DNA of 64,000 nucleotides from Eledone cirrhosa (taxonomy: Eukaryota), in NCBI GenBank assembly GCA_964016885.1, contig OZ024741.1, forward strand, positions 287,246,001 to 287,310,000, given 5' to 3'. The notes below the pieces were generated by a model. It did no database searches. It was not told the DNA's origin and was given only the letters and a program-made list of their open reading frames with translations. Each line of letters starts with the position of its first letter. Within the stretch, counting starts at the first letter, position 1. The position numbers and the translations under genes are program-made. Positions 1 to 64,000 of the stretch are shown in pieces.

Positions 1-870
1 TTGTTTGCGATAGGAATAATAGGAATAATAGTTTCTTGATTTAGAGTTGGATTATGAACATTTAGCGAAGTTGTGTTTGACGTTGTATTTGGGTTTACAG
101 AAGTTAGCCTAGGGTTTACAATGACGTCGGGAGTACTATTACTGTTATTATGAAATTCAATATTGGAAGGAAGAGATTTAGTATTTAATATTTTGTTGTT
201 GTGTTTAGAGATGATGTTGGAAATATTGGAGGATGTAGAATACGAAAATTTGATGGTGTGTTTGTTAAATATTTTACTATAGATATGTGAGGGAGGGAAG
301 CATTTATTTAAGGCACTAAAAAATAATTTAGGAATATTGTTATTAATAGAGATGGAGAAAGGAGCATTATACCAGATTATGTTTTTGTATCTAGGTCTTT
401 TATTAAAATTATTGGAATGGTCATGATTAATTATTCTACTGTAAGTTTTCCTAGAATTTGCTTCTTTATTATATTTGATTTTATCTGGATAGCCGGCTTT
501 AGAAAGTGCGTTATTATAGTAATTGGCGTTAGCATCAAAGATGTTTTTATTAGAAGATATGTTAGATATTCTATTTCCAATATTATTAACTATAGCATTC
601 TTGATATTGGTAGGATGGTTAGATTTAAAGTTAACATAATTAAGATTCTCATTGTTTTTATGGTAAGGGTAATATAGGCCAGTGTCAAGATTAAGAGATA
701 CATCCAAGAAATTAGCTAGTTTGATACTATTATCAAATTCAATTTTTAGGTTATTTTGGTTAAAGAGTTTACGTATATTGTTCTTAATAATATTAAGTTT
801 AACTATATTGCAATTTAGGATAAATAAAATATTTTTCCCAATATCACACATCAATCTAAAACCACTTTTC
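1..870 (-). pseudogene. Penelope-like element ORF fragment (RT C-terminus/thumb and linker); continues off the window start
   Basis: Minus strand reads ...NFLDVSLNLDTGLYYPYHK...SNHP...RISNISSNKNIF...ALSKAGY...IIWYNAPFS...KIFNKHTIKFSYST, homologous to the PLE ORFs at 26410-26890 and 44636-45430. Confidence 0.85.
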
Positions 871-872
871 AT

Positions 873-1123
873 ATATTGATTTAAAACTGCACTATCAACA
901 AGTGTTTTTTAGCCTTCATATCATGTTCTCCTGTTTTATCTGATGAAAACACAAATATTATTGCTTGATGATGTTTGTTTTTGAAATGCGCATAATAAAA
1001 TATATGGAACTCCTTTAACCATCTTTTGATCTTATATTATGCATACTCCAGTCCCACAAACTGTAGAGTGCTTCTTATCCGATATCTGCATTGCTTTATT
1101 GTACTACAATAAAACTCACCTCC

Positions 1124-1126
<3 letters not shown>
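873..1126 (+). mobile_element. Inverted pseudo-LTR with 3' tail of the PLE at 1-870, ending in (TA)n
   Basis: Opposite orientation to the ORF, carries an HHR, and is near-identical to 55396-55766. Confidence 0.8.
934..1000 (+). ncRNA. Type I hammerhead ribozyme
   Basis: TTTTAT-CTGATGA-[long stem II]-GAAA-TGCGCA-TA^ATAAAA; 6-bp stem I and palindromic stem III. Confidence 0.85.
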
Positions 1127-1162
<36 letters not shown>

Positions 1163-1579
1163 ATATGTATGCATGTATGCAGGTATGTATGGGTGAATGT
1201 ATGGGTGGATGGTGTCATAATATAATATATAAAGATAAACCACCAACTTTGTTTCAGACATTAACGTAAAATGTATGACGCGCCTTTCATTCTCAACTTC
1301 TAAAACCTCCCCAGATCTTCAGATATACGTTATCTTTGTAATGTTACATTGAAGATAAAAGATAAATGAAGATAAAAGATAAATCAAGACGGTGAACATG
1401 GAAATAAAATGGAATGATAAAAGACTTTAAACTTATGTTTAAGCAGTTAGCTTAGTTGTTTTCATACACTAAAGAGCGGTGAGTGACCATTTCCCATATG
1501 TATAAATTACTTAGATATTATATTTCTTGACGGATTTCTGTTAATGCCTCCTATTAATATTATCTATCGACCTGCGGTT

Positions 1580-1800
1580 GCGGGAATAGCAAAATCAGTG
1601 GAATGTCGGATAAAATATATTTGTGTTTTTTTCATTCTAGCTCTTTAAGTTCTGAGTTCTGATGTCAACTTTGCTTTTCTTCCTTCCTAGGTCGATAAAT
1701 AAAGTAGCGGTCAGTTACTGGCGCTGATTAAATCAACTTTGCCCCAGCCACCAAACCTAAGAAAAATTACTGGCCTTGTGCTGAAATTAAAAATCAATAT
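1580..1800 (+). mobile_element. Diverged SINE copy
   Basis: Matches the window SINE consensus (ctgagttc...aactttgc.tt.c.tcctt...ggtcgataaa...tggccttgtgc). Confidence 0.6.
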
Positions 1801-2097
1801 TATCTATTGATCTATCTCTGTAAAACATAGTATACAATTAAGTGACGCATTCAGTCGTGTTGGTACAGAGACCTGAATACCTAAGGTTAATTGAGAGATT
1901 CCGCCCACAGTGTAATCATATGCATCAATCATACTTAGAATACATGAGACGTACAAAGGAGGTTTAGAAAAAGGTATAAGGTGAACAGTTGTATATAAAA
2001 ACAAGAGGAAGGGTGAAAGGCGTTGTACAATAAATGTGGGGTAAGGATTTTATCAATCAGTTTTCGTAGAGCCGCTAAATTATGGGATATAATCACA

Positions 2098-2159
2098 AAG
2101 ATACAAACATAAACTGACACACTAGTACACTCATGCACACACATACACACATACATATG

Positions 2160-2217
<58 letters not shown>

Positions 2218-2279
2218 CGTAAGTGTGTGTGTATGTGTATGCATGAGTGTACTAGTGTGTCAGTTTATGTTTGTATCTT
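2098..2279. repeat. ~55-bp inverted duplication flanking a (TA)n tract
   Basis: 2098-2150 is the reverse complement of ~2225-2279 (aagatacaaacataaactgacacactagtacactcatgca). Confidence 0.9.
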
Positions 2280-2286
2280 ACATATG

Positions 2287-2370
<84 letters not shown>

Positions 2371-2371
<1 letters not shown>

Positions 2372-3358
2372 CGGCGATGAATTAGTTTAGCGAGGTTTTT
2401 TATATGAAATCGTGTGTCGAAACAAATATTGTTATACTTGGGGAGGGTCATATTTGTGTAATATTGCCAGAATTAATAACAGAACACACTCACTGTTTGG
2501 TTGGTTTTCGCTTCTCGCTGTCTTTTATATCTGTCTGCAGAAACATGACAACAACATACATAGGTCAGACAGCTCGTAGCATAGGTGAAAGGATAGACCA
2601 ACACTGGGGGGAACTAAAAGGACGAAAAAACGGGTCAGTACTATACGAACATGCTAGACAACAACATGACGGTACATAGACAACATAGAAATTAGAATAA
2701 TATCTAAACATAGAAATGACCCAGCAGATAGGCAAATCAGAGAGGCCAGTGAAATAGAAATTAGAAGACCAAAGCTAAATAGAAAGAATGAGTGGAATAA
2801 CAACAACACCCAAACAAACAACACTGACCTAAGAGAAGTATAAATAAGTAAATAAAATAAGATAAATAAATACATACACAAGCACAATAACAACAAGCAC
2901 ATAAACACACACTAGTCACCCAGCAAACATAACACTATACACACTAGTCACACAGCAAACATAACACTATACACACACGCAAACGCATGCGCAAAGAAGA
3001 CAAAATAAAATAAACAAACAAGCAAATAAATAAATAAATATATAGACAGACTGAATAAAAAATGGCGTAGACATACAACACAACAGGAGGAAAATATAAC
3101 ACCACTGACGATGTTGCAGATGTGCAACGAAAGATTTATGTAAATTATGTAAACTATATATATATATGTGTTTGTGTCTATATTGTATCTGTATTATTTT
3201 TGACCGTCGGTCAGTCAATGGCAACATTGAGGACCGAGTAAGTTAGATTACAGATATAAAAGACAGCGAGAAGCGAAAACCAACCAAACAGTGAGTGTGT
3301 TCTGTTATTAATTCTGGCAATATTACACAAATATGACCCTCCCCAAGTATAACAATAT
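2371..3358 (+). mobile_element. 5'-truncated PLE (GIY-YIG remnant) with ~109-bp inverted termini, in (TA)n
   Basis: 2535-2800 encodes TYIGQTARSIGERIDQH...SVLYEHARQQH...(frameshift)RQIREASEIEIRRPKLNRKNEW; arms 2426-2534 and 3250-3358 are inverted; degenerate HHR-like CTGACGA-tGTTGCA..TGCAAC-GAAA near 3105. Confidence 0.8.
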
Positions 3359-3411
3359 ATATATATATATATATATGCATATACACACACAGACATATAT
3401 ATATATATATA

Positions 3412-3602
3412 TGAAAAGAATCAGGACCCCGACGACTGACTTCCAGCCGTTTCGACAGCTAGATCCGATCTGTTGAAACGGCCGGAGCTCAGCCGTCGGG
3501 GTCCTAACTCTTGTCATATTACTCACTCTACTATCCTAAGTATCGAGTACTCTGGTGCGTTATGGTCCACTGGTATCTTACCACACATTTTGTTATTTAT
3601 AC
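3412..3602 (+). mobile_element. Short fold-back PLE-end remnant, family A (3' half of an HHR)
   Basis: Hairpin 3423-3505 containing GAAA-CGGC..GCCG-TC^GGGG; homologous to 29567-29758 and 32642-32765; flanked by simple repeats. Confidence 0.7.
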
Positions 3603-3603
3603 A

Positions 3604-3758
<155 letters not shown>

Positions 3759-3764
3759 CGACAT

Positions 3765-4330
3765 AACAACCAATTATCCACTTACCAAGTGGGTTACGTT
3801 TTCCACACTCTTTCCACAGGCTCTGTAATTCTGGGTGTCATAAGTTTCTCTTCTTTTCAACTCTTTTGTTAAACACTTCATTACCAGCCATTTCATATGC
3901 ATTTATACCCATATCTTTTCCTGACTATTGCAACAACTCTTCGTCACTATTTGCCAAATATTCTGTAAGCATTCTCCTTTCACTTCTTATAGAGTAATCC
4001 ACATGGTTGAGGCCTCTACCACCATTCTTTCTCTTCATGTACAATCTGTCTATATTTGTATTAGGGTGTAAAACTCCGTATAATGTCATTAACTTTCTCG
4101 TCTTTCTATCCAACTTTGCTATTTCTTCAGTCCACCTGAGAATGAAAACATTATATCTAATCACTGCACTTGCCCAATTTTTTTTCTTTGTAGTCACTAG
4201 ATTTCTCGCATTCAGGTTGCATTTTAAAATCATTTTACTCTTTTTAAATATGACTAATTTGTGTATATAAAATGTCACCCAGTTCTAAAATCCCCAAATA
4301 CTTGTATCCATTATCTCCCGCTCTCAGCCT
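3765..4330 (-). pseudogene. R4-like non-LTR retrotransposon RT/thumb fragment
   Basis: YKYLGILE...LNARNL...W..EEIAKLDRKTRKLMTLYGVLHPNTNIDRLYMKRKNGGRGL; homologous to 58524-58900. Confidence 0.85.
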
Positions 4331-4394
4331 TAATCCACTACAGGCTAATGTTCCCCTCTTTTCATATTGAACAAGAATATTTGGAGATCCTTAT

Positions 4395-5915
4395 TATTGA
4401 ACATGCTTTGCATCTTAGAGTCACGGCCCTTTTCGTTCTGGGTTCAAACCCACCGAGGTTAACTTTGTCTTTCATCCTTACGGGGTCGATAAAATGAAGT
4501 ATCGGTAATGCACTGGGATCGATTTAATCGAATTTCCTCTCCCCTTCAAATTGCTAGCCTTGTACCTAAATCAGAAACATTATTATTATTATAATTGGCG
4601 GTGGATTGGCAGTATCGGTAGAGGGTCGGACGCCATGCTTTCCAGCATAGTTACGTCCCTTTACGATCTGAGTTCAAATCCCGCCGAGGTTAACTTTGCC
4701 TTTCATCCTTACGGAGTCGATAAAATAAAGTACCAGTAATGCACTGGGTAATTGCTGGCCTTGTGCCTAAAGTAGAAACAATTATTATTATTATTATTTT
4801 GCAGTATCGGTAGAGGGTTGGGAACCATGCTTTTCAGCATAGAGTTACGGCCTTTTACGGTCTGAGTACAAATACCGCCGAGGTTAACTTTGCCTTTCAT
4901 TCATCCTTACAGGGTCTACAAATAAAGCACCACCAATGCACTGGGCTCGATTTAATCGATTTTCATTTCCCCAAAATTGCTGATCTTGTGTCTAAAATAG
5001 AAATCATTATTATTTAAATCCAATGACAATAAACATCGTTTATCATCCTGGTCAATAAATCTACCAAGAGCAACAACAGTAATAAGAACAACAAATCAAT
5101 GAATAAAAATCAGGAATTAACCAAGTCATACGATCTTTTTAGAAATGTATTTATTTGTCTGTATGTAACTTCCGCTTCACTTGCTATTCTAATTAGTTTC
5201 ATATCGTAGCTGCCTTTTATAAATGTATCGAGGCATTTCTATATACTAAGGACAGTTTTTACAAACCTACATTCCACAATTATGTAGGTCATTATATCAT
5301 CACCATCAGCTTCGAGAGTATATTGGTTTCTGATTTAAAACACAAGGCCAACAATTTTTGGGGGATGGCAAAGTTGATTAAATCGACCCCAGAGCATTAC
5401 TGGTACTTTATGTCATTGACCCCTTAAGGATGAAAGGCAAAGCTGACCTCGGCGGGTTTTGAACTCAGAACGTAAAAAGTCCTAACTCTATTCTACAAAG
5501 CATGGTGTCCGTCGCTCTACCGATACTGCCAGCCCACCGCCCAAGCTTCGTGAGTATATTAAGCAGTTATTGCATCACAGCTACCTCACTGTTCGTGCAA
5601 GAGCGTTAAATACGTTATTCCATCATTTTTGTCCACCTTCAGCAGACGCTTACTTACAGGGTAACGAGATTAGGTATATGTTGATTATATATAAACATAT
5701 TGGTGGATTGCCAGAATCGGTAGAGCGTCGGACACCTTGCTTCGCAGCATAGTTACGTCTCTTTACGTTCTGAGTTCAAATCCCGCCGAGGTTTAACTTT
5801 GCCTTTCATCCTTACGGGGTCGATAAAATAAAGCACCAATAATGCAGTGGGGTCGATTTAATCGACTTTCCTCTCTCCCCAAATTGGTGGTCATGCGACT
5901 AAAGTAGAAATCATT
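4395..5915. mobile_element. Cluster of five copies of a tRNA-derived SINE (~4395-4580 +, 4597-4785 +, 4800-5010 +, 5325-5545 -, 5702-5915 +)
   Basis: Shared gagttcaaatcccgccgaggttaactttgcctttcatccttacggggtcgataaaataaagtaccag core with B-box-like GTTCAAATCC and (TTA)n tails. Confidence 0.85.
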
Positions 5916-7131
5916 ATATATAAACATATTGTATATGGATTCATATACGTCTTTACTCTATAACAAATTTTGTTAGTGTCAATGTCAATTATTATTAGCC
6001 CTCCAAGCTTGTATTATATGTAAATGAGCAACCAGCTAAAATATTTTGTTTACAAAACCTATTAACAGGAAGACATCTTCGTTTCCTTAGTATATCGTAT
6101 TAAGTAAGCGTATACTGAAGATAGCCAATATCCCTGAAATACGAATATAGTGCTCTTATACGTATACCGAGGTAGCTGTGATAGGACCACAGCTTACAAT
6201 ACACAAAGCTAGACAATGTGCATATCTATTATACATAAATATATTATATATGGGCCCATACACGCATTTAAAATACTCAAATATACACGCACAAACGCAC
6301 AACACACACACATATATAGGTGGATTAACATAAGTAACGCGAGTAGTCGATACTCTAAAAGAAAAGTTAAATGTATTTTAATACGAAGCATAAATATTAT
6401 TCAATAATTGGGATCATCATTTCTGTCCACTTCGGACTGAAGTTGAAAGGTAGTTGCTGTAATAAAAGAGCAAATATGTTACTTCAAACGGAAATATAGA
6501 AAGAACTAGAGAACGCAAGTGATGTGTGTGTCATAGCAATGTCGCAACACAAGAACAAGTCCAGCATCTCTGTATACGCAAATCACATGCATTCACATAT
6601 ATCCACTTGCTTGCGTCACACGGATATGCATCTATGTGTTCTTCGCGCTCATGCATCAGTTCAAATTCTTGTATAGAGAGAGAGGGAAAACAAAGGGAGT
6701 GAGTGAAGAAAAACATGGAGAATCAGAATACATATGTATTTATGTTGAAAGGTAACTACGAGTGATTTCAAAAATATATACATAGTTTATAAAAACATTG
6801 CTTTACCTGAACCTCTGGGAAACAGCTGCCATAATTCGCTTTAGCTGCCCACGTTCCATTCGAATGGCAATGGCGTGTGACATTTTCTAGAAAAGCAATG
6901 CAAATAGCGTCAAACTTTGATGGAGAGTTTATTATGAATATTTTATATGGACATTGAACATTGTGATTTTCACAGTCTGGCTCTTCCTCTTAGTCATTTG
7001 CTTATTCTCATTCTCTCATAGACGCCGAATACATTCACATAAGCACACATAAAAATACACATGCACACACACACACGAACACACACTCGTGTGTATAAAG
7101 ATCTGTATATATATATATACATATATATATA

Positions 7132-7196
<65 letters not shown>

Positions 7197-7260
7197 TGTA
7201 TATATATATACTGTATATATATATACTGTATATATATATATACTGTATATATATATACTG

Positions 7261-7293
<33 letters not shown>

Positions 7294-7322
7294 ATATATA
7301 TATATTGTATATATATATACTG

Positions 7323-7379
<57 letters not shown>

Positions 7380-7621
7380 GTATATATCCATCTATTAATC
7401 CATACGTACATGAATATATATATAAAAAATTACAAGAAACGAAGCAGACTGTGTGGTTACTGTAAACAATGTGTGAGATGGTAATATGGAAATACATATA
7501 TTAAAATAGGTGTTCACAATGGCATATTAAAACATTAAAACAATAACTGAATGAGCACTCAGTTCGTGTAGATAGAATAATATATCAATACATGCAAGGT
7601 AAATTATTTTAATTCAATTGA

Positions 7622-7692
7622 ATTCTGATGAGCTATTCTTCCAGGAATGAACATTTTTCATCCCGGATTAGTCAAGCGAAACGGTTGTAAGT
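7622..7692 (+). ncRNA. Hammerhead ribozyme-like motif, solitary PLE end
   Basis: att-CTGATGA-GCT..[TCC.GG.ATGAA..TTCATCCCGGA]..AGC-GAAA-CGGTTG-TA^agt; same stem III type as 47507-47553; stem I is short. Confidence 0.6.
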
Positions 7693-7927
7693 CTATAAAA
7701 TGTTTTAATAATAATACTTGTCTTAATTTACACACACACACACATATATATATATATTAGGAATTATTGTTGTACTTCCCCAGGATGACAAATTCATCTC
7801 AATTGTAACTTTCTCTTACAAAAATCGTAGATTCATTTTCCTCCGTACAAATACATGGTGTACCTATATATTGAGTTCTTTTTTTTATAATGGTACCCAT
7901 TACTAGTGTAAATAAATGTATATGCAC

Positions 7928-8066
<139 letters not shown>

Positions 8067-8106
8067 GAGTTTGTGGGCATACTTTACATACATATATGTA
8101 TGTGTA

Positions 8107-8897
8107 CCATGGCGGACTGGGTCTAAAAATATTGGTTGCCAGGAGATGAAGGGGGCCCACCTACATATAGAATGCTATCCTTTAATTTTTATAATCAATA
8201 AATAACATTTTCAAATACATAAGTGGAAACAAAACAGTGCAATCAAATTTTTGCGGGAAAATATCTTACCTTCTCCAATAAAAAATATTATGTATTTTGC
8301 GAAATCCAGAGACTTTCAATAATGACCAGCAGTCGACCCTAAATATTACTAATAACTCTAGGAAAGCCATGGACGAAACCACTTCTTTCTAACTTTGATT
8401 TTGAAAGTAGGTTTATAATTATCAATTTTCATTACCTTTTCGTAGCTGTTTCGGTGGCCTAGTTGGAGGAATCATAAACAGTGGTGATCCTGGTCTGAAG
8501 TTCGATCCTGGTTTGGCAGTAGGGTTCCCGGTAAACCTTTTCAGTGTTTTTCTATGGGTTGTAAAATAAAAACTGAAAAAGGTTACATGTACCTCTTGCT
8601 CAAGATTAAACCCAATGACAAGATCACCACCGTCTCCAAGTACCTACTGCTGGGCCACAGAGACAACTACGAAAATCTTATGAAAATTCATACTTATAAA
8701 CCTACTTTCAAAATTTTCAAACCAAAGTGTTGTGTTATCATTCATGTCTTTCTTAATGTTATTGCTCCTTCTTATGGTCTACTTTTAAATCATTTGGGTG
8801 TTCCATAAACTACATCCTCGTTTGGTTTCACATCTATCTAGACTATATTTTAACCTGTATTCCATGTTTCATTTCTGTTGCACCTCATCGCCCGCCT

Positions 8898-8934
<37 letters not shown>

Positions 8935-10865
8935 CCTCTCTCTCTCTCTCCCTCCCTTTTTCTTTCTCTGTGATATTTGGATCTACTATGATTTTGGCTT
9001 ACCTTATTCATATATATATGTTTTTGCATGTCAGTTAGATTCAAACTTACAATGATTGGCATTATGTGTGTGTATCTGTCACGGAGCACCTCCGGGATAT
9101 TCGTCTCGGGGGCAGTTCCCCCATCGCCCGCCACTTTGGTGGCCCTGGACACTCCGCACGCCATCTCACAGTCTGTGGCCTACTCCAGTGCCACGGAACA
9201 CCCGCCCATCGCCTTAAGGTCGAACAACGAACTATCTTCATCTTACAGACCCACACTCCCCCCGGCCTGAACTCCCCACCCTTATTCCTTTAGCGTTCGA
9301 CCCCCCCCCCCCCCACACACACACACTTATCCCCCACTAACACCACTAACACACCCCTCCTTTTCACCGCCCACCCCACACTAACAATACTAACACCTCC
9401 ACTCCACCCCTCATCTGACCACCCTTCCCCAACTAACATACTAACATCCCTTCCCTCCCCTCTTCTCCTCCTCCCCCTCCTTATCACACGCACACACGCA
9501 ACCACTTACACCACCCACCCCACACGCAACTAACATCACTAACACCCCCCAACCCCACGCACACGTACCACACACCCTCGTACACCACCAACTCTACACA
9601 CCCTACCACCACTAACCCCCACTCACACCTGCATTCAACCCCTCCCCACCTCCCGTATACTAACACCCACTAACACCTCTTCACCAAACTACACACACAC
9701 CAGTACACCACACTCCCTCCATAGAACCACACACACACCCTTCTCTCCCCGCTCCACCCACACTCCCGCTCCACACTCACTCATCCCACTAACATCCCTA
9801 CTAATACACACACACACACACACACCCTCCTCACTCCAACTTTCACACCTACCCATTCTCGCCCCCTTACCATTCCACCGACTGCTGCTATGCCCTTCTG
9901 ACCACCTCCCAGCACCAACAGACCACAGCACTCCCACTGCTGACCACTTCCTGTTGCGCGCGCACCCCACATCTCTCCTCTTCCGACCACCGCTTCATGG
10001 ATTACCCACACGCAGAAATTGACTTATAACCAATCCTCCAAAATCCTTGGAACTTACCAACTTTTCAACCATCCTCTTACGTCATCACCTATATAACTCA
10101 CCCACACACACACCCCCCAAAAAAATTTTTCTCCACACGCCAGCCACACCCACAACACGCTTTAACCCCACACACACGTGCTTCCCACCACATATTTACA
10201 CCCTCAGCCTCCTGATTCCTCTCCCCCCACCCCCCTATCCACACACGCACAGACACTCCGACCCACAAAAACACCCCCCACACACACCTCTTCCTGAACA
10301 TGCAGCCCCGTTCTTCCCCCAACCCTTACTTTCACATACACACACACACACACACACACACGCACACCTACACACACACACCACCTTCAGCCCTCCCCGC
10401 TCGGACACCCCGTCTCCCTCTCCCCACTCCACCCGCCACCACCCCTACTCACCCCACACCCTTCCACCACCTGTTTACCCCCCTTTTAATTTCAGTTTAT
10501 TTTGATCATGCCTTTATTTTTAAATTTTCTCATTCCTTGTATTTTGATCATGCATTATTTTTATATTTTTTTTCTTTTTTCGCTATATGTCTCTCCACCA
10601 CTCCCCTACACACCTTTTGATCTCAACTATTTGCATTATCGTATATTTTGGTTTCTAGTAATTCCCTGGGGAATTGATTGACCAAATGCTTTGCTGAATC
10701 GTTTTATTTATTTTTTTTTTTATTCTTTCTCTTAGATTTCGTGTATTTTTGAAAGCAAAGCATTGGCCCCTAAAATATATAGTGGACCCTGCAATACTAC
10801 TGTGGGATTTTGCAATGCTACCCTGGGCCCACTAGCCATTAGACAACATGGCCAGTTCGCCACTG
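8107..10865. mobile_element. Non-autonomous hAT-like DNA transposon hosting nested insertions
   Basis: Imperfect TIRs ccatggcggactgg / ccagttcgccactg; candidate 8-bp TSD tatgtgta / tatgtata. Confidence 0.55.
9080..10617 (+). mobile_element. 5'-truncated Neptune-like PLE: GIY-YIG C-terminus (9080-9293) plus long C/A-rich 3' region
   Basis: EHLRDIR..SPIARHF..HS..HLTVCGL..RLKVEQRTIFILQTHTPPGLN; 10135-10610 is homologous to 28340-28765 (-). Confidence 0.8.
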
Positions 10866-11243
10866 TATGTATATCTCTGCATGTATGTATGTATTTATGT
10901 AAGTATGGATGAATGGATGTACACGTACATCCATCTTGCTATGGGGTTTAAACACTTCTAAAAGACAGCAATTAATAGCCAGGGAACCCTTAACCTAATT
11001 GTTAACACACTCGTCTGACATCCGAGGAATGCGTGATTCAATACCTCGACTGCGCCTCTGTCCACGTCTCAATGGTCATTTCAGCCGATTTTCTTAACTT
11101 AGATTTGTACTGATCAACTATTATCGTAGTAATTTGCATTGGGACCGCTGTCTTTTCCCAGTACCCACCACGCACATATGTATAGCGTTCTTGTGTACCT
11201 CTCTCTATAATTCAAAGCATAGATACACATGTATGTATGTATG

Positions 11244-11822
11244 CTTCACGGCACAGGCATTGCTTTATATCTGGAGATCTCTCTGCACTTGTCGTCACAT
11301 GGTACCATGGGCCCAGCACTGTGTCAATAATTGTCACAAGTGTAGTGTTTGTACCAGAGTTTTCAAGTCGCTGGCTGGACTAAAAAGTCACACTTGTTCA
11401 GCGCATCGGTGGGGGTTCTCCTACATGGATATAAAGTAGTGGCCGTACTCGAAAACGAGTTGGCAGCCACCATGTATCTAAGAGTCAACGGCCATCCAAA
11501 AGTGTGTAAAATGTATATAGACATGTACTGTGGGGTTAAACCACTGGGAGTGAAGGAGCCCTAGCCTTTGTCAGGGCATTCTTCTAGGAGAAGGCAACTC
11601 AGGAAACTGGGATAACTCCGATATAAAACCTGCGGTTCAGTAGTTACCGATGATATTGATCATTTCTTCTTTTCGCTCAGAGAGTGGGATTGGCTCAGTG
11701 CACAGTCTTAAAAAATATCTTCACGCACAGGCATTGCACGATAGACTTAATTAATAATTATTAATAATGGTATATCGTGCAATGGCCATACTCGATAACG
11801 AGGGGGCAGCCATCATCATGTA
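11244..11822 (+). mobile_element. Two RTE-derived short non-autonomous elements (11244-11474; 11478-11822)
   Basis: RTE-type C-terminal zinc finger CSVCTRVFKSLAGLKSH, a ctaggagaagg 5'-UTR-like motif and (TGTA)n tails; multiple copies in the window. Confidence 0.7.
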
Positions 11823-12045
11823 TGTATATATGTATGTATTACGTATGTGTGTATGTATGTGTTATGTATGTGTGTATGTAGGTATGTATGAATGTATGTA
11901 CTTATCTATGTATGTGTACATGTATGTATATATGCATGTATTATGTATGCATGTATGTGTATGCATGTACATATATATGTATGTATGCATATATGAATGT
12001 ATGCATATATGTACGCATGGATGTATGTATGTACGCATATAAACA

Positions 12046-12115
<70 letters not shown>

Positions 12116-12142
12116 ATATATATATATACATATATATATATG

Positions 12143-12175
<33 letters not shown>

Positions 12176-12230
12176 CATACATATATATATATTTGATATA
12201 TATACATACATATATATATATATATATACA

Positions 12231-12290
<60 letters not shown>

Positions 12291-12313
12291 CATATATATA
12301 TATATATACATAC

Positions 12314-12449
<136 letters not shown>

Positions 12450-13369
12450 GGAGAGAGAGAACGAGAGGTACTATTTTATTCTCTTTGTATATATCTATTT
12501 ACATGGAGTGTGTTTTCGTATGCGTATGTGCGTCTGACCATTGTGGAAAACAATAAACTTATCAAGTGACAGGTTTATATTGTTAAAACCTATTTTAAAA
12601 TATAACAAGGCAGAGAGGAAATATTTAAAACAATGGCTTCCAGTGAAGTTTTATTTAGAATATCATTGAAAAATCTTCGTAAAAAGGTCGCAAATATAAT
12701 ATTAAAATGACGTAACATTTTATCGTTTTGTTCATATATTTTCCTATTGTATTTTTTTTATTATTATTATTGTTGTTGTTGTTGTTGTTGTTATTATCAT
12801 TATTATAATAAAGAAATCATTATCATTATTATTAATGTTATTATTATTATTATTGTTGTTGTTGTTGTTGTTTTTGTTGTTGTTACTGTTGTTGATGTCG
12901 TTGATGTTGTTGTTTCTGATTTCTTCATTAGCCATACGAGCTTTCCCCCTTTGGGACTTACCAGAATGATTTATATACACAATTTCCAAAGTTATTCTTA
13001 TCTCACTTCTATTCCCACCCCTATTCCTTCCTCCAGTGTTTTGTGTCTTTGTTTTGTGATATTTATTTCTATAGGACAACTAAGCGTAGCAGTGTTTTGT
13101 TTCGGAGTTGTTTCAAGTATATTGAATGCAGTGAGCTAGCTTGCAGTGTCGTTCCGACTGTTTGCCCTATCTGACTGGTGCCGATTTTGCTCTATATGAC
13201 TTTCTCACTTTCTCTATATTCCATACTTGAGAACGGATGAGCTCCGAAAAGTTTCATAAGCGCATGACACTCAATATGTCACAACGCCGCCCCTACTGCT
13301 ACAACAGGAATTACGGTTCAATACTTACAAACAAATATATCGAAATAGGCTGTCTAATATGTATGTAGT

Positions 13370-13700
13370 AACTAGCATTATTATCTTCTATTTGTTGTGA
13401 ATATTTATAAGTCCTGGGGTTTTGGTTACACATTTCAGTGCATGTGCTTTTGTGTTTTATCATACCCAAGTCACCTATTAATATAGAGATTGTTTCTGTT
13501 ATCCATCTTTTCATTTAAGTTAACTATTTTTTAATTGTTATATTTGGATGATAGTTTCTCCATTTCTTATAGATATACATTATCTTCTATTGGGACTAAT
13601 ACTTTGAGCAGAAGCACTTTCTTTCCTTGTAAACTCAACAACATCCGATTGAATTGTTTTGAACTCACTTTCTACATACATTGACATATTCCAGAGTTTG
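13370..13700 (-). pseudogene. Degenerate restriction-like endonuclease end of an R4-like LINE
   Basis: Minus-strand remnants V-L-V-P-I-E-D-N...EMEKLSKY..L and ILIGDLGMIK. Confidence 0.55.
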
Positions 13701-14619
13701 GTCGATTTGTCAGTTTTTTTGCCTGTTAAAGTAAATGACACGAGAATGAAATTATGTTGGCTAAGGATCCAAAGAAATATATATTTACACCTTACTAGTA
13801 TGTGTATGTATCTGTAACTCCTGGTGAAATCGTAGGGGTGTCGTACCACCATTCCCCCTACTCTGCACATGAGGCATGTAACCACATATCCACTCAGAAA
13901 TATTTCATGATAATATTATCTTCTGATATTTTATTATATCGGTTGTTGTGTTTTTTTCTTTTTTCTTTTAAGGGGGGGGGGGGGGGGGCGTGCTGAGCGG
14001 AGCAGCTATGTTGATAGTATAGTGTCTGTATTGTTAATTTTCCCTCTGGTGTGTCTATTTGTGTTTGTTTGCGAGTGTATATGTTTGACTCTATGCTTAT
14101 ATGTGTTTTTGCGTACATGTGTATGTGTGTGCTTGATGTATACCGGTGAATGATGTAAACATCGGAAAAAAAACGAAAGAAAAACAAGAAAACAATAATG
14201 TTTGTTGTGCAGCGTGATACAGACAAACGTTAGTGAGTCTCGTCTTCAGTGATTCAGTGAATTACTGAGTGTCACAAAGAAAACCTGTAACTAATGACAA
14301 TAATGTCAGCCATCAATCGTAAAATAGAAGGAAAAACAAAATGATAATAAATGCTGAATATTTCTTACGTGTGTGATCAACTCCGGCAAGATTTGCAGGA
14401 CAACGAAGAACTGCTATTGTATTTGGTAGGGTTTCTGGCCAACAGGAAACGGTATCCCATTTCATGGAACAATTTCGTAGCTCTAAACCTAAAGATGAAA
14501 AATAAACTATTTTAGTAAATTATTTAAAAGTAAAAGAAAAAAACCATGCTACTACTAAACACCGTTCCCTACAAACACTCACGTATGTATCTATGTAAGT
14601 ATGTAAGTATGTATGTATG

Positions 14620-14650
<31 letters not shown>

Positions 14651-14730
14651 GTATGTAAGTATGTATGTATGTATGTATGTATGTAAGTATGTATGTATGT
14701 ATGTATGTATGTATGTATGTATGTATGTAT

Positions 14731-15133
14731 GACCCCTTAGCCTTTGTCAAGGCAGAATTCTAGGAGAAGGAAAACTCTGATATAACACCTGCAACCCTGA
14801 TGGTATCCAATGATGTTGACTTGTTCTTCTTTTTGGTAAATATCATCTTGGTTAAGAGAGTGGGACTGGCTTTGTGCAGTGCCTTTGCTCACTATAAAAG
14901 CTTCACGGCACAGGCATTGCTTTATATCTGGAGATCTCTCTGCACTTGTCGTCACATGGTACCATGGGACCAGCACTATGTGTCAATAATTGTCACATGT
15001 GTAGTGTTTGTACCAGAGTTTTCAAGTCGCTGGCTGGACTAAAATGTCACACTCGTTCAGCGCATCGGTAGGGGTTCTCCTACATGGATATAAAGTAGTG
15101 GCCGTACTCGAAAACGAGTTGGCAGCCACCATG
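14731..15133 (+). mobile_element. RTE-derived short element
   Basis: Near-identical to 17890-18290 (-); flanked by (TGTA)n. Confidence 0.8.
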
Positions 15134-15154
15134 TATGTATGTATGTATGTATGT

Positions 15155-15530
15155 CAGGGTGCTTGTGAGTGCTATTGGTAACATGTAACCCAGGAGAACA
15201 TATCATTTGGTCGGGTCGTCGGTGACTAAACCACCAACCCCAACAAGTTTATTTGGTGAGGAGAGTGATTTTGACACCCTGCAGGACAAAAAACAAAACC
15301 TGACAAAGGGCGGAAGAACTCATAAGAGTCAACGGCCATCCAAAAATGTGTAAATATGTATATATATGTATGTATGTGTATGTATATATATATATATGTA
15401 TATGTATATACATGTATGCATGTGTATGTATACGTGTGGGGACATAGAAATAATCGCGCGGTTAAACCACTGGGAGTGAAGGAGCCCTAGCCTTTGTCAG
15501 GACATTCTTCTAGGAGAGGACTAACTCGAA
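15155..15530 (+). mobile_element. RTE-derived element, 5' part with pseudoknot motif
   Basis: Homologous to 18300-18496 (-), 57334-57480 and 62635-62880. Confidence 0.7.
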
Positions 15531-16305
15531 GATAAAACCCGCTGCTCTACTCAGCTGGGCATCTCACAATTTGTTTGTCTCTAGCCTCCTTGATATTGTT
15601 AGTTAGTGTCGTTGTGATGTTGTACAAGCCACATTCGACTTAAAACTTTTGCACAGACATTGCTGATACTTATCACTTAGTATTTTGTGTTCTTGCCTTT
15701 TGAAGTCCAATGGCGACAAGAAGGTGGTGACGGATACAGGCCTGACGGACTGGATGTACGCAGCTTCTGACCCGCATAAAGTGGCCCTTGGTAGTTACAA
15801 TCTTACTAGTTCATCAATTTTGGGCAGAGATGACTTTCGGTTGCTCCAAGGGTGACTAGGCAGCACTTTTAGGGATAGCACTGCTTACCAGTAAATCTGG
15901 AAGTGTCTAGAAAAGGTGATCCAAATATTGCCCGATTCATTAATCCTCCTGGTCAATTTAACGCGGCTGGCGGGTGTCCACTGAGTGCGCGAAACAACAA
16001 AATGCCTAAAAGATTCAGTATAAAACTAAATATATTCTGTTAAAATGTGAGGATGCTCATTGAAAATTCTCTACATATACTCTGCATACTCAAGTGTTGG
16101 TAATTAACCAACACATATTCGAATTGATATATATATATGTGTGTGTAATTATGCATACGTACACACATATATACACATACATACGTACGTATGGGTTATA
16201 TTAATAATAATATTCGATTTGTTTGTAAAGAAACGGCCCGATTAAAGCTGTGCCGTGCCGATGACAAAAATCATCATCCGTTTGTTCAAGACTGGCATTG
16301 AGGAA

Positions 16306-16346
16306 CAATCAACATGTTTCTGGGTCATTACCCTTCATCAGGACTG
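16306..16346 (-). ncRNA. Type I hammerhead ribozyme
   Basis: CAGTC-CTGATGA-aGGGTaatgACCCa-GAAA-CATG-TT^GATTG; intact core and palindromic ACATGT stem III. Confidence 0.85.
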
Positions 16347-16420
16347 TATACCTCTGCCAATCTGTTGAACGGTTGAAAATATACAGTATCTTCTGAAGTA
16401 CACATCGGCTGAGTAGCCTC

Positions 16421-16428
16421 ATTTGCAT
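16421..16428 (-). promoter_or_regulatory. Octamer motif ATGCAAAT (candidate snRNA-type distal element)
   Basis: Perfect octamer 80 nt upstream of HHR C3; position conserved in the copies at 48055, 48568 and 53465. Confidence 0.55.
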
Positions 16429-17853
16429 ACCGAGCGAGAAATACAATTATAATTATATATATACATATGTATGTGTGTTTGTTTTGTGTCTTTGTAGTTC
16501 ATGTTTGTATTTATGTTTACCGGTGTAAACCGGTGTCGACCAACGTCTGTTTACGTCAAAACACGCAACTACACGATTTGATACATATAATTTAAAAAAA
16601 AGTAATAAATAGTTTAGAATCAGTCCGAGACTCGATAAAAAAAATTGAATCTGGTGCTCCAACATGTCTATAGTGACACCAATAATTGAATATATATCAT
16701 CTTTAGAGAACGAATACATTGATAACAACCATTATCTTAAAAACTACGTTCTGATAGAGTTACATTTAAATATTCTCTAATGGAATTTATAGCAATAACG
16801 ATTTTCGTTTGATAAGCTTTTTAAGCTTATTATCTGGAAATTGATTTATTTTAAATCAATTGCTCCTATACATGTCTAGATTAATCAAAACGCAATTTTT
16901 TTTATTTAATATCACAATTCTAATGAAGTATGTACGATCGTTTGAGAGACGCGAGGTTGGAAAGAAATAAAGAGATGAGAAAAATTAAATATATATATAT
17001 ACATATATGTGTGTATGTGTATTTCTATGTACGTATGTGTGGGTGTGTATATATATATATATATATATTTGAGAAAAAGATTAATAAATAATGTAGGGAA
17101 ACATTTAAAAAAAGAATTAATGGATATGTGAACTCAAAGCTCAAAATAATAATTAAAAAGAATAAAAGACAGCAACATATTTAAATAGATCTTTTGAAGG
17201 GTAATTTATCTTATGTTCTACTCTCTCGATTATGCCCATCGTCCTCTCGGCTGCAAGTATATAAACAGAAGCACATATACATAAATATATTCGTGCACGC
17301 ACAAATACAAATACAGACATACACACTCACACGCAGACATACGCATACGCACGCATCCACTCACACATGTACACACATACACACACACACATACACATAC
17401 GCACACATGCACGCACACAAGCCAGATATTATGTGCATATATGTAGGTTAGTGGGGGTTATATGAATATATGCGACATCTGTGGATATCTTAAATTGTTC
17501 CATCATCTGAGCTATCCCATTCGTTGTATTAGTATATAGGGTGGTAAGTATTTTACTTTTCACCCGTGAACCTTTGATTTAATCCTCGGTCAATATGAAT
17601 GTGACGAAGTGTGTAACAACTCTTGTTAAACACATCTAGCAACAAGCTCAAATATTAAAAAAAATATGATAATTAATGATATGGAACCTTTTAATTTAAT
17701 AGTTAAAATCGCTCATACAGTATTCAAGAGATATGGGGGTTCAATTCCCTACTGGCGTCTCTGTCTGCTTTTTTTCCGTCTCCCGGGGTAGTTTACCTGA
17801 TTTATTCAACTATTCACTATATTTTGGAAACTCTATTTTCAAATCTTTTATTC

Positions 17854-17888
<35 letters not shown>

Positions 17889-17889
17889 C

Positions 17890-18494
17890 ATGGTGGCTGC
17901 CAACTCGTTTTCGAGTATGGCCACTACTTTATATCCATGTAGGAGAACCCCCACCGATGCGCTGAACGAGTGTGACTTCTTAGTCCAGCCAGCGACTTGA
18001 AAACTCTGGTACAAACACTACACTTGTGACAATTATTGACACAGTGCTGGGCCCATGGTACCATGTGACGAAAAGTGCAGAGAGATCTCCAGATATAAAG
18101 CAATGCCTGTGTCGTGAAGCTTATATAGTGAGCAAAGGCAATGCACAAAGCCAGTCCCACTCTCTTAACCAAGATGATATTTACCAAAAAGAAGAACAAG
18201 TCAACATCATTGGATACCATCAGAGTTGCAGGTGTTATATCAGAGTTTTCCTTCTCCTAGAATTCTGCCTTGACAAAGGCTAAGGGGTCATCTCTCCCGG
18301 TGATTTTGGATGGCCATTGACTCTTAAGAGCTCTTTGCCCTTTGACAGGTTTTGTTTTTATTCCTGCAGGATGTCCAAAGTCACCCTCCTCACCAAGAAA
18401 CCTTGGTGGGGTTGCCAGTTTAGTCGCCAACGCCCGACCATGAGTCAGGTTGTACTGGGATACATGTTACCAGTAGCACCAACTGGTGACCTGA

Positions 18495-18496
<2 letters not shown>
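17890..18496 (-). mobile_element. Near-complete RTE-derived non-autonomous element (~600 bp; 5'UTR joined to 3' end)
   Basis: Contains both the 5' motif block and the HKCSVCTRVFKSLAGLRSHTRSAH zinc-finger remnant; inserted in (TA)n. Confidence 0.75.
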
Positions 18497-18554
<58 letters not shown>

Positions 18555-18567
18555 TACATACATATAT

Positions 18568-18647
<80 letters not shown>

Positions 18648-18679
18648 CAGGGAAACGACAAAACAGAGATAGAAAAAGT

Positions 18680-18714
<35 letters not shown>

Positions 18715-19359
18715 AACATATATTACATAAAATGATAGGATTTTGGAATATATACATTTAGATTATGAAATTATACTTTTAACAGCATGACATTAGATAA
18801 ATAATATTATTAGAACCGCCTACTCGATTAACGTTTTTCAATTTCATGTTGTGATTCAAAGTATTTAATTTAAATTTATAATATATTATAGTACCTTATC
18901 TCTTTACATAAGTATTATATTATTTATACTCTAGAGTCGTTTCAGTTATAAATATAGAGGAATTTCACTGTGATACTGGATTATGATTGTTAGAGGTCGT
19001 TACCTCATGTGTTGGTTATGTAGCTACTAATATACTTCTGACCCTCAGTGAAAGATGAGTGAAGATATGAAGATATAAAAATGTTAACTATTGCAGCAAG
19101 AGTTTTCAGATTAAATTTCTCTCTTTTCCCTACACTTAAACCACTAAGAATTTCTAGAAAGTGATCTAAATAATTGTTATGGACCATGATGTAATGTTAC
19201 AACCAGCCCTATTAAATTTGGAAAGCATGTCTTCTACTAATTATGAGTAGCTGTCTGCCTTATGGTTATCCAGAAATGAAAACCATACACAGCACTCATC
19301 CTTGTCCGTGGAATCTATGTAGTGTTGAACTTTTATGAGCTATTTTATCTGGTCTAAGT

Positions 19360-19622
19360 CTAAAGTCTGTCTCAAGCCAGAAGGCTCCTTATGCTGTTGC
19401 TTATCCCGGTTTCGTGGCGAGAAGTGACTAAGAGTACAAGACGACAGGACGCCAATCCACCGCAAGATTGCTGGTACTCATTTCCAAATGAGTATGCTGA
19501 AGAAAGGTGAAATGAAGTGTTTTGCTCACGAACACAACACGCAACCCAGCCCAGGAATCAAACCCACGACAATATTATCGTATGTCTAACACTCTTACCC
19601 CTAGGCCACGCGCCTCCACCGG
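19360..19622 (-). mobile_element. tRNA-derived SINE, second family
   Basis: Minus strand ggaggcgcgtggcctaggggtaagagtg...gtgggtttgattcctgg has A-box and B-box-like heads; weaker relatives near 49950-50345. Confidence 0.65.
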
Positions 19623-19911
19623 GGGAACATAGAAATCTGCACTTTAATCTTTTCCATGTTCACTCCAATGAATTTACTATTTAAGTAGCCCAAGCAGACA
19701 CCGTCTTTAATCAATACTTTTATTCTAAGATTTTGACCTGAAAAATTTATTTAGTAGTATGATTTTCCTAATTTCTGGGTTTCCTAATTGCAACGTATAA
19801 AGGCGTATGAAATGTCTTCCAAACCGATAGTATATTTGAAATCGACGTCCCAAATGTAGCCAAGAATAGGTTTATTTTTTAAGACTGTGTACTGGTTAGC
19901 ATTATTGTATT

Positions 19912-20332
19912 CTGGTGAATTGGCAGTATCGGTAGAGTGTCGGACGCCATGCTTTGACGTATAGAGTTACGGCCCTTGCCATTCTGAGTTCAAATCCCGC
20001 CGAGGTTAACTTTGCCTTTCATCCTTATGGGGTCGATAAAATAAAGTACCAGTAATCTACTGGGTAATTGCTGGCCTTGTGCCAAAAGTAGAAACAATTA
20101 TTGTATTCTGGTGGAGATGGTGGATTGGCAGAATTGCTAGAGCGTCGGACATAATACTTTGTGACATTGAGTTACGACACTTTCCTTTCAGAATTCAAAT
20201 CTCGCCGAGATGAACTTTGCCTTTCATCATTCTGTAGTCAATAAAATAATGTACGGGTGAAATAGTGGGGATAACTTTATCGATTGCCTCCGCCGTAAAA
20301 TTGCTGGCCTTGTGCTTAAATTAGAAATCATT
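19912..20332 (+). mobile_element. Two tandem SINE copies
   Basis: Same core as the 4395-5915 cluster. Confidence 0.85.
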
Positions 20333-20750
20333 AGTGTAATTAGGCACCTATTATTTTTTACAGTGTAAATTAAAAACTAAAGGTATGTACAAGTACAATA
20401 TATGAAGTGAAAGATAAAACATAATGTGTTCAGTAGCCACAAATTTGTTGAAACAATCTTAAATATAAATCAACAAAAACAGTATTACCCGGTTTAATGT
20501 ATGTATTTAACAAACGGGATTGGGAAAGCAGCCGCCTTTCTGTATCGTTAAAACAATATTACCAGGAGCACAGTTAAAACAATTCTAATAGAACAGCTTG
20601 GTGTAAATTACACATTATTCTGCATGTCATTCTTATTACTACTAATAATAATAATTATTATTATATATATATATATATATATATCTTTGTGTGTGGGTGT
20701 ATTATACATGTATATACAATGACAAAGAGGATATATATATATATACACAA

Positions 20751-21128
<378 letters not shown>

Positions 21129-21559
21129 ATTTATATATATATTTATATATATATATATATATATATATGTTTGTGTGTGTGTATGTATACATATATATAT
21201 GTATGTGTATGCATGTATGCATGTATGCATATAGAGATAAATAGAGCAAAAGAGAGTGAAGGGGGAGAGATGAATGAAAAAGTAACCTCGTACAATTACG
21301 GCTCTATAGCTCCGACAAGAAATGTTTTACATGATGAATGTCGTTTGTTATAAATATGTTTCCTCTCTGCAGTAGCTTTAATAGAACTTCATAGAGATAA
21401 AGTCATATTATGGTTATAGAACATAATTCATTTTTGTTGTATTGTTCGAAATTTTCTCATAACTATATGCTCAAGCATGTAAACGTGACCGCAGGCTTGT
21501 CTGTGTGGTTAAGAAGTTTACTCTGCAACTGCGTGGTCTTGAGTTCAATGGTAGGTAAA

Positions 21560-22120
21560 AGCGACGACGTACTTGGAGAGACACTGGACGTCGGCAAATA
21601 CCAGCTGACCACTCTTTTCCGGAGGACTTCTGCTCAGAAATCACTGGGCTGGTATTACTACCGAGAAGCATTGCCAGTTCCAGATAAACTCTACATACAT
21701 GGAATTCCACCAGCTGGGCCTTTCCGAGATGCGCACAAAGCGATGAAGCTGTTATTTACACACTTGTCCAGCTTCTGAACATTTCTGACTTTTATGGCTT
21801 TATGTCGAACACATGTTGTCACTTGTCGGATACATCTGGATCTCAGCTGACACCAACGCGAGGATAGTCCCACCATTTTCTTTTTAACTGGAAAAACAGG
21901 CAATTTTCGTCAGCCTGGGGATTATGGTGAAAGAAGTTGTTTTGTCAATGCATTTGAAAGGGTTGAGGACAGGAACTTTCCTCTTAGGCGTAGTTCTAAT
22001 TAATTTATTCAAGTTTCGCTTGAGTGGGGAAGGTAGTGCTGTCTTCCTACCAGTCTACTTAAAGATGGATGAGAGGGGCGAGCATGCTCTGAGTGAACAG
22101 CCCAGCTTTGAGTATGCGCC
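21560..22120 (+). pseudogene. Tx1/L1-like LINE 3' remnant (zf-RVT region)
   Basis: QKSLGW..YREALPVPDKLYIHG...PRCAQSDEAVI.TLVQ...KEVV...LKGLRT, with frameshifts. Confidence 0.6.
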
Positions 22121-22473
22121 TGTAAATTGGCTCTTACTCTAGCAATCAGTGTGTCTGTGGCCTTTTGTGGACTTTTTCCACGACCAACTTTCAGGGATCT
22201 TCCCACTATTGAGTAATCTTTCTTCGATTGAATTTTTTTGATCACTGTTTTTTTGTTATCATTTATTACATTCATGCCATCCCTGTTGTTGCTATTTAGG
22301 AAATCATTACACATATATAGTATGGGTATAATGATAACTGCCATAAAACTCACTACCTAATTGTTGTTTCAATGAGTGTATGAGCTATAGCAGGTAGTCT
22401 CTAAAATAAATTCCTTCACGTCCATAACCGATCTAGCTATATGTCTGTCTGTTTCTCTCTCTCTCTCTCTCTC

Positions 22474-22576
<103 letters not shown>

Positions 22577-22717
22577 ATAATAAGGGTTGACGTACCCAGC
22601 ATATTTATCAATGCCAGTACCGGTTGTATCTCAGCGCACTCCATGGGCAATGTAGGATTCATTCCCAGAGTATGCACAAAGTTATTTGCTTCAACACAAC
22701 ACACGTAATATATATAT

Positions 22718-23096
22718 ATGAATGTATGTATAGTATATTTGGCAATATACCGTATGCATAATTAAAAACATTTTGAAGACCATACGCTATCAGTTTTAAA
22801 GTAGTGACTATGTCACTTACTTCTTTTCTTCGGCGAAACTGTCTGTTTCACGTTGTGGCGATCATCAGAGCAACGTACTCCCCGCTTTCGCCGAAGATTA
22901 TAGAAGCTGGATTCTTATAGAATTCCAGTAATAATCAGGAGCTGATTATACAGAGCGATTGCCGCTCCAGCAAAAATTAGGTATTAGGATTGGTGCTCTG
23001 AAATAGTCACTACTTTAAAACTGATAGCATATGGTCTTCAAAAGGTTTTTAATTAAGCATACGGTATATTGCCAAATATACTATACATACATTCAT
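22718..23096. repeat. ~94-bp inverted repeat with ~190-bp spacer
   Basis: 22718-22811 is the reverse complement of 23003-23096 with a few mismatches. Confidence 0.85.
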
Positions 23097-23764
23097 GTAT
23101 ACATCGCTATTTCAGAGCACGATGACATGTTTACATGTGCCGTGGTGGCCTCTCTATCCGCAATCTTTATGGCACGTTTTTACCACCGTCGTAAAAAAAA
23201 CCTTCTGGATTATCTCCCTTTCCCTTCTCCTCCCTTTTGGTTGCCCGTGTCTCTCTCTCACTTTCTCCTTTCTATACGAGAGGCAGCACGGTTATACCAG
23301 CTCTGAGTCGTAGCTGACCACCAGGCTTAAAGTCTCCCAGGTTGGCCACAACTTAATTTCCCTATTTTTCCACGGTTACTTTTTTGCGTGTTTCTTTCAC
23401 CTGTGTCTTCCCACGATGGAATCTGTACACTTTTTTCTTCCATTCGTTTCCTATTTTCCCTCTCGCCCTCTCTCCTCATCTTTCCTCCTGTTTTTCCTCC
23501 TTTCCCAATCTTTTTTTTTCTCTCTCATTTTGTTCTCTCTTTTTCTCTCCCCTTTTCCACCTGGCCTTTTGATTAATAAAAGGCCTCGGGCGCACCCGAA
23601 CTACACCGAAGTCCTGTAATTCAGCGCCGAAACATCGGTTCGGGATACATTTACAGCTGACGATGGAAACTCCTTTCTTCCTTTCTCCTCCTGCTCCGTC
23701 CTAACCACCACCCTAAACCTTGTTTTTAGTAACCACACAACTCCTTTCGTTTCATAACTTTTTG

Positions 23765-23828
<64 letters not shown>

Positions 23829-23962
23829 CAAGAGAGCGAGTGAGAGAGAGAAATATAGAGAGAGAGATTGCATGTACGTATGTATGTGTGTGTATATATA
23901 TATATAAATATATAACTGTACCAAGGATTTCACACATTTTCCAATATATATATATGTATATA

Positions 23963-24065
<103 letters not shown>

Positions 24066-24207
24066 TATGTACGTATGTATGTGTGTGTATATATATAAAC
24101 ATATAGTCAGCATCAGTCAAAATGCAATAAAAAACAAGACAGAGAACACAGTGTAATCAATGTCATTAGTTGAACGCTTATATGAAAAACGGCTATATCT
24201 CTCTATC

Positions 24208-24325
<118 letters not shown>

Positions 24326-24328
24326 CTC

Positions 24329-24363
<35 letters not shown>

Positions 24364-24440
24364 CTCTTTCTGTCTCTCTCTCTCTTTCTCGCTTTCTCTA
24401 TCTCTCTCCCTCTCTCTTTCTCTCTCTCTCCCCCTCTCTT

Positions 24441-24475
<35 letters not shown>

Positions 24476-24484
24476 GTATATATA

Positions 24485-24748
24485 ACGGCGATGAATTAGT
24501 TTTGCGAGGTTTTTTATATGAAATCGTGTGTCGAAACAAATATTGTTATACTTGGGGAGGGTCATATTTGTGTAATATTGCCAGAATTAATAACAGAACA
24601 CACTCACTGTTTGGCAACAGTGAGGACCGAATAAATTAGATTACCGATATAAAAGACACAGAAGCGAAAAGCGAAAACCAACCAAACAGTGAGTGTGTTC
24701 TGTTATTAATTCTGGCAATATTACACAAATATGACCCTCCCCAAGTAT

Positions 24749-24755
<7 letters not shown>
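24485..24755. mobile_element. Short fold-back copy of the 2371-3358 PLE family without ORF
   Basis: Same tail (cggcgatgaattagttt...) and same arm end (aagtataacaatat), both in (TA)n. Confidence 0.85.
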
Positions 24756-24789
<34 letters not shown>

Positions 24790-24792
<3 letters not shown>

Positions 24793-27700
24793 TTATTAAA
24801 ATAACAGATTAAAGTTTAAGCAAAGAATCGCTGCTTTCACCCTTAACGGGATCTTCTGAAACTAACAAAGTCAATCTGTGAACGCAAAAAGAATATTTCA
24901 AAAAACGTTGCAACCGGAGGAAGACAGGAAGACGATACTTTGGTTCGTGGAAACGTTCCCTGGCAAAGAACGGGAAAAAACGAATATATACGTCATTATT
25001 CGGAGCGGTGAAAAACAATTACACGCAAAGACAGAACCACGTTTATGGTATAAAAGAAGTCGTAGACTAATGTTCTCTTAGGTGGTTCATAGAGACGTTC
25101 TCTGGCAATGAACGGAAAAAACGAAGATAATACGTCATATGTGGATCGGGGAGAACAATTGCACGCAAAGACAAAACCAGGTAAGGGGTATAACTGAAGT
25201 CGTAGACTAAAATTCTAACTAGGAAACCGAATGATTCTCGACTTCAGAGTTAAGAATAAAATAAATAAAATACAGAGGTAAATGAAATTAAATAAATACA
25301 TACACGCATCCATATACGTACATACACAAGCATATGCGAAAACACTCGCCATAGGTATACAAATACACGCACGTACACACAAAAAAAAACAAAAAAAAAA
25401 CAACGCACACACATACCGAACCCACGCAACGCCTGTACCCGCACGCATACGAATGTATACACCAAATACACATAAAAATATATATAAAAATAAAATATAT
25501 ATATGTGTGTGTGTTTGTGCGTGTATACATATAATTAAATAAACGTATATAAATAAATAAATACGTATATAACAAGCGCACACACAAACCTACATGTAAA
25601 TTCACTTGACATGTAAATTCACTTGACGTACGTCAACCAAAACTCGAAGTACACATATACACACACCCTACATACGTACGAACCCGCATACTCACACAGA
25701 CGCAAAACTCACGTATACACATAACCAAAAGCATATGTACCAGAACAATTAATATATACGCCATAACATATACAATCAAATATACGTACGAGAAAGTATA
25801 CGTAACTTCACAAAACATACAGGTAATATATACTTACCTATACAAATAAATAATGGTATAAACATAACATATACTTAGCTACCACATCAAGACGTAAAAT
25901 ATCCGCGTATAGTTCGTACTATCTGTTAGGGTATAATGTGGGGCTGTAATACAGGAAAGTTTTGTGCAATTTATGTTTACAAGCCGAAAATGCCTCAGAT
26001 TTTTTGTTTAAGATGTGGTCTTTGGCGTAGAGTATTTCCAGGGCCTCAGCGGCACTGAGGTCACATGGTCTTTTATTTCCGTTATACGATCTAGCCCTAG
26101 CTAGGATCTCCCAGTGTAACTTATATTGGGTGTGGTTGTCTTTTAGACTCCAGATATAAGCTGAAAGTGACGTCATATTCCTTCTTAAAGGGTAACGAAA
26201 AGAATGGGTATGCATGTAAAGACGCTGCTTGAATCTATTGGCGGTTAACCATATGTAGGCCCTACGGGACGTGGCTGTTTCAACCTTACATTTGTAGACA
26301 ATGTTACTAGAGAAGCATTTCCCGGATAGGGGGCAGTCAACCGGATTCCTACAATTACAGTGAGTACTAACTACAGGGTTGCACGTGTTCCTACGGCTAG
26401 GTAGTTTAGCTAAATTTGAAGCTGTGATGTTATGTGCAAGGTTAGGAGTCGTAGAGTAAGAAATTTTAATAGTATTTCTATTAAAAATGTTACTATATTT
26501 ATGTGTAGGGGAAAATAATTCATAATAAAGGAGAGAAAGATCTTAGCTAATGGTGTGGCCACCTCCATATTATATGGTGGGTTATACCATATAATGCATC
26601 GGGATCTATTTCTTCTAGGTCTATTCTCGTACTCTGTATATGCTACCTTATTGACAAATCCACTCCGAGCAAGAGCTTCATTGTAATATGTGGAATGGTC
26701 GTTGAAAATATGCTCGTTAGTAGATAGACGGGAAAGCCTCAAAGAAACGTTACTTACCAGGTTCTTGGTTATGCTGGCAGGATGGTTACAATGCTTACTT
26801 ATGTAATTAAGCGTATCATTCGGCTTTCTATACGGGTAATGTAAGCCATTCGATAAATTGAGGGTAACGTCGAGGTAATTAACGACCGAGAGATTGGCCT
26901 CAACCTGTATGGAGAGGGCCGCTCTTAGTCATGGTCAAAAGACCATCATCACGGTACAAACCACCGCCCACGTTGGGGAATTCTTCTTTGATAGAGAAAA
27001 GAAGGAAAAGGCCGATAAGATCAGTAACCTCCGCAGAATCACTGGCGCCCATACTCACGTCGAATTGGGTACTATTAGATTTTTTAATCCAAATAGAGTC
27101 GTCGAAATTAATCACCGACTTACGGGCATTGAGGATGACATCAACTTCGAAGTCCTTATCCACTGTGAGTGTTTTAGCGAAATTGATAGCTCTAAGGAGA
27201 AGTGGTAAAGTGATGGAGGAGTAGTAATTATTGATGTCGAATTGGATAAAACGGCAATCTTCCTTGTTGCATATGCTGTTGAACCAATCAATCACCGCGA
27301 AAGAATTGTTCCACAGTACAAGAGGAGCCAAACATCTAATTTCAGGTATAATTCTATCAAGAATCCTTTTACTAAGTCTACCTAAATCGGACTTCGTAGG
27401 GTTAATAAGCCGAATAGAGGGGTTGTTCGGAAAATGGTTTTTGTGATCCTTCAGGGTAAAGTGGGGAGAAATAGGGTCCAGAGGTTCAGTGCGGTCCAGG
27501 ATGTTGAGCTCAGAGGTAATTTTAAACCCAGCTTCGTTGATTTCATTGATGACGCACCGATTAGTTTTACGGTAATCCTTAGTTACAGCATTATGTAGCA
27601 GTTGATGGTAAGTACTGAGCTCCACTTGATATAGATTGCCGGTTTTGTCGGAATGGACGTGCACGTCATTAGAATCCTTAATAGAACGAATTCTATTCTT

Positions 27701-28145
27701 CAGGTCCTGCTGGAAGGAATTGCTCCTATTCCGAAATTTGATACTCCGTATGAGTTCCAAGACATCATTTTCGAAGAGTAGCAATGCTGGGTTACTCGGA
27801 GGGTTATTATAGGTTTTAAACCCAAATTTATCCTGTTTGTTGTCTGCTTTTCCCTGATTATCGAAATAAAAGCACGCCAATGCAACCTTTTAATGAACGC
27901 GTCTGTTTTCTCTATCAGGAGTTTTAGGTATGTTTTCCTGCTTGGTACAGGTATGTTCTTTGTAGAAATATTCAGATGTTGTTTCTGCATGATGAATATA
28001 AGTCAATAGAGTGCTCAACCGAGGGAGCCAAATAGTAGGGATGCCCTTCGAGGAGAAAATGTGTAAACTTTACATGGTGTTCCAGGTGAGCGCTTGACTA
28101 AGTTAGGAGCCCGGTTTTAACGCGAGTTTTTAACTCCGATTTTTC

Positions 28146-28150
<5 letters not shown>
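24790..28150 (-). mobile_element. Apparently full-length PLE (~3.4 kb, CxCx5C linker, Hydra-like) between (TA)n tracts
   Basis: Complete N-terminus/RT/GIY-YIG coding region, ~1.1-kb 3' region with a ~135-bp tandem duplication (24940-25215) and an HHR-like end; the 3' end recurs at 54690-54797. Confidence 0.9.
25919..27990 (-). pseudogene. PLE RT-GIY-YIG polyprotein, broken by frameshifts
   Basis: Segments 27990-27880 (STKNIPVPS..LIEKT..FIKRLHWRA), 27880-26900 (DKTGNLY, TLKDHK, RLINP, QFDI, MGASDSAE, LYRDDGL), NYLDVTL/SNHP, IIWYNPPY, CNCRNPVDCP, IVYKC..AYI..T..FKQR. Confidence 0.9.
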
Positions 28151-28217
<67 letters not shown>

Positions 28218-28219
<2 letters not shown>

Positions 28220-28765
28220 GGAAAATTTTAACAGGAACAAAACAGAGAGGCAGTTCAACGAATGTTTATTAATTTCACGCTCTGGTGGTGGGGAACGACG
28301 TTTCGGGCATAAGCCCTTCCTCAGGTGAAAAGTGTGTGGGAAGAGAGTTCAAAGGGTGTGTAGGGGAGTGGTGGAGAGACATATAGCGAAAAGGGGTGGG
28401 AGGAAACGGTGCGAATGAAATTAAAAATAAAAATAAAAAATAAAAATAAAAATAAAGCATGATCAAAATAAAATGAAATGAAATAAAAATAAAAGCATGA
28501 TCAAAATAAAATGAAATTAAAAAGGGGTAAAACAGGTGGTGGAAGGGTGTGGGGTGTGTAGGGGTGGTGGCGGGTGGGGTGGGGAGAGGGTGGGGAAGAA
28601 CAGGGTTGCATGTTCAGGAAGAGGTGTGTGTGGGGTGGGGTGTAGGTCGGAGTGTGTGGATAGAGGGGTGGGGGAGAGGAATCCGGAGGCTGAAGGTGTA
28701 AATATGTGGTGGAAAGCACGTGTGTGTGGGGTTTAAGCGTGTTGTGGGTGTAGGTGGCGTGTGGG
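28218..28765 (-). mobile_element. 3' end of the Neptune-like PLE family, in (TA)n
   Basis: Homologous to 10135-10610; retains an HHR and a downstream AATAAA. Confidence 0.8.
28294..28327 (-). ncRNA. Minimal hammerhead ribozyme
   Basis: cac-CTGAGGA-aGGGC-ttat-GCCC-GAAA-CG-TC^gtt; ACGT palindromic stem III; stem I is weak. Confidence 0.7.
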
Positions 28766-29113
28766 ATATATATATATGATCTGTGTGAAATCCTTTTCTC
28801 GCTCACATCTCACCCAGATCGGATGGCCTGTATCTCTCGTCAATGATTTCACCGAACTTAAGTTCATAGATATCACGGACTTGTTTCTCATCTTCCTCTC
28901 TTTCCGTTACATTTCCATTTTTTTTTGCTTTACATGTCTCACTCTGCTTCACCCTATTTTACGTGTCCCAATAACTTTCTTTAGTTATTGCTCGCACCAA
29001 CCAGAGGTATATGATCTTTAATGCGAAGAAATACCAATGACGGTTAGAAGATCACTGATGAAGGACTAATTTTATTCATATGTACCCCATTTGCAACAAC
29101 GGATAACGCCTTT

Positions 29114-29151
<38 letters not shown>

Positions 29152-29339
29152 GCATACAGAATGTAACAGGTAAATTGGGTCCATTTAAATATCTTTATTG
29201 TAGTTGGTATAACTTGGAAAAATCAAACACTGTAAATTTTATGTTTATGCCGATTTATTGGGGAGTGTTTAGTACTTATTTCAGTTCAATGTGAACGCCA
29301 TTTGCTTTCTTTACCAGTTCATCCGTTTATTATGCGCAT

Positions 29340-29512
29340 GCCTTAACTATTTCTTCGTTTCTTCATTTTACCGAATGCTCGCTTGATCGAAGCTTTCAGT
29401 GAATACACCAATTGTAAGAGGTTGCGCTGGATATTGTTACAATATTGTATGTGTGTGTGTGTATATATATATATGTGTGTGTGTGTAAATTTGTACACAT
29501 ACACCAACGCAT

Positions 29513-29571
<59 letters not shown>

Positions 29572-29756
29572 AGTTATGACTTCGACGGCAGAGCTCAAGC
29601 CGTTTCGACGGCTATTTCAGTTCCAGAAATAGTCGTCGAAACGGCTTGAGCTCTGCCGTCGGGGTCATACCTTTTCCTATTACCCACTCTACTACCCTAA
29701 GTATTGAGTACTCTGGTGCGTTATTGTCCATCTGGTTCCTTACCACAACTCCTTCG

Positions 29757-29788
<32 letters not shown>

Positions 29789-29980
29789 CGAAGGAATTGT
29801 GGTAATATATATATACCATGTGTATGTGTACAAATCTACACACACACACATATATATATATACACATACACAATATTGTCACAATATCCAACGCAACTTC
29901 TTACAATTGGTGTCTTCACTGAAAGCTTCGATCAAGCGAGCATTCGGTAAAATGAAAAAAAGGAAGAAATAGTTAAGGCA
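29340..29980. repeat. ~175-bp inverted duplication enclosing (TA)n and a family A fold-back element (29567-29758)
   Basis: 29340-29518 is the reverse complement of 29812-29980 with mismatches; 29788-29805 is an inverted copy of the element's own terminus. Confidence 0.85.
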
Positions 29981-30182
29981 TATATGAAATAGTTAAGTAC
30001 ATATATGTACCAAGTTTACTTGGTGAAGAGGGTGATTTTGGACACTCTGCAGGACAAATAACAAAACCGGACAAAGGGCGGGAGAACTCATAAGAGACAA
30101 CGGCTATTCAAAAATCTGTAAATAGGTTTATATACTATACACATGTACATATGTATGTATATGTATATGTGTATATACATGG

Positions 30183-31118
30183 GTGCATGTGTGTGTATAT
30201 GCGCGTGGACATAGAAATAGTCGGGCTGGACACCCGATGGCGAATGAAATTCACCAAATCTTCAACGATACTGACCATCACGTCGATTTCACCATCGAAC
30301 ACCCAGGAGAAGACGGGTCACTCGCCCTCCTCGACTTCCGTATCAACATCTCGGAAGAAGGAGACATAAACACCACCTTCTACCGCAAAGCAGCGTGCAA
30401 GGACTTATTTGTGCATTATAACTCAGCCCTCCCCAACAACGCTAAGAGAGGCTATGTCCTAAATGAACTGACACGGATCACTAACAGATGCAGCGACCCG
30501 ATGGGTGGTCTCACCCATACCACGCAATTCCGTAATCTACTCAGATCTAATGGTTATCCCAAGCGACTGATTAACGGAATTAGAGACCCCAGACCCAATA
30601 GACAGACACCCACTAGAAACTTAAATAAAAGCAGGTGCTTCTTTAAAATCTCCCACCTGAGTGAATATACCACGAACGCCATCCGCAGGGCCATACGGAC
30701 GGAGGGACTTGACATACATTTGGCCCACACAGGACCTTCGCTGCGAAGATGCCTCTCCAACAAACCCGACGAGTCAGATGGGACGTGTTCCCTCAGCAAC
30801 TGCCCGATACGGGGTGCAGATTGCCTACGCACCTATGTCGTATATAAGATTCAATGCGATAAATGTAACAAGTTTTACATAGGTAGCACCATCCGACCCC
30901 TACATGTTCGTATCAAGGAACATATCAACACCAACGCATCTTCCTTCCGTAAACACATCCTTAAATGCGGAAACCCACAGGGTAGACCCTTGGTCACAGT
31001 CCTAGCGACTGAACGCAGCATCGGATCCTTAAGGATAAAGGAAGCACTTGTTATTAAGAACCTCAGACCCCCACTTAACAACCGGGCTGAGAGAAATGAG
31101 CTGACATGGCTAACTTAA
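30183..31118 (+). CDS. 5'-truncated Penelope/Poseidon-like ORF: RT C-terminus plus GIY-YIG endonuclease (start of the track ORF is flanking DNA)
   Basis: VDFTIEHP..GSLALLDFRI..TTFYRK..HYNSALP..L RSNGYP..C...C...C..TYVVYKIQCDKCNKFYIGSTIRPLHVRIKEH..LRIKEALVIKNLRPPLN; open to its stop; 3' region runs to (TA)n at 31950. Confidence 0.85.
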   Translation: MHVCVYARGHRNSRAGHPMANEIHQIFNDTDHHVDFTIEHPGEDGSLALLDFRINISEEGDINTTFYRKAACKDLFVHYNSALPNNAKRGYVLNELTRITNRCSDPMGGLTHTTQFRNLLRSNGYPKRLINGIRDPRPNRQTPTRNLNKSRCFFKISHLSEYTTNAIRRAIRTEGLDIHLAHTGPSLRRCLSNKPDESDGTCSLSNCPIRGADCLRTYVVYKIQCDKCNKFYIGSTIRPLHVRIKEHINTNASSFRKHILKCGNPQGRPLVTVLATERSIGSLRIKEALVIKNLRPPLNNRAERNELTWLT

Positions 31119-31722
31119 CCATAGTGACCATTCACAGCCTACGGCCTGCTATCTTCACACACACGCACGTATATGCATACCCATACGCAAACACACACAC
31201 ATCTATATTTATACACGCACACATGTTTTTACAACCTACCACCTTTCACACCCTTTGATTTCCAGCTTCTACAGCCCACTATCTTTCACACACAAACGCA
31301 CTCACACATATACACACACAGTTACACACACATGTATATCCATACGCTTACACACACACATCTATATTTATACACGCACACATGTTTTACAACCTACCAC
31401 CTTTCACACCCTTTGATTTCCAGCTTCTACAGCCCACTATCTTTCACACACACACACACTCACACATATACACACTTACACTTATACACACACAGTTACA
31501 CACACATATATATTTACACACACATATCTTACGGCTTTCACACGCTAGCGCACCCTCTTGATTTAACCCATTTGGTCAGTAGCTTTTGCCACAGCCTATC
31601 ACGCGCACGCGCATTCTTTCCCTCGTTTAAATTTGAAATAATTTTCTCCCCATAACGGCATTCCTGTCTTAACGACATCACAACTTTCTCCGCTTGGCCT
31701 GTTTCCCCCCCTTTTGGAACTT

Positions 31723-31758
31723 TCCCCCGTTGATGGGCGTGAGCCCGAAATATTGGGA
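31723..31758 (+). ncRNA. Hammerhead ribozyme-like motif with variant core
   Basis: TCCC-CCGTTGA-tGGGC-gtga-GCCC-GAAA-TA-TT^GGGA; stems are intact but the core has two deviations from CTGANGA. Confidence 0.65.
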
Positions 31759-31948
31759 TTAAATCTCCACTACGGTAACCCTTCTACCTTTGTTTTGTTT
31801 TCATCTTTGTCTCTCTCAATTTTCACTTTCACCTGTTTTTCCTATCTATCTTTCACTTCCTACCTCGAGATTTCCCTCTGCATTGTTGTGGCTTTCTTAA
31901 CTACGTATTTTACACATTTCACAATGCTTCAAGCAAACTTTAACACCC

Positions 31949-32025
<77 letters not shown>

Positions 32026-32122
32026 AAGGTTTACATATATATAAAGTCATAGATATATATGTGTTTTGCAACGGGTCACGTTGTGGCTCAATAAAGAATT
32101 AATAAATTAAATAATCAGAGCT

Positions 32123-32626
32123 ATATATCATAAAACATGTCTTTAGTATCACTAGATAAAATATATACCATTTCCTCTCCCAATTAGCATAATTAACCAT
32201 ATAAAAATCAATTAGACCAAGCTATAAGAATAAAGGCTCCTATGAAGAAATCTCCAACAAATAACCGAAAGCAGCTCCTTCGCGGCGGCTACGACGGAGT
32301 ATTTATCGAACATTTCGACAGCATGTAGAAATCGACCAGCATGTAGAAATGCGTACATATTTAAATATGTACGCATTTCTTCTAAGTTTATTTTACACCT
32401 AATTGTGTTTAGTTGACTGTATATCTGGTCGATTTCTACATGCTGTCGAAATGTTCGATAAATACTCCGTCGTAGCCACCGCGAAGGGGCTGCTTTCGGT
32501 TATTCTTCATAGGAGCCTTTATTCTTATAGCTTGGTCTAATTGATTTTTATATGGTTAATTATGCTAATTGGGAGAGGAAATGGTATATATTTTATCTAG
32601 TGATTCTAAAGACATGTTTCATGATA
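32123..32626. repeat. ~215-bp inverted repeat with a nested palindrome at ~32346-32380
   Basis: 32123-32339 is the reverse complement of 32425-32626 with one indel; inner agaaatgcgtacatattt|aaatatgtacgcatttct. Confidence 0.9.
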
Positions 32627-32641
32627 TATATATATATATAT

Positions 32642-32765
32642 AAAGGAATTGTGGTAAGGAACCAGATGCACCATAACGCACCAGAGTACTCAATATTTAG
32701 GGTAGTAGAGTTGGAAATAACCGTCGAAACGCCTTGAGCTCTGCCGTCGGGGTCATACTTTTTCA
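32642..32765. mobile_element. Family A fold-back remnant: inverted tail joined to an HHR 3' half
   Basis: 32642-32712 is the reverse complement of the family A tail; 32713-32765 carries GAAACG..GCCGTC^GGGG. Confidence 0.75.
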
Positions 32766-32786
32766 TATATATATATATATATATAC

Positions 32787-32846
<60 letters not shown>

Positions 32847-33775
32847 CTGTGTGTGTGTGTGTCCGTCTGGCTTTTAATTTAACCGAAACTTATTCCTCAG
32901 TAGAACACAAAGTTCACCAGTGTCAGGGGTGTGGAGGTTGTGTATCTGATTTAATCAACTGCAGTCACTGATTAGTTTCGTTAAACTGGAGGGGAAGATG
33001 AGTGTGGAGATGACTGGCAAAGTTGAACACGGTCAGGATTTCAATTCACAATGTAACGCCATGATGCTTTCATTGTTATTGCTTCTACTGCTGTTGCTGA
33101 TGTTTTGTTGTTGTTGCTGTTGCTGATGCTGTTGATGTTGTTGCTGTTCCAGTAGTCGTTGTTGTTATTGTTGTTGTTACTGCTCTTGCTATAGTTGTCG
33201 CTCTTGTTATTGCTGCTGTTGTTGCTGATATTGTTCATATTGTTCGTTTTGTTGTTGTTCCTGTTCTAGTTGTTGTTGTTGTTGTTCCAGTTGTTACTTT
33301 TTGTGTTTTAGTTGTTGTGGCCGCCCACAGATTTCAGTCATGTGATATATAGTTACCATATTGCGGCACTGGTATTTTTATCAAACACTACCTTACGAAC
33401 AATATACAAGCAGTAAACCTTACGGAGGACACACACACTCTCACAGAGAAACCCATATAATGACCAAATAGTCAAGTGTCATTTACCATAGCTTTGAGTC
33501 GACCCCCCATACGTTATGAGTAAAATTGGGTAGACAGGGACATTTTTGAAGCCCATTAGATGGACTATAACTGTAATTAAAATGGCCTGGCCTTAGCTAT
33601 ACACTGCAACACGCTGAATCTCACTGGGAATTACGTTATGGGTACACGTGTCTATGGAATTCCCAACCACTGACACGTTAAATTCACGAGCAGGCTGTTT
33701 CATTGATCAAACAACGGGAACACTCATTGTCGAAACCAACTAATATCTATTTCACACACACACACATATATATAT

Positions 33776-33806
<31 letters not shown>

Positions 33807-33820
33807 ACTAAAATGACCTC

Positions 33821-35837
<2,017 letters not shown>

Positions 35838-36457
35838 CTGGCTAAATATTAAGTTGGTATGACATATATACGCACATGAAAATATATAAAGAATGTGTGA
35901 CAAAATATGTTGCAACCAATACAGGAGTGAGCAGATTTTAATATTAAAGCAGACGTGTGCTGTTGCTTTTTATTGATTGAACACGTGTGGCTCACTTGTT
36001 TTAGTCGTATCTCCTTTCGTGCAGGAGATAGAGGGGGAGGTTCAATACTGAACCAAGCGTATTTGTGGCTTTAGTGACAACTCTATGTTGAACCTCTGTC
36101 GTTCACTTTCTTCACTTTCTTTATCTCTGTTTCTTTCTCTCTTCGTTCATGCATTGTTAACTTACTTTCTTAGTTCCATCTTACAGTACTCTATTTAATT
36201 TCATGTGCTGACTTTCAAATTCTCACTTCTTCATTCTCTCCATTTTCCATCACATTCTTTTGTAGTGAAGACGATATCTCATGACGACCACGGTTAACGC
36301 AGCTTGACAACAGACAAACAAACATATAAACGAATGAGTATAGGTTCAGGTGTGAGAAAAAATACTTCCTGAGTCTAAGGAACTCATTTGCTAAGTTTTA
36401 ACACGATTTCTCGACTGGTTTTTAAGTGCATTGGAGACAAACAGGCAATCAAGGGAG

Positions 36458-36547
<90 letters not shown>

Positions 36548-36919
36548 GTTTACGAAATCACAAAACCACAAGAGGCGTTGCACAACACTTTTGACATTGT
36601 AACATTTTTTAAAAATATATATACTATATATGTGTGTGTAGGTGTCTGTGTGTATGAATGTGTGTATGAATGTGTATATATGCGTGCGTGTGGTTGTGTA
36701 TCTGTGTGTGAGTATGTATGTGTATGTTTATGTATATATATATATGTATGTGTATATATGGATATATATATATACATATATATATGTGTGTGTGTATATG
36801 TATATATGTGAGTCTGTATGTGTATACACATATATATATACAAATATATATATATATATACAAATATATATATATATATACAAATATATATATATATATA
36901 CAAATATATATATATATAT

Positions 36920-36951
<32 letters not shown>

Positions 36952-36960
<9 letters not shown>

Positions 36961-37494
36961 TAAACAAATAATGAACAAACAATTCCTTATATTAAACAAA
37001 AAAAGTTCACTATTTAACGATCGTTTCTAGGGTATATATGTGTTATAATTGGTATGCATATTCAACAGATCTATGTACAAAATTATACAAAATTATACAA
37101 ATTATCAAGATTAAATATACATACCTAACACATATATACGCCGTCTTCAGAAATAAATTTATTTCTGAAGACGGCGTATATATGTGTTAGGTATGTATAT
37201 TTAATCTTGATAATTTGTATAATTTTGTATAATTTTGTACATAGATCTGTTGAATATGCATACCAATTATAACACATATATACCCTAGAAACGATCGTTA
37301 AATAGTGAACTTTTTTTGTTTAATATAAGGAATTGTTTGTTCATTATTTGTTTAATATTTTATCTTGACTCTGTATACCGTTTATCTTTCACCGAAAGTG
37401 GACTTTCATTACATCTCTTCTTTCCATGATATCCGGAATACATTGAGTTCTTCATACGGATTGGACACTACCGTAAACTCTTGGTAGATTTATC

Positions 37495-37497
<3 letters not shown>
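36952..37497. repeat. Spacerless ~412-bp palindrome (36952-37363) plus ~134-nt tail, in (TA)n
   Basis: Centre aaataaa|tttattt at 37157/37158; arms appear identical by eye. Confidence 0.9.
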
Positions 37498-37543
<46 letters not shown>

Positions 37544-38013
37544 CTGTAAATATGGTGTGTTAACTGACTTATGTATACAGTGAGTTTATTTGCCCTAGGT
37601 GTCAGAAAGATATTCTGAGAGAAAAGGAAACAATACTGAAGGAAGAGGAAAAACAAACAGTAATATTAATAATAATAGTAAGGATTTAGATCGATATCCA
37701 GTGGTCTAGATCCCGTTGTTTATTAAGGAGTGAGAGACGAAAGACAAACATTAATATATGGCTGTTAAACTACAAAAAAAACATACAGTTTTGTGTGACG
37801 TTAGGAAAAATGTCTGTCATCTATTAAAGCAGGTGGAACATGAGTGAAACAAAGAAAATAGAAAAAGGGAAAAAAAGCAAGAAAAACACAAGAAGAATGT
37901 AAGATATTGGGTTTAAAAATGTCAGCCATTGCAATAAAAGGTCGAGAAGAGATAAATACGTTCGTCACATTAGTAGATAAACGGAAGGAAATTAACAGGG
38001 GACAAGACAAAGA

Positions 38014-38069
<56 letters not shown>

Positions 38070-38083
38070 GCGTGTGTGTGTGT

Positions 38084-38142
<59 letters not shown>

Positions 38143-38366
38143 TGTATGTGTGTGTAGGTACGTCAATACTCATCGTTTTCTATTTGCTAGAGGGTTCTAA
38201 GCCCCACTATCAGGCTAAATTTACTTTAGTAAAAAAAATACACCGATAGCTTCTAAACATACTTACTTGTTATATATCTATCTATCTAGGGCGGGTAAAA
38301 TTCCCGAAATCCATGGACGAGTTCTCACCAGCGGTCTCTGTCCCTCATTAGCGCTGCCATGCCCTG

Positions 38367-38456
<90 letters not shown>

Positions 38457-38459
38457 ATA

Positions 38460-38796
<337 letters not shown>

Positions 38797-38898
38797 AAAC
38801 GAAAAATCATTGATGCATCGGAAGTCAATTTATTGTGTGTTACAATTGTAGAATGCTCAACCGCCATGCCGCCTGTGGAAGCATCTTAGCTACCATTA

Positions 38899-38930
<32 letters not shown>

Positions 38931-38935
<5 letters not shown>

Positions 38936-39060
38936 GTGGTTACACAACAGTTAGTTCACCAGTTAGTGAACTAACTGTTGTGTAACCACTTCTACCTAAC
39001 TCGTCCCTTGGACTGAGTGCTTTACCACTCCGGATATTAGCTTCCAGTGTTCCACCACCA
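38931..39060. mobile_element. Minimal fold-back insert (~29-bp arms plus ~66-nt tail) in (TA)n
   Basis: tagaagtggttacacaacagttagttcac / gtgaactaactgttgtgtaaccacttcta. Confidence 0.7.
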
Positions 39061-39629
39061 TATATATATATAGGTAAACGAAGCCATAGGAATTGTATTC
39101 ATTATGACTCCACCTGCTCTAATTCTCTAAATATGCTCTCAATTAGATGAGATTTAAACGTGGGACCACACAACCCTGTACCCAGAGTGTACATAATACG
39201 TTATTCGTATATTCGTAATGGGGGCGGTTCCATGGTTCCATATAGAATATGGTAAATATATAAAAACCGTCCCGGATCTTCTGGACCTGCAGATTCTATG
39301 AGGCGCCGTTACAGCATATTTGGTAATTTAAACTTGACGGAGCCCATCTCTTCATTAAGTCTGAACACAGCGGATGTCTTCCAGAGAAGTAGATAGATAG
39401 AGTAAATGGAAGAGAGTGAAAGAGGAAGATAGAACCAGATATAGAGAAAGAATCGACACCACTACTGGACTGGCACTTTTTCATCCATCTCGAAAGGATG
39501 AAAGATAAAATTGACGTTGAAGAGACTTGATCTGAGAGAGTGGAGAGAATCCCGCAAAGTATTCTACCTGATGTTCTAACGACTCAGCCAATTCACCACC
39601 TGTCTTAAACGTATATAAGAAATTAATAT

Positions 39630-39751
<122 letters not shown>

Positions 39752-41411
39752 GCGTGTGTGCGCATCTGTGTGTGTACAATTAAGTCTCATTTTGTGTGAA
39801 ATAGATGTGAGCAGTTGCGTGTGTGTGAGAATATGTATGTGTATGTCAGTGTTAGTCTGTGAGAATTTAATTTACTGCATGTCTATGTGTCTGTGTGTGT
39901 GTGTGTGTACAATATGTGTCGTTGGCACGTCAATCTGTGTGAAATTTATGCGTGTGTATGTGAGTGTATGTGTATATACTAGTAAGTAGGTTAAGGTGAA
40001 GAAGACTATATATTTGAATATATGTATGTGTATAGTGTGTGAATGTATGTATTTGGGTATACAAATGTACAAGAGTATATGTAATTATGTATATATGTAT
40101 TTATGTATGTAAATAACTGTAAAATAGGTAAGCATGTACTTCAATACGTATGTATGTATGTATGTACGTATGTGTGTGCATGCGTGCTCTACGTGTGTAT
40201 ATATTAATATCTGTTATATGCGTATATGTGTATATGTATTTACAAATGTAAATAACCGTTAAATATGTAAGCATATATTTCAATGTGTATGTATGTACTT
40301 ATGTGTGTGCATGCGTGATATATATGTGTCTGTATGTTAACGTCAGTATATATGGGCATATGTATTTATGTATGTAAATAACTGTAAAATATATGAGTAT
40401 GTATTTCAATGTGTATGTATGTACATATGTGTGCGTGCATGTGTGATGTATGTGTGTGTGTATGTTAATGCCTGTGTATATGTATATAAAATATATGTAT
40501 ATATGTATGTATATACGACTAGAGGCCTTATCAACACCACATTTGTTTTAGACATCATTGATTTCTTATATCAGATATGTTGATTATTGTGAAGATTGTT
40601 GGCACCAATAATAGAAGTCACTTTCTCTCTACACTTGCTACATTTTCCACAGAGAAATATCTCATCTATCTGAATGGAATGGACCTCCACCTTGTTTCGA
40701 CGATGATTGTTCCAGTCATTCAATCAACTAAAGAGTCTTCTTATTAAATAAAAATGTGTAAGTGACTGAGCATTCCTCAAACACTAAAAGTTCAATGCAA
40801 TTTTCAGGGAGATTCAGCTTGACACAGTGAACCCAAGACCTAATGATTATGACTCGAAGTTTTTAATCAGTCAACCATGCTATACTACTACCTTCACATC
40901 TTTCTAAATACCAGCTTTTTATATAAATGTATTGAGCAAAGAGGTAGCACTTATGTGATCGCTCTAGATGATAAAAATGCTACCTGTATTTCTCTCAAAT
41001 CACACCAAACTGTCTTAAATAAGGAATAGAATGAAAAGAAAGATGCCCTCCTAATTTTACTAATCAGCCCCAGTTATGCATCAATAGATTTTTCCATTAT
41101 TTGTTTTCGCTTTTTATCTGCATATGCTGCAGGGTGTAATTCATAATAGACTTCACCGACCTTTTGTCAAAAGAGTCTCCGATTTTTCTACACAACCCAA
41201 GATATATAAGATATTTCGAAACCTTTAACATGTATTGTAACACCTTTTATATATGAAATATACATTTATGTAGATAATGGAAAGTTATTTGTTTATGTAC
41301 TCGTTTGACTATGTTGTGGACCTTCGTAAACGTTTATTAAAGTTGCTGGTTTCCTTGCCGCAGGATCAACGATATTATCCAATGCGATATGTTGTATGTT
41401 GACAATACAGA

Positions 41412-41590
41412 GGGCGGTGGATTGGCGATATTGGGATGCCATGCTTTCCAGCATAGTTACGTTCCTTTACGATCTGAGTTCAAATCCCGCCGAAATTAAC
41501 TTTGCCTTTCATCTTTTCGGAGTCGATAAAATAAAGTACCAGTAATGTACTGGGTTATTGCTTTCCTTGTGCCAAAAGTACAAACAATTA
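41412..41590 (+). mobile_element. SINE copy
   Basis: Same core as the 4395-5915 cluster; further copies at ~39470-39600 (-), 50355-50445, 51135-51260 and 51502-51695. Confidence 0.8.
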
Positions 41591-43323
41591 TTAACGTTAC
41601 ATGGCACATTCTTACAATTTTTAAGATTTTAAAAATTAACAAGACAAGGATATAGCTCGTTAATGTAAGCAACAAAAACCAGTGTTTAAACAACGAGTGT
41701 TTTCTTTAGAGCACTGGATTCATTTCAAATCGTTTGTCGTCAATTTGATTGCTTACACGAGGAAGATATCCTAAGAAAAACCATTAACAGTATTGTGTGG
41801 ATCTTATCTCCAATATATTGAAAATAATTTATATTTACCAGCACAGGACGACATTTTATATTTAAAGATTGAATTAATATAATATAAACGAATATAAGGA
41901 TTAATTCTATTCCGTATCTTATCAATTTGTAAAAAATTTATTTTCAATATAAGAATACAAATCTAATTTGTCATCAATTTGAAATAAGAATTTTTTATGG
42001 GATGCTGATAATTCTTTCTTTTCAAATATAAGCAGCTTAAATTTTGTTTGTGATGAAATACGAATGCATTTATTCTATGATCTCGCTAATCTGCGAAACG
42101 TATGCTTTATCTTAGCAAGCTATGATCATATAAGGATGTGAAAACTTATTTGTCAGACTTCTGTAATATCATTTTTAACATGTAACAATGATCTAGATGA
42201 TTTTTTTCAATACAAATTTATATTTGCTTTTATTTTTTGTGTTTTCTCCTCTCTCTCTAATACACACATTAGAAGAGATCATTGGATAGTTGGCTGGCTA
42301 AGCGAATATATAGTTAGAGTTACTGTGATTGTACTCAATCTTTGTAGTTCTTCGATTAGTAATAAAGAGAAGGCAGTCAAGAAAAGATAAATAAACACCA
42401 AATAGGACATTATATCTATCGATCAGTACTTGGATCAATCCTGTTTGTGAAAAAATATCAGTTTCTATAGTATTTAGAAGGTTTCCTACAAAGTAGTCAC
42501 AACACCAAATGTTTAGGGATAACAAAGTCGATTACATCTGTCCCGGTATTTCACTGATTCTTATGTTACCGACCAAAGAATAAAGTAACATCACGGCAGT
42601 TGACTGATGCCTTTACCAGCAACAGTATATTTGAGAGTATAGTGGGAGAATACATAAAACGGCTGAAATGTTATCGGGGGTGAAAACAGAATAAGCACAA
42701 CAGTCTAAATGTCTTACATCTGTTTCTGGTGTTAACACTCCACAAGTCTGCCCCGAATGAGCAAAACTATGACCAATTGTATTCAAAATGTATTTTAGTA
42801 ATTTACCAATAAAATCAGAATAATATACAATCGAGATTTTAACTTAGTTGAGGAGGGCCATCTCGTCCATATAAACGGTATGCAAATGCCAAAACTCTCC
42901 TCTATGGTGAACTCACTACATGGAAGTGAATAGCAAACAACAAGAGGAAAAGCACTAATAGTATAGCCTAAAAATAGCATTGTAAGTAATTTGTATTGAT
43001 TAGAATACTGGGAAGAACCCATGTAGAACAGGCCCTTAGTACACATTCCCATCAACATTGTAAAAAATTATCTCGATTGACACGTACCCAGGCAATGAAA
43101 ACCAAACATGAGTTCCACAAACGCCGGTTGTCAAGTATCTCAAATGACTTCACGTATCACATGTAGCAGTTATTTCTGTACAAGAATTAAAGTAACAGTC
43201 ATCTATAGATAAAGCTTTGGCTCTCAATCACGTAGCCAACGTCATAGCCTTCACCGATCACCAATAGGAGAACACACATTGGTAGAGATTTGTTGTGGAA
43301 TTAATTCAAGACTGCATATGGGA

Positions 43324-43594
43324 ATCGGTCATATGGGACTGATGTTGGCGGGAATAATAACGGCTTTTACTGTGGGTTGAGGAGGTGCTTTATTAAGAAT
43401 AATTTGTCATGGTAATTTGTCATGGTATGTTTTGTTTAGGAAATTTAATTTATGCGAAGGTGAATAGACGAAGATTATTTTTATATGGTGGAATAATTAA
43501 TTATAGTCCTATAAGATTATTTATATTTTTATTAGGTATTTGTAACATAGAGGTTCCTCCATTTGTGGATTTAGTAAATGAAGTAATATTATAT
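43324..43594 (+). pseudogene. nad4: Nuclear mitochondrial insertion (NUMT) of NADH dehydrogenase subunit 4
   Basis: Invertebrate mitochondrial code gives IGHMGLMLAGMMTAFTVGWGGALLSMICHG...MFCLGNLIY..VNSRSLFL.GG..NYSP...NM..PPF..L..E; a small tandem duplication (taatttgtcatgg) disrupts the frame. Confidence 0.8.
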
Positions 43595-43719
43595 ATATAT
43601 CGTTATAGATGTATAGATTTGTTTTATATTGTGGATGACAGAATCATCCACAAATATTCTAGACAGCATCCAGAGAAAGGCCACTTGTCTAACTAACATA
43701 AAGTTACTCATAGGCAAGA

Positions 43720-43960
43720 TCGAGTCTCTGTATTTTTACTTCTTCTACAATACCCTCTGCTCTTCGGAGCTGGCTGGCTGATTCCGCTATCTCCACCCAA
43801 ACAAACCCTACGTACTCCCGCTTTTCTCATCACCCATGTTATAGACAATCCCTAGGGACCTGCATTAATCACTAAACCCTGTCGTTTCTGTCAAAACGTT
43901 AAATCGCTCATATCTTTACTACAGGGGTGGACTTACAACATTCTCTGCAGATCATGAACT
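43720..43960 (+). pseudogene. Very decayed CR1/L2/Jockey-type LINE 3' remnant
   Basis: SLCIFYFFY..LCSSELAGLIP motif. Confidence 0.4.
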
Positions 43961-44212
43961 ATATCATCCTCATCGTTCTTGGTGTGCCTACAAATACCCC
44001 CAGCAGTGCTCCTTCCTTAAGGTGGAGAACAAAAACGTCGTAATGGTGATATTCGTACATAAGTAGATCTCGAATTAGATCACAATAGCCTAGAGTAGTA
44101 ATCTTAGCAGCAGCGGCTTAGTGCATGCGTGCAAACATATATAAACTTACTGCTAATAAATGTACGTGTACACACACACACACACACATATATATTATAT
44201 AAAATATATATA

Positions 44213-44280
<68 letters not shown>

Positions 44281-44433
44281 CATAAGAATTAAAATACTAG
44301 AGTGTGTTGGAGTTAAACACCCTCTTCGTATTATAGAAATGACAGTAAAGGTATAGCTCAATGTAATTAAACAGAGCCGAAGAATTATGAAAATAAACCA
44401 AAGAAGCCTTCAATACATCAAAAGTCTTTATTA

Positions 44434-44471
44434 GCCAACAATGTTTCGTCCTATTAAGGACTCATCGGGGC
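44434..44471 (-). ncRNA. Hammerhead ribozyme in an inverted PLE end (U4C core)
   Basis: GCC-CCGATGA-GTCC-ttaata-GGAC-GAAA-CATTG-TT^GGC, followed by AATAAA and (TA)n. Confidence 0.75.
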
Positions 44472-44729
44472 AATTAAAGTTATAAGAAGCACTATCGGCC
44501 AATACAAGCCAAAAACTCAGAAGAATATGGAGTGTACATACATTAAAGCATAGGAAGATTATCGTGTAAAACTTATCAAGTAAAAATTGCTAAGGAAGTG
44601 AATAACATTTTGAACCATATTACAAATATAGTCAAATGCAAAAACTAAAGCTAAACAAAGGTGGTGATATAGAGCGGGAATTAGAAGTGCATGATGCACT
44701 TCTACTTATAGAATATAAAAAATTTAATA

Positions 44730-46083
44730 TAGAAAGAACTAGAAAACTATTGCACAAGACATTCAAAAACTTTAACCTTAGTATCACCATGGACAAAAAC
44801 ACTAAAAATGTTAACTTCCTAGACGCCACACTATACCTAGACTCAAAAATATATACACCTTTCCATAAGCCTAACGAAAAACTCATTTACGTAGATACCA
44901 AGTCTAATCACCCTAGATCAATATTAAACTCTATCTCTAAGGGGATATCCAATAGAATCTCTAATCTATCCTACGACGCAAACATATTTAGCAAAAACTC
45001 ACAATATTATAATCAAGCATTAGCTAGATCCGGCCATAATATAGAAATTGAGTTCATACCTAAGAAAACGCATAGCTACAACATCATCTCGCACAACATG
45101 TCCATGAGGAAACCTAATAATAGGAATAGCAACCACAAGGACACCAAAGCGGAGGGTGCCACCGGAAGTAACCATTACCACGGAAACTACCGTAGTGCCT
45201 TAGGAATAAACAACACACCAGACACTAAAAACAAAAAATAGAAGAAGAAATAATACATTTTTCAACCCTCCTTTCAACCTAAATGTCTCCACCAACATAC
45301 CTAGGGCTTTCTTCTCACTACTAGATAAAAACTTCCCTCTAGGACACAAGTACCACAACCTTTTAAACAAAAACACTATTAAAATCTCATACTCTACGAC
45401 TCCTAACTTAGCATACCACATAGCTAGCAGCAATAAAAGTAAAATTAATTCTTACTTTCAACAAACGAAATCACAACAGGAGGTAAACCTTCTAAATACC
45501 TCTGTAGCAAGCAACCATAGTAACGGCAGTAACAATAGAAATAACACTAGTATAAGAAATAACACCGGGGTCGACAACCCGAATGTCCAAAATCCTATAG
45601 CTACCACCCAGACTTCTGCACTGTATTATAACCAGCAGACTAACACACAGGATAATTGTAACTGTAGAGCTAATAGAACCTGCCCTTTAGATAAAAAATG
45701 CCTAACCAAGGATATCATATACTCATGCACCGTCACAACTAGCAACTCTTCAGAAACCTATGTAGGCTCCACTTCTAACTGCTTCAAAATCAGATATAAT
45801 TCGCACACCCACTCGTTCAAAAAGCACAGTCAGCCAACTCCACCTCACTATCTACTACATACACTATCTAAAAACTAAAAATAAACCTTACACACTCAAA
45901 TGGGAAGTGATAGGTAGCGCGACTTCGTACAAACCACCTAATAAATTTTGTAACCTCTGTATACTAGAGACCCACAATATTATCTTCTCTAACCGTAACC
46001 TACTTAACAAAAAATCTGAACTGTTTGCAGCTTGCCAGCACCGCTTCAGACATTCCTTCCAAAACTTTAAGCCCAATATATAG
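44730..46083 (+). pseudogene. 5'-truncated CxCx5C-type PLE ORF (RT C-terminus, linker, GIY-YIG)
   Basis: VNFLDATL..SNHP..RISNLS..ALARSG; stop at 45241; IHFFNPPFNLNVSTNI..IKISYSTTPN; CNCRANRTCPL..CL..IIYSCTV..YVGST..FKIRYNSH; later frameshift. Confidence 0.9.
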
Positions 46084-47506
46084 CAATGTCGGACTTGAAC
46101 CAAACACCACCTCTAGCATCAAACACCAGGGGCACACCTTATACCACATACCCAACACTCACTGATCTAATATAACACAAACAGCGACATCCCTCTAGAA
46201 CCCTTCGCAGGGCGAATACCTATTTGTACCTCTACTTTAGGTGTGACAACATCCACCCACTTGAACTGCACTACACCGCTCTATAGGTAATTTAAGCATG
46301 AATTGATTGTCTTGTTAGTGTTGTGCGGAGGAAGTGCCATCGTTGGACAGATGAAAAACGAATTAATCTAGTAACGCTGATGAGCAGTATGACCGGTACG
46401 CTGAGTGCAGGGAATGAATGTATTGCAAGTGGTGTATGGGTTGTACATATATGGATGATTTGATGGTCAGATTAGGGTCATGAGGACTGCGCATTGACCT
46501 CTGGTCGGCCCTGGTGATGATTATCTTTCGACATCCAATGTAGCAAGCGATGACCCAGAACTTACCAGAGATCATTGTGTGTTGAAGTGATTCTGCAATC
46601 ACCGCGCCTGGTCCTGCAACCACAGAGATCATTAATTTAGAATCCTCGCTCGTCGCCTATAATATTCATTTGTGGCACTCTACGATGGGGGTTAATCACC
46701 ATAATAATACGAACACCTTCAGCACAACTTAATAGACTACTCTATAGTTGAAACACTTTAAATTTTAGAAATTTTTTAGAAATTGCGCACAACCATAGAA
46801 GTTAGGGTCTATTTTGAGACACATTTTAGTAGTTAGTAAGAGAAACCTCGGAGTTACCTTCCCTCATGCATTAACTCCCCTTAGCCACACACACACTTCC
46901 GGGTAGTATTTCGATGTCGATTCTCGAAACGTAACATCCTCATGTATTGAACTAAAGAACATCAGACTACGGTTCTCTAACTGGATTGTCAAACGCTCAA
47001 TATCGAATCGTCGTGGATTATGTGAGGGGCATATAATCTGAAAAATACACTCCCCAGACTATGAAAATGTCGAAGTACATGAAGTCCATATCATCCCTTT
47101 GCTGCGCATTTCCAATATTTTTAATGCTTGCACTATTTTTAATGCTTATATTATTTCTCCACACACAGACTATAACAATCATATAAAGAATTTGTCACCA
47201 GATCAACCAACCTAACACTCTTGTTTACCTACTTAAGTGCTTCTACTACGCGTAACTCTCTGCCACACTATATAAACAAGACGCACGTGCTTGCCACACA
47301 TATAACCTTTGCACTATATAACCGCTTATTTTCATGTTGTGTTTTAACCTGTATTTTTGATTGTATCTTTTAATATGAATGTAATCTCTAAGTGTGTACT
47401 GCCACTCTAAATGCTGTAATGAATGTTGACCCACAATATTTGCATATGTATCTGTATGTCTCTTGGGTGAAAAGGAGGTCATATAAGTGTTCATTCATTA
47501 ATAAAT

Positions 47507-47553
47507 TGCTCCGAAGAATCCAAAGCTCGGTTTGGAGGAAACAGTTGTAAGCA
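47507..47553 (+). ncRNA. Hammerhead ribozyme-like motif (U4C core)
   Basis: TGCT-CCGAAGA-aTCCAAA-gctcgg-TTTGGAg-GAAA-CAGTTG-TA^AGCA. Confidence 0.7.
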
Positions 47554-47938
47554 TAAAAATGTTTTGAACAGTTCTTTGATTCTTATAATTCATATAACTG
47601 CTCTGTAAATCATCTGATGTTTTTTATATTGAGCTACTTAACTTACTGGTAATAAGGTAGTAATATATTACTGCCTACCACTATTTAGGGTTTGTATAAA
47701 AATATATATAACTGCAAAAGGTTTTTGTATTTACATAACCATAAATAGTATAATTAATACTAATTAATACTATATATATATATACATACAGGCACACATA
47801 TATATATGCACGTATCAGTTTACCGAACATTTATTATAATGTTCGCTTTGTTCGTTTGTAAACAAACGAACAGCCTGATTTACGCCGTACAGCGTTTAGG
47901 CAACCACGTCACCTTTTTGTTCAACACTGACACAGGAA

Positions 47939-47979
47939 CGATGTACTAGTTTCAAGCTTGTTAGCTATCGTCAGCACCG
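47939..47979 (-). ncRNA. Type I hammerhead ribozyme (intact)
   Basis: CGGTG-CTGACGA-tAGCT-aaca-AGCTt-GAAA-CTAG-TA^CATCG, with helix I extendable to GTTCAAC/GTTGAAC. Confidence 0.9.
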
Positions 47980-48212
47980 TATACCTTTCTGCCAGATGGT
48001 TGAACGTCCGAAAGTATATACTTTCCTTATGAAATTTAACGGCTCAGCAGCCTAATTTGCATATCGAGTGAGTTCAGTCGGCCAGGCGCACCGAAAACGA
48101 TAAATGGAATAGAATAAAACGAAATTTCATTTCTCACTCTTAGTAGGCACTTACTTAAATGTAAGTATGTATGTATACGTACATACATATATGTATACAG
48201 ACGTACAGTAAC

Positions 48213-48297
<85 letters not shown>

Positions 48298-48567
48298 CAG
48301 GCACACATATATATATGCACGTATCAGTTTACCGAACATTTATTATAATGTTCGCTTTGTTCGTTTGTAAACAAACGAACAGCCTGAATTACGCCGTACA
48401 GTGTTTAGGCAACCACGTCACCTTTTTGTTCAACACAGACACAGGAACGATGTACTAGTTTCAAGCTTGTTAGCTATCGTCATACACTAAGAGTGAGAAA
48501 TGAAATTTCGTTTCATACTATTCCATTTATCGTTTTCGGTGCGCCTGGCCGACTGAACTCACTCGAT

Positions 48568-48575
48568 ATGCAAAT
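48568..48575 (+). promoter_or_regulatory. Octamer motif ATGCAAAT in the retrozyme-like unit
   Basis: 81 nt upstream of HHR C3; also at 48055-48062 (-) and 53465-53472 (+). Confidence 0.55.
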
Positions 48576-48650
48576 TAGGCTGCTCAGCCATTAATTTTCA
48601 TAAGGAAAGTATATACTTTCGGACGTTCAACCATCTGGCAGAAAGGTATA

Positions 48651-48691
48651 CCGTGCTGACGATAGCTAACAAGCTTGAAACTAGTACATCG
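48651..48691 (+). ncRNA. Type I hammerhead ribozyme (intact core)
   Basis: ccGTG-CTGACGA-tAGCTaacaAGCTt-GAAA-CTAG-TA^CATcg. Confidence 0.88.
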
Positions 48692-48841
48692 TTCCTGTGT
48701 CAGTGTTGAACAAAAAGGTGACGTGGTTGCCTAAACACTGTACGGCGTAAATCAGGCTGTTCGTTTGTTTACAAACGAACAAAGCGAACATTATAATAAA
48801 TGTTCGGTAAACTGATACGTGCATATATATATGTGTGCCTG

Positions 48842-48878
<37 letters not shown>

Positions 48879-48925
48879 GCTACTGTACGTCTGTATACAT
48901 ATATGTATGTGCGTATACATACATA

Positions 48926-49011
<86 letters not shown>

Positions 49012-49235
49012 TATGCACACACAGAGAAACATTAGTGATATATATATATATATTATTCTATTTATTTCAGACAGAAACACGACAACGTTTCGCTCCTCTA
49101 GCAAACGTGTTTTACGAATTAAGTGGAATAATTTAAATAGAACCACAATTAAATTACTTCCAATTCCATCATTGAAATTCCGCCCGCCTCTTAATATTAA
49201 TAATTACCAGTAATTGCATCTGATCATATTTTCTG

Positions 49236-49339
<104 letters not shown>

Positions 49340-49380
49340 ATATGTGTATGCGTGTCTATGTATGCGCCCATGTATATATA

Positions 49381-49415
<35 letters not shown>

Positions 49416-49444
49416 CCAATTCTCTAAGTATGGAGGTAGGTGTG

Positions 49445-49532
<88 letters not shown>

Positions 49533-49841
49533 ACCACCTCCACACACACACATATATACATGCATATATATATAAATATATATAAAGAGATACAGGGGAG
49601 AGAAGGAAAGATATATTTGTGTGGTGTCCATACGTGTGTGTGTGAATGTCTATGTGTGTATGTTTACCTGTGAATGTGTATGTGTGCATGTATACTTGTG
49701 TATGTGTGCTAATATATGTCTACTGAATATCTGAGATGTTATGAGAGGCTATTTTAATGTAGTACCAAATCTAAAATAATGTCAGTAAATATTTATGTGA
49801 AGACCCAGTCATTATTTCGACTACAGAAGCTCACTTTTATA

Positions 49842-49918
49842 CAGGCTGTCTCAAAAAGTTTATAAATATTGCCTGTACAGGTAATAAAAGTGTGTATACA
49901 TTTTTGGAGGACACCCTG
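49842..49918. mobile_element. Tiny Tc1/mariner-type MITE
   Basis: TA-CAGGCTGTCTCAAAAA...TTTTTGGAGGACACCCTG-TA imperfect TIRs with TA flanks. Confidence 0.5.
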
Positions 49919-51693
49919 TATTTATTGTATTACTTTAAATTGAAAGCCTGTCACATAATAGTTAGAGAATTGAATTCGCAATCGTGAGATTGTGGGTTCG
50001 ATTCCTGAAACACGAGATGCGTTATGTCTTTAAACATGTCACTTTCTCTCACGGTGTTGCGCCCGGTATATAATATCAGCAAAGGAAAGACCAATTTAAA
50101 CATTGTTTCCTTGGTTCGGTGAGCGAATTTAGTCTGGGATCTTGTCAATCGTTTAAGAATAAAGTAAAGGCGTGTGTCTTAGTACTTAGCGTGTTTGACT
50201 CACTTTGTTGTCGGGAGTTCAATTCCCGTTAGTGAACTGTGACCTCCGATACGATACTTTATTTTACATTACTCGCGTCCACTCAACTGGGAAACAGTGA
50301 GTCGTATCCGTATTTTAAAAGGCTGGATTTGTCACACAACTGGAACATTCGTCGTTGAGTTCAAATCCCGCCTTTCATCCTTACGGGGTCGATAAAATAA
50401 TGCACTGGAATAATTGCTGGCCTTGTGCCAAAAGTAGAAACAATTATTACAATGGAAATGATTTAAGCTTAGAACCCGAAACATCTGGTGGGGTTTCTTC
50501 AATCCATTCCTTCGCAATTGGTATCCTTTTATTTTTCGCGCCATAATATGTATGACTGCTTAAATTTGATAATTTGATAATGCTTCGGGGAAATTACGAT
50601 ATACTATATATAGATACTAATTTATTACTGGTGTATACTTACATCTGCATAACATATATATACATATATATATGTGTGTGCGTGTGTGTGCGTGTGTACA
50701 CAGTGAAAAAGAGAAAGTGAGAGAGAGGGGGAGGGAGAAAGATACCACCCCCACCCCCTTCCCCCACAAACTCACACTCACACTCATATACATACACATA
50801 TTTAACAAAAATCTAAATATATATACTCATTACTAATGTCGGCTTAATGTAATTTGCAAATGCAGAACAGACGTGTTAGATTTAGTAGTGTGGGTGATTG
50901 TGTTTGTGGTGGTAGTTGCGGTGGAGGTGGTTTGGCAGTTGCAGTGGTTGTGGTGATGGTGGGGGAATGATGGAGTAGATATTTTCCTACGCAATACAAA
51001 TTATATCGCCTGTCTTACTTAAACATAAGTTATGTGCGGTGAAATACAAAGAAAGTGCGGCTGGTGTGATCGATAGGGCACTGAATAATTATGATACAGA
51101 TCAATCCAACAAAGTTACTGTTATTGTTAGGATGATCGATTGATATCAGTAAAACATCGGACAAATGTTTAGTAGTATTTGTTCCGACTCTTCGCTTTCT
51201 GAGTTCAAATCCCGCCGAGGTTAACATCAGTTTTCACCCTTCTAAGACCTTAAAATAAAGTAACAGTCATATACTCTGTCCATATAATCAACTTTCCCAT
51301 GCACCCGAAATCGCTGGACATGTGTTGCATCTTGTACATATTTTCTTCAATTGTAACGAACGTTTTGCCACCGATCAGCTCAATGTGCAATCGGTCATCA
51401 TCAGCCCTGACTCTGGAATCGATAAACCATCGTGGCCTTGAGTTGATCGATGGCCAAACGCGCGTCACAGGGGAATAAAATAGATACAAGATGTTATTAT
51501 TTGGATTGGAAGTATCGGTAGAGCATCGGACACCATGCTTTGCAGCATAGAATTATTGCCCTTACATTTCGAGTTCAAATCCCGCCGAGCTAAGATTTGT
51601 CTTTCGTCCTTATGGGGGTCGATAAAATTAAAGACCAGTAATGCACTGAGGCAGATTTAATCTACTTTCCTCTCCCCAAAAATTGCTGGCCTT

Positions 51694-52714
<1,021 letters not shown>

Positions 52715-53262
52715 ATTATATATGGATGGAAAATAAACTAGTTATGGCAGGAATTGAATGTATGGTATCGATTAAGTATCACTTATTCTATGAATTACTT
52801 CTGAGAAGCATTTTATGTTAAAGTGATTTTTTACTGCGACAACGAAATATATATTTTTTCTAGTCAGAGATTTGTTTGTCGACACTTTGAAAATGACAGT
52901 GAGAGTAGACTTCTACTGATGATGCCTAAAAAACTATGTCATGAATTATCTCCCCTGCTGCGAAATGGAAAAAGTTAATATCAGTCATAGTCAAATATTA
53001 TATTTCTGTTACTGCAAATTTAACTATATTTTAGCTTTCAGTTCCAAACAGTAAATGCGATATCAATCACTTCACTATTAGGATTCAGACGAAATATCTA
53101 TATGAAAAATTACTTTGATGTAACTATTGATACATGGGAATTGAGACCAGTAAATGTTGCGTACCAGTGTTAAAAAAACTGTTTATATGTTCATGGACAG
53201 TTTCAACTCAACCATGTTTTTAGAAATAACTACAATATCAAAAGGTACGTTAAATGACGTTA

Positions 53263-53866
53263 TAAACCGATACCTGCATATATATATGTGTGCATGTGTT
53301 TATATATATACATACTACTGTACGTCTGTATACATATATGTATGTACGTATACATACATACTTACATTTAAGTAACTGCCGTACTAAGAGTGAGAAATGA
53401 AATTTCGTTTCATTCTATTCCATTTATCGTTTTCGGTGCGCCCGGCCGACTAAACTCACTCGATATGCAAATTAGGCTGCTCAACCGTTAATATGCATAA
53501 GGAAAGTATATACTTTCAGACGTTCAACCACCTGGCAGGAAGGTATACGATGCTGACGATATCTAATAAGCTTGAAACTAATGCATCGTTCCTGTGTCAG
53601 TGTTGAACAAAACGGCGACGTGGTTGCCTAAACACTGTACGGCGTAATTCGGGCTGTTTGTTTGTTTACAAACAAACCGAGCATTATAATAAATGTTCGG
53701 TAAACCGATACGTGCATATATATATATGTGTGCATGTGTGTATATATATACATACTACTGTACGTCTGTATACATATATGTATGTACGTATACATACATA
53801 CTTACATTTAAGTAACTGCCGTACTAAGAGTGAGAAATGAAATTTCGTTTCATTCTATTCCATTTA
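53263..53866 (+). mobile_element. Retrozyme-like unit, ~1.4 head-to-tail copies (period 438 bp)
   Basis: taaaccgatac recurs at 53263 and 53701; octamer at 53465; HHR at 53548-53588 has a mutated stem III and cleavage triplet (CTAATG). Confidence 0.8.
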
Positions 53867-54094
53867 TATATATATATATATATATACATATATATACATG
53901 TGAGAAAAACAACAGACCCTCCATCTCAACTCTACTTTTGAAAAGCAGAAGAACTGCGAAACCGGTAAAGGAACCAAATAAATATATATATATATATATT
54001 TTTAAATATGACTCCAGTTGCAATTTCGATTTCATCTTTTTTTCTTTATACTTTAACTCGTGTAGGACACGTCAGTTATTTTTCATTTTGTAAT

Positions 54095-54151
<57 letters not shown>

Positions 54152-54154
<3 letters not shown>

Positions 54155-54198
54155 GTTGGCTGTTGGCTGTTGGACCCTTCCTAAAAACTAACCTTCTC

Positions 54199-54291
<93 letters not shown>

Positions 54292-54332
54292 GGAGAAGGT
54301 TAGTTTTTAGGAAGGGTCCAACAGCCAACAGA
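54152..54332. repeat. ~42-bp inverted repeat around (TA)n
   Basis: ctgttggctgttggacccttcctaaaaactaaccttctccta / taggagaaggttagtttttaggaagggtccaacagccaacag. Confidence 0.85.
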
Positions 54333-54627
54333 TTGAGACATATTAAAAACATGTAAAATAAATAATTGAAAATCAGAGAGGAAAACGTAGAATTTGAATT
54401 TTAGACTGGCATAACTAAGAGTTTAAAACACTGCTTATTTAGAAGACTACGGATAGAAGAAAAGACAAGTATTGCTTACATTCTCAAAATCGACAGATCG
54501 CCTGTAAGATAGATTAGATAGATAAATTCTGTCCTTGGGACTAGCAAGATTTATTTTATACTTGTGATCAGACGGGGGGGGGGGGGGTATGAGAGAAGGA
54601 GCAAAGTGTTTACAAGTGTTACAAACT

Positions 54628-54686
<59 letters not shown>

Positions 54687-54689
54687 TAA

Positions 54690-54790
54690 ATATCAACTTC
54701 TGCGTTTACAGATTGATTTTGTTAGTTTCAGAAGATCCCGTTAAGGGTGAAAGCATCGATTCTTTGCTTAAACTTTAATCTGTTATTTTA

Positions 54791-54797
<7 letters not shown>
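54690..54797 (+). mobile_element. Solo 3' end of the 24790-28150 PLE family
   Basis: Reverse complement of ~24790-24880; carries CAGAAGA-tCCC..GGGt-GAAA. Confidence 0.8.
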
Positions 54798-54840
<43 letters not shown>

Positions 54841-55260
54841 TTATTTATTTATATATATATATATATAGGGGGGGGGGGGGTAAGTGCTATATCTGTACAT
54901 ATACAGTATAGCGGTAATCGGTACTGTGTAAATGCGTTTATAACTTTACACATTTTTACTATATAGAAATTGTGACATGTTAAATACACATATTTCCCTG
55001 TAGACTGGAGAAATGATAAATACCTTTATCTATTTCCGAGCCTAGTTAGGCAAATTACATTAGGTTCTCATCAGAAGTCATGTATGTCATCTAAGCAACC
55101 ACAAGGAAATAAGTTACCGAGAGGGTTATATACCATATCACTAATAGTTCTATCCTCAAATGGACGTATTACTTTATAATTCTTTAACACTCATGTTGGC
55201 AGCTGATTAAGATACATATTAGGTTGTACGTTAAGTAGGTAGCTGAATTATATAATGAAG

Positions 55261-55317
<57 letters not shown>

Positions 55318-55318
55318 C

Positions 55319-55900
<582 letters not shown>

Positions 55901-55973
55901 CATATATAAAAGGTAAACAGGAATAACATTGAAGAAATATATTAGCATAACGCTTGAAATGGCAGGAAGAGTG

Positions 55974-56009
55974 TCTTAGCGTTTCGGACGCTAGTCCTTC
56001 ATCAGAAGA
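55974..56009 (-). ncRNA. Minimal hammerhead ribozyme
   Basis: TCTT-CTGATGA-aGGAC-tagc-GTCC-GAAA-CGCT-AAGA; stem III probably mutated from ACGT. Confidence 0.7.
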
Positions 56010-56527
56010 TAGAGTAAGAAAGTATATATATGCAGTATATAATCTGTTTATAAATTTAAACATTCTTAGAATATAGATAAGTATACATGCTAAATATACA
56101 TATTTCTCTGTAAAGTGAAAATAAGATAGATACCTGATTACATTTCCAAACCTAGTTGGTTTCTTATTAGAAGCCTATAATTTATCGGATCACCCTTGTC
56201 ATACATTGTGTCACGTCGAATCTTCCTGAGATTTTCGCTATAGATACATGTATAGTCTTAGATTAACCATAAAGCATATTATGCACATGCTTTTTTTTAT
56301 ATTGCCCGATTTAAAATAGATCACGGCGTTTTGTCGCAACTAAAACAAAACCAATAAAAAGGGACCACCACAAAACTTTACCGTGTTTAGGGTCTCTAAA
56401 GGCCTTAATGCAGCCCTGTACGTGTTGCCGTAAAATGTTTAACTACGTGTACGTAAATTTCAACAGCAGGCTGTTTCTTTGATCGTACAACTGGAACATT
56501 TATTGTCGAAAGCTACAGAGATACAAA

Positions 56528-56543
56528 AGCAGCAACAACAATA

Positions 56544-56612
<69 letters not shown>

Positions 56613-56614
56613 GC

Positions 56615-56655
<41 letters not shown>

Positions 56656-56937
56656 CGACGACAACGACAACAACAACAACAGAAAGAAAAGCAAGAGCAG
56701 CAGCAGCGGCAACAACAATAACAACAACAATAGCAGCAGCACCACCAACAACAACAACAACAGAAAGAACAACAACAACCGAAGGAACAACAACAATAAC
56801 AACAACAACAGCAGCAGCAGCAGCGCCACCGCCACCAACAATAACAACAACAACAGCAACAGCACCACCACCACCAACAACAACAACAACAGCAGCAACA
56901 ACAACAGCAGAAACAACAACAGCAATAACAACAAAGC
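56528..56937. repeat. Compound (AAC)/(AGC)n trinucleotide microsatellite
   Basis: Seen directly. Confidence 0.95.
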
Positions 56938-57333
56938 AGTCCTCAAAATTGAAAAGTGAAGGAATAGAATTGATATTTATGCTTCGATGTAATTTAATAT
57001 AAGTTAAGTTCAATTCAGTAAATATTTCCTTGATATTCGATATGAGTATATTAAATCAAATTATTAAGGAAAAGTGTCCTCTCGTGAATATTGTCCTTTA
57101 AATACGTTCAATATTATTAAACCATTTCTTGATAAAACAAAGAATCACAGATAGTTGTTATAATACAGATTATAGGAATTATATCAAGCATGTTAACATA
57201 TACAATCTATGAGCGAGTGTGTATGTATGTATGTAGATATTATGTATGTATTATGTGTGTATGTATGTAGATATTATGTATGCATGTAGGTATTATGTAT
57301 GTATGCATGTAGGTATTATGTATGATGTATGTA

Positions 57334-57722
57334 TGACAAAGGGCCGAAGAACTCATAAGAGTCAACGGCCATCCAAAAGTGTGTAAATATGTATATAGAC
57401 ATGTACCGCGTGGTTAAACCACTGGGAGTGAAGGACCCCTAGCATTTGTCAGGGCATTCATTTAGGAGAAAGCAACTCAGGAAACTGGAATAACTCCGAT
57501 ATAAAATCTGCGGTTCAGTAGTTACCGATGATGTTGATCTTTTCTTCTTTTCGGGTTATAGCTACTGTCGCTCAGAGAGTGGGATTGGCTCAGTGCACAG
57601 TCTTTCCTCACTTAAAAAAATATCTTCACACACAGGCATTGCACGATAGAATTAATTAATAATTATTAATAATAGTGTATCGTGCAATGGCCATACTCGA
57701 TAACGAGGGGGCTGCCATCATG
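57334..57722 (+). mobile_element. RTE-derived short element, subfamily matching 11478-11822
   Basis: High identity to 11478-11822; (TGTA)n tail. Confidence 0.8.
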
Positions 57723-58164
57723 TATGTATGTATGTATGTATGTATGTATGTATGTATGTATGTATGTATGTATGTATGTATGAATGTATGTTTGTTCTTG
57801 TGGTTTTATAATTTCACAAATTGTTGCCAATAGAAAGAGAGTCGGTTTCTAACATAGACACAAGACTCTCTCATTGGAATTTACACATCAACTAGGTAGA
57901 TATGTATGCATATCTGCATCCATGCATGTGTGTGCAGGTATGGGTGTTATTGTATGTGTGGATGTTTATGTTTTGAGTTGTATGTGTGCATGTATATATG
58001 CGTTGTATCTGTACAAGTGTATATGCGGTTATTACATGCAACATTTTTGGAATGTTTTACATAATTTTACTGTTCCATTAATGGTTTGTACTTGTAATTT
58101 CCTATGTATGTATGTATTTATGTTGTTATCGTGTGTGTATGTGTATATGTATATATAGTTATGT

Positions 58165-61100
58165 ATGTGTGAAATTATATGATCAATGGTCTCTGGTTGT
58201 TTTTTACATACACGGTATAATGGGTTGCATCCATTTTTTATTATGTTGCATGGTAATTTTTTGTTGGCAGACACTGATCTTGTGCTGATATAATCAGTCC
58301 TTCAGTCTCCGATTTCAGTCCAGAGGATGCCAACCACTTTCTGTACCAGTTCTTTCTTTGCAGTTACTTTTACCTGCTTTGATTTTTCTGTGTTTTCCAT
58401 TTCAGCAGTAAATGGGACTTCTGAAATGTGTAGTCCATTACTGTATCTTTGTGCATCTTTTGTAATGGAGTATGATCTTTTGATGCTTTCGTGTTTCAAA
58501 ACGGGTTTGATCATCCAATCATGTCATTCCCTTAGATATGTAGATAATCCAATTGTTGCAGTTTTCAACGCAATATCTAACTGGATTAACCCAAGTTCTC
58601 CTTCTTTCCGAGGGAGATATATTCTATCTGTATCTGCCTTAGGGTGATGCTTTCTGTGCATGGTTAAGAATTTTTTAATTTTTGTATCGAGCCTACGGAT
58701 CTCTGTGCTTGACCAGTTGATGACATTGTAACTGTAGGTTACTACTGGTATGGCAAGCGTGTTTATGGCATCGATCCTATTCCTTGCATTCAATTCCGTT
58801 CTTAAGATTGCTCTTACTCTGCGGTAACATTCCTTCCTTATCCTTTCCCTCATTGTCGAGTGCTTGATTCCGTCTCCTTCACAAACACCTAGATATTTGT
58901 AAGTTTCCTCTTGATCAAGTTCTCTTATCACATTCCCCCGATCAAGACTAATATCTGAACTTTTCAGCGGCTTTCCTCTGGTGAACGTTGCTTTGGCGCA
59001 TTTATCTAGTCTAAACTCCATTTTAATGTCATCACTGAACTGCTCCACAGTGGATAATAGCCCTTGCAATTGTTCATCATTTTTTGCAAATAGTTTCAGC
59101 TCATCCATGTAGAACAAGTGATTAATGGTTTTGTCATAGACTTTGTATCCATGTTTTATTTCATTGAGCATTTTACTTAATGGTATAAATGCGATGCAGA
59201 ATAAAAGCGGTGATAAAGAGTCACCCTGAAAAATTCCACAATTAATATTAACTTCTCCAGCTTCCAGTGATTTTTTTTTTTCACTATTCAAAAGGAGTGT
59301 CGTTTTCCATGTCTTCATACTGAATGATAGGAACCTCCTGACAACGGGAGATATTTTGAAAATCTCTAAACATTTTTCAATCCAACTGTGTGGCAAACTA
59401 TCGAATGCTTTTTTATAATCTATCCAAGCAATTGATAGATTTTTGTGTCTATTATGACAATCTTCCAGTATCATTTTGTTAACCAAAAGCTGATCTTTAC
59501 AGCCATATTAGCCACGTTTACATCCTTTCTGCTCATTGGAAAATAGATCATTTGTTATCAGGTGATCATATGTATATTCAGTTAGGACTGATGTTAAAAT
59601 GTTATACCTTGTGGTCATGCAAGTTATCGGTCTGTAATTTTTGGGTTTGGTTGTCTCAAAATTCTTCGGAAGCAGGAATGTAATGCCGTTAACTAACTAG
59701 CAATGATGGTATCTTGTCTGGCTCCTTAACTATTTAATTGTAAAGTTGGGCTAACAGCTCATGAGACTCTGTGAAGGCATTTATCCAAAATTTGGTATTT
59801 TGTCTTTTCCTGGGGATTTCCATTTGCTGGTTTTTCTAAGAGCCAAACGCAACTGTTCAACTGTTATATTTTCCCATATTTGTTCCTCGAGGTGAGCTGT
59901 ATCTTTTATTTGTCTGTCTATCCATGGGGCATGTATATTCTGAACTTTTTCTTCGGCCCAGATCTTTTCCTAGAATTCTTGCACTTCCTCCTTCGGTGGT
60001 ATTGATTTAGCAGACTTGCCAATTTTTCTGTAGAAGCATCTTTGGTTTTTTTTTAACATATTATTGTCCTTATAGAATCTAGATCGTTTTTCAAAGCGCC
60101 TTATACGAGCAGCTTTGGCCGACACTTTTTACTTGATTATTTCTATGAGCATGTCTATGTCACTTGTTGATTTTATACTGTATTTTCTTTTCAATTTTCT
60201 AAGTTTAGTTTGTTTAACATGTTCACCTACTTTGTAGTTTGTTAAAATTTCTATGTCAGATCGGAGAAGGTTTATTTGGCGAGTGATGTTCTCTTACTAA
60301 GTAGATTTCTTGTGGGAATTCCTTTGTTTTCACATTTTCACTCCACATAAGTGAGTGGTGACTTTAGCCGATGCATAATAGAGATGATTTAAATCAGTAA
60401 TGTTTAGTTTGTTTGTGATGATAATGTTTTTTAGAAGTATGTTAGTCTTGTGTATTATCTTTTGGTTCTGTTTGGAGTTCTGGATCTTAGGGAGAGTGTC
60501 TCGTTCCCCCATGTCAGATTCTTTCATTTTCATCCATTCGATCATAATTTCATCCTTCAAGTTGGCAAGTTCATTCTCATTCATTTCTTTATAATTTACG
60601 ATCTCATTGTTTTCATTTTGAGTTTCATCTTGAGCATGCACTCCCTCCACTTTTTCTTTAATTTGTTCTGTTGTCAGTGATTCTTCCCCAACCCTGGGAT
60701 TCGAAGTGTTACAATTTACCTCGTTTTCACTGACACATGTTTCATATTCCTTTCGCTGACTTTGTGCTAATAACTTCTGTTTTCGGGATGTTTCTTTTTC
60801 CAGTTGATATATGTCTGTTCTGTATTCGATCTATTTGATGGGTAGTACATGGCAGTGTAGAAAGCCTCAAGGACTTCTTTATTGTCTTCCCTTGACCATT
60901 TTTCTCTCTTTTTCTTTGGATTTCTTGGTGGTGAGCATGGAGGGCCAACAGTAGGAGTATTCCGGTTATGGGAGGTCTCCAGCTCCGAAGTGATGGGAAG
61001 GTTTGAACCATTAGCTGATTTTTCGACCCCAGTCTGGTTCCTCTCTGAGGGACGCGGCCCTTTTTGACCCGGGTGACGGCCGATCCGGTATGAGATTTTA

Positions 61101-61275
61101 TCATTTGACATTTACTTTATTTTGTCGCGTTTTATCCTTAACCGCCAAGGGGTAATCATTTCGTATTACCATTTCTAGGACGAGTGTCAACCAAGACTAG
61201 AGGGGTCGTCCTCCCCTAGAGACACGGCTATTCCCCGCCGGCCGCCATCCCGGTATTTCTTGGTCACGGGGTTTT
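58165..61275 (-). mobile_element. Degenerate R4-like (RLE-type) non-LTR retrotransposon; 5' end present, 3'-truncated after the zinc knuckle
   Basis: N-terminal KWSREDNKEVLEAFY; NYRPITC; AWIDYKKAFDSLPHSW; GIFQGDSLSPLLF; HLFYMDELKL; YKYLG; RVCKKQPETIDHIIS; several stops and frameshifts. Confidence 0.9.
58524..59486 (-). pseudogene. Reverse transcriptase domain of the R4-like LINE (catalytic YMDD mutated to YMDE)
   Basis: 320-aa track ORF with RT motifs. Confidence 0.9.
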
Positions 61276-62247
61276 CTTTTTTGTTGTTTTTTAAATTGTT
61301 ATTATCAAGAGTGATTCCTTAATGTGAGCATTGCGTGGCTTAAGAATGAAATTATTATTAATAATATAATATACTTTTTGTTGAAGTTGCCTGTTATTGT
61401 TGTTGGCTATGTCGGTGGTGGTTGTGGGGCTTTTTCTATTGCTGGTGGGGAAGGGGGGAGCCAGCAGTACCATGTCGTTGACGTTTGACCGGGTCACTAA
61501 GTCAGTCTATTTATATCTTTTGCTAGCCTCTCCCTTGTCTACTAATACCGCAACCTTCCCCTTTCTTAAGTTAACAGAAGGTAGTGGGGGAATAGTGGTG
61601 GTAGCAATGAAGGAGTGGTGGCGGCGGTGATGGGATAGTGGTAGCAATGATGGAGTGGTGGCGGCGGTGACTATAGTGATGGCGTTGTCGTTACTGAGTT
61701 CTGTTGAATAGACTGTAGTAGTATGCGTTTGTTTGATCTGTGTATCCATGCGGTTTGTCGCGTATGTTTAATATGTGTTGACATATTCCCTTAATATTTG
61801 AATTAAACATTTTGAGAAAACTTGAGATACAATAATAGTAATTATTATTATTATGCTGGGGTTGGTGGTGGTGGTGGTGGTGGTGAAATTGCCGTTATCT
61901 GGCTGTTGTATTTAGTGTACACAGAGGGGTGATGGGATAGGTGGTGTATCTAGTTTGTGGTGTTGGTGAAAGTGCTGTTATTTGGCTGTTCTATATAGTG
62001 TAGACAGACGGGGTTTTCTTCCATTTATAACCATTCTCTTTTTTTAATATAAAATTTATAATACAAAATTGAATATTTGAGCGATATAACAGGATATTGT
62101 GGATCTGAATTTCCTGAGAGTTAAGCCTGGCGCTTTATGTCCCATTTGTACTAAGAATTGTTATATCACAATTGTTTTAAATATGTTAAAAATCAAAAAC
62201 TTACGGGAGCGATTCCATAACACTCTATCCACCACGTGCGTCTTCCC

Positions 62248-62324
<77 letters not shown>

Positions 62325-62634
62325 GTTGTTGTTGTTGTTATTATTAGTGTCGTTATTATGGGTTGTTTTGTGCAATGGCCATCCTCGATAACGAGGGGGC
62401 AGCCATCATTCATGTATCTATGTATGTATGCATGTATGTATTGTGTATGTGTGTATATGTGTATGTATATATGTATGTACATATGTATGTATGTAAGTAT
62501 GTATGTATTGTGTATGTGTGTGTATATATATATGTGTGTATATTTATGTTTGTATATATGTATGTATATATATGTATGTGTATGAGTGCATGTATATGTA
62601 TTTATGTATGTATTTATGTATGTATGTATGTATG

Positions 62635-63150
62635 CCAGGTCGTTCTTCAGCGCTATTGGTAACATGTAACCCAGTACAAGCTGTGCATAGTTGGCTCGTC
62701 GGCGACTAAACCGGCAACCACACCAAGCTTGCTTAGTGAGGAGGGTGATTTTGGACACCCTGCGGGGTATAAAACAAGACCCGTCAAAGGGCGGCGGAAC
62801 TCAGCCATCCAATTTTTTTTTTTTTTTGTGGGGCCAGAGGCTCCTAGTCTTCTTAAAGACATCTCTCTAGGAGAAGGTCACCGCGACTTCTTTTGCATCC
62901 AATGATGTAGACCAGTTCTTCTTTTGGGATAAATGTATTCGATGTTCAGAGAGTGAGATTGCCCCCATGCAAAGACTTTCCTCCTTTAAAAAAGCTTCAA
63001 GCTCAGGCATCGTTTGATATATGACGTTTCTTACGATGCATATGGCTGGCCATAGGCAAGTTCCTAGTAGGATTAAAAAGCCAAGTACTTGATGCTGACG
63101 CTTAAGTATCAAGCTACGGCATTACTCGAAATCGAGTTGCCACCATCATG
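62635..63150 (+). mobile_element. Diverged RTE-derived short element
   Basis: Homologous to 17890-18496; an extra 3'-end fragment lies at 62345-62410. Confidence 0.7.
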
Positions 63151-63284
63151 TATGTATTATGTATGCGTGTGTATATATGTATGTATATATCATGTATGTA
63201 TGTGTGTATATATATGTATGTATGTATATTTGTATGTATGTACGCATATGTATATATATATATCTACGTATTACGTATGCATGC

Positions 63285-63315
<31 letters not shown>

Positions 63316-63800
63316 TATATATATATGTGTGTATGTATGTGTACATATATCTATGTTTTATGTTTATATGTATGCGTGTGTGTGTGTATGTATGTATGTT
63401 CATATGTATGGAAGTATATACATATGTATGTGTGTATGTATATATGTTTGTTCTCTTTCTCTTAATTTTGAGTGTGGGGGTAGCGATGGTAGAGGGAGTG
63501 ATATCGATAATATTTGGAATGACCGTGGGTGGGGATGTATCCGTGTTTGATGTAACAGGGTATGTGTATATGTTTGTGTGCATAGTAGGCGAAATCTTGT
63601 GTTGTGTGAACGATAGGCCCACTAGGGTGGATATGTAGATGAGGGTGGGGGAATATGAGGCATATATATATATACATATATTTATTTGATTAGTACCTGC
63701 TACAACTTTGATTCATACCTAATATAATATATATATTTGTGTGTATGTGTGTGTATGTGAGCGTTGTGTGTGTGTATGTGTGTGTTGTGTGTGTATGTAC

Positions 63801-63832
<32 letters not shown>

Positions 63833-64000
63833 ATATATACAATAAATGTAATCTGAGTTTTTCGAATATTAATAATAACATTCGATTCGTTTGCAATTAT
63901 GCAAACAAGCCTCAATTTTATAGCCATGTCAGTAGAATAAACACTTCATTCTTGCTCTTATGTTGGCATGCAAACAGAACTGCAGACACTAATGTTTCGG

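What the first reader, a model, noticed from the sequence alone, without database searches (positions are those of the whole stretch)
16190..16440. Divergent sister family preserves octamer spacing and HHR fold with different helix sequences
Compared with the 47.8-kb family, stem I changes CGGTG/CATCG to CAGTC/GATTG, stem II AGCT/AGCT to GGGT/ACCC, and stem III ACTAGT to ACATGT. The core, the octamer block CTCRCTCGRTATGCAAATNAGGCTRCTCAGCC, the GTTCAA/TTGAAC pairing and the spacing (80 vs 81 nt) are all kept. Such covariation argues for selection on both ribozyme and promoter-like motif rather than a chance match.
Basis: seen in the sequence. Interest (0 to 1): 0.82.

Follow-up and report, generated by a model that had tools for sequence, protein, structure and literature searches.

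The report
Ribozyme retroelement carrying host U6 promoter
A group of short jumping elements in this animal genome, each with a predicted self-cutting hammerhead ribozyme, carries the same DNA signal that sits in front of the host's own U6-type small-RNA genes; this likely gives them a built-in promoter, which a 2020 review says such elements seem to lack.

Summary
16144-16438 (minus strand) is a truncated single copy of family A, 68% identical to family B at 47.8 kb. Both belong to a clade of at least six non-coding, hammerhead-bearing repeat families that sit in (TA)n as tandem and inverted copies, as animal non-LTR retrozymes do. Across 7 representatives, 10 of 14 helix pairs change on both sides (0 of 500 shuffles reach the covariation score).

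The main result lies outside the finding. The 12-bp 'octamer' block matches the element at -76 to -79 of 7 of 7 distinct host Pol III promoters examined (U6, U6atac, MRP, tRNA-Sec) and is missing from 9 of 9 U1, U2 and RNase P upstream regions scored. All six families keep a TATA-like box 41-44 bp downstream of it and an AG 30-31 bp further on. The RNA body has no T4 run and insertions end at or before the first T-run zone, which favours Pol III.

Against this: block-to-TATA spacing is about 4 bp shorter than in host genes, and a U1/U2-like TCAG sits at about -57. Transcription, cleavage and circles are untested. Newt satellite 2 is a precedent for an snRNA-type promoter.

The parts
16144..16438 (-). 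Family A copy: single unit, 5'-truncated 9 bp before the motif, ending at a frequent 3' end next to microsatellite; no second hammerhead follows, so likely a dead-end copy
16418..16429 (-). 12-bp block TATGCAAATGAG, matching the upstream element of host U6, U6atac, MRP and tRNA-Sec genes
   Evidence: 19.2 bits; host leave-one-out 14.2-19.2
16409..16412 (-). TCAG at -57 from the predicted start, where host U1/U2 genes have TCAGT
16379..16385 (-). TATA-like box 43 bp after the octamer start; this copy carries an A-to-G change in it
16354..16355 (-). Predicted transcription start (AG 30 nt after the TATA box, 45 nt before the predicted cut); inferred from geometry only
16365..16370 (-). 5' arm of the distal stem I extension (upstream of the predicted start, so formed only in multimers or circles)
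16305..16347 (-). Type I hammerhead: stem I 16342-16347 with 16305-16310; core 16335-16341 and 16318-16320; stem II 16321-16334 with an A.A mismatch at its base; palindromic stem III 16312-16317; predicted cut between 16311 and 16310 (GUU triplet)
16284..16289 (-). 3' arm of the distal stem I extension
16266..16270 (-). T5 run private to this copy (2-nt insertion absent from the other 29 aligned A copies); would stop Pol III early
16198..16219 (-). AT-rich palindrome shared by families A, B and C; its 3' arm is partly deleted in this copy
47771..48482 (-). Family B insertion: full unit (octamer 48055-48062, core starting at 47974) preceded by a (TA)n spacer and a 5'-truncated tandem piece (48309-48482)
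48486..48859 (+). Inverted family B copy abutting the tandem piece (octamer 48568-48575)
53382..53867 (+). Older family B copy (92% identical; octamer 53465-53472) with a trailing start of the next unit (53822-53867)

Best explanation
This is a truncated copy of one family in a clade of at least six non-coding hammerhead repeats (retrozymes) whose conserved octamer block matches the upstream element of the host's U6-type genes and likely works, with the TATA-like box behind it, as the element's own promoter, most likely for RNA polymerase III. Shown: the motif match, the fixed geometry, the covarying helices, and the tandem and inverted insertions in (TA)n. Inferred cycle: (1) transcription would start at the AG 30 nt after the TATA box, 45-47 nt before the cut in A and B; (2) many transcripts would stop at the first T-run, but some would read through the next unit's promoter; (3) two successive hammerheads, probably folding as a dimer through the palindromic stem III, would release a unit-length RNA that a host ligase would circularise; (4) the promoter then lies inside the circle, so an upstream promoter that an ordinary SINE would lose is inherited; (5) a Penelope-type reverse transcriptase and endonuclease would copy the circle into (TA)n, starting in the AT-rich zone before the T-run and running on through the cut site. 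I put the retrozyme reading at about 0.9, a working promoter at about 0.8, and Pol III over Pol II at about 2 to 1.
For: Motif at -76 to -79 in 7 of 7 distinct host Pol III promoters, TATA at -30/-31. A matrix from them scores families A, B, D, N, O 19-20 bits and C 10-16, against 0.3-9.9 for 8 U1/U2 regions and RNase P, at most 0.7 for 3 other hammerhead families, and 15 or more in 1 of 3000 background windows. Octamer-to-TATA 41-44 and TATA-to-YAG 30-31 in 9 of 9 representatives (N and O have a second YAG at 27), while predicted-start-to-core varies from 14 to about 28. Bodies of 5 families: 27 T3 and 0 T4+ runs in 1325 nt, against 22 A3 and 7 A4+ (p=0.011) and 6.6 T4+ per kb in the sample; the rest of the unit has 10 T4+ in 559 nt in B, C, D. 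83 of 85 mapped 3' ends lie before, in, or within about 15 nt after the T-run zone, 2 in the promoter zone. Covariation. Arrays with a 465-467 bp period, up to six or seven units. 5' truncation points do not pile up at the cut (4 of 71) or the predicted start (2 of 71; 2.4 expected each), so the template is continuous across the cut. Both strands present in 46 of 130 loci (some loci overlap).
Against: Motif-to-TATA spacing is 41-44 bp against 46-48 in all 7 host promoters, and the match fades after position 12 (19-column scores 10-23, one C copy 1.3). A TCAG-like word sits at -56 to -58, where U1/U2 have TCAGT. Making a unit-length RNA needs read-through of 2-4 T4+ runs, which is awkward for Pol III. 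Single copies of O and of an N subfamily have a T4 107-119 nt after the predicted start. Rfam finds no hammerhead, stem II opens with a mismatch in A, B and C, and the lowest-energy fold of the A and B segments does not show the catalytic core. The families are related, so the statistics overstate independence. The 3'-end count leaves out 49 copies with no mapped arm and 18 that continue into another unit.
Confidence: 0.58

Rival explanations
1. Same retrozyme with its own promoter, but read by RNA polymerase II as an snRNA-type promoter, as reported for newt satellite 2. The octamer would be an activator site and TCAG plus TATA the core.
For: TCAG(T/C) at -56 to -58 in A, C and most B copies matches TCAGT at -52 to -57 in the 7 U1/U2 regions tabulated and seen; U1/U2 also have TATA near -30. 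Family C repeats an octamer + GATCAGT unit three times. Pol II would read through T-runs freely. Precedent: citing sentence in PMC2220036.
Against: None of 9 U1, U2 or RNase P regions scored carries the motif. The word is TCAC/TCAA in N and O and CCAC in D. The U1/U2 AATTA at about -89 is not seen in A, B or D (read by eye). It does not explain the T4-free body or 3' ends at T-runs.
Confidence: 0.27
2. No promoter: the elements are expressed by read-through from host transcription, as the current retrozyme model holds, and the block is kept for another reason (a signal for the reverse transcriptase, or a splice-related signal, with the YAG as an acceptor as in Penelope).
For: Review statement that retrozymes seem to lack promoters (PMC7761336). 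In Drosophila Penelope an intron ends at the 5' side of helix I (PMC4209133), and the YAG follows a pyrimidine-rich stretch. Other hammerhead families here (E, F) spread without the motif.
Against: It leaves the match to 7 of 7 host Pol III promoters and the fixed TATA-to-AG distance as coincidences. A donor-like GT(A/G)AGT is visible only in B and D (read by eye), and splicing would delete the conserved block.
Confidence: 0.1
3. The repeats are detached pseudo-LTRs of an autonomous Penelope-like element, and the promoter belongs to that element.
For: Same tandem and inverted architecture and microsatellite targets as PLEs (PMC8557442). The 12-bp motif also occurs near a PLE-like reading frame (L124, L138, L075).
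Against: Only 3 of 130 family loci have any PLE-like coding piece, at no common position, against 16 of 119 sampled 10-kb stretches. Family D arrays repeat head to tail with a longest ATG frame of 22 aa.
Confidence: 0.05

Closest known systems
Animal non-LTR retrozymes (Cervera and de la Pena 2020, PMC7229834; parts 1-5 of 6 of the text read, supplement not readable)
   Same: Type I hammerhead in short, low-GC, non-coding tandem units; proposed mobilisation by Penelope-like elements; U.U at the base of helix II as in axolotl HHR_Amex2; short palindromic helix III.
   Different: Units of B and D are 452-518 bp, above the quoted 150-450 bp. A conserved promoter-like module is present, whereas the 2020 review (PMC7761336, passages read) says retrozymes seem to have none. 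Cephalopods are not named in the parts read; the unread supplement may list them.
Newt satellite 2 (Coats, Zhang and Epstein 1994, PMC308520; not held, only its title and the citing sentence in PMC2220036 seen)
   Same: Hammerhead repeat with an internal snRNA-type promoter. That it includes an octamer and starts about 46-47 nt before the cut is recalled, not checked; the predicted distance here is 45-47 nt in A and B.
   Different: Reported as Pol II. Here the shared element is the one on host Pol III genes and is absent from host U1/U2.
Schistosoma Sm-alpha hammerhead SINEs (passage in PMC6765202)
   Same: Pol III promoter followed by a hammerhead, with the upstream unit transcribing the next one.
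   Different: Sm-alpha's promoter is recalled as tRNA-derived. No tRNA-like gene was found in 7 of 7 loci here; the element matches a gene-external type of promoter instead.
Pol III type 3 (U6-type) promoters
   Same: Same 12-bp upstream block as this host's U6, U6atac, MRP and tRNA-Sec genes, a TATA-like box 30 nt before a pyrimidine-purine step, and a T4-free body ending at T-runs.
   Different: Block sits about 4 bp closer to TATA, and it lies inside a mobile unit rather than in front of a gene.
Penelope-like element pseudo-LTRs with minimal hammerheads (PMC4209133, PMC8557442; passages read)
   Same: Partial tandems, inverted 5'-truncated copies, microsatellite targets.
   Different: No linked RT-endonuclease frame; longer helix I with an extension.

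Membership tests
Animal non-LTR retrozyme | Type I hammerhead with conserved core and three helices | tested here: met
   Core and helices in all families; 10 of 14 pairs change on both sides in 7 representatives, C left out because its stem III insertion misaligned. Mismatch at the base of stem II in A, B, C; no Rfam hit.
Animal non-LTR retrozyme | Head-to-tail tandem units | tested here: met
   Core-to-core units: B 7, C 1, D 16 (overlapping loci); A 0 in 30 loci with a strict pattern, only partial tandems.
Animal non-LTR retrozyme | Unit size about 150-450 bp | tested here: inconclusive
   C 446, D 465-467, B 452-518 with a variable (TA)n spacer: at or just above the quoted range.
Animal non-LTR retrozyme | Low GC, non-coding | tested here: met
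   GC 0.35 and 0.36 for B and D units. Longest ATG frame 22 aa over a D array; 92 aa over a B stretch that includes microsatellite spacers.
Animal non-LTR retrozyme | No LTR, PBS or PPT; long target duplications when present | not tested
   Junctions lie in microsatellites; no formal test.
Animal non-LTR retrozyme | Self-cleavage, and expression as linear and circular unit-length RNA | not testable with these tools
   Needs bench work or suitable RNA reads. Folded as circles, B and D units are far more stable than 40 mononucleotide shuffles and close stem I across the junction; that is a prediction only.
Animal non-LTR retrozyme | Autonomous Penelope-like elements in the same genome | tested here: met
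   RT-like frames in L124; Atlas neighbours at 0.93-0.97 carry HTH_animal and RVT_1 on part of their members; related pieces in 16 of 119 sampled stretches. The Penelope label rests on recalled motifs; Pfam and PDB gave no hit.
Pol III type 3 (U6-type) promoter | Upstream element shared with the host's type 3 genes | tested here: met
Pol III type 3 (U6-type) promoter | TATA box about 30 bp before the start | tested here: inconclusive
   TATA-like box 30-31 nt before a conserved YAG in 9 of 9 representatives, but the start is predicted from this same geometry.
Pol III type 3 (U6-type) promoter | Element-to-TATA spacing as in host genes (46-48 bp) | tested here: not met
   41-44 bp. So I claim 'works like', not 'is', a type 3 promoter.
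Pol III type 3 (U6-type) promoter | Transcribed region free of T4+ runs, ending at a T-run | tested here: met
   0 T4+ in 1325 nt of 5 families; 83 of 85 mapped 3' ends at or before the T-run zone. Single O and N-subfamily copies have an early T4.
Pol III type 3 (U6-type) promoter | Transcription by Pol III | not testable with these tools
   Needs inhibitor or occupancy data.
Host Pol II snRNA (U1/U2) promoter | TCAGT near -57 | tested here: inconclusive
   TCAGT in C, TCAGC in A and most B copies, TCAC/TCAA in N and O, CCAC in D.
Host Pol II snRNA (U1/U2) promoter | AATTA near -89 | tested here: not met
   Present in the 7 U1/U2 regions tabulated; not seen in A, B or D, read by eye.
Penelope pseudo-LTR | Flanks an RT plus GIY-YIG reading frame | tested here: not met
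   3 of 130 loci with a PLE-like piece, no common position.
tRNA-derived hammerhead SINE (Sm-alpha type) | tRNA-like internal promoter | tested here: not met
   ARAGORN found 0 genes in 7 of 7 loci; a weak test for decayed tRNA heads.

The most novel reading that the evidence does not exclude
A retrozyme clade has captured the gene-external Pol III (U6-type) promoter of its host and uses ribozyme-made RNA circles to inherit a promoter that lies upstream of its own start site, something a linear SINE cannot do. It has thereby scattered on the order of tens of thousands of U6-like promoters across the genome.
Probability: 0.5. Interest if true: 0.78.

Novelty: new variant of a known kind. Interest (0 to 1): 0.63.

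Why it matters
What transcribes animal retrozymes is open: the 2020 review assumes read-through because no promoters were seen. This clade gives a named element with predicted start, cut and stop positions, so the question can be tested with 5'-end mapping, an inhibitor and one mutated reporter. If it holds, it shows a reason for the ribozyme circle: it lets an upstream promoter be inherited. Family D, with near-identical arrays, is a young family to test in. The comparison also lays out this host's small-RNA promoter architecture, for which my two searches found no relevant paper.

Tried and rejected
Rfam gave no hammerhead at the locus or among the 150 of 235 window rows shown. My first strict descriptor missed A and B because of the stem II mismatch; a relaxed one found them, with 0 hits in reversed controls. 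One search used a mis-indexed structure string and shows nothing; one search is the corrected count. Family C was left out of that count because MAFFT misplaced its 3' half. The first T-run test defined the body by the first T4 and was circular; it was redone with boundaries from insertion ends for B, C, D, while A and N were still cut just before the terminal T-run. The D arm failed and was redone. Sequencing runs: no RNA holder listed; the one run from a second organism laid 0 contigs, so no cross-species test. GTTCAA as a tRNA B box was rejected: not kept in C, D, N, O and upstream of the predicted start. Octamer-to-hammerhead spacing as the constraint was rejected (87-100). Selection on individual copies was not supported. 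Pfam and PDB gave nothing for the PLE-like frames. Paper searches found no report of a retrozyme with a U6-type promoter or of octopus hammerhead repeats; PMC13282606 has 0 occurrences of ribozyme, hammerhead or retrozyme. The library lacks most subscription papers and the older newt papers (not held), and the supplement of PMC7229834 could not be read. The scan's own index returned nothing relevant.

Full report
What is there. The finding lies on the minus strand. 16144-16438 is one copy of a repeat, family A, with 2,889 first-look candidates in the 3.0-Gb genome and top copies 88-93% identical. The 47.8-kb family B has 2,630 candidates and top copies 98-99% identical. A and B align at 171 of 250 columns.

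The ribozyme. Both families carry a type I hammerhead: 6-bp stem I with an internal loop and a long extension, a 4-bp stem II opening with a mismatch (A.A in A, U.U in B), a palindromic 6-nt stem III, and a GUU or GUA triplet. Rfam does not detect it, which I attribute to the mismatch and short stem III (inference). A U.U at the base of helix II is described for an axolotl retrozyme that cleaves weakly alone and well as a dimer (PMC7229834).

A clade, not a pair. In 120 evenly spaced 10-kb stretches, a relaxed descriptor gave 48 hammerheads against 0 in reversed sequence; of 16 TATGCWAATNAG sites (0 in the control), 9 lie upstream of a hammerhead core, one of them degenerate. These define four further families: C (1,281 candidates), D (580), N and O (1,058 exact pattern matches together, 0 in the control). 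On 7 representatives of A, B, D, N and O, 89.8% of cells pair and 10 of 14 pairs change on both sides; 0 of 500 shuffles reach the covariation score and 5 of 500 reach the pair count, and slid controls give at most 3 such pairs. The structure was drawn from these sequences, and one stem III pair exists only in a dimer. Within families, copies decay without sparing the core, so selection acts on transposing lineages.

Insertion pattern. Copies sit in (TA)n as a full unit with a partial tandem unit, often with an inverted truncated copy (both strands in 46 of 130 loci). D forms arrays with a 465-467 bp period of up to six or seven units. This is the pattern described for Penelope-like elements (PMC8557442) and for retrozymes. 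The repeats are not flanks of a coding element. 5' truncation points show no pile-up at the cut or at the predicted start (4 and 2 of 71), so copying runs through the cut site, as it would on a circle or an uncut multimer.

The promoter. I fetched the host's small-RNA genes and read their upstream DNA. Three distinct U6 promoters, U6atac, RNase MRP and two tRNA-Sec genes share TATG(C/G)(A/T)AAT(G/T)AG at -76 to -79 and TATA at -30/-31. Loci left out of this set: 2 U6 and 7 U6atac matches without the motif in place, which look like retrocopies, 6 U6 array copies with a SINE between promoter and gene, near-identical array duplicates, and 6 weaker tRNA-Sec model hits, of which I viewed 2. A matrix from the 7 scores A, B, D, N and O at 19-20 bits and C at 10-16, against 0.3-9.9 for 8 U1/U2 regions and RNase P and at most 0.7 for three hammerhead families outside the clade. 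The block is invariant at 10 of 12 columns across 9 representatives, against 12 of 137 elsewhere. All 9 keep a TATA-like box 41-44 bp from the octamer and a YAG 30-31 nt after it, while the distance on to the ribozyme varies. That puts a predicted start 45 nt (A) and 47 nt (B) before the cut.

Which polymerase. For Pol III: the block is shared only with Pol III genes; bodies of five families hold 27 T3 and no T4+ runs in 1325 nt, against 7 A4+ runs and 6.6 T4+ per kb in the sample; 83 of 85 mapped 3' ends fall at or before the T-run zone upstream of the promoter (A 8 of 8, B 23 of 24, C 11 of 11, N 25 of 26, D 16 of 16), although the TATA box further on would be an equally good match to a (TA)n target. 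In D, 10 ends are at a T5 and 6 lie 13-19 nt past the start of an earlier T4/T5. For Pol II: the spacing is about 4 bp short of the host's 46-48, a TCAG-like word sits where U1/U2 have TCAGT, and unit-length RNA needs read-through of 2-4 T-runs. The clustering of ends could also reflect a priming signal for the reverse transcriptase rather than a terminator. I favour Pol III about 2 to 1.

Mechanism. Transcription from one unit's promoter, occasional read-through into the next unit, two hammerhead cuts, ligation to a circle that contains the promoter, and target-primed copying into (TA)n by a Penelope-type enzyme. The geometry and insertion structure are shown; transcription, cleavage, circularisation and the partner enzyme are inferred from PMC7229834. 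The 16.2-kb copy itself is likely inactive: one unit, 5'-truncated, with a changed TATA box and a private T5.

What is known. [quoted passage not shown] Two exceptions are in print: newt satellite 2 with an snRNA-type Pol II promoter and the schistosome repeat with a Pol III promoter (citing passages; the originals were not held). Ten searches found no retrozyme with a U6-type element and no octopus hammerhead repeat, within a library that lacks most subscription papers and with one relevant supplement unread.

Verdict. Observation confirmed, interpretation supported and sharpened. A new variant of a known kind: a retrozyme clade with a copy of its host's U6-type upstream element. Interest 0.63.

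Noticed in passing
L061-L063, L181, L269-L271 against L076-L091: Host Pol III genes (U6, U6atac, MRP, tRNA-Sec) use an octamer-like 12-bp block at -77 plus TATA; U1/U2 use a different set (AATTA near -89, TCAGT near -57, TATA near -30). The two classes share no obvious proximal element.
   Followed up: partly
L180:1360-1500: The single RNase P RNA gene has the U1/U2-type TCAGT and lacks the Pol III block (1.7 bits), hinting at Pol II transcription.
   Followed up: no
L185:1270-1620: A U6atac retrocopy is fused at its 5' end to an inverted family C piece (ribozyme and promoter) and followed by microsatellite, suggesting the same machinery copies both RNAs.
   Followed up: partly
L191, L199, L204 (family C): Three tandem copies of a roughly 31-nt unit holding the octamer and GATCAGT; C also has a longer, non-palindromic stem III that may allow cleavage as a monomer.
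   Followed up: no
L005, L009, L010, L011, L014, L017, L028: In 7 of 30 family A loci a tRNA-like SINE follows the AT-rich palindrome directly, at slightly different points; one C copy in L123 shows the same. Possibly a preferred target.
   Followed up: partly
window 940 (+) and 55495 (-): A minimal Penelope-type hammerhead family without the promoter block; 48 hammerheads in 1.2 Mb suggests on the order of 100,000 genome-wide (rough, the sample is not strictly random).
   Followed up: partly
L109, L233 (family E); L102, L133, L161, L163 (family F): Further hammerhead repeats without the block; E forms 310-bp tandems and is a natural promoter-less control.
   Followed up: no
L124 near 7106, L138 near 3597, L075: The same 12-bp motif lies between a minimal hammerhead and the start of a Penelope-like reading frame in an apparently autonomous element; no TATA at the expected distance by eye.
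   Followed up: no
L067, L068, L070-L073 (U6 array on C19): 6 of 11 fetched array copies have a SINE inserted between the TATA box and the U6 gene, moving the promoter about 190 bp away.
   Followed up: no
window 63866-63896: 31-nt piece matching the AT-rich palindrome region of families A and C.
   Followed up: no
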